A stretch of DNA of 57,330 bases, from NCBI GenBank assembly GCA_964549305.1, contig CAZJVM010000009.1, forward strand, positions 1-57,330, in the 5' to 3' direction. Origin of the DNA: an uncultured bacterium (GTDB taxonomy: Bacteria > Schekmanbacteria > GWA2-38-11 > J061). The translations under genes and the position numbers were made by a program. Shown piece by piece: positions 1-57,330 of the stretch; position 1 is the first letter of the stretch, and each line of letters starts with the position of its first letter. The notes below the pieces were generated by a model. It was not told the DNA's origin. It saw only the letters and a program-made list of their open reading frames with translations, and searched no databases.

Positions 1-1233
1 CAAAGCGAAGCGGGAAACGGCGAGTCTTACTGCGACGGTCTTACCTTCGCCCACGAAGTCGGGCATAATCTTGGATGCCATCACGACAGAAGCCACCTCG
101 AAAGCATCGATGACAAGGGCGCATTCGATTATTCCTACGGATACGACTCACAGGAAACGGGAATATCATCAACGATTTTCGCGACGATAATGAGCTATGA
201 TGCCGGAGAGATACCATACTTTTCCACTCCTCTTGTATTTACCGACGGCATCGCCATAGGCAGGTCGGAAGGTCTTGCCGATTCCGCCGATAACGCAAAA
301 ACGATAAATAATACCAAAGTGACTGCGGGAAATTTCAGGACGGGAGAAGACAAAAATATTTCTGTCAACCCGCCATCATATAATTTCGGAAACGTAAAGG
401 TATCCGAAGCTCCGGGTACAAGGGAATTTACTATAAGCAACAATGTTTTGACTGATGTTTTCATTAACAGCACTGTCATATCCGGTACCGACGCGTCTGA
501 TTTTTCAATCATAACGGATAACTGCGCCTCGACCACACTTTCTGTAGAATCTTCCTGCACCATTGACATATCATTTTCACCTTCAGATGAAGAAAGCAAA
601 AACGCTTTCCTGTCCCTTGTATATAACGGACTCACTGATTTACCCGTAACGGTATCCCTTTCAGGGACTGGAATTCTTTGCGGGACCTCGCCTCAAATAA
701 CTAAAGTGAGGAAGAAAAAATCCACATACGGCGACACTTTGGTTTTAGAAGGTTCAGATTTCTGCACTGAAGAAGGTAAAGTGTCATTTACCAAATCGGG
801 AAAAACAGTGGATTTGTTGTCATTTGAATCGTGGGAAGATAATACAATCTCCTTCAAAGTCCCCTGGGGAATCAAAACGGGAAAAAACAAGGTTAAAGCT
901 ACAACTAAAAACGGACTGGAATCTAATTCAAAAAAATACACATTCGTAAAACCCTCACCTAAAATAATCAAAGTCAAACCTAAAAAAGGAATACCGTTAT
1001 CGCAATTTACCATAAGCGGTTTAAATTTCGGAGAAACCGACGGCAAGGGAAAAGTGTTTTTGAAAAATAAAAGGGCATCCGTTATAACCTGGACTAACGA
1101 AGCATTAACCGTTGAAGTGCCTAAAATAAACCTCAGGAAAAAGAAAAAGAAAACTTACCGCCTGAAAGTAAAAACAGTTTACGGTCGCAGCAATTCTAAA
1201 AAATTCAAGGTTATTAAATCTTCCGGAAAATAA
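1..1233 (+). CDS. 5'-truncated metzincin (reprolysin/M12-like) zinc metalloprotease with an Ig-like choice-of-anchor-D-type domain and two Lys-rich IPT/TIG domains
   Basis: Frame 1 is open from base 1. Nt 52-84 translate to HEVGHNLGCHH (HExxHxxGxxH), and the Met-turn TIMSY lies at ~184-198, so the ORF-track Met at 190 is internal. Then YNFGNV...FTISN...F.I..DNC...L....SC.I.ISFSP and two P.I.KV...G..F IPT repeats. Confidence 0.85.
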   Translation, partial: QSEAGNGESYCDGLTFAHEVGHNLGCHHDRSHLESIDDKGAFDYSYGYDSQETGISSTIFATIMSYDAGEIPYFSTPLVFTDGIAIGRSEGLADSADNAKTINNTKVTAGNFRTGEDKNISVNPPSYNFGNVKVSEAPGTREFTISNNVLTDVFINSTVISGTDASDFSIITDNCASTTLSVESSCTIDISFSPSDEESKNAFLSLVYNGLTDLPVTVSLSGTGILCGTSPQITKVRKKKSTYGDTLVLEGSDFCTEEGKVSFTKSGKTVDLLSFESWEDNTISFKVPWGIKTGKNKVKATTKNGLESNSKKYTFVKPSPKIIKVKPKKGIPLSQFTISGLNFGETDGKGKVFLKNKRASVITWTNEALTVEVPKINLRKKKKKTYRLKVKTVYGRSNSKKFKVIKSSGK

Positions 1234-1452
1234 AGAAAAAAGCAAAGACAGAGGATTGCCCATTTTTCGAAATATTTTTTAAGTCAAAAATATTGTATTT
1301 TCAGTAAATTAAGCGTAACCGCTAAATCATTCCCGATTTTTTGAGTTTCACCGTAACAAAACACACTCTGATTTGCCTGCAATAAATAGACAAAAAAAAG
1401 TATTCAAAGTTAAATATTGTTATAAAAAATCAAATTTCCCCCTCAATTACTC

Positions 1453-1482
1453 TTGACACATTAATAGAGATGCATTTAATAT
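1453..1482 (+). promoter_or_regulatory. sigma70-like promoter for the 1490 ORF, possibly leaderless
   Basis: TTGACA at 1453-1458; TTTAAT at 1475-1480 or TAATAT at 1477-1482; ATG at 1490 has no Shine-Dalgarno. Confidence 0.5.
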
Positions 1483-1489
1483 AGTAGCC

Positions 1490-1756
1490 ATGAACAAAAA
1501 GTTAAAGCTAAGAGTTTTTTCCTGCATAGAAACGGTTATTGATGTGCACGATCATTATGAAAACGATGCATTTGGTGATGAGTTAATGAGTGAAATAAGA
1601 ACAGCGCAAGAAAAACTTTTAATGCTTCAGAACTTTTCCGTTGATGAAGAGCAGGTTGAAAGCATAGAAGATGCCACAAACAACCTCTTAAAAGTAATAT
1701 CCGTCTCAACTGCCAAAAAGAGTCCATCAAAAAACATAAACGGCAATTTCCACTGA
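1490..1756 (+). CDS. small hypothetical protein (88 aa, acidic, helical)
   Basis: ATG ORF filling the gap before secF, with a consensus promoter directly upstream. Confidence 0.65.
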   Translation: MNKKLKLRVFSCIETVIDVHDHYENDAFGDELMSEIRTAQEKLLMLQNFSVDEEQVESIEDATNNLLKVISVSTAKKSPSKNINGNFH

Positions 1757-1773
1757 ATCAAATTCCCGCACTA

Positions 1774-2829
1774 CTACTTCTTTTTCTTTGTAGAATACTG
1801 ATTTTTTCTGTTTTGAGTTACCTTATCCCACGTAATCAGAATCGGGCTTGCAATATAAATGGAAGAATAAGTACCTATCAGCACACCTACGAGAAGGGCA
1901 AAAGCGAAATCGTGTATAACTGCGCCTCCGTATATGTATAGTGCGAGTACCGCGAGAAGAGTAAGTCCCGATGTTATAATAGTCCTGCTCATTGTTTCGT
2001 TAATGGATTTATTTATTAATTCCGCCAAAGGCATATCTTTGCGCTTTCCGAGATTTTCCCTTATCCTGTCGAACACAACAATAGTGTCATTGATGGAATA
2101 ACCGATTATCGTCAAAATCGCCGCAAGCACGGGAAGCGTAAACTCCTTGTTTGTAAGAGAGAGAAAGCCCAGAGTAATCGCCGAATCGTGTATTAGTGCA
2201 ATTATTGCCGCAAGCGCCTGCCTCAGGTTAAATGCGATGCAGGCAATAATTGTCGCAATCAGGGATGTTATCGAAAGCGCCGTTATGGAAATCCAGGATG
2301 TTGTGGAAAGCATCCACGTTAAAAGGGCAATTATTATAATTGATACTGCTATACGGTTTTGGAATCGATAGGAAATATATAAAATCATACCTATTATGGA
2401 AAAAAGCAGGGCGTTTTCACCTTTAAGCTTCAGCGCTTCGCCTGCCGCAGGTCCGACCATCTCGACTCTCTGCATTATGAATGAATCTTTACCGAATTTC
2501 TTTGCCAGTGCTGACTGAATCCTATCGCCTACTTTCCCCGCTTCGCTCAACTCCGTTTTTATAAGTATATCTTCTATACCGAATTTCTGAATTCCGCTGG
2601 AACCGAGTCCTATTTCCTTAAGGGCATTTCTCACATTGTCAATCGTCATATCAGGTTTCGTAAATTTTATCTCAACGAGAGTGCCGCCCGCAAAGTCTAT
2701 ACCCGGATTAATTCCGTTATGAAACACGATCGAAAAAACAGTTATGGCTATCAGCAGGAGAGAAAACACGAAAGCGTATTTAGACTTTCCCACAAAATCT
2801 ATATTCATATCTGATTTAAATATCTGCAT
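1774..2829 (-). CDS. secF: protein translocase subunit SecF
   Basis: GIDFAGGT, VEMVGP, IALIHD, IIGYSINDTIVVFDRIREN, GTYSSIYIASP; downstream of secD. Confidence 0.97.
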   Translation of the reverse strand: MQIFKSDMNIDFVGKSKYAFVFSLLLIAITVFSIVFHNGINPGIDFAGGTLVEIKFTKPDMTIDNVRNALKEIGLGSSGIQKFGIEDILIKTELSEAGKVGDRIQSALAKKFGKDSFIMQRVEMVGPAAGEALKLKGENALLFSIIGMILYISYRFQNRIAVSIIIIALLTWMLSTTSWISITALSITSLIATIIACIAFNLRQALAAIIALIHDSAITLGFLSLTNKEFTLPVLAAILTIIGYSINDTIVVFDRIRENLGKRKDMPLAELINKSINETMSRTIITSGLTLLAVLALYIYGGAVIHDFAFALLVGVLIGTYSSIYIASPILITWDKVTQNRKNQYSTKKKK

Positions 2830-2855
2830 TTTTTTCTAATTCCTCTCTCTTCTCT

Positions 2856-4400
2856 TTATATGCTTAATTTTTCAACTTTCCTTCCGGAAATCCTCATATC
2901 AAAAATTATTCTTGATACAAATACCGCGGTAAACATGCTTATAAGAAGGCCTATGCTCAATGTAATGGCAAATCCTTTTATGGGTCCCGTACCGAACTGA
3001 AACATTACGAGTCCGGCAATAAGCGTTGTAAGGTTGGAGTCAAGAATAGTGGCAAAAGCCTTTGAATATCCCATATCCACAGCCGAACGCACTGTCCTGC
3101 CAAGCCTAATCTCTTCCCTTATTCTTTCATAAATGAGAACATTCGCGTCAACTGCCATACCAAGGGTAAGAACGATTCCGGCTATGCCGGGAAGCGTAAG
3201 GGTAAATTTAAAATAGGACATTGCCGCAATGAGAAATATGCCGTTTAGCAAAAGGGCAAAATTCGCCACAAGCCCCGACCACCTGTAATAAGCAACCATC
3301 GCGATAATAATAAGTATAAAGCCCGCAATCGAGGCGATAACTCCCGCCTTGATGGAATCGGCTCCAAGTGAAGGACCGACAGTTCTTTCTTCAAGATATT
3401 CAAGCACAGCGGGAAGCGCGCCCGCTCGAAGAATAACCACAAGGTCCTGCGCTTCCTCATATGAGAAATTTCCCGTAATCTCTCCCCTGTCAGTGATTTT
3501 TGACCTAATCACGGGAGATGACTGTACCTTTCCGTCAAGGACAATGGCAAGCTGTTTTCCGATATTGTTCTCAGTAACATTTCCGAATATTTCCGAACCT
3601 TCACTATTGAACTCAAAATTTACCGATGGAAGACCGTACTGGTCCTGACCCACTCTCGCATCCTTCAGATATTTTCCAGTAATCTCCGCTTCCTTTTTGA
3701 CGAGGACATACCCTCTTATGCCGCCCTCTCCTCCTGCTTCCACAGGGAGTATCTCAGTACCCGCCGGAAGATTCCCCTTATACGCTTCTTTAATCGCTTC
3801 GGGAGAAGCATCGGCTTCCTCTACAAGCTTAAAGTCAAGTACGCCGCCGGTTGATATAACCTTTTTAGCCCTTGCGGGGTCATCGAGTCCCGGAAGCTGA
3901 ATTATGATTCTGTCAGTGCCCTGCCTCTGGATAATCGGCTCTGAAACTCCGAATTTATCGACACGGTTTCTTAAAATTTCAACTGCCTGCTCAACTGTAA
4001 GATTTACATAGTTATTCAGCATCTTCTGGGACATTGACACTGCCACGGTATCGCTGTCGATGTTCACCATATCGGCTTCGGGATAATCGTCCCCGAGCAG
4101 GTCGAGACCTTTTGACTTCGCGTCCTGAGAGGAAAATTGAAGGTTGAACTGCATATTTTCATTAACATCGGATGCCTCGACAGTTATATTTTTTTCCTCA
4201 AGTGCTCTTTCCATATAATTTTTCATTCTTATGGTTTCATTCATAACCGCCTTTTTGGTATCAACGCCCATAAGAAGATGCACGCCACCCTGAAGATCAA
4301 GTCCGAGATTGATTTTCTCCTTAATGGGATATGATGCCCAAAGTGAAAAAACAACGAGAATGGCAACTAACCCTGTTTTCCATTTCAATGTATTGTCCAT
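2856..4400 (-). CDS. secD: protein translocase subunit SecD
   Basis: LGLDLQGG, RNRVDKFGVSEP, LRAGALP, VGPSLG, GMAVDANVLIYERIREE, GTGPIKGFA. Confidence 0.98.
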   Translation of the reverse strand: MDNTLKWKTGLVAILVVFSLWASYPIKEKINLGLDLQGGVHLLMGVDTKKAVMNETIRMKNYMERALEEKNITVEASDVNENMQFNLQFSSQDAKSKGLDLLGDDYPEADMVNIDSDTVAVSMSQKMLNNYVNLTVEQAVEILRNRVDKFGVSEPIIQRQGTDRIIIQLPGLDDPARAKKVISTGGVLDFKLVEEADASPEAIKEAYKGNLPAGTEILPVEAGGEGGIRGYVLVKKEAEITGKYLKDARVGQDQYGLPSVNFEFNSEGSEIFGNVTENNIGKQLAIVLDGKVQSSPVIRSKITDRGEITGNFSYEEAQDLVVILRAGALPAVLEYLEERTVGPSLGADSIKAGVIASIAGFILIIIAMVAYYRWSGLVANFALLLNGIFLIAAMSYFKFTLTLPGIAGIVLTLGMAVDANVLIYERIREEIRLGRTVRSAVDMGYSKAFATILDSNLTTLIAGLVMFQFGTGPIKGFAITLSIGLLISMFTAVFVSRIIFDMRISGRKVEKLSI

Positions 4401-4472
4401 ATGGTACTTACTCCATTAATTAAAATATGCAAAACGCCGCAACAATTCCGGCAATTCTAAATTAAAGTAAAA

Positions 4473-4802
4473 TTATTTTTCTTTTTCCTTTTGAATAACA
4501 CTTATAATAGCGCTTCTTAAAATATCAACTTTGACATTGTCGGCAATTTTTATCTGAAGGTTGGTTTCATCCTTATCCTGAATAACCGTGCCGTATATGC
4601 CACCTTTTGTTATAACCTTGTCGCCTCTTTGAATACTCTTCAGCATTTCCTTTTGTTTCTTCTGCTCTTTCTGCTGAGGCCTTAAAATGAGCAGGTAAAA
4701 AAGCCCGAATATTACAGCCATCATTACTATCAAACCTATTCCCGAGCCCTGCGGCTGACCGTTACCCGCGGGCTGAGCCATAGCGTAAGCTAAACCTAAC
4801 AT
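4473..4802 (-). CDS. yajC: preprotein translocase subunit YajC
   Basis: FYLLILRPQQK, GDKVITKGGIYG; lies between tgt and secD. Confidence 0.96.
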   Translation of the reverse strand: MLGLAYAMAQPAGNGQPQGSGIGLIVMMAVIFGLFYLLILRPQQKEQKKQKEMLKSIQRGDKVITKGGIYGTVIQDKDETNLQIKIADNVKVDILRSAIISVIQKEKEK

Positions 4803-4803
4803 T

Positions 4804-5919
4804 TCAATTCCACCTCCCTTTTATATCTGATGCAAACTTTTCGAATCTTTTCTCGTCAATGCTTTTTCTTATCTCTTTAATAAAATCAAAATAAAAATAT
4901 AGATTATGTATCGTATTTAATCTTAAAGCAAGTGTTTCTCTCGACATATAAAGATGTCTCAGGTAAGAGCGCGAATATCTTCTGCAGGTAAAACATCCGC
5001 AATTCTCGTCAATGGGCTTATTATCCACGGCAAAACGCGAATTCTTTATAATCATCTTTCCCTGCCATGTAAAGAGGGCTCCGTTTCTTGCCTGCCTCGT
5101 GGGAATTATACAGTCAAACATATCAACGCCTGCAGAAACAGCTTCAAGAATATCATCGGGAGTCCCTACTCCCATAAGGTAATGGGGTTTATTCCTGTCT
5201 ATCAGAGGAACAATTTCGTGGAGCACGGAAGCCATCTCCTCTTTCGGCTCACCTACACTCAAACCTCCTATTGCCATTCCCTCAAAATTCATTTCTTCAA
5301 GTTCACTGAGGCACTCCCTTCGCAAATCATTGTAAATTCCGCCCTGTATAATCCCGAAAACAGCCATATTTCCCGTCTTTACGGCATCACGTGACTGCCT
5401 TGCCCATCTCAGCGTCTTCTTCACCGATTCCCTGCAGTAGACGCGGTCTGCGGGATATGGAATACATTCATCGAAAACCATGGAAATATCGGAATCGAGT
5501 TTTTTTTGTATATCCATCACAAGCTCAGGTGTAAAGAAATAAAGTTGCCCGTCTATATGTGAGCGGAACTCCACTCCGTCATCGAGAATCTTGTTGAATT
5601 TCGAAAGACTGTAAACCTGAAAACCACCGCTGTCCGTTAAAATGGGCTTGTCCCAATTCATAAATTTATGCAGGCCTCCCATTTTGGAAACAAGTTCATG
5701 CCCGGGCCGTAGGGCAAGGTGATATGTATTGCAAAGCAGTACCTCCCCACCAAGGGATTCAAGCTCGTCCGAAGTCAATGTCTTGACTACGGCACGGGTC
5801 CCCACTGGCATGAAGACAGGTGTCCTGATTGTGCCGCGGGAAGTTTCAATCACTCCCCGTCTCGCAGAAGTGGACGGGTCTTCGCCCGTTACCTTAAAGC
5901 TAAATGATGAACATTGCAT
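4804..5919 (-). CDS. tgt: queuine tRNA-ribosyltransferase (tRNA-guanine transglycosylase)
   Basis: TPVFMPVGT, NTYHL, LTDSGGFQV, GGLSVGE, YLMGVG, DMFDC, Zn site CGCFTC...HNL. Start placed at ATG 5919 overlapping the queA end (5925 also possible). Confidence 0.97.
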   Translation of the reverse strand: MQCSSFSFKVTGEDPSTSARRGVIETSRGTIRTPVFMPVGTRAVVKTLTSDELESLGGEVLLCNTYHLALRPGHELVSKMGGLHKFMNWDKPILTDSGGFQVYSLSKFNKILDDGVEFRSHIDGQLYFFTPELVMDIQKKLDSDISMVFDECIPYPADRVYCRESVKKTLRWARQSRDAVKTGNMAVFGIIQGGIYNDLRRECLSELEEMNFEGMAIGGLSVGEPKEEMASVLHEIVPLIDRNKPHYLMGVGTPDDILEAVSAGVDMFDCIIPTRQARNGALFTWQGKMIIKNSRFAVDNKPIDENCGCFTCRRYSRSYLRHLYMSRETLALRLNTIHNLYFYFDFIKEIRKSIDEKRFEKFASDIKGRWN

Positions 5920-6940
5920 CGCCATAACTGTAGAATCTGTAATTGTTTTCCTTGGCGCGCTCATATGCCGCCAATATTTTTTCCCTTCCGCAAAAAGCGC
6001 TTACAAGGGCAAGCAGTGTAGATGCGGGAAGATGAAAATTTGTTACAAGCCCTTTAATCGCCTTGAATTGGTATCCGGGAATTATGAAGATATCGGCTTT
6101 CTTCCTGCCCGCCACGAATTTTCCGTTCAATGTCAATTCATTTTCAAGCGCCCTTGTGGCAGTGGTGCCCACGGTGATAATTCGCCTGCCTTCCTTAAGG
6201 GAATCATTCAGAAGGGTCGCCGTTTCATCACTTATAATGTATTCCTCCTCTTCCATCGTGTGGTCTTCGATGGAGTCTGTTTTAACGGGAATGAATGTAC
6301 CCCTTCCAACATGGAGAGTAACTCCCGCAACATCAACGCCCTTATCCCTGATGTTATTCAGCAGATTTCGCGTAAAGTGCAGACCTGCCGTTGGTGCGGC
6401 AATCGACCCTCTGTGGCGCGCGTAAACCGTCTGATATCTTTCCTTGTCGTCAACGTGTCCGTTGCATCCGTTTCTCTTGATATAGGGGGGAAGAGGCATG
6501 AAAGCGTATTCATCGAGATTTCTGAATATCTCATCGTTTCCCGAGGAAAATGAAATGGTGCAGTTAGCGTTCTTTTTGCAAATAACAGTGCCGCGTATTT
6601 TACCGCCGAAGAAAGGAAACTCCATCCCTTCCTTAAGTGACCTTCCCTTTTCTATTACCGCTTCCCACAGATTGTCGTCTATATTGCGGATAAGCAGGAA
6701 ACGGACAACTCCGCCCGTTTTTTCCTTTCTGCTTTCGATACGCGCGGGAAACACCTTTGAATCATTGACAACAAGAAGGTCGCCCTTTTTTAAAAAATCG
6801 ACTATATCCCTGAATTGCCTGTGAGAAACCTCTCCCGTTGACTTATCAAAAATCATCAGTTTGGATAAATCACGCTCTTCGGCGGGCTTTTGAGCTATGA
6901 ATCTTCGGGGAAGATTATAATTAAAAAGTTGTGTCTCCAT
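5900..6940 (-). CDS. queA: S-adenosylmethionine:tRNA ribosyltransferase-isomerase
   Basis: IAQKP, PLPPYIKR, YQTVYA, AAPTAGLHF, VGTT, TNFHLPAS, YRFYSYGDAM. Confidence 0.98.
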   Translation of the reverse strand: METQLFNYNLPRRFIAQKPAEERDLSKLMIFDKSTGEVSHRQFRDIVDFLKKGDLLVVNDSKVFPARIESRKEKTGGVVRFLLIRNIDDNLWEAVIEKGRSLKEGMEFPFFGGKIRGTVICKKNANCTISFSSGNDEIFRNLDEYAFMPLPPYIKRNGCNGHVDDKERYQTVYARHRGSIAAPTAGLHFTRNLLNNIRDKGVDVAGVTLHVGRGTFIPVKTDSIEDHTMEEEEYIISDETATLLNDSLKEGRRIITVGTTATRALENELTLNGKFVAGRKKADIFIIPGYQFKAIKGLVTNFHLPASTLLALVSAFCGREKILAAYERAKENNYRFYSYGDAMFII

Positions 6941-7215
6941 TAAATCGCGTCATCTGCTCCTCAATATTCCTTAAATGCTGAAAAATCTGATGATTCCTAT
7001 CATCAAGAGAGGCAAATTTCAACGACATTTTCCTCTGTCCCGTTTATGTGGATGCGCTTTACAGCGGAAAAAGATGTTTAGGGTCAATAATTCTAACCAA
7101 TATATTGAAAGGCATCCTTTTTTTACAGTCACATTTTTTCAGAAAAGTTTTCAATGTGCTCGCTTACGGTAAAGCGAAAAGACAACCGCCTGCAGGGATA
7201 TTCACTCATAAGGAG

Positions 7216-7659
7216 TCAAAGAAGATACGGCACCTTCAAGTTGAATGATTTATAAACAATATAAGTCTCAACGGACTGAATATTCTTCATCTTCGACATC
7301 TCTTCCCGGTAGAAGTCAAGAAGTCCGAAACCCTCCTTGAGCATAACCGTCATTAAAAGGTCGTATCTCCCCGTAACTATGGAAATCGAAATTACTCCCT
7401 TCAGTTTGCTGAATTTTTCCATATCCCTGACCATCGTAACATTATTCAGTTTGATACCTATTATTGCCACCTGATGATTGGGAAGGGCATCGGGATTGAC
7501 AAGTCCGGAAATATCCAAAACTCCGTCATCTATTAATTTACTCACTCTTGACCTTACTGTATTCTCCGAAACTTTCAAAGAATCCGCTATATCCCTGAAG
7601 GATTTCCTTCCGTCCCGCAAACTCCTTATTATGGAAATATTTATTTCATCAATTTTCAT
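7216..7659 (-). CDS. Lrp/AsnC family transcriptional regulator
   Basis: HTH DGRKSFRDIA..L.VSENTVRSRV and C-terminal VTGRYDLL; GGAGG 8 nt before ATG 7659. Confidence 0.9.
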   Translation of the reverse strand: MKIDEINISIIRSLRDGRKSFRDIADSLKVSENTVRSRVSKLIDDGVLDISGLVNPDALPNHQVAIIGIKLNNVTMVRDMEKFSKLKGVISISIVTGRYDLLMTVMLKEGFGLLDFYREEMSKMKNIQSVETYIVYKSFNLKVPYLL

Positions 7660-7773
7660 ATTCCCTGCCTCCGCGATTTTTAGCATTCAAATTTATCATA
7701 TATTTTTTTATTTGATTATTTCATCAGTTTTATTATATATTTTTAATGATATCTTCTATATATAAATTAATTG

Positions 7774-7801
7774 TTGACAATTTCATAATAATCAATAAGC
7801 T
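7774..7801 (+). promoter_or_regulatory. sigma70-like promoter of the radical SAM operon in an AT-rich divergent region
   Basis: TTGACA at 7774-7779, 16-nt spacer, TAAGCT at 7796-7801. Confidence 0.4.
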
Positions 7802-7860
7802 TGTTTTTGTAAAGATAATAAATGTATATTAACATAACCCTATAATAAAGGGGCAATAAA

Positions 7861-9030
7861 ATGGGAAAAAACCTCACATATTTTGAAGCAGTCGAAAAAT
7901 ATCCCGCAATGCCGCGATTTACAATCCTGAAGCTCGACCTTTACCGCAGAGGTACCACATACTCCGCGGAAGTGGTAAAGAAATTCGGCGAACATCCGGG
8001 ACCTGCCTTGCTCAATGACGGTACATCGGTGCTCACCTTTCCCGCGCAGGGAAAACCCGACCCCTATGTCATAGACTTTCACAACGGGACTTTGGGCATT
8101 TTTTACGACGGGCAATTTATCGAAGAAGTCGATTTTTGTCCCGTGCCGGATTTTTACGGTAAGAAAACTTCATCGGGCATGGAGATGGCGCGAGTGGGAA
8201 TGTACAGACCGCAAAGACTGGACCTCTGGGCATACCGCTTTTGCCATTACTGGAAAGGCGGCAATCAGTGCAAATTCTGCTCCATAAATTTACTATCGAA
8301 TACGCGCCTTAAAACGGGGCGCGGTTATGAGCTCGACACTTCCGATATTAGTGAAACCGTAGGAGAGGCATTGAAAGAACCGGGAAGGTTTTCAATGATA
8401 ACAATCACCGGAGGCGCCGACCCTGAAGGAGAAGAACCATTTGACTCTGAGCTTAACCGCTACATAAACGTCCTGCAGGCAATCGGCGACAATTTCGACA
8501 GCGCAAGATTCCCAGCTCAGCTTGTCTGCTGCGCGATGACAAAAAAACAGATTAAAAGGCTTTACAACGAAACGGGGATTCTGTCATATTGTCCCGACAT
8601 AGAAGTATGGGACAAGGAAAAGTTCCAGTGGATATGCCCGGGAAAAGAAAAGTTTCGGGGATATGACAACTGGGTAAAGAGTATGCTCGATGCCGTTGAA
8701 GTTTTCGGACCCGGAAATGTCTGCACCAATATTGTGGCAGGTTGTGAAATGGCTGAACCATACGGATTCAGGACAATAGACGAAGCTCTGAAGTCAAATC
8801 TTGAAGGGGCGGAGTTTCTTGCCAAAAACGGCGTTGCAATGCTCGGACTCGTTTGGTCGCCTTCAAGGGGGTCTGTATTTCAGAATCAGAAACAGCCGCC
8901 TCTTGAGTATTACCTGCGCCTTGCACAGGGACTGCACGACATAAAGAAAACGTACGGAGTGCGTGTGGATACAGATGATTACAAACACTGCGGAAACCAC
9001 GGTGACAGCGATTTAAGCAGAATAGATTAA
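7861..9030 (+). CDS. radical SAM protein with atypical Cx8Cx2C motif, function unknown
   Basis: CHYWKGGNQCKFC, ITGG, DIEVWD...ICPGK, IVAGCE, C-terminal DDYKHCGNH. Confidence 0.85.
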   Translation: MGKNLTYFEAVEKYPAMPRFTILKLDLYRRGTTYSAEVVKKFGEHPGPALLNDGTSVLTFPAQGKPDPYVIDFHNGTLGIFYDGQFIEEVDFCPVPDFYGKKTSSGMEMARVGMYRPQRLDLWAYRFCHYWKGGNQCKFCSINLLSNTRLKTGRGYELDTSDISETVGEALKEPGRFSMITITGGADPEGEEPFDSELNRYINVLQAIGDNFDSARFPAQLVCCAMTKKQIKRLYNETGILSYCPDIEVWDKEKFQWICPGKEKFRGYDNWVKSMLDAVEVFGPGNVCTNIVAGCEMAEPYGFRTIDEALKSNLEGAEFLAKNGVAMLGLVWSPSRGSVFQNQKQPPLEYYLRLAQGLHDIKKTYGVRVDTDDYKHCGNHGDSDLSRID

Positions 9031-9048
9031 ATAACAAGGAGAATTAAA

Positions 9049-9513
9049 ATGGCAGAATTACCGGAAGAGCTGAAAAAGCTTTTAAAAGATTCCGAATCCG
9101 TCAAGATACTTGCCACCGTCGATGAAAAGGGAAACCCTCACGCCGTATTGAAGGATTCTATGACAATGTTAGACAGCGGCGAAATCGCTTACGCGGAAGA
9201 CCTGGATTCTTCATTTTCAAACAAGAACATGGTGCGAAGCATCTGGTTTGACAAACATATTTCCATAAACATTACAAAAGGCGACGAAAGCTATCAGGTA
9301 AAAGGGAAACCGAAAAAATGCCTTATTACCGGTCCCCTCTTTAAGGAATTTCTTCTCAGGGAAAGAAAAAAAACAGGCGACAAATCCGATATTCAGTCCG
9401 TATGGATTGTATCCGTCGAAGAAGTGCGCAATCAATCAAGAAACAAGCGCAGAGAGGAAGAGTGGGAAAACAGACCCTATTTCAACATACATCTTGATAA
9501 ATTGAGAAAATAA
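9049..9513 (+). CDS. pyridoxamine 5'-phosphate oxidase-like (split-barrel flavin-binding) protein
   Basis: KILATVDEKGNPH, SNKNMVRSIWF, SYQVKG; AAGGAG RBS; 18 nt after the radical SAM gene. Confidence 0.75.
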   Translation: MAELPEELKKLLKDSESVKILATVDEKGNPHAVLKDSMTMLDSGEIAYAEDLDSSFSNKNMVRSIWFDKHISINITKGDESYQVKGKPKKCLITGPLFKEFLLRERKKTGDKSDIQSVWIVSVEEVRNQSRNKRREEEWENRPYFNIHLDKLRK

Positions 9514-9586
9514 AAGAAACCTCACAAAGAGAAAAATATCATTGTCTGACTTCACTGAAAAAATGAATGTAACCTAACGGGTTAGA

Positions 9587-10135
9587 TTATTTCCATTTAA
9601 TGGAACACCCCATCGAAGGAAACTGATAAGGGGAAACGAGCTCTCCCCGCGAAAGATTTTCTATTGCCTCCTTTAGTTCTTCTTTTGTAACGGCTTTTTC
9701 ATCCTGCCAGTTATCGTCGAATCTTCCGTGATAAACAAGCCGTGAATCCGCATCGTATAGATATATATCCGGCGTACATTGCGCGAAGAATTGTCTTGCG
9801 ATTTCCTGCGATTCATCAATCATATAGGGAAAGTCTATCTTCAGGACTTCGATATTTTTTTTCATCATTTCCGCACTGTCTTCGGGATATTCGGGATGGA
9901 TGTTGGGATTGACGGCAACTGTATTTATCCCCACTTCCCCTGCATATCCCGCCAGTCTTATAAATCTCTTCCATAGCGCCTTTGCATAAGGACAGTGATT
10001 GCAGGTAAAAACAATTAGAAGCCCTTTCTCACCTGCTAATTCCGCACTTTTATAAAGTTTTCCGAAAGGGTCGGGAAGTTCAAAATCCGGCATTTTGCTT
10101 CCCAAAGGCAAATCTACGGATTCCACAAGCGCCAT
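9587..10135 (-). CDS. thioredoxin-like AhpC/TSA family protein
   Basis: PDFELPD, FTCNHCPY, DESQEIAR, CTPD, YHGRFDD, SMGCSIKW. Confidence 0.92.
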   Translation of the reverse strand: MALVESVDLPLGSKMPDFELPDPFGKLYKSAELAGEKGLLIVFTCNHCPYAKALWKRFIRLAGYAGEVGINTVAVNPNIHPEYPEDSAEMMKKNIEVLKIDFPYMIDESQEIARQFFAQCTPDIYLYDADSRLVYHGRFDDNWQDEKAVTKEELKEAIENLSRGELVSPYQFPSMGCSIKWK

Positions 10136-10188
10136 AGTTCGACTCCATGTTTAATGAAAAGCAATAACCTGAAGACACTGCCTCAAAA

Positions 10189-10608
10189 TCAGTGAGTCCT
10201 TTCGCTGTCGCCCTTATCGGTTTGAGGCAGCATCCAAATCTCATCGCCGATTTCTATATTGGCGAATTCCGATATGGCATCACGTCCTTTTCTTAAAAGC
10301 GCGGCAACGAAGAAATGATTTGCAAGTATGGTTGCTGTTTTTTTATTCACGGAAGAGGAGAGAAGAAATCTTTTATAGGCATCTTTCCCTGCTTCCAGAG
10401 CATTCGATTTCTCCTTCTCGAGAGTACTTTTTAAAAATGTCTTCGATACCTGAAGTGCCCCCTCGTTAAAACATTCGCCCACTGCCTCCGAGATATCGAG
10501 AAATACCATCGATGACAATATATTCATTGCTTCTTCGGTCTTTTCATTAACAGCGCTGTCATTCACGTCAATTTCGCTAACCGAAAAATCAATTATCTTA
10601 AAGTTCAT
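10189..10608 (-). CDS. hypothetical protein
   Basis: 139-aa ORF with GGAG RBS, co-oriented with the thioredoxin-like gene; no motif recognised. Confidence 0.65.
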   Translation of the reverse strand: MNFKIIDFSVSEIDVNDSAVNEKTEEAMNILSSMVFLDISEAVGECFNEGALQVSKTFLKSTLEKEKSNALEAGKDAYKRFLLSSSVNKKTATILANHFFVAALLRKGRDAISEFANIEIGDEIWMLPQTDKGDSERTH

Positions 10609-10991
10609 ATCAACTCCGTTTATATTTTATATTTCAATTACTTATAAGTTATTTATTAATGCATTAAATAAATATCATTCCGCAGAATAATTTTCCTAAT
10701 CTCAGCAAATAAAGTATCACTATAAAATAAATAAGTTATTAATATTTTAAGAACAGAGTGATGATGCTTTGGAAGATAATGCTGAGACCCGCATAGTGCA
10801 TTGTTTTGATTTGGATGTCAAGACAATAATAATATGTCTAAAAATGTCTTCTTGCGACATTAAATGAATTTGATTGAACATTTAGATTATTAAAGAGTTA
10901 TTTCAAATGACAGATAAAAACTTTGCCTTGCCTGAGCATAGAGTCTTTAATATTATGTACCTTTACAAACTTTATTCAGGGACTCTGAAAT

Positions 10992-11729
10992 ATGAAGATG
11001 GCAATCATTTCTGATATTCATTCAAACCTCGAAGCGTTGGAGGTTGTTTTAAAAAAAATTGAAGATACAGGAGTAGAGACAATATATTGCCTCGGTGATA
11101 TAGTCGGTTACAATGCCAACCCCAACGAGTGTGTTGATATAATGCGAAAAAAGAATATCCCCTGCGTTATGGGAAACCACGACCGTGTTGCCTGCGGAAT
11201 AGAAGAACCGGTTTTTTTTAATTCCCTTGCAAAGGAAGCAGTCCTGTGGACAAGAGGACAACTTACTGACGAGAACAGGACTTTTCTGAAAAAACTTCCT
11301 GAAACAATGAGGATAGGAAAAAAAATATTGTGCGTCCACGGGTCACCGCGCGACGGGGACGAATATATTCTCAGTCATACCACAGGCGATAATTGTCTTG
11401 ATTATCTGCAGGAGCATTATCCGGAAATTCAGATTTGTTTCTTCGGGCACACCCATTACAAGGCGGTTTATACAGACGAAGATATATCATTGAAAGGGAA
11501 AAACAAAATTCAGTTTTCAGTAAAAAAAGACCAGATTTATCTTATAAATCCCGGCAGTACGGGACAACCGAGAGACAGGGACTGGAGGGCATCATTTATT
11601 CTATATGACGAAGACAAAAACAATATAACCTACTGCCTCGAAAAATATGAAATTAACAAAACCGCGGAAAAGATAAAAAAAGAAGACCTGCCGGATTATC
11701 TCGCGGAAAGACTTTATGAAGGGCGTTGA
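10992..11729 (+). CDS. calcineurin-like metallophosphoesterase
   Basis: SDIHSN, LGDIVGY, GNHD, VHGSP, GHTH, INPGSTGQPRD. Confidence 0.93.
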   Translation: MKMAIISDIHSNLEALEVVLKKIEDTGVETIYCLGDIVGYNANPNECVDIMRKKNIPCVMGNHDRVACGIEEPVFFNSLAKEAVLWTRGQLTDENRTFLKKLPETMRIGKKILCVHGSPRDGDEYILSHTTGDNCLDYLQEHYPEIQICFFGHTHYKAVYTDEDISLKGKNKIQFSVKKDQIYLINPGSTGQPRDRDWRASFILYDEDKNNITYCLEKYEINKTAEKIKKEDLPDYLAERLYEGR

Positions 11730-11730
11730 A

Positions 11731-12159
11731 ATGAGCAATATGACATTTTTTATAGGCGGAATAATACAGGGTTCGATTGGAGAGAAAAAAATACATTCTC
11801 AGGATTACAGGGAAAGGATAAAAAAAATAATACTGAAAAAATATGCTGACGCCAATGTAATCTGCCCATTCTCTCAGCACCCCGAATCCATAAATTACGG
11901 ATATGAAAAAGGGAAAAAAACCTTTTTCAACCTCGTGGAAACGGCATCCGGCGCAGACGTCCTTATCGCCTATCTTCCCGAAGCAAGCATGGGCACTGGA
12001 ATTGAAATGTGGGAAGCAAAGAAAAAGGGTAAGTTTATAGTTTCCATATCCCCTCTTGAGATAAACTGGTGTGTAAAATTTCTTTCCGATGTAATATGCT
12101 CTGACATTAATGAATTTGAAGAATGGATTTTACAAGGCGATATTCAGGAAAACATTTAA
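11731..12159 (+). CDS. nucleoside 2-deoxyribosyltransferase-like protein
   Basis: FFIGG...DYR...ICP...ADVLIAYLP.ASMGTGIEMWEA matches the NDT-fold GTxxE pattern. Start moved to ATG 11731, just after the upstream stop. Confidence 0.6.
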   Translation: MSNMTFFIGGIIQGSIGEKKIHSQDYRERIKKIILKKYADANVICPFSQHPESINYGYEKGKKTFFNLVETASGADVLIAYLPEASMGTGIEMWEAKKKGKFIVSISPLEINWCVKFLSDVICSDINEFEEWILQGDIQENI

Positions 12160-12198
12160 GATAAAATACCGCTAACAGTTCAACTTTTTCCCAACTTC

Positions 12199-12227
12199 TT
12201 GACAACTGTCCTATATTCGTTTATTTT
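12199..12227 (+). promoter_or_regulatory. sigma70-like promoter of efp
   Basis: TTGACA at 12199-12204, 17-nt spacer, TATTTT at 12222-12227; AAGGAG RBS downstream. Confidence 0.45.
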
Positions 12228-12283
12228 TCCGCCATCATTTTATTATTTCGAAGACAGAAATATAAATAAGGAGATGCAAATAA

Positions 12284-12841
12284 ATGATTTCGACTGCGGA
12301 TTTCAGAAAAGGGATGAAACTAAAACTTTCCGAAGGGTTGTTTGAAATTTCTGACATACAGCACACCAAAATGGCGCGAAGAGGCGCTACGATAAGGGTA
12401 AAGCTAAAAAACCTCCATACCGGTTCGGTTATCGAAAGAGTGTATAATTCCGGCGAAACATTTGACCAGCCGGATTTCGAGCAGAAGAACGCCCAGTTTC
12501 TCTACAGTGACGGCGGACAGTTTCACTTTATGGAAAATGACACATACGAACAATTTCAGATGTCGGAAGAAGCCATAGGCGACAACCGCTGGTTTTTGAA
12601 AGAAGGAGATGGAATTCAGGTCCTGCTCTTCGAAGGAAACCCGGTAAATATCGACATACCCGTTAAAGTCATCCTTAAAGTCACGGAAACGGAACCGGCA
12701 ATAAAAGGTGACACAGTGAACAATGTAACTAAAAACGCCACAATGGAAACAGGGCTTGTAGTAAAGGTTCCGCTCTTTATAAAGGAAGGCGAACTTCTGA
12801 AAATAGACACGAGGACAAAATCCTACATAGAACGCGCGTAA
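12284..12841 (+). CDS. efp: translation elongation factor P
   Basis: DFRKGMK, RVKLKNL.TG, QFLY.DG, TYEQ, ETEP..KGDT, KNATMETG, VPLFI..GE..KIDTR...YIERA. Confidence 0.96.
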   Translation: MISTADFRKGMKLKLSEGLFEISDIQHTKMARRGATIRVKLKNLHTGSVIERVYNSGETFDQPDFEQKNAQFLYSDGGQFHFMENDTYEQFQMSEEAIGDNRWFLKEGDGIQVLLFEGNPVNIDIPVKVILKVTETEPAIKGDTVNNVTKNATMETGLVVKVPLFIKEGELLKIDTRTKSYIERA

Positions 12842-12863
12842 TAAAGCGGGTTGTCACTAAAAA

Positions 12864-14243
12864 TTATCTGCTTCCCGTCTGCCCTTTGTAATAACTTATC
12901 CATTTTTTCAAAAAATCATCTTCGTTTTTTCGGCAGGCGGTCAACAATGCTTCTTTAAAAGAAGTACCGTCTTTTTCTTTTTTAAAGATATCCCTAATAA
13001 TTGTGGCAGGATATTCTGATATAAGATGGTCAACAAAGGAAAGCGCAAGAATATTTAATATTTTTCCATCACTTTTGTTTTCAGGAAAACCTGTAATATT
13101 AAGGAGGACTTTGAATTTCTGATTATCAATTGCCCCAATTAATTCTTCATTGGCAATGCCCCAAAAGGAATAACCTGCCGCTTTAAGGGATATTCCCCTG
13201 TGAAATATATTGCTTTTCTCATCACCTAAATATTTTCCGATTATCTTTTCGCTTAATAAATATTTTAGAGACCTCTTATATTGAATAATTTTCTCTGTTA
13301 AGGAATCCACGGGAATATAAAGAGTGTCAATCTGAAATACGTCATATTCAGGTGTCAGAGGCACAGAATTAATGTCTGAATCAGATATCATTAAGCTCAC
13401 CTTCGTTGCCGTATTAATTCCATATAAAGATGAAAGTGACGCGTAAACCTCTCCTGCCGCAGAATAGATGATATTTTCAGTAAGCGGAGATTTGGAATAA
13501 TCAGAAACTAAGACAAGAGCAGACTTCCCCTTTTTTACACTTTCCGGGTTTATTGAATATTTCGATTCGATTCTATCTCTGAGCATCTGCGCGGAAGAAT
13601 GAAATGATTTTTCCTGAAGTATTTTATAAAGTATTTCATAGGAAGACGAATATTTCCCCGTTTCATAAAGTATATTCGAAAGAGTGACTCCGTAGTCCGC
13701 GTCATCGGGATAATTATCCCTGTATTTTTCCAACAGATTAAGCGCTTCGCTCAACTCACCGGCAACACGGTATGTATTCGCTTTTTCAAATATGAGAATT
13801 TTCAGAGGTGATATCTCCAGTGCCTTGTCATATAATTTGCGAGCTTCTTCCAGATTACCCTCTTCAAACTTTTTCATTGCCTGAACTGAGTATATCTTCT
13901 GCAGTGTTTCATTTACATCATCGGATTCCCTGATTCCCCTCGCTTTCTCAAACAACCTGACTGCCTCATCGAGGTTTCCCAGCGTATACTGCTTCATTGC
14001 CGAGATATAGAAAATGTCGTAGGCTTTTTCATCGGATTCATCAGAATTTTCCCGGGCTTCAGTTTTGCCATTATCCTGTCTCATAACAGAGGAGCTGCTT
14101 TTCCCCGGAAATGGAACCTTCTCCTTATTAAAAGGGCGATAATAAAAATAGAGGGTAAGCAGTATGGCAATTGCCGAAATGATAAGGTTTCTTACAAGGT
14201 TGCCGTATAACTCTTCCTTCCCGCGTTTCGGCATATCAGTCAA
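12864..14243 (-). CDS. membrane-anchored TPR protein with degenerate peptidase-MA-like C-terminal region
   Basis: Single N-terminal TM; TPRs (GNLDEAVRLFEKA, GNLEEARKLYDKALEISP); C-terminal ALSFVDHLI...F.EAL...W pattern. Confidence 0.7.
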   Translation of the reverse strand: MTDMPKRGKEELYGNLVRNLIISAIAILLTLYFYYRPFNKEKVPFPGKSSSSVMRQDNGKTEARENSDESDEKAYDIFYISAMKQYTLGNLDEAVRLFEKARGIRESDDVNETLQKIYSVQAMKKFEEGNLEEARKLYDKALEISPLKILIFEKANTYRVAGELSEALNLLEKYRDNYPDDADYGVTLSNILYETGKYSSSYEILYKILQEKSFHSSAQMLRDRIESKYSINPESVKKGKSALVLVSDYSKSPLTENIIYSAAGEVYASLSSLYGINTATKVSLMISDSDINSVPLTPEYDVFQIDTLYIPVDSLTEKIIQYKRSLKYLLSEKIIGKYLGDEKSNIFHRGISLKAAGYSFWGIANEELIGAIDNQKFKVLLNITGFPENKSDGKILNILALSFVDHLISEYPATIIRDIFKKEKDGTSFKEALLTACRKNEDDFLKKWISYYKGQTGSR

Positions 14244-14481
14244 TCCTTATGCCGAAGAATCTTAAAATGTAATAAATGATTATGGTAACCGAAATAAGTA
14301 TGGTTACATCGAGAGGATAACCTATAAGAAAACTATAGAGACCGTCCCAGTAAAAGAGCAAGTATTTTTGAACTTCAAGAATAGTATCTTCTTCGATGAG
14401 AAGAAAACCTGCCCACGCAAGGAGAATGGCAAGAAAATCAGCTCCTAAAATGGCATATAAAAAAGGTTTGCGGTTTTTCAC
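14236..14481 (-). CDS. small two-TM membrane protein
   Basis: GTG start with GGAG upstream, two hydrophobic segments, 8-nt overlap with the TPR gene. Confidence 0.6.
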   Translation of the reverse strand: MKNRKPFLYAILGADFLAILLAWAGFLLIEEDTILEVQKYLLFYWDGLYSFLIGYPLDVTILISVTIIIYYILRFFGIRID

Positions 14482-14610
14482 AAAACTACTCCGGAATTTT
14501 TGCCTAAGTTTCGTATTATTATAGCAAAGACATAGGGAATATCCTCAAAAAAAGTAATTAAAGAGGGATGTTAAAAATGTTTTTGTATTAATGGTAAAGG
14601 AATAGTTAAT

Positions 14611-15690
14611 TCAAAGAATATTTTTTTTGCCTTTTTTCGCGAGAAATTCCACAACCTTCCGTACATCCTGAGATTTACCTCTTTTACAGACAAACACCCT
14701 GTTTCCGGATTTTACCACGATTAAATCCTTTACTCCCTGAAGAACAATATTGCCTTCTCTGCTGAAGGCGATATTGTTACCGGAATCGAGAATGAAATTT
14801 TCCCCGCAGGAAATGTTTTTCTTTTTATCAGATGAAAACACATTTTCAAGGGCATCCCAACTTCCAATATCCGTCCAATTCATCGAAGAAGGCACGACAA
14901 GCGTGTTTCGCGCCTTTTCAAGAATCGCATAATCGATGGAATCTTTCTCAAGTCCGCCATATTCGGATTTCAACACTTTTTCATATTTTGCTTTGCCGAT
15001 GCTGTTTTCTATTTTCAGGAGTGATTTATAAAGCGAAGGAGAGTATTTTTTGAACTCGCCGAGTATTGTTTCAGTCTTCCATCCGAATATCCCGCTATTC
15101 CAGAAGTAGTTTCCGGAAGCTATGTATTTCTTTGCCAAGTTAAGAACGGGTTTTTCAGTAAACTTATCCACTCTGCACACCTCATAACTGCCAATCTTTT
15201 TCAGTCTCTCACCCTTCTTTATATAACCATACCCTGTTTCGGGATAGGAGGGTTTGAAGCCGATTGTATAAAGGGCGTCGAATTCATCTACGGATTTTAA
15301 CACCGCCTTCAATGTGCCTCTCAGTTTTGCGGGAGTTTTTATGATATGGTCTGACGGCATTACGACAAAGGCGGAATCTTTGCTTCTTTTTCTGATATGC
15401 ACCGCGGCAAGACCTATGCAGGGCGCCGTATTTTTTCCTTCCGGCTCGAGTATGATGTTTTTACGGGGAAGTTTCGGAAGTTGCTCCCTTACAAGGTCAT
15501 ACTGCTCCTTCGCGGTTACGATTATTATATTTTTCAAGTCAAAAAGCGGATGAAGACGTTTAACCGTTGACTGAATAAGCGTTTCTTTGCCGAGAATTCT
15601 TAAAAACTGTTTGGGAGTGTCGCCCGAACTCAAAGGCCAGAATCTCGTACCCCTTCCGCCTGCCATTATTACAGCATAAGAATTCTTCAT
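14611..15690 (-). CDS. manC: mannose-1-phosphate guanylyltransferase
   Basis: MAGGRGTRFWPLS, PKQFL, EPEGKNTAP, PSDH, ETGYGYI, FTEKP, WNSG, SIDYA, WTDIGSW; no PMI cupin domain. Confidence 0.94.
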   Translation of the reverse strand: MKNSYAVIMAGGRGTRFWPLSSGDTPKQFLRILGKETLIQSTVKRLHPLFDLKNIIIVTAKEQYDLVREQLPKLPRKNIILEPEGKNTAPCIGLAAVHIRKRSKDSAFVVMPSDHIIKTPAKLRGTLKAVLKSVDEFDALYTIGFKPSYPETGYGYIKKGERLKKIGSYEVCRVDKFTEKPVLNLAKKYIASGNYFWNSGIFGWKTETILGEFKKYSPSLYKSLLKIENSIGKAKYEKVLKSEYGGLEKDSIDYAILEKARNTLVVPSSMNWTDIGSWDALENVFSSDKKKNISCGENFILDSGNNIAFSREGNIVLQGVKDLIVVKSGNRVFVCKRGKSQDVRKVVEFLAKKGKKNIL

Positions 15691-16091
15691 TACTTTTCCA
15701 CCAACTCCGTAAGAATGCCTGTTGAGCTTTTAGGATGAATGAAGGCGATTTTTTTGTCGTGAAGCCCTCTGCGCGGAGTTTTGTCTATCAGTTTGGCGCC
15801 TCCCGATTCAAGCTCATTAAGAGCATTTTCAATGTTATCCACTTCGTACGCAAGATGATGTATGCCACTTCCCTTCTTTTCGATAAACTTCTTTATGGGA
15901 CTGTCATCTTTAATTGCCTCGAGAAATTCTATTTTCGAATCGCCAACCTTGAAAGCAAGTATTTTAACACCCTGCGATTCCACAATTTCAACATCAAATG
16001 ACTCAAGGTTAAGAGTGTCAGAGTAAAATTTCTTTACATCATCAAGGTTTTCGACGGCTATACCTATATGGTCTATTTTATTTATTTTCAA
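15690..16091 (-). CDS. mce: methylmalonyl-CoA epimerase
   Basis: IDHIGIAV, IEFLE, SPIKKFIEKKG.GIHHLA, IAFIHPKS..G.LTELVE; adjacent to the mutase. Confidence 0.94.
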   Translation of the reverse strand: MKINKIDHIGIAVENLDDVKKFYSDTLNLESFDVEIVESQGVKILAFKVGDSKIEFLEAIKDDSPIKKFIEKKGSGIHHLAYEVDNIENALNELESGGAKLIDKTPRRGLHDKKIAFIHPKSSTGILTELVEK

Positions 16092-16133
16092 TATGTTATC
16101 CTCTTATTGTTAATCTTTCAGGTTAAGCTAATT

Positions 16134-17798
16134 TTACAATGTAACCGTTTCCCTGTGCTTGCCGAAAACTTTTTTCATAGCACCGGCAATCTCCCCAAGC
16201 GTGTTATAATCTCGTACTGCCTCTATTATCACAGGCATAAGATTGCCTTCCCCTTTTGCTGTTTCTTCTATTTTTGCAAGAGATTTTACGCTTTTTGAAT
16301 TGTCGCGTCTGCTCCTCAGCGCTGACAATTTTTCCCTCTGCTTGTTCTCGATTGAAGGGTCGACTTTAAGCAGGTCCGCGACGGGTTCTTCATCAACGGT
16401 AAATTCGTTGACGCCTACTACAATCTGCTCCTTGGACTCAACCATCTTCTGGTAGTTATATGCGCTGTCCTGAATTTCCTTCTGTATGAATCCTCTCTCA
16501 ATTGCCTTGAGCATACCTCCCATAGAATCGATTTTATCGATGTATTCCTTCGACCTCTCTTCTATCTCCTTTGTGAGAGTTTCCACTGCGTACGAACCTC
16601 CTACGGGGTCGACGGTATCGGTCACGCCCGATTCACAGGCAATAATCTGCTGAGTGCGCAATGCGATTCTCACGGCATCTTCTGTGGGAAGCGCGAGCGC
16701 TTCATCCATTGAATTTGTGTGAAGTGACTGAGTGCCTCCCAGAACAGCGGCTAACGCCTGCATTGTAACGCGGATAATGTTTGTCTGAGGTTGCTGTGCC
16801 GTGAGAGTGCATCCTGCCGTCTGAGTGTGAAATCTCAGCATACAGGAACGGGGGTCCTGCGCCCTGAATCTTTCCTTCATAATCTTTGCCCATAGACGGC
16901 GCGCCGCTCTGAATTTGGCAATCTCTTCGATAAAATTATTGTGTACATTGAAGAAAAAAGATATTCGCCTTGCAAAGGCATCTACCTCGAGTCCCGCCTT
17001 TAATGCGGCATCCACATAGGCAATGCCGTCCGCGAGAGTAAAGGCGACTTCCTGCACAGCAGACGAACCTGCCTCTCTTATGTGATAACCGCTCACGCTA
17101 ATAGTGTTGAATTTCGGAAGGTTATCCTTGCAGTAGGCAAATATGTCGGTAATTATTCTCATTGAGGGCGCGGGCGGATAGATGAATGTCCCCCTTGCCA
17201 CATATTCCTTCAGAATATCGTTTTGAATGGTGCCTGAAAGTTTTTCAGGGGGAACGCCCTGTTTTTCACCTACGACAATATACATCGCAAGCAGGAGGCT
17301 TGCCGTTGCATTGATTGTCATCGATGTGCTTACCTTGTCCAGGGGAATCCCGTTAAAAAGTGTCTCCATATCCTCAAGGGAATCAATGGCAACACCCACC
17401 TTCCCTACTTCGCCTCCCGACATTGAATCATCGGAATCATACCCCATCTGCGTCGGCAGGTCGAAGGCAATGCTCAAACCCGTCTGTCCCTGATCGAGCA
17501 GATAATGGTATCTTTTATTCGATTCCTCGGCATCTCCGAACCCCGCGTACTGGCGCATAGTCCAGAATCTTCCGCGATACATTGTCTTCTGCACTCCGCG
17601 GGTGAACGGATATTCCCCCGGTACTCCGATCTCATCGTCAATATTGATATTTTCAGTGTCAGCAGGCGTGTATAAAAGTTTTACAGGTATATCGGAAGTG
17701 GTATTACGCGGTTTCAGGGCGTCCTTCTGTTTGCTTTCTCTAATGCTTTCTTCCCATTTTTCAATACGTTTCTTTATGTCTCCAATGTCGTCATTCAC
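16134..17798 (-). CDS. methylmalonyl-CoA mutase, large (substrate-binding) subunit
   Basis: [19 protein letters not shown] (Tyr specificity residue), [38 protein letters not shown]; no B12-binding domain; GTG start with GGAG. Confidence 0.93.
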
Positions 17799-17956
17799 CT
17801 TTCAACATCTCCTTATTAGTTAATTTGTTGCATACTCAATAAGCTTTTTCTTTTACATCAAATAAAAGCATTCAGTCAAGAGGAGAGAGTTTGGAGTTTA
17901 GTTAAGAGTAAAAATGTAATAAACTTATTTCTTAAAAAATCATATACCATACCCTA

Positions 17957-19711
17957 ATGAAAGAATCTTATAAAAACAACAGTACTATTTTCGCGGTCTG
18001 CGTTGCAGTGCTTGCCGGATTTTTATCTTTTTCATTATACCTTCCTTCAATTAAGGTGCCATTCCTTTTCGACGACCTTCTGATTATCAATCCTTCTGTG
18101 GATTATTCCGGAGGGATTAGAGCGCTTCTTGAAAATATCAATATCTTTTCATCGAGACCCCTTCTCGGTGTGACTTATACTCTAAATTCAGTAATATCAG
18201 GCACAAACCCCGAAGGTTATCATTTTATAAATATATTCCTTCATTTTCTAAATTCTCTGATGCTCTTTTTTATAATGAGAATCCTTCTTTTAAGAACTTC
18301 GAAAACCAGCGACCTGCTTACGATAAACATTATCAGCTTCTCATCTGTTATATTTTTTCTTGTTCATCCTCTTGCATCTGAATCAGTTATTTACATAACG
18401 GGAAGGTCGTCACTGCTTTACAGCTTTTTCATTCTTCTGTCGTTTTACTTTTTTCTGAAAGCAGTTGAATCAGAGGGAAAACAATCGTTTCTCCTCCTCA
18501 TACCTTCTCTGTCGTTTTTCATATGCGCGCTTGCGAGCAAGGAGATTGCGCTGATTTTTTCCGCAATTCTTCTTATGGCAGTTTTTTTCTTCTTTTATTC
18601 AGGAAAATATAAAAAACGTAATATTCTCCTTCTTCTTCCCTATGCCGTTGTTTCTCTGCTTTTAATTGTCATAAAAATGCCATTTCTTCTTTCATTGAGC
18701 AGTCCCGATAAAACGATACGTCCTTTCGGCACGCATATCCTTACTGAATTTTACATATTCGCCCATTCTGTCATTAAAACAGCTTTTCCCGTAAACCTTA
18801 ATTTAGACCCTTATTTCGATAACATAACGACTATCTTTGATTTTAGGTTTTTGGCAGGAGTTACTCTCTTCGTAATTTCTATTTTCATCATAGTTTATCT
18901 CAGGGACAAGTCGCCGGTTACTGCTTTTGGTATTGCCTGGTTCCTCGTTTCCTTTTCTCCTCACCTTGTTATACGCCTGAAAGACTATATGTCCGAAAGA
19001 TGGCTTTATTTCCCCCTCCTGGCGATTCCGTTTATTTTTTCTCACGTATGTTTATTTTTTTTCAAAGAAGCCATCAGGAGAAAAACTCTCGCCACAGTTT
19101 GTGTTCTTTTCCTCTGCGCGTCATCTTGCTGTTATGGTTTCCTCATTATTAACCGCCAATGGGATTGGAAGAGCGATATTGCCATATGGACAGACACGGC
19201 AAAAAAATCCCCGGAGAAGTTTCGCCCTCACGCAAATCTCGGTTTTGCGCTTCTCGGTAAAAAGAGATTCGCCGAAGCGGAAAAAGAATTTCAGAAGGCA
19301 ATTTCCATCAACAGCGAATACGCGGAAATTCACTATTATTTAGCGCAGGTTTATATGGGTACTAACGATGAGAAAAGCGCGCTGAAAGAGTTGGAAAAAT
19401 CTCTTCAATATCTCCCCTATTACGACTACGCGGACAATCCCGTCTACTACAACGCGTTTATTAATATAGGAGTCTTACATTTTAAAAAGGGAGAAAAACA
19501 AAAAGCCTTTGAATCATTTATTTCAGCAATAAGAGAAAATCCTGAGCGCGCGCAGGCATACAACAATTTGGGCATACTCTATCTGAGCACGGGCGAACTT
19601 AAAAAAGCGGAAAACAGTTTTCTCACTGCCCTAAACAAGGACAGTAATAACCTAAACGCTAAGCTCAACCTTGCAGATATCTACAGGCAGAGTGATAAAC
19701 AGACACGGTGA
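17957..19711 (+). CDS. TMTC-like GT-C membrane glycosyltransferase with C-terminal TPRs
   Basis: FLFDD, SRPL, YHFINIFLH, VHPL.SESV.YI.GR, SKE, SERWLYFP, W.SD...W, followed by several TPRs. Confidence 0.85.
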   Translation: MKESYKNNSTIFAVCVAVLAGFLSFSLYLPSIKVPFLFDDLLIINPSVDYSGGIRALLENINIFSSRPLLGVTYTLNSVISGTNPEGYHFINIFLHFLNSLMLFFIMRILLLRTSKTSDLLTINIISFSSVIFFLVHPLASESVIYITGRSSLLYSFFILLSFYFFLKAVESEGKQSFLLLIPSLSFFICALASKEIALIFSAILLMAVFFFFYSGKYKKRNILLLLPYAVVSLLLIVIKMPFLLSLSSPDKTIRPFGTHILTEFYIFAHSVIKTAFPVNLNLDPYFDNITTIFDFRFLAGVTLFVISIFIIVYLRDKSPVTAFGIAWFLVSFSPHLVIRLKDYMSERWLYFPLLAIPFIFSHVCLFFFKEAIRRKTLATVCVLFLCASSCCYGFLIINRQWDWKSDIAIWTDTAKKSPEKFRPHANLGFALLGKKRFAEAEKEFQKAISINSEYAEIHYYLAQVYMGTNDEKSALKELEKSLQYLPYYDYADNPVYYNAFINIGVLHFKKGEKQKAFESFISAIRENPERAQAYNNLGILYLSTGELKKAENSFLTALNKDSNNLNAKLNLADIYRQSDKQTR

Positions 19712-19966
19712 CAGGGAGTTCAGGGAGAAAAATCTCTATCTATTATTTTTTCGGTTCGCTCACTCATCCTTATCTTAGCAAATAGGGGCAAACACGACGG
19801 TCTGCGTCATGCATTACCCAATCAGACATAGATAAATTCTTATGCCTCAGTTTTTCCTTCTCTCACCTGAACTTTTTTAAAGGGGTTAAAAAGCAAAAAA
19901 ATCTGACAGAAAAGTAAAAAGAGAAACATTTATGTGGATGGAAGACGAGAAAACTATTCTTCAGGT

Positions 19967-20094
19967 TGACGGCACAGGAAAAAGAGTTGGATGCAAGGCG
20001 CGCGAAAGCTGAGGAATGAGGCGTACGTGTTTGTACGTTGCAATGACGAGGATTGAAGTGCAACAAAGCAGACGGACTTTTACTGAAGCCGTCA
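19967..20094. mobile_element. ~128-bp miniature inverted-repeat (MITE/REP-like) element
   Basis: Ends TGACGGC (19967-73) / GCCGTCA (20088-94), with AAAAG/CTTTT inner arms. The core GCAAGGCGCG...TGAGGAATGAGGCGTAC...GTACG...AATGACGA resembles a dispersed repeat I recognise from deltaproteobacterial genomes. Confidence 0.7.
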
Positions 20095-20169
20095 CGGAGC
20101 ATATTGTTTATATGTAAGCATTTTCGAGCAGAAGTCTGACACAGTATATCGCCAAAGGCAACATCCACA

Positions 20170-20694
20170 TCATCCGGTCCAGGTGATATTGCGAAATCCC
20201 GCCCTCGTATTGCGATACCTAATCACATCGGGTTCAATCTTTATCACCCTGTAGTTGAATTCACCGGAAAGGCGTTTTGGATCAAGTCCCATTATTTCAA
20301 GGCACTCGCTGAACTTTGCGGGAGACGATTTTGAAGAGATAACCTGCGCTTTTCCCCACATCTGAAGTCCCTTTGCGCCGAAAAAATCCTTTTTGGAGTC
20401 ATAGGGAGATGCCATCGATAACGCGACCTTTTTGTTTTTTCTCAGGTTTGCGAACTTCCCTCCTCCTTCGGAAAAGATATAGATAGTAAGTCCGAAATGT
20501 TTGTATTCAAGCGGTGTTACGCGGGGATTGTCATCGTGTGTCGTGCCGAGATGAAGCACCTTGTTTTTATCCATATAACGGCAGACTTCCTTTTCAAATT
20601 CTTCAACGGAGATTTTATCTTTAAGGGTAATGCCGTTTTTTTTAAAGACTTCCAAAAGGCGCGGTGAAAATTTTGGAACTGAAATTTTAGGCAC
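20170..20694 (-). CDS. pyridoxamine 5'-phosphate oxidase family protein
   Basis: VLHLGT..DDNPRVTPLEY, SEGGGKFANLRKNKKVAL, KGLQMWG, IKIEP; GTG start with AAGGA. Confidence 0.8.
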   Translation of the reverse strand: MPKISVPKFSPRLLEVFKKNGITLKDKISVEEFEKEVCRYMDKNKVLHLGTTHDDNPRVTPLEYKHFGLTIYIFSEGGGKFANLRKNKKVALSMASPYDSKKDFFGAKGLQMWGKAQVISSKSSPAKFSECLEIMGLDPKRLSGEFNYRVIKIEPDVIRYRNTRAGFRNITWTG

Positions 20695-20719
20695 AATAAT
20701 TCCTTTTTAAGAAAAGAAA

Positions 20720-20790
20720 CTGGGAGACCAGGATTCGAACCTGGATAGGCAGAGTCAGAGTCTGCAGTCCTACCATTAGACGATCTCCCA
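20720..20790 (-). tRNA. tRNA-Gln (anticodon CTG)
   Basis: Reverse complement TGGGAGATCGTCTAATGGTAGGACTGCAGACTCTGACTCTGCCTATCCAGGTTCGAATCCTGGTCTCCCAG: acceptor TGGGAGA/TCTCCCA, anticodon stem GCAGA/TCTGC around CTG, T-arm CCAGG-TTCGAAT-CCTGG; CCA not encoded. Confidence 0.95.
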
Positions 20791-20863
20791 AAAAGTTTTA
20801 TTTTTATAATTCAGAGAAAAAGATTTGTCAATTGATTCAGCGGCAAAATCATTTACGGCTTGT

Positions 20864-22486
20864 TTAATAATCAATTTTCCATATGACAAAGATAGTCTTA
20901 TCGCCAAAATGATCATAAACAGCGGAACGATAAATCTCGTCATCTTTTTCAAGAACAAGGTCCCCTCCCGGTTTGTCATAAAGGTGGCTGAAACTCCTGA
21001 AAAGATAGCTTCTGTAAGTGCCATCGCGCACGCCTGGATTGTTCCAGAAAGCGTGATGGGCAAAATACTTTATTCCCTTGTCCTTTATATACTGAAGCAT
21101 CTTTCCTTCCCTGAGATAGTCCTGCAGTTCAAAGTTGTTTATCACACCGTCAATATTCACGACTTTTCGTTCTGAAAAATAGGCGATTATTCCCGCGTCT
21201 TCCACCATAAAAATATCATCGGGACTGCTATTCTCTTTTATCCAAAGACCTTCCTTATATGCCCTGTACTGGAACTTATTGTTTAAAGTCCTCTTTACCG
21301 AAATTACCTGAACGGAAACCGCTGTTACCAGGGCGAGAGGAACTACAACCTTACTCACAAATACCATTTTGTCGATTTTAAGAATTTTTTCGCACATAGC
21401 AGTCAAAGCATTTATGATAAGGGGACTTACAAGAAGCATGAAAACAACATAGCCCGCGAAATGCCATCTGAATACAGCCCACTTCATAAAGAATATGGTG
21501 TCAAAAAAATGAAGCACCACATACATTGCTAAAATGGTAAGAATAGAGGCATATTCATCTTTCGCGCCCAGATTGGATATGACTTCTTTTTTAAACAATA
21601 ATACTGCAAGATAAATGAGGGCGATAAAAAAGATGAGTGCGAACTCCCTGAATTCCGGGAAATATCCGCTATGAAAGGAGGGTACCGGGAATGAATGCTT
21701 AAGACTTCCGCTAATGGGAGTAATGTGGGAGAATTTCAGATAATTCAGAATAAGATAGGGTGATGTTATTAAAATTACGGGAATTGAGAACGCGACGCTT
21801 TTTTCAAGAAAAATTTTAATCCTGTTCTGAAACGACGAATTTTTTCCGTTGATGATAACACTGCCCATAAGATAAATTGCCACTGAGGCAAAAAGAAAAA
21901 CGGAGTCGAGACGCGCAAGAAACACAACGGCAAATATTACGCCTGCAAGAAGATTCTTTCCCGTTGAGGCGTGGGATGTAAATATCCTGTTTTCAATGCA
22001 GTAATTCACAGTAAATAAAAAAAGAAGAATCAGAAGTCCTGCCTCGACGCCGTATTCCGTTTGATTCAAATATCTGGGCCATAAAAAAAAGGCCAAAGCA
22101 ATCAGCGGATAGGGAGCGCCGAATCGTTTGTAAATAATCTTTCCTGAAAGGAAAATGATTCCCGCAAGAATTATCGTCTGGAGAGTCATTACAAGATGAA
22201 TAGATAATTCCGGACTTCCCTTCGAAAAAAAGAAGATTGGCAGAAGGCACAACATCCACAGTGGGTGATAACCGTTTGTGGGGTTTATGCCGTCGAATGT
22301 GGAACCTGCTCCGTTGATAATATTCCTTGCCGTTTGATAGTAATAGAAGGCATCATCTACTACCCTGCCGAGGAGAAAGGACATATCGAGCCACGAAAAG
22401 ACAAAGCGCATCAGAATAACCGCAAGCGCGACTGCGAAAAATAGTTTATTTTTTTTAATTAATTCAGCCATTTCCCCTGTAAGCAT
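20864..22486 (-). CDS. polytopic GT-C-like membrane glycosyltransferase
   Basis: DDAFYYYQTARNI..G.GSTFDG..PTNGYHPLW after TM1, ARLD, and C-terminal DAGIIAYFS...NIDG.IN. Confidence 0.75.
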   Translation of the reverse strand: MLTGEMAELIKKNKLFFAVALAVILMRFVFSWLDMSFLLGRVVDDAFYYYQTARNIINGAGSTFDGINPTNGYHPLWMLCLLPIFFFSKGSPELSIHLVMTLQTIILAGIIFLSGKIIYKRFGAPYPLIALAFFLWPRYLNQTEYGVEAGLLILLFLFTVNYCIENRIFTSHASTGKNLLAGVIFAVVFLARLDSVFLFASVAIYLMGSVIINGKNSSFQNRIKIFLEKSVAFSIPVILITSPYLILNYLKFSHITPISGSLKHSFPVPSFHSGYFPEFREFALIFFIALIYLAVLLFKKEVISNLGAKDEYASILTILAMYVVLHFFDTIFFMKWAVFRWHFAGYVVFMLLVSPLIINALTAMCEKILKIDKMVFVSKVVVPLALVTAVSVQVISVKRTLNNKFQYRAYKEGLWIKENSSPDDIFMVEDAGIIAYFSERKVVNIDGVINNFELQDYLREGKMLQYIKDKGIKYFAHHAFWNNPGVRDGTYRSYLFRSFSHLYDKPGGDLVLEKDDEIYRSAVYDHFGDKTIFVIWKIDY

Positions 22487-22748
22487 ATTACAACGAAATT
22501 ACAGAATTGATAAATGCTTTTCTGAAAGAATGCTAAAAACCGTAAAAATGAATCATAACATTCTATCGTCCGCGCTCCCTGTCCGTTTATTTTTAAATTT
22601 TTCAACAAACTCGATTTTTTAAATAACTCAACTTTGAAGGATATGAAGCAATTTCCGCTATGAAAAAGAAAAATCGTAGCCGAAATACCTTCTTTTTACA
22701 GTATAATGATATCATAAATATTGAGAGGAAAACTAAATCATATTTCAA

Positions 22749-24308
22749 ATGAAAAAAAACAACAAAGATTCACTGATTCGGACAATAATAATTCTTTTAT
22801 GCTTATCTGTTGCCGCTTCGTTCTTTTACTCCAATTACTCATTTTTTCATGACGACGCCTATATCACTCTTCGCTACGCGAGGAATTTTATAGAGGGTAA
22901 GGGAATTGTCTGGAATGAAGGAGAAAGGATTCAGGGATATTCGAACTTTCTTTTCCTTTTGCTTATTAGTCCGTTGGGCGCAATGGGCATTGACTTAAAG
23001 TCATCGGCGCGTATTGTTTCGCTCATATCGTTTCTAATGCTCATTATATCAATGTTTTATTATCCTTTGCTTCGAAAAAAAAGTCTAACGGATAAATCAA
23101 AGACCATCGACCTGCTTCCATTCATAATTGTATCAACCTCTTCACCTCTCATAGTTTGGATCAGGGGGGGGTTGGAAGGGGTGATGCTGACTGCGCTTAC
23201 GACTATTGCTCTTTTAACTTTTCTCGCAGGAATATCAAACTCAGAAAAATCCGGCACAATGTTGTTCGCGGTGAGCGGTTTTTTTTACTCTCTCTCCGCG
23301 CTTACGCGTCCCGACGCGGTGATTTTTTTCGCTGTTTCATTTCTTTTCCTCCTATTCTTCAATGAAGACAAAAACTTCAGGAAAACCGCTTCATTCCTCG
23401 TTCCCGCGCTTGTAATTTTTGCCCTCTACGGATTTTGGGCATTTAATTATTACGGAGATATTCTGCCAAATACTTTTTATGCGAAAGCCACGAATTTCAC
23501 CTTTCAAAAAGCCATATCCGGCAGCAAATATATCTTCAATTTTCTGATTGCGCCGCCCTTTATATTTCTCTTTGCCGCAATCTCCTACGCCTATGCTTGC
23601 GCAAAGAAGGAGGCGGGCAAAATCGAAAACTACCTGTTTTCACTGACGCTGATTTTTTTCCTCTACATAACCTATGTGGGAGGCGACCAAATGCCCGCTG
23701 TGAGGTTTCTTCTTCCGTTGATACCGGTAATTTCCCTGCTCCTCTATTTCACCGTTAAAAAGAATTTTTTCCACATTGAAGATAATGCGGGTCCGGTGGT
23801 TTGTTTGGTTTTTCTTGCTCTATCCCTGCTTCAGTTTTTCGTGCCTCATCTCAATCCGCAAAAAGAAAACCGGGCGTCATATCTTGGTACAATCGCGGGA
23901 AAATATATCTCGAAACATCTGCCTCCCGATTCCCTTATCGCTCTCAATACAGCAGGGTCAACCCCCTATTTTGCACCTCGTAACAGATACATCGATATGC
24001 TCGGACTGAACGATTATCACATTGCAAGAAGAAAAATCGACAAATATGAACTTCCCTGGCAGAAAATTCCGGGACACCTGAAGGGAGACGGAGAATATGT
24101 TTTGTCGCGCAATCCGGATTTCATCATCATCGGTCCTGCGCAGGGTTCTTCAATCGAAAAGCCGTGGTTTCTTTCAGACCTTGAAATATCTCGCCATAAA
24201 GGTTTTTCAGACAAATACCGTTTTAACAGGGTAATTCTCGATGAAAATGGAGAAATAGTTAAAAAAGGCGGTATGGTCTTTACCTACTACTCAAGGATAA
24301 AGGGTTAA
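22749..24308 (+). CDS. polytopic GT-C-like membrane glycosyltransferase (AftB-like motifs)
   Basis: [12 protein letters not shown]...[29 protein letters not shown]...[10 protein letters not shown]. Confidence 0.78.
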
Positions 24309-24318
24309 AAAAGGAAGT

Positions 24319-24969
24319 TCAGCGTGACACTCTTTCCACAATGTTGCCGGAATTTTTCAGCGCGCAGTTAACGGCATCATCTGAAAGTCCCGACGCTTTG
24401 AGTGCCGATTTGGCAAACTCTATTGTCACAAGGTCTCCGGGCGAATGGGTATCGGTATTAACGACAAGCAGTGCGCCAATTTCTCCCGCAAGTTTTGCAA
24501 CGTGTCCGTTTGAAAGTGAGTGTCCTCTTCTTGTGGTAATTTCAAGATACACTCCCCTCTCCTTTGCCATTGACACTTCTTCGGGACTGATAAGTCCGGG
24601 ATGTGCTACAATGTCAACGCCTGCTTCGATTGCGGCGCGGTTTGTTCCCTCCTTTACAGGTTCCACAAGGGTTTCTCCGTGCACCACTATAAGTTTCGCG
24701 CCCATCTCTCTCGCCCTTGCCGTAAGATCTGCTATCGTTTGCGGAGGGGTGTGCGTAAGTTCCACTCCTGCAATCACTTTCACGGGCTGAACCTTGTTCA
24801 GTTTTTCCGCAACATCGGATATTTTAGTTACAACCGATTCAAGATTTGACTCATCTACATGGTCGGTTATGGCTATGGCATTGTAGCCAATCACCTCCGC
24901 TCTTCTTACAAGCTCGGAAGGAACCAGTTCGCCATCACTGAAAAATGTGTGAGTGTGAAGATCTATCAT
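24319..24969 (-). CDS. PHP-domain phosphoesterase (histidinol-phosphatase-like family)
   Basis: DLHTHT.FSDG, ITDH, GVELTH, VVHGET, AHPG, NTDTH. Confidence 0.9.
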   Translation of the reverse strand: MIDLHTHTFFSDGELVPSELVRRAEVIGYNAIAITDHVDESNLESVVTKISDVAEKLNKVQPVKVIAGVELTHTPPQTIADLTARAREMGAKLIVVHGETLVEPVKEGTNRAAIEAGVDIVAHPGLISPEEVSMAKERGVYLEITTRRGHSLSNGHVAKLAGEIGALLVVNTDTHSPGDLVTIEFAKSALKASGLSDDAVNCALKNSGNIVERVSR

Positions 24970-25037
24970 AATGCACCCTTATAGTTGTTTATCCCTCTAA
25001 AAGAATACAGTAAGAGAATGCATTCAGCAAGATAAAG

Positions 25038-26285
25038 TTATGGCATCTGCCTGCCACTGGTCTTTTCAGCTCTAATCTTTTCATATAAGCCAACTATTCT
25101 GCCAATATGTTTTTTTTCGTTAAAATCGGATTCAATTTTCTTTCTGCCCTCTCTCCCGAATTCAATCAGTTTATCCTTGTTGCTGATAAAATAACCTATC
25201 TTTTCTCTTAGAGATTCAGGATTCTGTGATTCAAAAAGAAGTCCGTCACTGCCTTCGTTAATTAATTCCGGGATTCCGCCTATTCTGCTTCCTATTACCG
25301 GTTTTCCGCTTGCAAAAGACTCAAAGAGAGCAAGGGGAGAGTTTTCGTAACAGCGGGAGGGGATGACTGTAAACATCGCCCTGCTCAATATTTTTTTAAG
25401 TTCATCACCTCTTTTATAGCCCACAAACTCAACATTATTCAGTCCCCTTTTCCTTTTTATCTTCTCCAGGGTTTCTCTTTCAATACCGTCTCCCACTATG
25501 ACAAGTTTTTCTTTCCACGAAGGGTCAACTGCATTCAACAGCACATCTACGCCCTTCTCCTCTGACAACCTTCCGAAATAAAGATAATAATTATCATATT
25601 CCGGGGAAACCTTATAGTTTTTCACATTCACGAAGTTGGGAATATAGACAAGTTTATTGTCATCGATTACTCCGTAGCTTTTAATCTTTTCAAGCATAAA
25701 TCTGCTCGGACACACAAAACGGTCAACACCGTTATAAATACCTGAGAAGCGGTGAATAAACATTTCAAACGCCAAAAGCGCGCTTCCCGAATATGAATTT
25801 TTAACGCACCTGTTTATAACGGAATGAAGAAAATTTCCATTCGCGCAAAGCTCGCAGGACTCACCCTTTTTTATAAAGAGATATGAGGGGCAGAGAATCT
25901 TGAAATCGTGAAAAGTCTGAATTACGGATATGTCTTTTTTCTTCGCAACAGGAATGACCGATGGCGATATGTGATGGGCAATATTATGAAGGTGGACTAT
26001 ATCCGGTTTCACATCATCGAGCAATTTGGAAAATTTCCTCTTTGCCTCTGCCGAATAAACAACTCTGAAAGGCAGAAGCGCTTTATCCTTTATGCCGAGT
26101 TTTCCCTGAAGGTTGATATTTGAGACGAAGTAGGATGAATAGGAGGAATCAGAGTTTCTTTCATCCTTCATCGAAAAGGGAATTACTTCTATCCCCTTCT
26201 CTTCAAGGAGGCGTGTCAGTTCGAAGACGTATTTATCACTTCCGCCCTGAAGGTAATAAAACTTGTTTACTAAAACCGCCTTCAT
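25038..26285 (-). CDS. GT4 glycosyltransferase with Cys-rich insert
   Basis: PDIVHLHN, HDF...CP, YFGRLSEEKG, PS...EN.P....ES, GGIPE. Start MKAVLV overlaps the wzy stop (ATGA). Confidence 0.9.
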   Translation of the reverse strand: MKAVLVNKFYYLQGGSDKYVFELTRLLEEKGIEVIPFSMKDERNSDSSYSSYFVSNINLQGKLGIKDKALLPFRVVYSAEAKRKFSKLLDDVKPDIVHLHNIAHHISPSVIPVAKKKDISVIQTFHDFKILCPSYLFIKKGESCELCANGNFLHSVINRCVKNSYSGSALLAFEMFIHRFSGIYNGVDRFVCPSRFMLEKIKSYGVIDDNKLVYIPNFVNVKNYKVSPEYDNYYLYFGRLSEEKGVDVLLNAVDPSWKEKLVIVGDGIERETLEKIKRKRGLNNVEFVGYKRGDELKKILSRAMFTVIPSRCYENSPLALFESFASGKPVIGSRIGGIPELINEGSDGLLFESQNPESLREKIGYFISNKDKLIEFGREGRKKIESDFNEKKHIGRIVGLYEKIRAEKTSGRQMP

Positions 26286-27790
26286 GGGGATTGCAACCGT
26301 TTTTCCTGTTCGATTCCAATTCTTCGCTGAACTACGCCACTCATAAACCAAAATATATGCTGCATATATACGACTTCAATTGCCCTCTCGGGTACAATGG
26401 AAATACACAATATGACAAGCAACCCTATATTTCCAATGCATATTCCTTTCCAAAAAGGGTCATCGAGATATCTCATTCCAAAGCGCATTATTCTGAATCC
26501 TGTCCAGTAAATATAGCAGAAAACAGCCAGACCCAGAAGCCCCATTTCAGTTGATACAATGCTCAAATCGGGAGGATATCTCTGCTTCTGCTTTTTTTCT
26601 ATTGCTCCCGTGGGAAGGACCTGCGCTGCCCTTGACAGCGGAACGTTGAAATATATACCCGTATTGCTCACATACATCCCGGGGCCAACTCCAAGAAGTA
26701 CGGAAGCCCCTTCCTCGTTTAGAATCTTCCATCCCATTTTATAGTTATACATTCTCCCGTAACTTCTTCTTTCATCGAGTTTTCTTTCCACAATGGTTGA
26801 GGGTTGAAGAATATACAAATCTTCTCCATAGTACATTTCCTTAACACCGCTAACCGTAAAAAAGAAAATGCAGAGGACAACTACAATAACGGCAAGCACA
26901 TAAGACTTAACCAGTTCGAATATGCTTTTGATTTCCTGATGCATTATAAAGAAAAGCCCTATGGGGAAAAAATATATTGCGGATCGTCCCGAAGCGGTAA
27001 AAAAGGAAATCATATACCAGAAAAAAAGCGGCAGATAGATTTTAATTTTTTCCGGCATCGTCTTCATTAACCCGACAGTTATACACATCAGCATTGCTTC
27101 ATAAAGCGCAAGAAGGTTGGTCCCGCCTGAAAGTGTCCCTACGGCAAAATCGCTTTTCGATATGTGTTCTCTCTGAATATCTTCAGACATAAAAAGCAGC
27201 AAAGAAGAGAGAGTTTGCACCATAGAAATAACCAGAAAAAATTTAATATTCTTAACAAGAAATTCATCATCAAAGTCCAGTTGAACTATCGCATAATAAA
27301 GGAGAGCATATTGCACGAAAGTCCTGAGATTGAGTATAGCTATTTCAGGCGGCGTTAAATTTGCCACTGCAGAGATGAGTGTAACCAACCCCAATAATAA
27401 CATAGGAATATCCATTGGGGTACGCGTCAAAGGCTCTTTCCTTTGATATTTAACTATAATCCATCTCAGAGTCAACATTGCGAGAATGGCTGAATCCAGG
27501 TATTTAAATGCAGGCGGAAGAATGAAAAGTTTTGATGTTCCCCATGTCACTCCTCCGGTAATCAGGTTTCGCAGGGGAATCCATATAGTTACGAGATAAA
27601 CACAAGATTTAGTGCTGTAAAAAAGAATGAAAAAGAGAATTATTACCGGGATTGATAAAAAAAGGTCATAAACTCCCCATGGATGCGCAATGGTGTTTCT
27701 GTAAATATACACCATGAATATGGCAAAAAAGAATAAGAGACCTTTTCTGTAAAAAATAAGTTTCTTTATTTCTCTTCCCACTAATGCCAT
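26282..27790 (-). CDS. putative polysaccharide polymerase (Wzy / O-antigen ligase-like)
   Basis: About 11 TM segments, GTL.G.TN, SGRS, GR, LLGVGPG, TEMGLLG; inside the Wzx cluster. Confidence 0.7.
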   Translation of the reverse strand: MALVGREIKKLIFYRKGLLFFFAIFMVYIYRNTIAHPWGVYDLFLSIPVIILFFILFYSTKSCVYLVTIWIPLRNLITGGVTWGTSKLFILPPAFKYLDSAILAMLTLRWIIVKYQRKEPLTRTPMDIPMLLLGLVTLISAVANLTPPEIAILNLRTFVQYALLYYAIVQLDFDDEFLVKNIKFFLVISMVQTLSSLLLFMSEDIQREHISKSDFAVGTLSGGTNLLALYEAMLMCITVGLMKTMPEKIKIYLPLFFWYMISFFTASGRSAIYFFPIGLFFIMHQEIKSIFELVKSYVLAVIVVVLCIFFFTVSGVKEMYYGEDLYILQPSTIVERKLDERRSYGRMYNYKMGWKILNEEGASVLLGVGPGMYVSNTGIYFNVPLSRAAQVLPTGAIEKKQKQRYPPDLSIVSTEMGLLGLAVFCYIYWTGFRIMRFGMRYLDDPFWKGICIGNIGLLVILCISIVPERAIEVVYMQHIFWFMSGVVQRRIGIEQEKRLQSP

Positions 27791-27796
27791 AAATCT

Positions 27797-28954
27797 TTAT
27801 ATTCTTTCCATATATTTTAAAAAACTTTTCGCCTGTGCCTGCCAGGTGCCGTTTTTACGAATAATATCCACTCCTTTTTTACCTATTTGAGGAAGTCTTT
27901 CTCTCATAGAATATGCTTTTTTAATGCCTTCGGCAATATCTGCCGGAGAATTTGTGTTTATAAGAAAAATCGATTCAGATTCTTTTCCCATTATTCTATG
28001 AGATTCTATATCGGTTAAGATAACCGGTTTTCCCATTGCCATATATTCAAACAATTTCAAGGGACTGCTCATTCTCCACCATATTGAATCAGGAAAAGGC
28101 AATATGCCAATATCGCAGGCTTTTATATAATAGGGAATTTTATCATAACCTACGGCGTTCACATACAAAACACTCTCTGATAGTTTTTTTTCTTTAACGC
28201 GAATATTTATTTCCTTTTCGCTACCCCGTCCCACGAGCAACAGCAGTATATCGGAATAATGTTCCCGCGTAATTTCAAAAGCGTCAATAAGCTCCATTAT
28301 CCCCCTTGAGGGCGAGATGCCTCCATGGTACATAACTACGAATTTATCATCAATATTCAATTCTTTCTTAACCGATGATATTACATTGGGATTGAATTTT
28401 TCAGGGCAAACTCCTGAAGTCCACACTGCCATATTCTCTTTTTTTATATTGTAGTCAAATGCGAATTTTTCTCTGTAGATTTCCGTAATCACCGTAATTC
28501 CGTCGAAGAAATATTTTGCGAGATATACGCTTAAATCAAAGCGCGCTCTGTATAATTTATCTGTCAGACTGTATACATCAACAGGAACGCTTCGCACATC
28601 CATTACAAATTTAGATTTTAAAAGGCCGGCTTTCCTCAAAATAGCAAGCGGAAGAAGACTGGGTACGATAAAAGGGTCAACAAGAAAAATATCACATTTC
28701 CCCGATATAACGGATTTTAAGGCATAGAAAAATAACGACAATTGAAAAATAACGGATGAAATAAATCTTTTTCTCGGGTATGGAAGAAACACAAAAGAGA
28801 CATCACTGCTATTTATATTCGGGGGGTTATCGAATTCAGGCACGATAATCTCAACCTTGCAACCGCACTTTGCCAACTCCACTGCCATCTCGTACCACGT
28901 TGCTATATCGAGATTGATATTGAAATCCGTTTGAGTGATATAATAAATGTTCAT
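27797..28954 (-). CDS. GT4 glycosyltransferase
   Basis: MYHGG....RG, CDIGILP, SSPLKLFEYMAMGKPV. Confidence 0.9.
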   Translation of the reverse strand: MNIYYITQTDFNINLDIATWYEMAVELAKCGCKVEIIVPEFDNPPNINSSDVSFVFLPYPRKRFISSVIFQLSLFFYALKSVISGKCDIFLVDPFIVPSLLPLAILRKAGLLKSKFVMDVRSVPVDVYSLTDKLYRARFDLSVYLAKYFFDGITVITEIYREKFAFDYNIKKENMAVWTSGVCPEKFNPNVISSVKKELNIDDKFVVMYHGGISPSRGIMELIDAFEITREHYSDILLLLVGRGSEKEINIRVKEKKLSESVLYVNAVGYDKIPYYIKACDIGILPFPDSIWWRMSSPLKLFEYMAMGKPVILTDIESHRIMGKESESIFLINTNSPADIAEGIKKAYSMRERLPQIGKKGVDIIRKNGTWQAQAKSFLKYMERI

Positions 28955-30165
28955 TTTTCATTTAAAACCGCGTCATAGGCTTCCAGCAGTTTATCAGAAG
29001 CATAATCGAGTTTGTGGTTTTCCCTGAAGTATACTTCCGCTCTTTCTCCCATTTTTTCGCATAATTGCCTGTTATCAAGCAATTGCAACACTTTCGCCGC
29101 AAATTTTTCAGGCTCGTTTTCAATAGAAATATTGACATTATTTTCCACCTTCAAGCCCTGCACTCCTACTGAGGTTGTAACAATAGCCTTTTTCAGAGCC
29201 ATTGCTTCGAGAATCTTTGTCTTTATTCCGGTGCCTATGCGAAGCGGCGCAACATATAGCGCGGATTGTAAAATATGCGGTTTTACATCGCTCACTGCCC
29301 CCGTAACGGTTATATTTGGATGCTTTCCGAGTTCAACTATTTCCGTGCCTTCAGCAGAACCCACGATAATGAATTTCGCCTGGGGATTTTCAGACAAAAT
29401 AAGGGGAAAAATATCTTTACAAAAATACAAGACCGCGTCTCTGTTGAAAAACGCGTGCATACCTCCAACAAATATCATTGTGTTTTCTTCTGGTGCAGGA
29501 GCGTCTTTGGGAGCGTTAATATCCATTATCACCGGAATGAGCTTCGTTCTGTCAAGCGTTACGCTCTTTTTCAATACTTCAATATCATGGGAACTTATAA
29601 AAAATACCCAGTCGAAATTATTACATGATTTTATTTCATATCGCTTCGTTACGAAGTATTCAAAATATCTTATCGCTCTTTTTATTAATCTTTTTTCATA
29701 TGCGCCTATCTGTCTTATGGTTTCATAATAAGCGTCATTCGAAAGCATTACGGATGTGCTGTTTTTAATATATTTCGCGAACTTTGACGCATAGTAATAC
29801 TCTATCTGAACAAGGTCGTATTCATTTTCCTTTAGATGCGATTTGATTTTTTTTTCAATATCAGATGTCAGATTATCGCTTACGTCCCGGGGAATAAAAC
29901 AGAAAAGAAAAAGAAATTCTCTTTTAATTTTGTGCCATAAACGATGTGCAAAACTTCTATATGTGGGGTATTGGGCGGTTATAATAGTTTTACAATACTT
30001 CTTAAGTTCGCTCACATCTTTTTTATTTTCCTCAGACCGCACATGACATATCAACGAAACTTCATGTTTTTGAGAAAGGACTTTAATAAGGTTATAGCTC
30101 ACATGGTCTGTGCCGGCAAAAAGCGGATAAGGAAACCTCATCTTGATAATAAGAATTTTTTTCAT
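28951..30165 (-). CDS. GT4 glycosyltransferase
   Basis: FPYP..G, FVG.M...N.DA, VAPLRIGTGIKTKILEAMA. Start MKKILI overlaps the upstream stop (ATGA). Confidence 0.9.
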   Translation of the reverse strand: MKKILIIKMRFPYPLFAGTDHVSYNLIKVLSQKHEVSLICHVRSEENKKDVSELKKYCKTIITAQYPTYRSFAHRLWHKIKREFLFLFCFIPRDVSDNLTSDIEKKIKSHLKENEYDLVQIEYYYASKFAKYIKNSTSVMLSNDAYYETIRQIGAYEKRLIKRAIRYFEYFVTKRYEIKSCNNFDWVFFISSHDIEVLKKSVTLDRTKLIPVIMDINAPKDAPAPEENTMIFVGGMHAFFNRDAVLYFCKDIFPLILSENPQAKFIIVGSAEGTEIVELGKHPNITVTGAVSDVKPHILQSALYVAPLRIGTGIKTKILEAMALKKAIVTTSVGVQGLKVENNVNISIENEPEKFAAKVLQLLDNRQLCEKMGERAEVYFRENHKLDYASDKLLEAYDAVLNEK

Positions 30166-31370
30166 TCGCCCAAAACTTCTTCCAATAGCGGGTAGTAATA
30201 CTTTTTCATCACAGCATCCCATGAATAATTTTCTTTTACTCTTTTAAGCCCCGCGTCGCCCATTTTTCTTCTCAAAGCTTCATCCTTTACAAGCATTGTC
30301 AGTTTTTTACAAAGCTCTTTTACATTTCCCGGTTCGATGAGATAGCCTGTTTCTCCGTCTTTCACAATCCCCTGTAAACCTCCTATTTTTGACGCGATTA
30401 CGGGCATAGCACAAGCCATCCCCTCAAGAGCAGTAATTCCAAACGGTTCCTGCCATAGTGATGGGACAACACATATATCCGCGCCTTCGTAAAACCGCTC
30501 TACCTCGTCGAATTTAAGCCACGGGGCGATTTCAATATCCTTATCCGTGTCGGGCGGTTCCGAGTGGCACCAGGTAATTCTCAGCTTTATTTTTTCAGCA
30601 TCTTTACCCATATGCTTCATTGCGTCCAAAAGAAAGCTCAATCCCTTTGCAGGGTCATCTGCCCTGCCGGGAAGTATCACGTTGACCTTCCCGCCTGAAT
30701 TCTCTTTATTTTGAGGCCTGAATTTACCACAGTCAACTCCTCCTGGAAAAACCCTTACGTCATTGCTCCAACCTGAAAGCGATTCTTTTATCTTGCCGTT
30801 ATAAACTATTATAGCCCGCGCGTTTCGGTAGGCCTTTTTCAAATCACTTATATATGTGGGAGAAAAAGCCGTTGCGGCGAGATATTCGTGAAGTCGGTCA
30901 ATCCCCATTTTCAGCGCGCACGCCACACAATGAAAGTAATTGTCACGAATATTTTTCCCGCAGTACTTGCCGTCGATAAAATAATTCTGGTTGAAACACC
31001 AAATTGAAGTTGAGTAGAATCGATGGACAACCTTGTATTTTTTCAGGGCATTGGCAATATAAGGCCTCATTACCCCTGACTCTCCTATAAAAACCGCATC
31101 GGGAGATATTTTGTCCACTTCCCGCTTTATTTTCGAAGATAGGTTAAACCTGTTAAAAGAAATAACATTGAATGGAATGGAATTAACCCTGAATGGCATT
31201 TCACCGTCGATTTTTCCTCTGGGAAAAAAACGCTCAAACGAAGGAACAACAAGGGATACATCGTATTTTTCCGAAAGCCGCGACATTACTTCGCACTCAT
31301 CAACCCACGCACCGCCTAAAGGCGGCCAATGGAATGTGAGGCACACAAAAACAATTTTTTTCCTAATCAT
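30162..31370 (-). CDS. GT4 glycosyltransferase
   Basis: WPP.GG, GR....KG, VPSLWQEPFGITALEGMA, GGL..IV.DGETG. Confidence 0.92.
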   Translation of the reverse strand: MIRKKIVFVCLTFHWPPLGGAWVDECEVMSRLSEKYDVSLVVPSFERFFPRGKIDGEMPFRVNSIPFNVISFNRFNLSSKIKREVDKISPDAVFIGESGVMRPYIANALKKYKVVHRFYSTSIWCFNQNYFIDGKYCGKNIRDNYFHCVACALKMGIDRLHEYLAATAFSPTYISDLKKAYRNARAIIVYNGKIKESLSGWSNDVRVFPGGVDCGKFRPQNKENSGGKVNVILPGRADDPAKGLSFLLDAMKHMGKDAEKIKLRITWCHSEPPDTDKDIEIAPWLKFDEVERFYEGADICVVPSLWQEPFGITALEGMACAMPVIASKIGGLQGIVKDGETGYLIEPGNVKELCKKLTMLVKDEALRRKMGDAGLKRVKENYSWDAVMKKYYYPLLEEVLGE

Positions 31371-32805
31371 TTTTAATCGAATTAATCTTTAACGCGTCTC
31401 TGAATTTATCTATTTCTTCTCTGTCAAACACCTTTAAAATGTACAATGAAAGGCTATAAACCGCCAATCCCGATACTGCGCCAAGGTATAGGTTGTTTTC
31501 CGCCATTGTATATATAACAGCAAACATCAACAATCCGGAAATTGCCGGTTTCAACAGAAATTCCGATATTTTCGTATATCTGTATTTAATCGTAACAATA
31601 TAAAAATATTCAAGAGATAGTAAAAACTCGGCAGCGACAATTGAAGCGCAGGCACCGTAAAGTCCGTACTTCGATGTCAGATAGAGAGTCAGAAAAAAAA
31701 GAACGACGGAATTGACTCCGTTCGCGACCATAGCCATCTTTTGATGATTCATTGCTACAAGAATATTGCCCATAGGATAAATCATAAATGAGAAAGGAAG
31801 AATCCAGATTACTATCCTGAGAACATCCGCTGAAACTGAAAACTGCTCCCCGAAAAGCAAAGAAATGATTTGCGATGAAAAAAAAGTAATGCAAATTGCC
31901 ACAGGAATGGAAACCGATGTGGCAAATTTACAGGAGATACGATAAAGGCGAAAAAAATTGCTGTCATCTTTTCCATAATAAACGGAAAAAACCGGCAATA
32001 TAGCAGTTGAATATGCAAAAATTATTATTAGAAGAGGATATACAATTTTGAATGCCGCGTTATAAAAACCGGTATCGCTGTCTGAAAGAAGTTTCGCGAT
32101 TATTACTATTATTACATTCCACCTGAATGCGGTGAAGAAAGAAGATATGGCAATGGGATAACCTTCTTTTATAAAATAACCAAATATCTTTTTCTGAATA
32201 TCAAATACGAGTTTTGCAAATTTTGAAAAGGTTACTCTAAAGGTAATTATAAGTTTAAACAGGGAAACTGCCAGAAAAGTCAATAAAAGGGGCGCTACTC
32301 CGTCATAATTCATTACAACCGTAACGCCCGCGATTAAAAGAAGCAGTCTTTCTCCCGTATTGAGGATTGCGTTGTATTCCATTTTCTCGAACGCTTTAAA
32401 AACGGAAGAATTAACTACAGATATGGAGTTAACTGCGGAAAAGAGGAAAAACAAAAAAATCAGGTACATTGTTTTACTGCTATAACCGAGCAGAACCATC
32501 GTAATTACGATTATAACAGAGGTAAAAACTATAAGAACTGACTGAAAGATTATGGCATTAAAAAGTATAGGTCCCGCCTTTTCTTTATCTTTAGCGATAT
32601 CCCTGATTATTATGCAGTCAATTCCGAATATGGTAAGTGATGCAAAAATTACCGGAAAAGTCGTTACAAGGGAATACATGCCATATTGTGCCGGACCAAA
32701 GACTCTGGCTATAATGAATGTAAATCCGGCGCTTAAAACAATATTGGCTATGTTCGATATTAATTCAACGCTCGTGTTTTTAATTATTTTTGTTCCCTGC
32801 TTCAT
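31363..32805 (-). CDS. wzx: polysaccharide flippase Wzx
   Basis: KIIKNT...IARVFGP..YG.Y, FG, GFYNAA.K, 12-14 TM segments. Confidence 0.9.
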   Translation of the reverse strand: MKQGTKIIKNTSVELISNIANIVLSAGFTFIIARVFGPAQYGMYSLVTTFPVIFASLTIFGIDCIIIRDIAKDKEKAGPILFNAIIFQSVLIVFTSVIIVITMVLLGYSSKTMYLIFLFFLFSAVNSISVVNSSVFKAFEKMEYNAILNTGERLLLLIAGVTVVMNYDGVAPLLLTFLAVSLFKLIITFRVTFSKFAKLVFDIQKKIFGYFIKEGYPIAISSFFTAFRWNVIIVIIAKLLSDSDTGFYNAAFKIVYPLLIIIFAYSTAILPVFSVYYGKDDSNFFRLYRISCKFATSVSIPVAICITFFSSQIISLLFGEQFSVSADVLRIVIWILPFSFMIYPMGNILVAMNHQKMAMVANGVNSVVLFFLTLYLTSKYGLYGACASIVAAEFLLSLEYFYIVTIKYRYTKISEFLLKPAISGLLMFAVIYTMAENNLYLGAVSGLAVYSLSLYILKVFDREEIDKFRDALKINSIKND

Positions 32806-33950
32806 CGAACTTTCATATTTCTCTCAATATATGATTTCAATTCTGAGGCTGTGTTTTTGATTGAATAATTATTTTCAACGGTTTCTCTGCCGTTTCGCGC
32901 CAATTTACGGGCATAATCCCCGTCACTTAGAAGAAGGTTGATTTTATCTTTCAAGTCGTGAGGGTTTCCTGATTCAAAAAGTAATCCGTTTTTACCGTCT
33001 TCTATGATTGTCCTGATTCCTCCCGTAGAAGAAGCAATAACAGGGACTTCGCAAGCCATTGCCTCGAGGATTACAATGCCGAATTCCTCCGCAAGGGAGG
33101 GGCATACAAAAATAGAAAGCGAGCTGAAAAACCGCATAATTCCTTCATCGGGAATTCTGCCGGCAAATTCCGCTTTACAAAACCCTCCGCCATTTAACTT
33201 ATCGACATTCGTTTTTATTTCATCGCTGTATTGGGAATCCCTAATCTGACCTGCTATAACCAGGCTATGTTGCACTTGTATTTCACTGCATGCTTTGATT
33301 AAAAGGTGAATACCTTTCCTATGCTCAATTCCTCCCAGGAAACCTATGCGCCTTTCATCAAAGGGCAATTCCCCTATTCTTGAATATTTGCTTACGTTTA
33401 TTCCATATGGAATAATTTTAACTTTATCACTTTCGATACCCAACCTTTCAAGCGCCATCCCCGTATAAACGTTGGAAGCGATATATAAGTCAGAAGCTTT
33501 TCTCAGCAGATTTCCTGCCAGTAACCTTCTTTTAAACAAATCTTCCTTTTCAATCAGGGTACAACAGTAGAATAGCTTGAGCAGAGGAGTATTCTTCAGA
33601 AAAAAAGGAAAGGACATTTCATTTACATCAAAAAAAACCAGAGCATCCGCGCTTTCCAGACAATCTAAAATATCGCGCTTTTTTATAGGGAAACGGGCGT
33701 GGAACAATGATGCCAATATCTTTTTCCCGATAAGCGCCGGAAAACTTCCCCTTGAAGGGACGGAAACGGATTCCCCCCAGTCATATTTTTTTATACAAAT
33801 CTCATCACTTTTTTTATTATGGTTTATATTCAGTATGACTATGTGATTCCCCGATTTTGTCAGTTCATTTGAAAGGCTTTTTACGAGGGATTGAGTTCCC
33901 CCGGCAAAATTCGATTCATCAAAATAAGTTAGCGCAAATACTATATTCAT
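32802..33950 (-). CDS. GT4 glycosyltransferase
   Basis: GG, IPYGI, RKG, PSLAEEFGIVILEAMA, G.NG.LF. Confidence 0.92.
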   Translation of the reverse strand: MNIVFALTYFDESNFAGGTQSLVKSLSNELTKSGNHIVILNINHNKKSDEICIKKYDWGESVSVPSRGSFPALIGKKILASLFHARFPIKKRDILDCLESADALVFFDVNEMSFPFFLKNTPLLKLFYCCTLIEKEDLFKRRLLAGNLLRKASDLYIASNVYTGMALERLGIESDKVKIIPYGINVSKYSRIGELPFDERRIGFLGGIEHRKGIHLLIKACSEIQVQHSLVIAGQIRDSQYSDEIKTNVDKLNGGGFCKAEFAGRIPDEGIMRFFSSLSIFVCPSLAEEFGIVILEAMACEVPVIASSTGGIRTIIEDGKNGLLFESGNPHDLKDKINLLLSDGDYARKLARNGRETVENNYSIKNTASELKSYIERNMKVR

Positions 33951-34056
33951 TTTTATTATGCTTTGCCGGCAGGCAATAAAAATTAAATATCTACAGTGAA
34001 TTGTAACAGATATTGCTGAAAGAGGTTAGCATTATAGGAATTTTTCAGACCTTCAT

Positions 34057-35049
34057 TTATTTTGTCAAATCCATAACATCATAACAGTCATTCATCAGGC
34101 GAATTCCTTTAATCGCTTCTTCCGAGTTTGTCATGGGAGTTTTTTTATTTTTGACACAGTCAATAAAATACTCGAACTGGTCCTGATAAATATTTGTGAG
34201 AGGCGTTTTAAACTGCAGAGTGCCCAGGACATCGCATCCTTTTATTTTTTTGCTATTTACATGAAGATAGCTTTTTTCGTCTATGTGAAAATGCGCCCAT
34301 CCTTCGGTGCCTTCGATTTTACAGACATTTTCCCATTCGTCAATTCTCGATGAAAGCACAGTTGCCTCTCCTCCTCCGGACAAAGTGAATTCGGCTTTTA
34401 CCGTATCTTCCATTCCGTATCCGAGAACATCTTTCCCCGTTGCGGATTTCACACTGACTGAGTCGCCGCAAAGCCATACAAGAAGGTCTATAAGGTGAAT
34501 TCCCTGGTCAATAAGCACACCTCCGCCCGATTGTTCTTTTTTAAAGGCAAATCCCGAACGGGTTATCCATTGCTTGTGACTGTGACCGAGTTTAAACTCC
34601 GCGACTCTTATTTCTCCGAACCTATTTTTATCAATCAGCTTTTTTAAAAACATTGCATTTGAAGCAAATCTCCTGCTTTGGGCGACCATAAAAAGCCCTT
34701 CCGATTTCTTTTCCGCCTCCCAAACCTCCTCGCACTCCGATACTGAAATCCCCATTGGTTTTTCGCAAAGAACGCTTATCCCGGCATTTAAAAGCTCCTT
34801 GCTTATATTGGCATGGTACGCGTTTGGCGTCGCAACTATGACAATATCCACCTTGCCTATCATATCCCTGTAATCGGAAAAAAAATAAGGGACGGAATAT
34901 CTTTCCGCGACATCTTTAGCCCATTCTTCGTTGACATCGGAAAAAGCTTCGAGCCTGACTTCCGGAAACCTCATAAGCGCCGGAATATGAAATGAGCGCG
35001 TTATCATTCCACAACCTATAATTCCCGCGCGAATCGTTCTCTTTGTCAT
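34057..35049 (-). CDS. Gfo/Idh/MocA family NAD(P)-dependent oxidoreductase
   Basis: GIIGCG, ATPN..H, LCEKP, GGGVLIDQGIHLID. Confidence 0.92.
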   Translation of the reverse strand: MTKRTIRAGIIGCGMITRSFHIPALMRFPEVRLEAFSDVNEEWAKDVAERYSVPYFFSDYRDMIGKVDIVIVATPNAYHANISKELLNAGISVLCEKPMGISVSECEEVWEAEKKSEGLFMVAQSRRFASNAMFLKKLIDKNRFGEIRVAEFKLGHSHKQWITRSGFAFKKEQSGGGVLIDQGIHLIDLLVWLCGDSVSVKSATGKDVLGYGMEDTVKAEFTLSGGGEATVLSSRIDEWENVCKIEGTEGWAHFHIDEKSYLHVNSKKIKGCDVLGTLQFKTPLTNIYQDQFEYFIDCVKNKKTPMTNSEEAIKGIRLMNDCYDVMDLTK

Positions 35050-36026
35050 GCGTTTTTTAACCTTTTCATAAGGGATTTCGGTATTATCCTCAGTGTCGCC
35101 ACAATGCCGAAATAATAAATATAGAAAAGCAGTTTTTTTGAAAAAATGGTCACTAAATTTGACAAACGGACTATTGAAATCTTAAGCCGTATACCGTTAA
35201 ATAGTTTTTGCGGAATGAAACGAAGATTGACAACTTTCATATTTGCGTCGAGCGTTACGCTTTCCGGATTGAATTTCCTTTTTTTGTAAGCGTATCTCAA
35301 ATAAGGAATCTTCATAGGGTCAAAACCCGCTATTTTCGCGCATAGCGTGTCTATCTCCAGGGAATCGCTTCCCGCAATCATTATTCCGCACTCCACAGGG
35401 TCACCGTCAACAGGTCCGTTTCCTTCAAGAGCAACGCGCCCGTCAACTATGGAAAGGTCAGGACTGATTATTCCGTCCATAAAATTGAGCACTTCATCGA
35501 GATAGGGATGGTATTTCTCTTTTAAAGTATCGGGCACACATCCAAACTGGTTTTTAAAAATGCAGGTTATTTTCTGATAATCGTGAGTCTTGAGATTGCC
35601 TACGGAGATAAAGAAGATATCGTCAAAAAAAATACCCGGAACATTCACTTCGTATGGAGTGCCCTTTACAACCATCGGGACTGATTTCTCGTCGGTTAAA
35701 TTTATCAGTTCCACGCCCTCTTCCCGGGCAAGTTCATTATATCCCTGCTTTTCATACACATCCCACGCCTTTCTGTCAAAGCTGTCGCTTTCCACTATTT
35801 TAATTTTACAGCCGGGTTTTTTGTCTCTCAGCAGTCTTATAAGTTTTCTTATAACCTCTATATCCGATATTATCCCCGATTCGATTCGCGCAAATGTGCA
35901 AAGGTTTGGCTTTATCACAATGGTGCCTTTAATATTGTCAACCATTCCGCCGGCAACTATATCACTTAAAAAGGAATCCAATTTGTCCCCGTTTTTTCCC
36001 GTTTCCCTGTATATTATTTTTCCCAT
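35046..36026 (-). CDS. DUF362 domain protein (putative Fe-S protein)
   Basis: VIKPNLC, ES, LKTH, KNQFGC, DG..ALEGNGP.DG. Confidence 0.85.
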   Translation of the reverse strand: MGKIIYRETGKNGDKLDSFLSDIVAGGMVDNIKGTIVIKPNLCTFARIESGIISDIEVIRKLIRLLRDKKPGCKIKIVESDSFDRKAWDVYEKQGYNELAREEGVELINLTDEKSVPMVVKGTPYEVNVPGIFFDDIFFISVGNLKTHDYQKITCIFKNQFGCVPDTLKEKYHPYLDEVLNFMDGIISPDLSIVDGRVALEGNGPVDGDPVECGIMIAGSDSLEIDTLCAKIAGFDPMKIPYLRYAYKKRKFNPESVTLDANMKVVNLRFIPQKLFNGIRLKISIVRLSNLVTIFSKKLLFYIYYFGIVATLRIIPKSLMKRLKNA

Positions 36027-36053
36027 AACTTACCTTTCTCTTTACAAACTTTT

Positions 36054-37430
36054 CTATTTATCAGACTGCATCATTGTATTAATCTGCGCCATTTCTTTTA
36101 AAGCTCTATCGGCATATTTCTTTTCAGATGATATTCTTTGCCATTCTCTCAGGGCATTTCTGTAGAAACCGTAATCTTTGTAAGCGTTCGCCAATGTAAT
36201 TCTATAAGCAACATTTCCCGGCTCGATTTCCACAGCTTTTCTCAAAGACAATAACACACCTCTAATATCGTATTTTATCTGTTCTTCGCAAAGAGCTTTA
36301 TAATAATAAGCTTTAGCTTGTTTTTTATTAAAATTCAATATGGCATCAGCGGAATCAAGCGCTCTTCGGTAATCTTTCATTTTAAAATAAACATTCATTA
36401 GAACAGAATGGTAATCTACAATATGAGTCTTTTTTGCAGTGGAAGTGTTAGCTTTTTTCAACGCTTTTTCAATATTGTCTATGCCGCTGAAATCGTCTCC
36501 CGCATTGATGTAGGCAACTCCGATTTTAAAAAAAAGATCGGGATTGTCGGGATTAAATTCAATTGCTTCGCTCCAAAGGTCTATAGCGGATTCAGTGTCA
36601 TTTCTGCTCCGGAATATTTTTTCGATTGCCTTATATGGTTCTATGTTTTGAGGGTCGTACTTTTTTGCCTTATAAAAAATATTCAAAGCATCATCAGTTA
36701 ATCCGTTTCTCTGCAAAAATCTCCCCAGGGACATATATGAATCGGGAGTTTTAGGGGTTATTTCCTCAAGATCTTCCAGACTGCCCGATGCATCGAAAAT
36801 AACCTGCATCGCCCTGCCTAAAAGTTTGTCTACGAGCATACAGGATTTCTTCAGTATCTCTTTACCTTCATCATAATATCCCATTCTGATGTAATAATCC
36901 GCTATCTTGATGAGATTATACGCGTTATTCCTGTCCAACTTTGCGGCGTTATCAAAAGATTTTGAAGCTTCGGAGTATTTTCCATTCAGAAAATATAGTT
37001 CGCCGATTTTTATATGAGACTCAGCCAAAAGGGGGTTTTGGTTTATCGAGCTAATGTAATAAGACAATGCCCTGTTGTAATATTCATCAGGAAGAGAATC
37101 ATTTTTTATATTTTCACCTGAATTGTCAATCTCGCTCCCCGCGGGATTTTCTTCCTCATCTTCATATTCCATCTGATATTTTTCCGAATAGATATCACCT
37201 AAGAGCATGGACAACAGAGGATTCTTTTTTGTGGCATTTCCTATGTCTCTCGCTATGGAAGCGACATCAGTGTTTTCTATATCAAAAAAATCGATACTCG
37301 AAATTCTGTTAACGGATAAAGTTGAAAAAAAATACTGAAGAAACATTATTCCGAATGTAAGAATAAACATTACAAACACGGATATCGCCAATATTTCGTT
37401 TATGGAGTATGCGCCTTTATTTTTCACCAT
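36054..37430 (-). CDS. membrane-anchored TPR protein
   Basis: N-terminal TM followed by many TPRs (e.g. AIDLWSEAIEFNPDN, KAVEIEPGN); 14-nt overlap with the ligase gene. Confidence 0.8.
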   Translation of the reverse strand: MVKNKGAYSINEILAISVFVMFILTFGIMFLQYFFSTLSVNRISSIDFFDIENTDVASIARDIGNATKKNPLLSMLLGDIYSEKYQMEYEDEEENPAGSEIDNSGENIKNDSLPDEYYNRALSYYISSINQNPLLAESHIKIGELYFLNGKYSEASKSFDNAAKLDRNNAYNLIKIADYYIRMGYYDEGKEILKKSCMLVDKLLGRAMQVIFDASGSLEDLEEITPKTPDSYMSLGRFLQRNGLTDDALNIFYKAKKYDPQNIEPYKAIEKIFRSRNDTESAIDLWSEAIEFNPDNPDLFFKIGVAYINAGDDFSGIDNIEKALKKANTSTAKKTHIVDYHSVLMNVYFKMKDYRRALDSADAILNFNKKQAKAYYYKALCEEQIKYDIRGVLLSLRKAVEIEPGNVAYRITLANAYKDYGFYRNALREWQRISSEKKYADRALKEMAQINTMMQSDK

Positions 37431-38862
37431 ATTCTTTTTTCACATTCAATTCATAGCTTTGACCCAGTTTCACATAAAGCGCGGTCAAAACCGCCAACAG
37501 AAAGGAATTGGCCGTTGTCCTTAAGTTAAAGTCTGTCAGGCAATGAACGGCAATGGAAAAGATTGCCATATACAATCCAAAGTAGAGGTAAATAATCTTA
37601 TCTTTTGACGATGAAAATGCCTTTAAAAGCTCTTTAGTGCTTAGCAATATAAAAGCGGCAAGGACAATCAAAAAACCGACTATACCTGTATCCGACAACA
37701 GTTCGAGCCAATCATTGTGAGCGTGATTAACCCACCCCTGATTTGTTCGTGTAGTATAAGAAGGGTATATGTAAACGAAACTTCCGTACCCGGAACCTAA
37801 AAGAGGGTAATCCTTAAAAATATTATAAGTGCTCATCCATACGGAAAACCTTCCTTCCTCAAGCACATCGTTGGGATTGAGGTCTAAATAGCGGTCAAAT
37901 ACAGGGGTAATTCCCATCCACACTCCCACAATTATTGTAATAAACAGAATAATGGCAACAAGTTTAATAAACTTTTTCGATGAAAATTTAATTTTAACGA
38001 AAACCGAAAGACATATGAGTCCTAATGCAAGGTTCATTATACCTGACCTGGATTTCGTAAAGACAAGCGCGACGGACATTAACACGACTGCCAATAAAAC
38101 TGCTGCCTGACCTTCCCACTTCCCGGATACGGCAAATGTATTTTTGAGAACCTCGACAGTAGTTTTCTTCTTTTTTTCCTTTTTAAATAAGCCGTCTATA
38201 TCGGAAAGATACATCAGATAACCCAATCCGGTGAAAACACACATTTTTAAATAAGCCGAAAAGTGGTCCGGACTGGGAAAAGTGCCTGACAATCTTCCCA
38301 TCTGATGATCCAAATATGTATAATTGAAAAGCATCTCATCACCGCTCAAATATTGGACAATTCCGTACACAGACTCTGCTGCGCCAATTATCAGCAATAT
38401 TATGATGAGGCGTTCCACCTGTTTAAAAGAGGAAAAATAATTCACTATGACGAAATATATCATTACATAGGAGAGTATCTTGATAAGCTCAACCCTTGTT
38501 GACCAGGGGACAAGAGAAATCGTAGTGAATGAATTTCCGGCGACCGATGATTTTAATTCCTGAATTGAAGCGAAAGAATCGGTTGAAAAGAATCCCGCAA
38601 TGGAAGAGGGTATCGGAATAATCTGTATTGTTATAACGGATATAAAAAAAAGCAGAAGGATATCGAAATATGTGATTGAAAATGACAGTTTCTTTGAAGT
38701 AAAAGCTTTAATGAACCAGATAACAAAAATGAAAAAAATGCCCAATTCCATAACCGACTCGGACCAGAACTCCACAGTACTGAATGCTACGGGAGTAAAG
38801 AGAAGAAGAAAATAGATTCCCCCCTCTATTATTCTGTCCAGGGTCTTTTGTTCTGTGTCCAC
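37417..38862 (-). CDS. O-antigen ligase / O-oligosaccharyltransferase family protein (Wzy_C)
   Basis: RLSGTF..PDH, TKSRSG, R..VW, PLLGSG.GSF, HAHND.LE...TG.VG, H...DFN; GTG start. Confidence 0.88.
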   Translation of the reverse strand: MDTEQKTLDRIIEGGIYFLLLFTPVAFSTVEFWSESVMELGIFFIFVIWFIKAFTSKKLSFSITYFDILLLFFISVITIQIIPIPSSIAGFFSTDSFASIQELKSSVAGNSFTTISLVPWSTRVELIKILSYVMIYFVIVNYFSSFKQVERLIIILLIIGAAESVYGIVQYLSGDEMLFNYTYLDHQMGRLSGTFPSPDHFSAYLKMCVFTGLGYLMYLSDIDGLFKKEKKKKTTVEVLKNTFAVSGKWEGQAAVLLAVVLMSVALVFTKSRSGIMNLALGLICLSVFVKIKFSSKKFIKLVAIILFITIIVGVWMGITPVFDRYLDLNPNDVLEEGRFSVWMSTYNIFKDYPLLGSGYGSFVYIYPSYTTRTNQGWVNHAHNDWLELLSDTGIVGFLIVLAAFILLSTKELLKAFSSSKDKIIYLYFGLYMAIFSIAVHCLTDFNLRTTANSFLLAVLTALYVKLGQSYELNVKKEYGEK

Positions 38863-39117
38863 TATGTCAATAAATAATTAAGTATTGTTTTAAAAGCAAT
38901 CTCTTTGTCAAAAAGCTTATTTTTCAATATTACGATAAATTTCAGAAGTGTCCAAAATATTTTTATAAAATCCGTCTAATGTCATTACATTAAATGCTTT
39001 AACCGTACACATAAGAATATTTCAATATTGGAAAACTCTTTTATAAAAGATGCGAGGATAGATTCAGGAAATCTTCTGCGGTTTGCTTGAAACATAAGAG
39101 GATAATTACATACATCA

Positions 39118-41220
39118 TCATTGCTGAAAAAGGTCTTCTTCCTTCTTGTAGTAACTGTAATAATATTCGGAGTAATAATAATCAGAATCCTGCCTTCTGA
39201 CATCATTAAGAAGTACGCTTAATCTCTTGACATCGAGGTCAAGGAATTTTTTTGCGTTCTTGGCCACTATATTTTTCGGTGTTATTCCGCTTCTGACGAT
39301 GAGGCACACCGCGTCGGAAAATTTAGCAATGATTGCCGGGTCAGTTACGGGCACAACAGGCGGAGCATCGATAACCACTATGTCATAGTTGTCCCTGTAC
39401 GCGTTTATGAGGGGTGTCATTTTTACGGACATTAAAAGTTCCGCAGGGTTTTTAGGCACGGGACCGCTTCCCAATACGCTCAAATTCGCTATACTTGTTT
39501 TTGAAATAGCTGAAAAAGGATCACTGCTGCTGCTGTTTCCAAGCAACAGGCTCAGGCCGAATTTATTTTCGAGTTTAAATACATCGTGTATTCTCGAACG
39601 CCTCATATCTCCGTCTATGAGCAATACCTTTTTTTCTCCCTGCGCCATTGCTATGGCAATGTTTATGGCAGTAACCGTTTTACCTTCTCCCGGAGTCGAA
39701 CTTGTGATCATAATGACTTTAGGCGGGACTTCCGACGAAAAGAGTATATTTGTCCTCACAGCCCTGTAACATTCGGAAACAGTCGATTTCGGCTGTATAT
39801 ATGTAATCAGTTCGGGAGTCATCTTTTGTGTTTTTTTCCTGAAATAGCTGTTTATATTGGGAACAAATCCCATAAGAGGAAGATTTAAATAATGCTCAAC
39901 ATCTTCTATTGTCCTTATCGTATCATCGAGGTATTCAAGGAACATGGAAAAACTTATGCCAAGGATTAATCCCACAACCGTTCCAAGCAGGAGATTACGC
40001 GGCACATTGGGACTTACCGGCCTGTTCTGAACAGTTGCCTTGTCAACAAGGCTTATATTGTTAAAACGCATACTTCCCGTAACATTGATTTCGCCTGCCC
40101 TTTTCAGAAGATAGTCATAAAGGTTTCGGTTAATATCAACTTCACGGTTGAGAATATTGTACTGAATAGACCTTTCAAGCAGTGCAATTGCCTGATTGTT
40201 AAGTTCGATTTTTCTTTCTTTAAGGAGCTGATTCTTTGCTCTTATAAGATCATATTTATTGTTTATTCTGTTAATAACCTTCTCTATTTCGGAATCGATA
40301 TTACCGTTTATGGCTTCAATCTGAGCATTAATTTTTTCAACTTCAGGATGTTTTTCTCCAAACTCCGTCTTTATCTTAAACAAGTTCTGCTTCAATGTAT
40401 ACACCTGATTACGCATAGATTGAACGCTTGTTCCCTGTAAAACCTGGGGAAGAGTAGTTTCGTCAATTTCTATGTTTCTTTTCTGAAGATCCCTGATCTG
40501 TTTAAGGGATATTTCAAGTTCGAGTTTTTGGGAGCGTAGGCTGTTTAACTCCGATGTAACCTGTCTAAGTTCCGATATAACGGAGCTTTGCCTTTCTTCT
40601 ATCCTTGGTGAGATAATTTGCTTCTGCTCTCTATATTTCTGTAGGTCAAATTCGGCTTTTTTCATCTTTACGATTACAGACGTAAGCTGATCATCAAGCC
40701 AGCTCGAGGCCGTTTTATAACTGTTCACCTTGTCCTCAAGACTCTTGGTGATGTACACATCCGTCACTATGTTCACAAGGCGCGCCACCTCTTTAGGATC
40801 AGGGCCTATCATAGCAAGATCCACGAGAGTGGTCCCTTTTACGGGAGCGACGATAATCTTTGATCTAATCTGATCAGCCCGTGCTATTCTTTCTTCTTCC
40901 GTAAGGTTTTCGTTGGGGTAAAGACGGTCTACCACTTCAAAGGCAACCATTCGGCTTTTGACTATTTCATACTGGGTTTCATAGAATTCATTGTAGCCGG
41001 AAAATTTATTTATATCCTGAAAGGAAACTATGTTGCTCGCTGAATATTCAATTAAAATCCTCGAGCGCGCGGCGTACAACTTACGCTGTTTAAATGTTGC
41101 AATGGAAACTGAAACCAGCACGAATATGGCAATGAGGGCTATCGTCCAAATCCGCTTCCTCAAGATGTATATATAATCTTTAATTGTAAGCTTAGTTTCT
41201 GTTTTTTTCTCGATTTCCAT
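39118..41220 (-). CDS. wzc: polysaccharide co-polymerase / tyrosine autokinase Wzc
   Basis: Two TMs flanking a coiled coil; Walker A GEGKT, DGDMRR, Walker B VIDAPP; C-terminal Tyr cluster YYYSEYYYSYY. Confidence 0.93.
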   Translation of the reverse strand: MEIEKKTETKLTIKDYIYILRKRIWTIALIAIFVLVSVSIATFKQRKLYAARSRILIEYSASNIVSFQDINKFSGYNEFYETQYEIVKSRMVAFEVVDRLYPNENLTEEERIARADQIRSKIIVAPVKGTTLVDLAMIGPDPKEVARLVNIVTDVYITKSLEDKVNSYKTASSWLDDQLTSVIVKMKKAEFDLQKYREQKQIISPRIEERQSSVISELRQVTSELNSLRSQKLELEISLKQIRDLQKRNIEIDETTLPQVLQGTSVQSMRNQVYTLKQNLFKIKTEFGEKHPEVEKINAQIEAINGNIDSEIEKVINRINNKYDLIRAKNQLLKERKIELNNQAIALLERSIQYNILNREVDINRNLYDYLLKRAGEINVTGSMRFNNISLVDKATVQNRPVSPNVPRNLLLGTVVGLILGISFSMFLEYLDDTIRTIEDVEHYLNLPLMGFVPNINSYFRKKTQKMTPELITYIQPKSTVSECYRAVRTNILFSSEVPPKVIMITSSTPGEGKTVTAINIAIAMAQGEKKVLLIDGDMRRSRIHDVFKLENKFGLSLLLGNSSSSDPFSAISKTSIANLSVLGSGPVPKNPAELLMSVKMTPLINAYRDNYDIVVIDAPPVVPVTDPAIIAKFSDAVCLIVRSGITPKNIVAKNAKKFLDLDVKRLSVLLNDVRRQDSDYYYSEYYYSYYKKEEDLFQQ

Positions 41221-41248
41221 AATCTGACACTATCGGTTAATTTTTATA

Positions 41249-42250
41249 TCATTCGGAATAAAAAATGCTTTTCGGTACTATTATAGAATCTCCGTCTCTG
41301 ATAGTAAGTTCTTCCAGTTCGTTTTTAAACCTTTCGGATTTTGCCGACAACCCCTTTTCCAATCCTTTTCTTATCTTTTTTACATTTACGACAACAACTT
41401 CTTTACCGCCGCTTCTGTTAAGCTTCACTGCAGTTTCCCTTGCCGCTCTCGTAAATCCTCCCGCAACGACAATCGCCTGATAAATATTATAGTCTTCATC
41501 AAGGGGATAATATCCTTCTTTCCCCACTTCTCCGCTTATGAAAAATTTTGCCTCGGGAATATCAATAACATCTTGTTCCCTTAAAACTATATTATTTTTT
41601 ATCTCACCATTTTCAACGGGAATCTTAATTTCTCTCACACTCTGCCCGCTTTCGGTTTTTTCAATCCTTTTAATTAAAATTGAATTTCCGGCGGTCTTTT
41701 TTAACCCGCCCAACTGGGAAATAAATTCAAAGAGCGTTGTCTGTTTTCTAAGAAAATATTTCCCGTCCTTTTCAGCTTCACCCGTAACGAATATCTTTTT
41801 GCTCTTATATTCCTTTATAGTAACAAACACCTGAGGATTTGTAACATAACCGTCGGCAAGCAAAGATGCTACTTTGTCGGCTATTTCGCTTGCCGTTAAA
41901 CCTTCCACATATATTTTTTTAAAAAAGGGATAGTTAATTGTCCCGTCTTCGAGCACTTCCGCTTCAAAAGACAGTTCGCTGTGCTCCCAAACTTTCACAC
42001 CCAATACGTCTTCGTAACCGACTGTGTACCATTCCTTTTTTTCATCGATTACCAGTTTGTTCATTGAAAGCATTTCAGAATCGTTCTCATTTGCCATATC
42101 TTCGGCATTGCTTATTTCAACTACGGAGCTGTATCTTTTAACAATTACTCTGTCAGCGCGAAAAAAACCGCACCCTGATAAAACACCGACAAGAAAAAAA
42201 CACAGAACTGCACGAAAAATTCTTCTTTTTGAAAAAATCATAAACATCAT
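41249..42250 (-). CDS. short polysaccharide export (OPX/Wza-like) lipoprotein
   Basis: Lipobox LSGC; Poly_export domain YTVGYED.L...V.EDG.I.YP...GLT...NPQV; two SLBB repeats; ends DGDSIIVPKS. Confidence 0.88.
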   Translation of the reverse strand: MMFMIFSKRRIFRAVLCFFLVGVLSGCGFFRADRVIVKRYSSVVEISNAEDMANENDSEMLSMNKLVIDEKKEWYTVGYEDVLGVKVWEHSELSFEAEVLEDGTINYPFFKKIYVEGLTASEIADKVASLLADGYVTNPQVFVTIKEYKSKKIFVTGEAEKDGKYFLRKQTTLFEFISQLGGLKKTAGNSILIKRIEKTESGQSVREIKIPVENGEIKNNIVLREQDVIDIPEAKFFISGEVGKEGYYPLDEDYNIYQAIVVAGGFTRAARETAVKLNRSGGKEVVVVNVKKIRKGLEKGLSAKSERFKNELEELTIRDGDSIIVPKSIFYSE

Positions 42251-42280
42251 ATAATCATCCCTTCCCGTTCTAAAGAGCCA

Positions 42281-42309
42281 AAAATATTCTTATCGTGCCA
42301 TATTGTCAA
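42281..42309 (-). promoter_or_regulatory. sigma70-like promoter upstream of the wza-like gene
   Basis: Minus-strand TTGACA (42309-42304), 17-nt spacer, TATTTT (42286-42281). Confidence 0.45.
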
Positions 42310-42489
42310 GACGCAACCGATCCAAGTAAGGGAACAGCGGCTCACATCCAATATATCCTTTTTTTAAGGGTCAAATCAAAATATTTCTCATCTGATTCCA
42401 TTTAAAAAACCGGATACTTCTTTATTATGTACAATTAAAAAATACTCATCGAGCATTTTTTCACAATCTGTTAACAGATTTAAACCATA

Positions 42490-43803
42490 TTAAAGCTCAA
42501 AAGTATAAGTGAACGAAATACGGTTTCTTTTAAAATTTCCGAAGAAGCTTTTTCGGTCTTCGTGAAGATAACTGGCACTGATATTCATATCGTTGGAAAT
42601 TCTGAATGTAAGGCGTCCTTCAGCGCTCCACCTCTTGTCCTTCCTTTTATTACTCGTCAACGAAAAACCCCCGCCCTGAAATTCGTTAATTCCGTACCTG
42701 TATTCCACCTCACTGCTGATTCTTTGAAAAATTCTGTTTTCAAGCCTCACAGTGATATTTTTGAACACTGTATCGCCTCCCCGCTTCACGCCCGAAGTAT
42801 TCCTTGTCTTGCTTGCAACAAGGTCGATATCGGAGTTTTGAGTCAATCGCCCTCTCAGGGTAAGAAACATCGAAAGCGATCTTCTTGTATTTTCTGACCT
42901 GACATTCTCAAAAGTTGTGTCCGTCACTGTTCTGTTTACATTGTAGAAGAGTGAAAGTTTTTGCGTAAGGGTGAGAAAAGCCGAAGCCGCCCAGGTGAGA
43001 GTATCTTCTTCCGGTGATGTGCCGATTTGGGATGTTCTCTTTCCCGTTCCTATCTGTCCGGTGATTCTCAAAAAATCGCCCACTGCCTGCTCTATTCCGT
43101 AATGTATTTGCCTTGCCTGTGAGCCTCGGGAACGAACATTTTTATATATATTCCTTTGATACCAGTAACGGACGAACAAGTTTGTATCCTTTGTCGGCGA
43201 AACAGCAAGCCTCATACTGATATTATCAAGTTTTCTGTTATTCAATGAAAAAGGGAAAAAACCGCTGTCATTATCCACGTAGCGGTAATTCTCGTTTCTG
43301 TAATCTATGTTAAATTTAAAGAGCGTGCCTAAAGGAATGTACAGGTTACTCCTAAAACGGTTCTCTGAACGGTCTGTTCTGTCAAATCTTTCCTCTGTCA
43401 AAAAGGGGCTTAATTTCGTTGAGACAAAGTTATCTTCCAACATTAATTTCATATTTGCCGGAAGTTTCAATGTCATATCCCCATCGAAATAAGTCTCCAA
43501 AAATTTTGATTTTTCCCCGGTGGATTCAGAAAAATATCTGTAGGGACTTCGCACGTTAAAATTAATCTCCGCTATTCCTTCGTCGTATCTCAGGTCAATC
43601 GACGGATTCACATTAACATTGTATGCGCTCTCTTCCTTTTCCGTAAAGCGATAGTTGTCGTCGTAAGAATACGTTACGCTCACTTTGGGCGTTATTTTCA
43701 CTCCTGCTATCCCAAGTTTGGCATCAGCGTTCCCGGAGTACAAAGATAAAACAAAAAATATGAGGAATAACGCTGTTACAATTTTATCAAATTTTCTGAT
43801 CAT
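42490..43803 (-). CDS. outer-membrane beta-barrel protein associated with polysaccharide export
   Basis: Signal peptide ending ADA; P.V...YSYDDN; alternating beta-strand pattern throughout; C-terminal strand RNRISFTYTF; directly upstream of wza-wzc. Confidence 0.8.
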   Translation of the reverse strand: MIRKFDKIVTALFLIFFVLSLYSGNADAKLGIAGVKITPKVSVTYSYDDNYRFTEKEESAYNVNVNPSIDLRYDEGIAEINFNVRSPYRYFSESTGEKSKFLETYFDGDMTLKLPANMKLMLEDNFVSTKLSPFLTEERFDRTDRSENRFRSNLYIPLGTLFKFNIDYRNENYRYVDNDSGFFPFSLNNRKLDNISMRLAVSPTKDTNLFVRYWYQRNIYKNVRSRGSQARQIHYGIEQAVGDFLRITGQIGTGKRTSQIGTSPEEDTLTWAASAFLTLTQKLSLFYNVNRTVTDTTFENVRSENTRRSLSMFLTLRGRLTQNSDIDLVASKTRNTSGVKRGGDTVFKNITVRLENRIFQRISSEVEYRYGINEFQGGGFSLTSNKRKDKRWSAEGRLTFRISNDMNISASYLHEDRKSFFGNFKRNRISFTYTFEL

Positions 43804-43979
43804 TCGATTTTTTCAAATAAAATTCCGCTTACTATCGGTAGAAAAGACTGTATTTAAAAGATATATCAGATGATAACATCCAATGAAAGCATATTTAAAA
43901 CAACTGTCTTAGTGATATAAGTATTTGCGAATCGATAAACAAAAAATGAATAACAAATGTAGTGGCAGGCCAAAGCGGA

Positions 43980-45626
43980 CTAATCAGCGATGAATAAATC
44001 GCACACAAGGTTTGAAAGTTCGGCGGAAAAAACCTCATAATTTACCGAATAATCTATAGGGCTTTCTATAAGGACTACTTCATTCATTGCGAAGGCGTCT
44101 TTCAATACTTCAGATATATCATCCGCCTTTCCTATTCTCATACCTCTCGCGCCGTAACTTTCGGCATATTTAACAAAGTCCGGATTTGAAAAATCCAACC
44201 CGAAACTTTCAAACTTCATATTGCTTTGTTTCCATTTTATAAAACCGAATCCGTTATCGTTAAGAAGGAGGATGACAACAGGAACTTTATATCTCACCGC
44301 GGTTTCAATCTCCTGTGAGTTCATCATAAATCCTCCGTCTCCGCACACCGCGAGAACTTTTTTATGGGGCATTAACATTTTGGCGGCAATCGCCACGGGA
44401 AGTCCCGCGCCCATAGATGCAAGAGCATTGTCGAGCAACAGTGTATTCGGCTCAAAAGTCTTGTAGAGGCGTGAAAACCAAAGTTTATATATTCCGTTAT
44501 CGAGGGATACTATATCCGAAGCAGACAAAGCGTTTCTCACGGCAAAAACAATCTCCTGAGGCAAAGGAGGGTATTTTTTTTCATAATCTCCGTAAAGTTT
44601 CCCCTCAATTGATTTCTTCATATTCTTAAACAAGGGGAAATCCCTCCTGCCATCCAGTCTTTCCGAAATTGCCTCGAGGCAGTGGGAAATATCACCTATT
44701 ATCTCTACATGTGGGTTAAAATACCTGTCCGGTTCGGACTCGACGAAATCTATATTTATGATTTTTTTGTCATTGAAAGGATTCCAGATGTAGGGAGGAT
44801 ATTCGACGATACTGTAACCTACGGTAATTATAAGGTCGGCGCGGTCAATACCGCAACTGACATAATCTCTTCCGTGAATACCCATTGAATAAAGACTGAA
44901 TTCGCATTTATCGCTAATCACCCCTTTGCCTGCCTGCGTGTGAACCACATAAATTCCCGTCTTTTCCACAAACTTCATCAAATGCTTCGTTATCAATTTT
45001 CTGTTTGCTCCCGAAGACACGATAATGAGAGGACATTTCGCTTCTCCAATGAGTTTGGCGGCGTTTTCAAGGGCTTTATCATCAGGCGAAGGCCTTCTTA
45101 TGGGAAACCTTTTCTGAATTTGCGCATCCGTTTCCGAAGACGCTGTATCTTCGGGAAATTCAATGTGCACGGCGCCCGGGCGTTCGCTTTCGCAAACTTT
45201 GAAGGCATCGCGAATTACGGTGGGTATGGTGCCCGGGTCAAAAAGGGAAACAGCTTTTTTTGTGATTGGCTTCATCAAACTCACAACATCGAGAAGTTGA
45301 AATTTCCCCTGGCGGTTATCCTTCAGCGCTTTCTGCCCTGAAATCGAAACAAGAGGCGCGCCTATCAGTTGCGCGTGAGCTATCCCTGTTACAAGATTTG
45401 TCGCGCCGGGCCCCAGTGTGGAAAAGCATACTCCCGCTCTACCCGTAATTCTGCCGTATGTTGCCGCCATAAAAGCCGCGGACTGTTCGTGCCTTGTTAC
45501 GACAAGCTTAATGGAAGAGCGTCTGATTGAATCGAGAAAATCGAGATTCTCTTCGCCGGGAAGACCGAATATATGAGTTACGCCCTCTTCTTCAAGCTGT
45601 TTCACGAAAAGGTCCGATGATTTCAT
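43980..45626 (-). CDS. acetolactate synthase large subunit (TPP-dependent)
   Basis: FGLPGEENL, RHEQ, TLGPGATN, GDGGFMMNSQE...NDN TPP motif. Confidence 0.9.
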   Translation of the reverse strand: MKSSDLFVKQLEEEGVTHIFGLPGEENLDFLDSIRRSSIKLVVTRHEQSAAFMAATYGRITGRAGVCFSTLGPGATNLVTGIAHAQLIGAPLVSISGQKALKDNRQGKFQLLDVVSLMKPITKKAVSLFDPGTIPTVIRDAFKVCESERPGAVHIEFPEDTASSETDAQIQKRFPIRRPSPDDKALENAAKLIGEAKCPLIIVSSGANRKLITKHLMKFVEKTGIYVVHTQAGKGVISDKCEFSLYSMGIHGRDYVSCGIDRADLIITVGYSIVEYPPYIWNPFNDKKIINIDFVESEPDRYFNPHVEIIGDISHCLEAISERLDGRRDFPLFKNMKKSIEGKLYGDYEKKYPPLPQEIVFAVRNALSASDIVSLDNGIYKLWFSRLYKTFEPNTLLLDNALASMGAGLPVAIAAKMLMPHKKVLAVCGDGGFMMNSQEIETAVRYKVPVVILLLNDNGFGFIKWKQSNMKFESFGLDFSNPDFVKYAESYGARGMRIGKADDISEVLKDAFAMNEVVLIESPIDYSVNYEVFSAELSNLVCDLFIAD

Positions 45627-45815
45627 TTTATTGCCTCTTTTTTAAATGCCCTCATCATATTAACATAGATTACTTTTAACCATAAGAAACATTTTTTCAA
45701 GTTATCTTAAAAGGTTCGCGCCGCGCCCTCTTTAACCGAAAGTAATAAGGCGGGAGGAATAATTTGCTGGAAGTTTCAAAGGTTTTCACTGTAAAATTCA
45801 GATAAGGAAAAATAT

Positions 45816-47111
45816 ATGTCCAGAAAAACGCTAATCATATTAATATTTTTAACAGCTTTTATAATATCATTCACATACAATATCCTTTTATGCCGCGATG
45901 CCGAAGTCCTCACTCATTGGTCACAGCACATTGATGGACTGTTTTATCAGGCCATAGCGGAAACAATAGTCGAGCATGGCGTAATAGGATACAACGAGGC
46001 ACGTCCCACATCCTTTCGACCACCCCTTTACCCGATACTCCTGTCGGGAGTTTACCTTTTATTCGGGTATAACTTCCTTGCCGTTCGCGTTTTACAGTCA
46101 ATTCTTCACGCGTTAACCTCCATTCTCATCTTTTTAATCGGTGAAAAAATATTCGGAAGAAATGCCGGCACAGGAAGCGGATTCCTTTTTGCTTTAAACC
46201 CTTTTCTCATATTCTTTTCGGGGGAAATAGGAACGGAAACCCTTTTCACTTTTTTCACTGCGGCAACGATTTTTTCCGTTACCGTATTTATAAAATCAGG
46301 CAACAAAAAAATACTTTTTTCCGGCGCGGTACTTTTCGTTGCCGCAATGCTTACGCGTACCGTGCTTCTCGGATTTCTGCCTTTTCTTATACTCCTCATC
46401 TACTTCATCTCATCGAAGGAAGAGGGAAAAAAGAATGCTGTTATCTTCGCGCTGATTTTTTGCGTCGCGATTTTGCCGTGGGTTGTAAGAAATTATACAG
46501 TCCACAAACACTTTATAATCAGCGGTACAAATATGGGTCATAATCTCAATATCGGCGCATTAATGGAAGGAGTGGATTACGCGGAAGGACTTAAAAAATT
46601 CAAAAAGATTGCCGGTTATGATTATAAAGACCTTGAAAATCCGAAAAACAGGTCTCTTCCCGCGTCTGAATATGTTCTTCAGAAAGAAGGTATAGAAAGA
46701 GCGCTCGCTTTGATTTATGCGGACCCTTTGAAGTGGGTAAAGGTAAGAGCGTTGAACGCGTTCAACCTTTGGAGCAATAACTGGAAAGGCAATTACGCGA
46801 AAAAATTCAACAGGGAAAAGAAATCCTACATTAAAACCGTTTCACACTACTATTATCTCTTTATATTGTTGTTCGGCGTATTAGGCATTGCGGTATCGGC
46901 AACAGGGAGTGATATGAAAATCAGGCAATTCCTCTATATGACCCTCCTCCTTTTTATTTCCCTCACAGCGGCATACTGCATTTTCCAAACAGGTAAAAGA
47001 TACCGCGTGCCTGTAATTGACCCATATCTTGCCATTTACGCATCTTATTTTATCTGCACTGTAAAGGAAAAGATTTTGCCCGTAAAAAAGCCCTTTAAGG
47101 GAACTGAATAA
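45816..47111 (+). CDS. ArnT/PMT-like GT-C glycosyltransferase
   Basis: D...Y...A, RPPLYP, TETLF, LTR, PW.VRNY, RY..P. Confidence 0.8.
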   Translation: MSRKTLIILIFLTAFIISFTYNILLCRDAEVLTHWSQHIDGLFYQAIAETIVEHGVIGYNEARPTSFRPPLYPILLSGVYLLFGYNFLAVRVLQSILHALTSILIFLIGEKIFGRNAGTGSGFLFALNPFLIFFSGEIGTETLFTFFTAATIFSVTVFIKSGNKKILFSGAVLFVAAMLTRTVLLGFLPFLILLIYFISSKEEGKKNAVIFALIFCVAILPWVVRNYTVHKHFIISGTNMGHNLNIGALMEGVDYAEGLKKFKKIAGYDYKDLENPKNRSLPASEYVLQKEGIERALALIYADPLKWVKVRALNAFNLWSNNWKGNYAKKFNREKKSYIKTVSHYYYLFILLFGVLGIAVSATGSDMKIRQFLYMTLLLFISLTAAYCIFQTGKRYRVPVIDPYLAIYASYFICTVKEKILPVKKPFKGTE

Positions 47112-47137
47112 TTACTGTGTCCGTCTGTCACGCATTT

Positions 47138-48499
47138 CTATTTTACTTTATACCCGCCTGAAAATTCTTTAAACCAGTACGACACGAAAAAAAGCGCCAA
47201 AGGCGAGATATGCATCATCAGACGATGCATCGAGTCTGTCATCGTGGAATATGCCTCGGGATTTGCAAGATAAGTAAAAACAATCAATCCCAAATTAAGA
47301 TATACCGCGGCAACGAGAAACTGAATGAATACGTTTTTTTTCTTTATTATTTCCCCTGCCGAAAAAACGCTTAACACAAAAAATGATATCCATACGGCGC
47401 TTTCCCTGCATCTGAAGAAAAAGTGATATATTACGGTTTTTACAGTCTCCAAATCAGGGAAAGTAATATTGTATCTTGCCGACACGGTAATTCCATTCAC
47501 TTCGCAATAGGCATACCAGGGAATATAAAATATCAGGATAAAAAATACCGAAAGGAAAAAATATTTCCATTGCCCTTTTTCACGAAGAATGAAAATACCA
47601 AGCAGAAACAAGGCGCAAAAAACAAGTGTAACAGCTTCAAGCTTAATCCATATGGAAAGTCCCACAAGCATCGCTCCGAGAATAAAGCACTCATTAAGTT
47701 TTTTGTCTTTCATCCAGAACAAAAGCATTAAAAATCCCACAGAATAGGCAAAAGCAAGCGCCATATCGGAATAGGCGATATATGAATGCCTCAGAATCGC
47801 GTTATCAGTGAGAATAAGAAGCAATGTGAAGGCAAGGGAATGCAATCTCGAAAAACCGAATCTTCTTTGCAGCGCGTAAAAAGCGGAAAGAAGCGCAAGA
47901 AAAAAAAGCGGGAAGATAACCATCACCAGTCTGTCGTTTACCTCTCCCATAAAATTATATATCCACGTTTCCGCAAGGGGAATATAATTCGGATATTCGT
48001 TATGCAGGTCAAAGTTAAGATATGTGACTTCCCCGTTAACAAAGAAAATCTTGGACTTTATCCCCCAGTGCGCCATTGCATCCCATCCCTGCATCGGATA
48101 AAAGAGTGCCGCCAGAAACGAAAGAATCGCAAAGGCGCAGATAACAGCTAAAAGGAGGTATTCCAAAAACGGAATAATTCCTTTTTTCTCCCCTCCTTCG
48201 GAATTCGTTGTCTCTTTCGGGCAAAACAAAATACTCTTTTTTGAAAAAATCAAAATCGCAATAAAGAAAATATTCAGAATAAGTACTGCTATCAGGGAGT
48301 TGCCCAATGAAAAAGGAATATTAAAAAACGAAAGAAAAAGCATCGACAAGGTAACGACAGACAATCCCGCTACAAAAGAATAAAAGAGGTATTCCAGTTT
48401 GAAAAATCGCTTTTCAGCGGGAAGAATCAACTGAAGGAAAAGATATCCCGTAACCGTCGCAGTAATTAAGCTAAGCGCCGTCTTGATTAATATTGCCAT
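47138..48499 (-). CDS. GT-C-like (PMT-type) membrane protein
   Basis: P..WDA..HW..K.K.F, YP..P, AYSD, KLE, R...H..P. Start ATG 48499 with AAGGA (48505 possible). Confidence 0.72.
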   Translation of the reverse strand: MAILIKTALSLITATVTGYLFLQLILPAEKRFFKLEYLFYSFVAGLSVVTLSMLFLSFFNIPFSLGNSLIAVLILNIFFIAILIFSKKSILFCPKETTNSEGGEKKGIIPFLEYLLLAVICAFAILSFLAALFYPMQGWDAMAHWGIKSKIFFVNGEVTYLNFDLHNEYPNYIPLAETWIYNFMGEVNDRLVMVIFPLFFLALLSAFYALQRRFGFSRLHSLAFTLLLILTDNAILRHSYIAYSDMALAFAYSVGFLMLLFWMKDKKLNECFILGAMLVGLSIWIKLEAVTLVFCALFLLGIFILREKGQWKYFFLSVFFILIFYIPWYAYCEVNGITVSARYNITFPDLETVKTVIYHFFFRCRESAVWISFFVLSVFSAGEIIKKKNVFIQFLVAAVYLNLGLIVFTYLANPEAYSTMTDSMHRLMMHISPLALFFVSYWFKEFSGGYKVK

Positions 48500-49040
48500 T
48501 GTCATCCTTTAACCTGTAAAAAACCCATTCATTCTCATAGGCAACGGGCTTGAAAAAAATATTGTTTACAACATTTTCATAGGAAGGATTATACCTGTCG
48601 GGGACTGCAATAAAGCGTATCTGATTTTCCTTCATATAATCCAAAAGCTGTGGAAGCGTTTTTACATCCCTGTTGTAGTCTCCCCTTAAATAATAATAGG
48701 GATGAATAGTGGCGAGATTATCCACTCTCTCGAGAATATACGCCTCATGCTTCGGGTAAAGATAGTATCTGAGAATTTCACAATTATGCTCGTAATTAAA
48801 TCTCAGAATAGCTATCTTCTCACCGGGACGGTCAAGAAGCGAAAGGCATCTCCTTTCGAGACGGTTTATGTTGGCAAGGCGCACATCGTGATAACGGTAT
48901 TTCCCCTCGTATATGCGCTTCACAATGCCGGCAATTTTATAATATTGCAAGTGCAGGATTTCATAAGATGAAAAGAGCAGATTTATAAAAAGAAGCAGAA
49001 CTAAAATTAAAGAAATATTTCGTTTGTTTATTGACATCAA
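48471..49040 (-). CDS. hypothetical membrane-anchored protein
   Basis: N-terminal TM, RYYLYP motif, overlaps the downstream GT-C-like gene. Confidence 0.6.
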   Translation of the reverse strand: MMSINKRNISLILVLLLFINLLFSSYEILHLQYYKIAGIVKRIYEGKYRYHDVRLANINRLERRCLSLLDRPGEKIAILRFNYEHNCEILRYYLYPKHEAYILERVDNLATIHPYYYLRGDYNRDVKTLPQLLDYMKENQIRFIAVPDRYNPSYENVVNNIFFKPVAYENEWVFYRLKDDNGNINQDGA

Positions 49041-49298
49041 CGTGCTCCGGCAAGATATAAACCTTATATTATCGGATTCCGTTAACTATGAACTTTGGAA
49101 TAATCCGCCTTATAAAGACATAACATTATAAAAATTATAGCTTTACGCTTTCCGCAAAGTCAAGATGTTCGCTTTTTGCGGGATTCTTTTGAAATTGCAC
49201 TTTGTACAAATGACTTTAACCTTGACATTTTCCTGCAAATTCAGATTTAAAGGGTTAGAATATGAAATAACGTTAACACACTGTTTTTAATTTAAAAA

Positions 49299-50381
49299 AT
49301 GAATATCAGGAAACTAAAGGTGCGGCTTCAATCATACGGTGTCAGTGTCGGCGAAGATATATCAGCGGGACGGTTAAGCGGCGCCGGTCCCGCGGGAAGC
49401 GTTACATTCCTGATTGGGGATACGCAAATTAACGCCCCCTTTTCCCGAAACACGGGAGTAAAAAGCCCCTATAAAATAATGCGGGAAAACGGCGGTTTCT
49501 CGCTATTCGATGAAAACCGTCGTATCACTGATATAATTTTTCCCTCTCCTCCGTCATTTTACGCCGGGGTTACCGGCAATAACATACCTTTTGGCAAAAT
49601 TGCCCTTCTTCACGGCAGGGACTGCCTTGCAACCACCGTAATTCAAAAGTGCGATTTCTGGAAGAACGGAAAGAAATGTAAATTCTGCGCGATAGAATTA
49701 TCACTGAAGAACGGGAACACCGTCATAAAAAAATCACCGGAAGAATTAGCAGAAATCGCGGAAATCGCCGCCAAAAAAGACGGAGTAAAACATATAACGC
49801 TCACTTCGGGAACATTTGAAGACTTCAAGTCGCTCTGTTCATACCTCGAAAAATGCGTAATCGCCATAAAAAGAAAATCTTCCCTTCCCATACACCTTCA
49901 GGTATATCCTTGCAGAGATTATGAAGAATCCCTGAATAAACTCAAAGTCGCCGGAGTGGACACATTGGGAATTCACATTGAAAGTTTTGACGAAAAAATA
50001 AGGTCGGAATATACTCCCGGAAAATCCCTTCACACCTTGGAGGAAATTAAATTGATGCTCAGGTCTGCTGTGGATATTTTCGGAAAAAATCAGGTTACAT
50101 CCTTTATTATATCGGGTTTGGGAGAAAGTCCGGAGTCAATTGTCAGGGGATGTGAAATGCTTGCTGAAATCGGAGTTTTCCCGTTCATCGTCCCTCATCA
50201 TCCCATTGAAGGCACGGAAACATACAGTCTCGGTACTCCCGACGCGGAGTATCAGGAAAGAATTTACGTGGAAGTTTCAAAAATACTCAAAAAATACGGA
50301 CTCTCATCTGCGAAAGTAAAAGCCGGTTGCGTCCGTTGCTCCGCCTGTTCGGCGATAAAGGAATTTGAGGAAGGTCAATGA
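49299..50381 (+). CDS. MSMEG_0568 / NitD-family radical SAM protein
   Basis: LQS.G, GAGP, KIALLHG.D.LATTV.Q.CDFWKNGKKCKFCAIE.SL, T...K.PE.LAE, LGIHIE, FG.NQV, GLGE, AGCVRCSACS. Confidence 0.85.
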   Translation: MNIRKLKVRLQSYGVSVGEDISAGRLSGAGPAGSVTFLIGDTQINAPFSRNTGVKSPYKIMRENGGFSLFDENRRITDIIFPSPPSFYAGVTGNNIPFGKIALLHGRDCLATTVIQKCDFWKNGKKCKFCAIELSLKNGNTVIKKSPEELAEIAEIAAKKDGVKHITLTSGTFEDFKSLCSYLEKCVIAIKRKSSLPIHLQVYPCRDYEESLNKLKVAGVDTLGIHIESFDEKIRSEYTPGKSLHTLEEIKLMLRSAVDIFGKNQVTSFIISGLGESPESIVRGCEMLAEIGVFPFIVPHHPIEGTETYSLGTPDAEYQERIYVEVSKILKKYGLSSAKVKAGCVRCSACSAIKEFEEGQ

Positions 50382-51076
50382 AAAACCAGATTTTGATAAT
50401 CGAAGACGACTCCAAGCTCGTCAGAAACCTGAAGGAATATTTATCAGGTGACGAATTTTCCGTCTCCCATGCCCCTGACGGCAGAAAAGGAATTGAAGCT
50501 TTCACGCAGTCATCTCCCGACATCATTCTTCTCGACCTTATGCTTCCGGAAGTTGACGGCCTGGAAGTGTGCCGCGAAATCAGAAAAACAAGTATGGTCC
50601 CCATCATTATGATTACCGCTAAAGGCGAAGAAACGGATGTGGTAGTAGGGCTTGAAATCGGAGCAGACGACTACCTTGCAAAACCCTTTAGCATGAGAGA
50701 GCTTTTCGCGCGCATAAAAGCGGCGTTGCGCCGTTCGAAGGAAATGAACGAACGACCTCTCAAATCAGACATAATGAAATATTCTTCCTTCACCGTGAAT
50801 ATACCAAAGCGAAAAGTCGAAAAAGGCGGAAAAATGCTTGACCTTACCGTTACGGAATTCAACCTTCTCAACCTCTTCATAACGAATCCCGGAAAAGTCT
50901 ATACGAGAAACACGCTTATTGATTTTGTCCGTGGAAAAGATATTACACCATTTGACCGCTCAATAGATTCCCATGTCAGCCATCTTAGGCAGAAAATCGA
51001 AGATGACCCCAAACACCCCAAATACATAAAAACGGTGTGGGGCGTCGGATATAAATTCGATCCTGACGATGTTTAA
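50378..51076 (+). CDS. OmpR/PhoB family response regulator
   Basis: IEDD, LDLMLP..DG, TAK, GADDY.AKPF, DRSID.H.S.LR.KIE, TVWGVGY. Confidence 0.95.
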   Translation: MKNQILIIEDDSKLVRNLKEYLSGDEFSVSHAPDGRKGIEAFTQSSPDIILLDLMLPEVDGLEVCREIRKTSMVPIIMITAKGEETDVVVGLEIGADDYLAKPFSMRELFARIKAALRRSKEMNERPLKSDIMKYSSFTVNIPKRKVEKGGKMLDLTVTEFNLLNLFITNPGKVYTRNTLIDFVRGKDITPFDRSIDSHVSHLRQKIEDDPKHPKYIKTVWGVGYKFDPDDV

Positions 51077-52484
51077 AATTAAAAGCATTTACAGCAAAAT
51101 AGTCCTTACGATATTTGCCTTTATAATAACCATATCAGTTGTCGTTTTCGCTTTCTCCGCGTTTATCAGAATAGTAATCGACGAGCCTTCCATTTACAGC
51201 AGGGAAATAACGAGAGAAATAAAATTGATGGGAAAACTGGTAGAAGATAAACTTCCCGATGCCCTCGATAATTCCGCGGATATGATAATCCTCAGAAACC
51301 TCCTTGAAGATTTTTCCCGGAAAACCGCCTCAGATTTAAGAATTGTAAAAATGTCAGATATGAAACCGGTGCTTTCTGTTTATTTCGACGAAGCATCGCA
51401 CAGTTCATTTACCAACGACAACCTGGAGCATATAATTTCCACTGTGCGAAAAGATGACGTTTCAAGGGATTATATATCTGAAGGAGGCGGTGAAATGCTT
51501 CTAAACGTAGTAATGACAAACAAAAACAAGGAAGAATACCTTCTGCAAAGCAAACATAAAATGTACTACCCTCAGGAAAGAAGAATTTTTTTGTGGACAA
51601 TTCTTTTTCTCTGCATACTCGTCATAGCCCTTGCGGCATTTCCTATATCGAGAAACATTACAAACCCCATCAACAAGCTCATAGATGCGTCCCAAAAACT
51701 CTCGAGCGGAAAATTCGGGTACGCTGTCGACATAAAATCGGGCGATGAAATAGGACGCCTTGCGGAAAATTTTAACGCAATGTCCGAAAGAATCCATCAG
51801 CTTCACGAAAACCGCAAAAACCTCCTTGCCGACATATCGCACGAACTTCGCACTCCTTTGACGAGAATCCAGACAGACGCGGAAATCATCATAGACAAAA
51901 ACCTCGATAAGGAGAAAGCAACGGAATATCTCACGGATATTTCCGAAGAAGTCAAATGTATGAATAATCTGATTCAGGGTCTCTTTGACCTTTCGAAAAT
52001 AGATCTCGGTTTCGAAACACTTGATATTCACGAAGCAAACCTCGGAAATATAGTGGGAGAAATATGCCAGCAGTTTGAGGCAAGCCTTAAATACAAAAAT
52101 ATCGAACTCGAGATTTCCGACAATCTCACGGCACAAAACATAAAAGCCGACGTGCCGAAAATAAAACAGGTGCTTGCAAACCTCATATCAAATTCCCTGA
52201 AGCATACGGATGAAGGCGGAAAAATTTCAATTAACGGCGAGAGAAGAAACGCTGATATTTTAATAAGCGTTAAAGACAACGGCAAAGGGATTCCCGAAGA
52301 TGAACTGCCGAAGATTTTCAACCGTTTTTACAGAGTGGACAAATCGCGTGCAAGAGACTCAGGAGGAAGCGGACTGGGTCTTGCAATCAGCAAAAAAATA
52401 GTAAGCTTCCACGGAGGTGAAATAAAAGCCGAAAGCAGACCCGGCGAAGGTACTACGATTTCCTTTACACTGCCGGTTGACTGA
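51069..52484 (+). CDS. HAMP-domain sensor histidine kinase
   Basis: Two TMs, HAMP DEIGRLA..FN.M, H-box SHELRTPL, N-box, DNGKGI, FYRVD, GGSGLGL. Confidence 0.95.
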   Translation: MFKIKSIYSKIVLTIFAFIITISVVVFAFSAFIRIVIDEPSIYSREITREIKLMGKLVEDKLPDALDNSADMIILRNLLEDFSRKTASDLRIVKMSDMKPVLSVYFDEASHSSFTNDNLEHIISTVRKDDVSRDYISEGGGEMLLNVVMTNKNKEEYLLQSKHKMYYPQERRIFLWTILFLCILVIALAAFPISRNITNPINKLIDASQKLSSGKFGYAVDIKSGDEIGRLAENFNAMSERIHQLHENRKNLLADISHELRTPLTRIQTDAEIIIDKNLDKEKATEYLTDISEEVKCMNNLIQGLFDLSKIDLGFETLDIHEANLGNIVGEICQQFEASLKYKNIELEISDNLTAQNIKADVPKIKQVLANLISNSLKHTDEGGKISINGERRNADILISVKDNGKGIPEDELPKIFNRFYRVDKSRARDSGGSGLGLAISKKIVSFHGGEIKAESRPGEGTTISFTLPVD

Positions 52485-52600
52485 GGATTGCCGTGAAAAG
52501 AGGCGCCTACACACAATTTACATTTTTCACATGCGCTTTTAAAAAAGATGTTTTATATAAAGAGCATATGTTTCAATCCTTTTAACGGGGGAGGATTAAT

Positions 52601-52966
52601 ATGAAAAGGAAATCAGCATTTCTGCTTGTTGTATTCTCGGTTATTGTTTCTCTTCTGATTGTTTCCTGTGTACCTGTAAGAGTGCTTAACCGCAACTTTG
52701 ACTCCACTTATGTCTATCTTAAATATTCGCCTGAAGATGCGTACAAAGGCATTAAAAAAGGCGAAATCAAAGGGACTATCACGGTGGATGGCGCGTATCT
52801 GCCGCCGAGATATTCTCACAGTGACGACGGAAAACTCTCCAGGTTTGCCATCATAACTCACGGCAAACACAAACTAACAATACACGCCGACGGATACAAA
52901 ACCTGGAAAAAGGTTATTTTCTTTTCAGGAAGATATCTCAGATTGAATGTGGAGCTTGAAAAATAA
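52601..52966 (+). CDS. small lipoprotein, PEGA-like domain
   Basis: GGAGG RBS, lipobox IVSC, P.DA...VDG, G.H.L.I...GY..W...L...L.K. Confidence 0.65.
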   Translation: MKRKSAFLLVVFSVIVSLLIVSCVPVRVLNRNFDSTYVYLKYSPEDAYKGIKKGEIKGTITVDGAYLPPRYSHSDDGKLSRFAIITHGKHKLTIHADGYKTWKKVIFFSGRYLRLNVELEK

Positions 52967-52973
52967 AACCACA

Positions 52974-53327
52974 TCAGGGTCTTAACATGGTGAGAAGCAT
53001 TTTGTATTTTGACACTGCCCTTAGTGCGTGAGGTATGTTTGCGGGCATAAGCACCATTTCACCTTTTTTGGCATTGACGGGTTTTCCGCCTATGGTGATT
53101 TCAACCTCGCCGTCTATCACCTGCACCACCGCGTCAAAGGGCGCGGAATGCTCGCTTAACCCCTCTCCCCTGTCAAATGAAAAAAGGGTCAATGTTCCGG
53201 CTTTATTATCAATCAGGGTTTTGCTAACAACTGCGCCATCGGCATAAGCTATAAATCCGTCAATATCCACTGCAACGGATTCGGGAAGAAGCGATTTTTC
53301 GAATTTCTCTCCATTATCTTTTTTCAT
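52974..53327 (-). CDS. cupin domain protein
   Basis: TLF.FD.GE.LSEHSAP.DA, MPANIPHAL.A. Confidence 0.88.
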   Translation of the reverse strand: MKKDNGEKFEKSLLPESVAVDIDGFIAYADGAVVSKTLIDNKAGTLTLFSFDRGEGLSEHSAPFDAVVQVIDGEVEITIGGKPVNAKKGEMVLMPANIPHALRAVSKYKMLLTMLRP

Positions 53328-53372
53328 AACAAACTCCTCTCATATTTATTATACAATAATTTGGCGCGTGAA

Positions 53373-53816
53373 TTAATCACTCTTCTCATTTCCGGTCCCG
53401 GAATTTTCCATCATTTCGCCGCCTTTTTCTACAAAGAGAATTTTTATTTCCGGCCTGAATATGTATTGAAAAATAAGAAAATAAATTACAAGGTCAACGA
53501 GAATCAGTAATCCGTCATCGCTCAAATTAAATTTTTTTAAGGCAAAGACTTCATATTCGGCAATGTAGTAGGCAACGGAAAAGAAGAAATCCAATATCAC
53601 GAGGCGATATGTCCACTCCTTGAAATTGATAAGCCCGTACCCGATAAATACCCCGAACAATGAGAGAAAGAGAGAAATAACGGGGTAACGGAAAAGAAGA
53701 GTGTTCACATCCATACCAGGTTCATAGGGTGACAAATAAAAGCCAAAGGCGATAAAGGAATTATAAAAATAAAATGCGGCAATGAATGACAGCCAGAAAG
53801 GTCTTTTTTTTCTCAT
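53373..53816 (-). CDS. four-TM hypothetical membrane protein
   Basis: Start MRKKRP overlaps the comF stop (ATGA); four hydrophobic segments. Confidence 0.65.
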   Translation of the reverse strand: MRKKRPFWLSFIAAFYFYNSFIAFGFYLSPYEPGMDVNTLLFRYPVISLFLSLFGVFIGYGLINFKEWTYRLVILDFFFSVAYYIAEYEVFALKKFNLSDDGLLILVDLVIYFLIFQYIFRPEIKILFVEKGGEMMENSGTGNEKSD

Positions 53817-54514
53817 AAATGCCTTCTTGAAATAGTGAAGAGACCCACTTCCGCGGCGCCCGCGCTTTTGAGCAGTCCGGCGCATTCCGTTGCCGTTGCG
53901 CCTGTAGTGATAACATCATCCACGAGAATAATTCTTTTATTTCTTATATCTTTCCGCAAATTCTTTCGCAGCGCAAAAGCTCCCTTTACATTCTCTTTTC
54001 TCTCATTTCTTCCCAGCCCGACCTGTTGTTTCGTATATTTCAGGCGTCTCAAAAAAGGAACTGTTTTTTTGCCGGCGTAGATTGAAATCATTCCGGCGAT
54101 TATCGATGCCTGGTTGTAACCTCTTCGCCATTCACGGAAAGGATGCAAAGGAACGAAGGTTACATAGTCGAAATCAAATGCGAGAATTTCCTCCCCTCTC
54201 CTTTGGAGATATTCGTCCACAATTTCCCTGCCAAGCCTTATCCTGCCCCTGTATTTAAAATTATGTACGGCGCTTTTGAGGATTCCTTCGTGAATGCCAA
54301 GAGAAAAAGACTGTGAAAAACCGCGCGGGGATTTTCTTTGCGCCTCTGTTGCCACCGGCGATTCCATACCAATCGATTTGATACAGTCTTTGCAAATATA
54401 TTTCCTTCCCTTGCCAAAAAGAGGTTTCAGGCAATTGAAACAACAGGGAGGAAAAAAAATATCTTCCAACCCCATAAGCAGATTTCTTATGCGGTATTTG
54501 AAGTTATTGTACAT
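53813..54514 (-). CDS. comF: ComF family phosphoribosyltransferase-like competence protein
   Basis: FPP.C..C...C..C zinc ribbon, FKY.G, VPLH, RGYNQ, QVGL...R..NV.GAF, LVDDVITTGAT. Confidence 0.92.
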   Translation of the reverse strand: MYNNFKYRIRNLLMGLEDIFFPPCCFNCLKPLFGKGRKYICKDCIKSIGMESPVATEAQRKSPRGFSQSFSLGIHEGILKSAVHNFKYRGRIRLGREIVDEYLQRRGEEILAFDFDYVTFVPLHPFREWRRGYNQASIIAGMISIYAGKKTVPFLRRLKYTKQQVGLGRNERKENVKGAFALRKNLRKDIRNKRIILVDDVITTGATATECAGLLKSAGAAEVGLFTISRRHL

Positions 54515-54720
54515 ATGTGTTTTTCAATTTTAAATTTCACTCAAAAAATATATTATTATTATCAACAAATGACATAAATTGACAAACAGAAGGACAATAA
54601 ATCTACAGTAAAATTAGCACTTTAAATTTCCGTAAAAAATCAATAGAGATAGGGTATATGTTAATTTCTTCACACATTATTTACACTTATCCATTGGACA
54701 AAAACGGTTTTTTTTGATAG

Positions 54721-54743
54721 TGAACATACTAAATATTTGTTCA
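54721..54743. promoter_or_regulatory. palindromic operator candidate
   Basis: TGAACA-N11-TGTTCA, 12 nt upstream of the AGGAGG RBS of the 54769 gene. Confidence 0.4.
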
Positions 54744-54768
54744 GAACTCTATACAGGAGGTTCCTTTT

Positions 54769-55656
54769 ATGGAATGGGAAAAGTCAGCAGTAGAGTATTT
54801 CGATAACAATGTTGTCGCGGGACCCCCTCAGATTGAACTTCGCAAAATATATACAGAAAAGATTGCCCGCCAGAGAAAAAAGGATAAAGTCACTCAGGAA
54901 GATGTTGAAAAATGTATAAAGGACTATGATGAATTCTTCGGAGAAGCTTTTACGCAAAGATTGTGCGACTGCATGGCAAAGGGTGAAATGCCGGAAGTGC
55001 CTCCCACGCAGAAGGAAGACACTCCATGCCTTTATCAGGTTGAAACCTGTCATTCAAAATACTTCGGATGCCCTTCGCAGATAATAGATGTAAAAGAGCT
55101 TGTTTATCCCGTTATCGATAAAATGGAAGAATCGAAAATCACGGAAATACTCGCTGACAAGGCACACGGTCCTCTTCTTTCCCACAACAAGCTCACAGTT
55201 TCCATTTCAAGTTGCGCGAATGTGTGCACAGGCGGTGAATCAAAAGACATCGGCATATGGGGAGTCGAAAAACCCAAAGTCAACGATGATATAGAATGTA
55301 TCGACTGCAAGAAATGTATGCACGTCTGCTGGGATGCCGCGGTAGCTTTTGAAAACGCGAAAAAACCCTCTATAAACGAAGTCCTTTGCAAACTCTGCGG
55401 CGCCTGTATAAAGGCATGCCCAACAGGCACGATTTCATCGGAAAAGAAAGGTTACCGCATTTTCGTGGGGGGCACATTCGGAAGAATGCATACCGTAGGC
55501 AAAGAGATATTCAGAATGGGTGAAAAGGAAGATGTCTTCAAAACACTCGATGCCGTAATAGAGATGATAAGGGAAAATCAGGAAAATGAGCACTTTCTTG
55601 CCCATGTGCTTCAAAAATCAGGCATAGAGTACATAACAAGCAGAGTTTTTAAATAA
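54769..55656 (+). CDS. sulfite-reductase-like Fe-S protein (PCP_red-like N-terminus, Cx6C/Cx3C site, 2x[4Fe-4S] ferredoxin insert)
   Basis: MEW...A...E..AR....VT.EDV; CHSKYFGC; ISSCANVC; DIG; CIDCKKCMHVC; CKLCGACIKACP; GYRIFVGG..GR; AGGAGG RBS. Confidence 0.8.
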   Translation: MEWEKSAVEYFDNNVVAGPPQIELRKIYTEKIARQRKKDKVTQEDVEKCIKDYDEFFGEAFTQRLCDCMAKGEMPEVPPTQKEDTPCLYQVETCHSKYFGCPSQIIDVKELVYPVIDKMEESKITEILADKAHGPLLSHNKLTVSISSCANVCTGGESKDIGIWGVEKPKVNDDIECIDCKKCMHVCWDAAVAFENAKKPSINEVLCKLCGACIKACPTGTISSEKKGYRIFVGGTFGRMHTVGKEIFRMGEKEDVFKTLDAVIEMIRENQENEHFLAHVLQKSGIEYITSRVFK

Positions 55657-55698
55657 TCAGTTAGAACCTAAACGGAAGAAATCACGACGGAGGACAAG

Positions 55699-56403
55699 AT
55701 GAAAGACATTCCATATTTCGAAGAGATTATTAAGGGAATCAAACCAATGAATCCCCGGGAGTTGACCACATACAACGGTAACGACATCACTGAATTTCGC
55801 CGCATAGAAACCGATATGATGACGCAGGAAGTTATCTGTTATTCGGCGGAAAAAGTTGACAGAATCATAACGATGAAGTCAACGATTCTCGGCGGCAAGC
55901 TCATTGTATGGGCAACGAATATCGTTCCGTCAGATGAATACGACCTTCCCATATACTCCTCCGAGCTTGTGCAGGGAAGTCATATAAGCCTTCGCGTTGA
56001 TATGATACCTACGGCAGACTGCGGACGGGACCCTGAATATCTCAATAAATACATAGCGCCTATGGAACCTCTTTGGGAAAAATACAAGGACATAGAAGGA
56101 ATGTGCCCCGAAAGGTTTCTTTGGTTTAAGGTAATGCTTTCTCCCTTCTATACAGGCGGCAAATTCAAATATGAGCAGGAAGGCATAGAGGAAAAATGTC
56201 TTGAAATAACCAAAGACTATCTTGAGCTTTACATAAATTTCTGGAAGGAAGCGGAAAAGAAAGATCCCGAGCAGATGAAACCTCTTGTTGGAAGGAAGCA
56301 GGATATGTTCAGAACTCTGAGAGAAAAGGACCCGGGCGGAGGTCCATTGAAAAAAGCTCTTGGCGAGGAAAAAGCCGAGATTATCCTTTCGATGCTCTTT
56401 TGA
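55699..56403 (+). CDS. ferredoxin-dependent bilin reductase / red chlorophyll catabolite reductase (RCCR)-like protein
   Basis: P..EYDLPI...ELVQ....VD..P..D...DPEYL.KY, W....LSP, YL..Y, KDP....L...LGEE.A.....LF; GGAGG RBS. Confidence 0.72.
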   Translation: MKDIPYFEEIIKGIKPMNPRELTTYNGNDITEFRRIETDMMTQEVICYSAEKVDRIITMKSTILGGKLIVWATNIVPSDEYDLPIYSSELVQGSHISLRVDMIPTADCGRDPEYLNKYIAPMEPLWEKYKDIEGMCPERFLWFKVMLSPFYTGGKFKYEQEGIEEKCLEITKDYLELYINFWKEAEKKDPEQMKPLVGRKQDMFRTLREKDPGGGPLKKALGEEKAEIILSMLF

Positions 56404-56562
56404 ATAATTTCCCGAAGATTAGTTGATACAGGGTTTATTCTCTGACTCTTGTCAGGTTAGTGGAAGTGACAATGATAACGGGAGATACCTGCGTCGCGAA
56501 AGTTTGATAATTCTCAGTTCGAAAATTTTTAAACCCAAGGGATAAAAAAAGGAGAATCGGCA

Positions 56563-57321
56563 ATGCTGCTTACGGAAAAGTACCTGATTGACCTTAAAGC
56601 AATATACCTCGATGTAATAGCCAAGTATAACGGTGATGCCCCCTTTGAAAAGAAGGACTGGAAATTCCTCATTAATGAAGGAAACGCGGAAACAAACGAA
56701 AGCAGGGGAACTTTTTTTGAAAAAGCGTGCGTTTCGGCAATACGGGGCAAAGTAATATTGCCCGGAGAAAGCGAAGAGGTCACAATCCAGTGGTTGGGAG
56801 TTCAGATTTTTCCTTCAAACCCTCTTATCCCGGCATTTGTAGGGGTTTTTGAACACGTATCGGAAAAGAAAGGCGAATTTTGCCCTGCCTTCTATGACAT
56901 CTACCCCATAATACCATTTGAAGAAGACAAGAATTATCTCATGGGAATTATGAAGGATGCCGCGCAAAAGCACGGAAAGGAATACAGCGACCTTGCCGAA
57001 GCATACAAAAAAATGTTCAGGGTGCAAAATACCAAAACAGGCGTAGGATACGGAATAGGCCTTGCTCTTGGTCCCGAAGAGACTGATGCGGCATATTATG
57101 AAACCGCGGCAGAAGGAATAATGAAAGGTTATTTTGATATTGTGGAGAAAAGAAAAAATGACAAACCATCTCCCGCCCACCTTGAAGAAATGTTCAGACA
57201 AAGGTCGGAATGGGTGCGCTTTACATTTATGGAAAACCGCTTCTTCTTAGGCGGACTTCAGGTTGGCGTACCGGCGGAATGCTTTATGCTTCATATGCTT
57301 CCGCCTGTTGTGAAATTTTAG
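56563..57321 (+). CDS. divergent coproporphyrinogen III oxidase (HemF)-fold protein
   Basis: G..FEKA.V, P.NP.IP, D..P...FEED, Y..IVEKRK, R..W V.F....R....GL..G, LPP.V.F align in order with HemF; AAGGAG RBS. Confidence 0.75.
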   Translation: MLLTEKYLIDLKAIYLDVIAKYNGDAPFEKKDWKFLINEGNAETNESRGTFFEKACVSAIRGKVILPGESEEVTIQWLGVQIFPSNPLIPAFVGVFEHVSEKKGEFCPAFYDIYPIIPFEEDKNYLMGIMKDAAQKHGKEYSDLAEAYKKMFRVQNTKTGVGYGIGLALGPEETDAAYYETAAEGIMKGYFDIVEKRKNDKPSPAHLEEMFRQRSEWVRFTFMENRFFLGGLQVGVPAECFMLHMLPPVVKF

Positions 57322-57330
57322 GGTGTGAAT

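Follow-up and report, generated by a model that had tools for sequence, protein, structure and literature searches.

A Putative Two-Component Reductase Pairing an Iron-Sulfur Protein with a Bilin-Reductase-Family Protein in Candidatus Schekmanbacteria

At the end of the window analyzed here (i.e., the whole 57,330-nt stretch of DNA), which comes from an uncultured sediment bacterium, a gene for a sulfite-reductase-like Fe-S protein (g1) directly precedes one for a ferredoxin-dependent bilin reductase (FDBR)-family protein (g2). With somewhat better than even confidence, we propose that g1 feeds electrons to g2, which would work as a radical reductase without a cofactor, acting on a conjugated substrate that the cell imports. 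The pair is adjacent in two genera of the phylum, while a third gene (g3), encoding a HemF-fold protein, appears to have joined it in this genus only. FDBRs are known for producing the pigments used in light harvesting and light sensing, and HemF is known as an enzyme of heme synthesis that requires oxygen.

Results

Organization of the locus

54721–54743, unstranded: inverted repeat TGAACA-N11-TGTTCA, candidate operator, 25 nt 5' of the g1 start
54755–54760, plus strand: g1 ribosome-binding site AGGAGG, 8 nt ahead of the ATG at 54769
54769–55656, plus strand: g1, ORF of 295 aa
55699–56403, plus strand: g2, ORF of 234 aa
56404–56562, plus strand: g2–g3 spacer of 159 nt, with a promoter-like site at 56449–56476
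56563–57321, plus strand: g3, ORF of 252 aa

The three genes are co-oriented at exactly the coordinates given in a preliminary description of this DNA, with gaps of 42 and 159 nt, and each is preceded by a Shine-Dalgarno-like motif (AGGAGG for g1, GGAGG for g2, and AGGAG for g3). The palindromic site reported upstream of g1 can be read in the sequence as a perfect 6-bp inverted repeat; an automated repeat search did not pick it up at the settings used. This candidate operator is retained as GAACAT-N11-ATGTTC in another genome of the same genus (G003) and is not retained in that of the next genus (G004). Promoter and terminator scans of the region performed no better than shuffles. The promoter-like site in the g2–g3 spacer is thus weak, given that the region has no more promoter calls than shuffles, and the terminator scan detected no plus-strand terminator-like site in this spacer, which measures 79 nt in G003. 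The window constitutes the entire contig, with the g3 stop lying 9 nt from its end; on the same-genus contig, the ~525 nt 3' of g3 contain no ORF >70 aa.

Conservation of the gene neighborhood

Adjacent and co-oriented g1 and g2 genes are present in 3/3 Ca. Schekmanbacteria genomes with a g2 ortholog (G000, G003, and G004), with identities of 84% (g1) and 81% (g2) in G003 and of 70% (g1) and 66% (g2) in G004. Comparison with further contigs (of 32749, 23656, and 26429 bp) suggests three additional g1–g2 co-occurrences. Of the three-gene operon that had been proposed, the g1–g2 pair is therefore upheld across two genera, whereas g3 is part of it within one genus only. All three genes are kept together in G003, the G004 locus is without g3, and in 5/5 other g2-bearing genomes, g3 orthologs (47–57% identity) lie either on a contig separate from that of g2 or at a great distance from it. 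Adjacency of g1 and g2 within the family fits a dedicated electron donor. In other phyla, g1 was found beside g2 orthologs in 0/37 loci; there, the commonest immediate neighbor is a protein with Flavin_Reduct-like and PCP_red domains (12/37 loci).

Proteins with OYE and Pyr_redox_2 domains also neighbor g2 orthologs in other genomes. In the available part of its description, BilR-type bilirubin reductase is defined by an HGDR motif (PMC10769871). This motif was found in 0/6 of the OYE neighbors, with 5/6 carrying HGHEGY at its position and the sixth, a fragment of 117 aa, stopping short of it; a BilR-type assignment of these proteins was therefore abandoned.

g1 is a sulfite-reductase-like Fe-S protein

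In Pfam searches, g1 matches NIR_SIR (PF01077; 51.2 bits vs. a cut-off of 27) as well as Fer4 families. Its domains are as follows:

Residues ~1–75: PCP_red-like helical N-terminus
C94, C101, C149, C153 (all invariant): sulfite-reductase-type [4Fe-4S] domain
C177, C180, C183, C187, C207, C210, C213, C217: inserted 2x[4Fe-4S] ferredoxin

All twelve cluster cysteines are invariant in the alignment (n = 17 sequences); g1 thus displays three four-cysteine motifs, as opposed to the two [4Fe-4S] clusters previously ascribed to it. The top Foldseek matches for its AF2 model (pLDDT 87.3) were F420-dependent sulfite reductase (Fsr; 7NPA/7NP8, E 7e-16) and DsrB, and HMMER aligned Fsr residues 443–610 to g1 residues 124–293, i.e., with the second cysteine pair only. 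As in the C-terminal sulfite-reductase half of Fsr (7NP8/7NPA) and in DsrB/AsrC, the NIR_SIR domain of g1 contains an inserted 2x[4Fe-4S] ferredoxin, and the Fsr ISGCPNGC motif aligns with the C-x3-C motif of g1. However, where Fsr, DsrB, and AsrC have an N-terminal siroheme-holding half-domain, g1 has the PCP_red-like helical domain. The NIR_SIR_ferr half-domain (PF03460) was not matched in g1 by Pfam, whereas a 333-aa g1 paralog on another contig (C55) of the same genome does carry it.

The tentative assignment of a PCP_red domain (PF08369) to g1 finds support at the family level, where 5/17 aligned relatives match at E <= 0.1 (best 7.6e-6), but g1 itself is sub-threshold, at 13.6 bits against a cut-off of 32.5 (E 0.07). 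A g1 paralog on contig C54 of the same genome scores 27 bits, and hhalign of g1 with c3, the PCP_red-bearing neighbor of g2 orthologs, gave a probability of 37%. In this genome, 4/7 PCP_red genes (3/6 loci) adjoin a gene for an FDBR- or HemF-fold protein. Among nine other genomes, 40/43 PCP_red matches have no FDBR-like or HemF-like match at a distance of up to 3 kb, and the 3/43 that do all represent one orthologous g2–c3 pair. We therefore do not take PCP_red as a specific mark of FDBR- or HemF-fold partners, and we retain the domain, weakly, just as a trait common to the two alternative partners of g2. The PCP_red domain maps, weakly (E ~1.5), to BchB residues ~484–529, while the DPOR helix reported to contact protochlorophyllide, in the available part of the source, spans residues 398–420 (PMC12022308); contact of PCP_red with the tetrapyrrole in DPOR is thus not supported.

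g2 is a conserved member of the FDBR family

Initially described as bilin-reductase/RCCR-like, g2 earns the first half of this designation through its match to Fe_bilin_red (PF05996; 61.5 bits vs. a cut-off of 31, profile positions 34–221 of 228), and a protein-atlas search returned Fe_bilin_red clusters only. The RCCR half of the designation did not hold, as RCC_reductase (PF06405) scored 11.1 bits vs. 24.9 (E 0.23) and a PDB profile search with g2 yielded no RCCR chain at E <= 1. That search matched HY2 (6KMD, 2.5e-10) and PebB (6QWQ, 9.5e-10), making the PebB/HY2/PebS lineage, of the same Pfam family, the source of the best solved-structure matches. All NCBIfam equivalog scores fell far under cut-offs (49.8 vs. 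327), with the PcyA equivalog PRK02816 at 20.3 bits (cut-off 206). Across phyla, g2 orthologs are 53–82% identical, with a mean column identity of 74%.

Residue equivalences were taken from Table 2 of PMC13446030. Glu89 of g2 occupies the PcyA Asp105 position and is invariant (n = 21 sequences); Glu at this position is also present in active pre-1 enzymes (PMC13446030). Asp211, within an invariant DPG motif (n = 21), lies at the HY2 Asp256/PebS Asp206/PcyA Asp220 position, in alignment with residue 239 of the HY2 chain as well as PcyA Asp220, while Asp101 aligns with PcyA Asp119 and not with Asp105. g2 does not show the PcyA-subtype residues Glu76/His88, with Trp71 aligning to PcyA His88. The PebB/HY2/PebS lineage and g2 thus share an acidic residue at the Asp105 position and Asp at that of HY2 Asp256/PebS Asp206, but g2 has Glu for Asp at the first of these and Trp71 at the position of PcyA His88/HY2 Asp116. 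Moreover, the former uses a free plant-type ferredoxin, whereas the partner of g2 is predicted to be a dedicated SiR-like Fe-S protein.

g3 has a HemF fold with an altered active site

The match of g3 to Coprogen_oxidas (PF01218) reaches 38.3 bits vs. a cut-off of 31.8, and its AF2 model (pLDDT 93.9) matches HemF structures with Foldseek TM scores of 0.78–0.81. PcyA, PebA, PebB, and RCCR come next (TM 0.52–0.60), consistent with the earlier statement that HemF and FDBR folds are alike. As hhalign of the g2 and g3 families gave a probability of 0.6%, without a sequence-level link, this likeness is structural only. The qualifier "rewired" also proved apt, given that the HemF catalytic residues are gone in a mapping onto human CPOX (2AEX). 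His258 is replaced by Val93, Asn260 by Val, Ser244 by Gln81, Asp400 by Asn225, and Gly402 by Phe227, while Arg262 has no counterpart; the roles of these catalytic and substrate-binding residues are as given in bioRxiv 10.64898/2026.07.02.735896. The fold remains that of human CPOX (2AEX, 8T7W), with Asp282, Arg401, and Gly406 kept as D112, R226, and G231. The HemF equivalog PRK05330 scored g3 at 52.7 bits (cut-off 297), and 47 columns are invariant in the g3 alignment (n = 22 sequences), some lining the HemF active-site loop. Judged from its residues, g3 would be a paralog with the HemF fold that is unable to act as an oxygen-dependent coproporphyrinogen oxidase.

Paralogs and bilin-pathway genes across the genome

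The source genome, 100% complete by marker genes, carries 17 FDBR-like matches and 9 HemF-like ones at dispersed positions, making a single pathway unlikely, and five unrelated sediment MAGs have 10–22 FDBR-like matches apiece. Two of the FDBR-like paralogs (C28a and C134) directly adjoin small ferredoxins, with a third (C7a) being two genes off. AFOR, OYE, PNPOx, UbiD, and O-demethylase-like genes also occur among neighbors. The latter, and the number of paralogs per genome, are explained no less well by a wider reductive metabolism acting on conjugated or aromatic compounds than by the tetrapyrrole role put forward in the preliminary description, with family membership alone tying the locus to a tetrapyrrole. 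The lack of heme oxygenase and phytochrome genes noted earlier for the window now extends genome-wide. Searches of the whole genome returned no match to heme oxygenase (PF01126) at E <= 0.1, nor to the PHY domain, phycobiliproteins, or other phycobilisome families, and none above cut-off to ChuW/HutW of anaerobic heme degradation. The cell thus seems not to make a bilin, such that the substrate would come from outside.

Discussion

We infer that g1 and g2 constitute a two-component low-potential reductase. In this scheme, g1 would hold up to three [4Fe-4S] clusters and hand electrons singly to g2, which would hold a planar conjugated substrate in its cofactor-less FDBR fold and reduce one C=C bond via radical intermediates, with Glu89 and Asp211 as the likely proton sources. 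Speaking for this scheme are the retained g1–g2 adjacency, the invariance of the cluster cysteines and of both proton-donor residues, the ferredoxins near other FDBR-like paralogs, the redox protein that most often neighbors g2 orthologs outside the phylum, and the negative searches for bilin-pathway genes. For the class of substrate, we put a conjugated or aromatic compound other than a linear tetrapyrrole at close to an even chance, and a linear tetrapyrrole (e.g., a bilin or a product of chlorophyll/heme breakdown) at a chance further below even. In this genus, g3 might bind or transform a related ligand. Set against electron transfer from g1 to g2 are the weakness of the PCP_red link, the 37 loci in other phyla at which g2 orthologs are without g1, and the solitary position of two full-length g1 paralogs in the genome (C54 and C16), away from FDBR-like genes, which indicates that g1-type proteins have no need of g2.

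The same solitary paralogs would suit an autonomous g1, i.e., a small sulfite-reductase-like enzyme of the Dsr-LP/AsrC type, adjacent to g2 through shared regulation or chance. Its nearest structural and sequence relatives are the sulfite reductases Fsr and DsrB, TIGR02912 scores it at 54.7 bits, and given its sulfite-reductase-type cluster motif it could have an enzyme activity of its own. However, g1 is without the NIR_SIR_ferr half-domain of its C55 paralog, its NCBIfam scores are all far under cut-offs, and adjacency to g2 holds over two genera at 66–70% identity, which together render this improbable. We deem a dedicated anaerobic operon in which g1, g2, and g3 all act on one tetrapyrrole unlikely, if less so. 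To our knowledge, the characterized FDBR/RCCR and HemF relatives have tetrapyrroles as substrates, the g3 model resembles HemF and FDBRs alike, and the three genes stay together in G003; against this stand the separation of g3 from g2 beyond the genus and the failure to find heme oxygenase or ChuW in the genome.

Even less probable is a non-catalytic role of g2, g3, or both as ligand binders or carriers in which the fold alone is retained. The loss of HemF His258, Arg262, and Asp400 from g3 would be in keeping with such a role, but both proton-donor positions of g2 are invariant within a strongly constrained sequence, and the 47 invariant columns of g3 include HemF active-site-loop residues. 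We give very little credence to a canonical FDBR role for g2, in which it would supply a light sensor or antenna with a bilin chromophore; despite its family membership, with HY2 and PebB as the nearest solved relatives, the genome is without heme oxygenase, PHY, and phycobiliprotein matches, and 10–22 FDBR-like matches per sediment MAG would be hard to reconcile with this role.

With respect to known systems, one close parallel to the g1–g2 pair lies in the pre-1 (pre-PcyA) clusters of non-photosynthetic bacteria, in which a heterotroph likewise has an FDBR with Glu at the Asp105 position. As described in the available portions of the reports, these clusters also place the FDBR gene beside an Fe-S protein gene, and further encode heme oxygenase, a bilin-binding globin, and a pair of V4R proteins (Rockwell, Martin and Lagarias 2023, PMC10151467; Protein Sci 2026, PMC13446030); none of the latter components is present at the g1–g2–g3 locus. 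In the available part of PMC10151467, Ca. Schekmanbacteria sequences are placed with the outgroup on the RCCR side of the FDBR tree and serve as an outgroup only. Our search of the non-subscription literature turned up no work on the FDBR lineage of Schekmanbacteria other than such use.

The Fe-S/FDBR-like pair, together with the many copies of both enzyme types, points to unstudied reductive chemistry. FDBR and HemF folds are here multi-copy in bacteria without detected photosynthesis genes, heme oxygenase, or bilin receptor, and are linked to low-potential redox partners. Provided that the FDBR-like proteins are active, the use of the FDBR radical mechanism, which requires no cofactor, would reach far beyond pigment synthesis. 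Bilins from the environment might then serve as substrates, or conjugated compounds unrelated to them. A more speculative extension, which we consider doubtful, is that some uncultured sediment and aquifer anaerobes possess a toolkit of cofactor-less enzymes, with 10–22 of the FDBR fold and several of the HemF fold per genome and a dedicated Fe-S, flavin, or tungsten (AFOR) redox partner for each one, for degrading or respiring linear tetrapyrroles (bilins, chlorophyll catabolites) from decaying phototrophs and heme proteins. The g1–g2(–g3) locus would then represent one module, in which a sulfite-reductase-derived Fe-S protein injects electrons into a bound pigment.

Finally, public records label relatives of g3 as "coproporphyrinogen III oxidase" despite their missing catalytic residues. 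Heme-pathway reconstructions for anaerobes can be led astray by this name.

Locus layout and family assignment

The three genes under study close contig C9, whose 57,330 bp make up the entire window, within an assembly of 2.94 Mb in 169 contigs. With the site preceding them, they are arranged as follows:

54721-54743: perfect 6-bp inverted repeat TGAACA-N11-TGTTCA, upstream of g1
54769-55656 (+): g1, Fe-S protein; ORF of 295 aa, co-oriented with g2 and g3
55699-56403 (+): g2, ferredoxin-dependent bilin reductase (FDBR)-like protein; ORF of 234 aa, co-oriented with g1 and g3
56563-57321 (+): g3, HemF-like protein; ORF of 252 aa, co-oriented with g1 and g2

These coordinates, along with the gaps of 42 nt (g1-g2) and 159 nt (g2-g3), are exactly those of the preliminary description; the ribosome-binding site proposed before each gene could be read as a Shine-Dalgarno-like motif at all three, and the "palindromic" site corresponds to the inverted repeat, which is kept only in the same-genus genome. 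The contig stops 9 nt past g3. Three upstream ORFs, with no evident link to the cluster, have translations that by eye resemble a sensor histidine kinase (51069-52484, +, 471 aa), a cupin (52974-53327, -, 117 aa) and a divergent ComF-type phosphoribosyltransferase (53813-54514, -, 233 aa).

Against Pfam, g1 matched NIR_SIR (51.2 bits; cut-off 27) and several Fer4 families, g2 matched Fe_bilin_red (61.5 bits; cut-off 31), and g3 matched Coprogen_oxidas (38.3 bits; cut-off 31.8). NCBIfam equivalog scores nonetheless fell far under their cut-offs for all three proteins (e.g., 49.8 vs. 327 for PebB PRK13250 and 52.7 vs. 297 for HemF PRK05330); thus, no named enzyme has an ordinary ortholog among them.

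Conservation of the g1-g2 pair

Among the five genomes that represent Ca. Schekmanbacteria, all three genes are found together in the same-genus genome G003, on a 3,088-bp contig (identities of 84, 81 and 72%). In G004, from another genus, the g1-g2 pair is present (70 and 66%) without g3, and the gene after it encodes a TAT-signal protein of 243 aa. The sole match in G002 is a 35% paralog adjoining a small ferredoxin, and in G001 nothing matched at E <= 1e-40. Beyond the phylum, we considered 37 loci of g2 orthologs (12 from genomes, 25 from metagenomes): g1 was absent by tblastn from all 12 genome loci, and no g1-like protein occurred among the recurring neighbour clusters of the 36 loci where an anchor ORF could be called (all but L055). 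At L011, L020, L059 and L060, the g2 ortholog has a HemF-like gene about 3 kb away or closer; for the two compared, L011 and L020, this gene is just 24-27% identical to g3. True g3 orthologs (47-57% identity) occur in all five g2-bearing genomes searched, but away from g2. The conserved unit is therefore g1-g2, with g3 a recent arrival in one genus. Of the three-gene operon initially proposed, the g1-g2 portion stands, being kept in G003 and G004, whereas g3 is joined to it only within the genus.

Properties of g1 and g2

Twelve cysteines are invariant in an alignment of 17 g1 relatives, with eight forming two ferredoxin-type CxxCxxCxxxC motifs and the remainder (C94, C101, C149 and C153) having the spacing of the siroheme-coupled sulfite-reductase cluster. 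Rather than the two [4Fe-4S] clusters first ascribed to it, g1 should, judging from these cysteines, carry up to three Fe-S clusters. Its confident AlphaFold model (pLDDT 87.3) is nearest by Foldseek to the sulfite-reductase half of F420-dependent sulfite reductase (Fsr; 7NPA/7NP8, E 7e-16, query TM 0.54-0.58), with DsrB ranking next, and HMMER aligned residues 124-293 to Fsr 443-610 (ISSCANVC vs. ISGCPNGC). Unlike sulfite reductases, g1 has no NIR_SIR_ferr half-domain, a helical N-terminus resembling PCP_red taking its place; a 333-aa paralog on contig C55 of the same genome does have the half-domain. The PCP_red (PF08369) score of g1 alone is sub-threshold (E 0.07), with matches in 5 of the 17 relatives (best E 7.6e-6).

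Sequence searches with g2 returned 50 protein clusters, the full-length members being 53-82% identical to it and the named ones deriving from Ca. Schekmanbacteria and Thermodesulfobacteriota MAGs. In an exhaustive profile search the clade proved narrow, with 15 representatives recovered at E <= 1e-30, rising to 68 when the limit was 1e-10 and to 182 when it was 1e-3. The preliminary label "RCCR/bilin-reductase-like" survives in its second half: beyond the Fe_bilin_red match, the best structure matches of the family profile were tomato HY2 (6KMD, 2.5e-10) and Guillardia PebB (6QWQ, 9.5e-10), with PcyA and PebA around 1e-3, whereas Pfam RCC_reductase reached merely E 0.23 and no chain of red chlorophyll catabolite reductase (RCCR) was among the structure matches.

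Residues were mapped by counting in profile alignments and from Table 2 of PMC13446030. Glu89 occupies the PcyA Asp105/PebS Asp105 position, Asp211, inside an invariant DPG motif, that of HY2 Asp256/PebS Asp206/PcyA Asp220, and Trp71 that of PcyA His88/HY2 Asp116. All 21 aligned sequences have both Glu89 and Asp211, and Glu at the Asp105 position is described for active pre-1 (pre-PcyA) enzymes in PMC13446030; g2 thus has the look of a functional reductase coupled to protons, and it is distinct from the PcyA type.

g3 is a HemF-fold protein

The very confident model of g3 (pLDDT 93.9) matched HemF structures at TM 0.78-0.81, followed by PcyA, PebA, PebB and RCCR (TM 0.52-0.60, E 4e-5 to 5e-3), which confirms the HemF/FDBR fold likeness noted at the outset; at the sequence level, hhalign found no link between the g2 and g3 families (0.6% probability). 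We mapped g3 onto human HemF (CPOX, 2AEX; residue number = chain index + 108, offset checked at Asn260, Arg262, Asp282 and Leu407).

CPOX residues and their g3 counterparts (roles as described in bioRxiv 10.64898/2026.07.02.735896)
His258 (catalytic): Val93
Arg262 (substrate recognition): counterpart absent
Ser244 (substrate recognition): Gln81
Asn260 (substitution not tolerated): Val
Asp400 (substitution not tolerated): Asn225
Gly402 (substitution not tolerated): Phe227
Asp282 (substitution not tolerated): conserved
Arg401 and Gly406: conserved

With these catalytic and substrate residues replaced, g3 is not a coproporphyrinogen oxidase, even though its relatives are labelled as such in the source databases; the term "rewired" HemF is apt, His258, Asp400 and Arg262 having been lost.

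Paralog expansions and genomic surroundings

The Schekmanbacteria genome that includes the window (G000; marker-gene completeness 100%) yields 17 Fe_bilin_red matches (13 exceeding the cut-off) and 9 Coprogen_oxidas matches (7 exceeding it), dispersed over the genome. PNPOx_N split-barrel flavoproteins of about 180 aa are its third expanded small redox family (20 matches in 2.9 Mb, including 20212-20592 (-) and 9058-9432 (+) in the window). Across 16 aligned FDBR-like paralogs, Asp fills the Asp256-equivalent position in 14 and Glu does so in the other 2; at the Asp105 equivalent, 9 have an acidic residue, 6 have Asn, the HY2 residue, and 1 has Tyr. Counts of FDBR-like matches are 17, 13, 8, 3 and 3 for the five genomes of Schekmanbacteria and 14, 14, 22, 10 and 16 for five sediment MAGs that are unrelated but have the g2 clade; among 14 control genomes, only Synechococcus gave one.

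A small ferredoxin is adjacent to, or two genes from, three of the G000 FDBR-like paralogs. Operons for tungsten-type aldehyde:ferredoxin oxidoreductase (AFOR) hold 1 of the 16 FDBR-like and 3 of the 9 HemF-like paralogs, and other neighbours include FAD_binding_3 proteins, UbiD, Amidohydro_2, O-methyltransferase, DUF169 and DUF362. Outside the phylum, the g3 orthologs at L080 (G006:C8) and L081 (G005:C11), 57% identical to g3, have URO-D-like and MtrH-like methyltransferases with a RACo corrinoid activator on one side and flavoproteins of the FAD_binding_3/FAD_binding_4 kind on the other; this cluster resembles an O-demethylase or aromatic-compound type, as for anaerobic O-demethylation of methoxylated aromatics.

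A proposed two-component reductase and its possible substrate

The best-supported reading is that g1-g2 constitutes a two-component reductase, in which electrons would pass from g1 to g2, which would in turn reduce a conjugated substrate via the FDBR radical mechanism. The precedent set by the family suggests a linear tetrapyrrole, one that would necessarily be imported from outside the cell. The lack of heme oxygenase and phytochrome, first remarked for the window, extends to the whole genome, with zero matches to the Heme_oxygenase, PHY and Phycobilisome families and no ChuW/HutW over cut-off. Other conjugated compounds are suggested as strongly by the large paralog sets and aromatic-catabolism-like neighbours. 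The tetrapyrrole operon initially suggested is partly supported, as a proposed reductase pair whose substrate may come from a wider class and which g3 joins in one genus only.

In the FDBR tree of Rockwell, Martin and Lagarias (PMC10151467), sequences from Ca. Schekmanbacteria fall into the outgroup on the RCCR side and received no further study, and a 2026 Protein Science paper (PMC13446030) mentions "uncharacterized lineages." Our search of literature outside subscription journals found no functional work on the Schekmanbacteria FDBR lineage, its Fe-S partner or the paralog expansions.

Neighbours and possible alternative partners of g2 orthologs

The commonest neighbour outside Schekmanbacteria, at 16 g2-ortholog loci, is a 450-884-aa protein (cluster c2; e.g., L012:4403-7054, L019:6135-7955 and 14 further loci) with no Pfam family except a weak dockerin-like stretch. 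At 12 of the 37 loci, mostly directly downstream, there is a roughly 289-aa flavin-reductase-like protein that weakly matches Flavin_Reduct and has a C-terminal PCP_red domain (E 3e-4). Further neighbours are an AFOR (9 loci, in some with a HemF-like gene), a roughly 180-aa PNPOx-like protein (9 loci) and an OYE + Pyr_redox_2 reductase (6 loci). The last were considered as BilR-type bilirubin reductases and rejected, the HGDR motif being found in 0 of 6 proteins (the sixth a fragment ending before the position).

A PCP_red-like domain may be common to the two alternative g2 partners: hhalign aligned residues 1-53 of g1, the partner in this locus, to residues 234-285 of the flavin-reductase-like protein found at other loci (37% probability, E 3.6e-4). 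The G000 ortholog of that flavin-reductase-like protein (73% identical) instead adjoins a HemF-like paralog on C79, and a DUF169-PCP_red protein adjoins another on C8. PCP_red is not specific to an FDBR/HemF-partner role: of 43 PCP_red matches across nine further genomes, just 3 had an FDBR-like or HemF-like match at a distance of 3 kb or less. A 590-aa PCP_red protein 4.6-6.7 kb from FDBR-like genes (G005:C14:242810-250059, G009:C205:33286-40220) may be another partner type.

DUF169 genes also flank the C5 and C28 FDBR-like paralogs of G000 and its HemF-like paralog on C8, and an operon at L074:2081-6147 (G000:C7) encodes DUF169+PCP_red, DUF169, a 66-aa 2x[4Fe-4S] ferredoxin, two proteins of about 175 aa without assignment, and an SDR. 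AFOR genes repeatedly lie beside HemF-like or FDBR-like genes, both in G000 (C30, C66, C25 and C101; L030, L035, L028 and L039) and at L011, L059 and L060, the order on C66 being UbiD, HemF-like, AFOR. At L020:9735-11501 (-), a single 589-aa ORF with Coprogen_oxidas and AFOR_N matches represents a frameshifted pair or else a genuine HemF-like/AFOR fusion.
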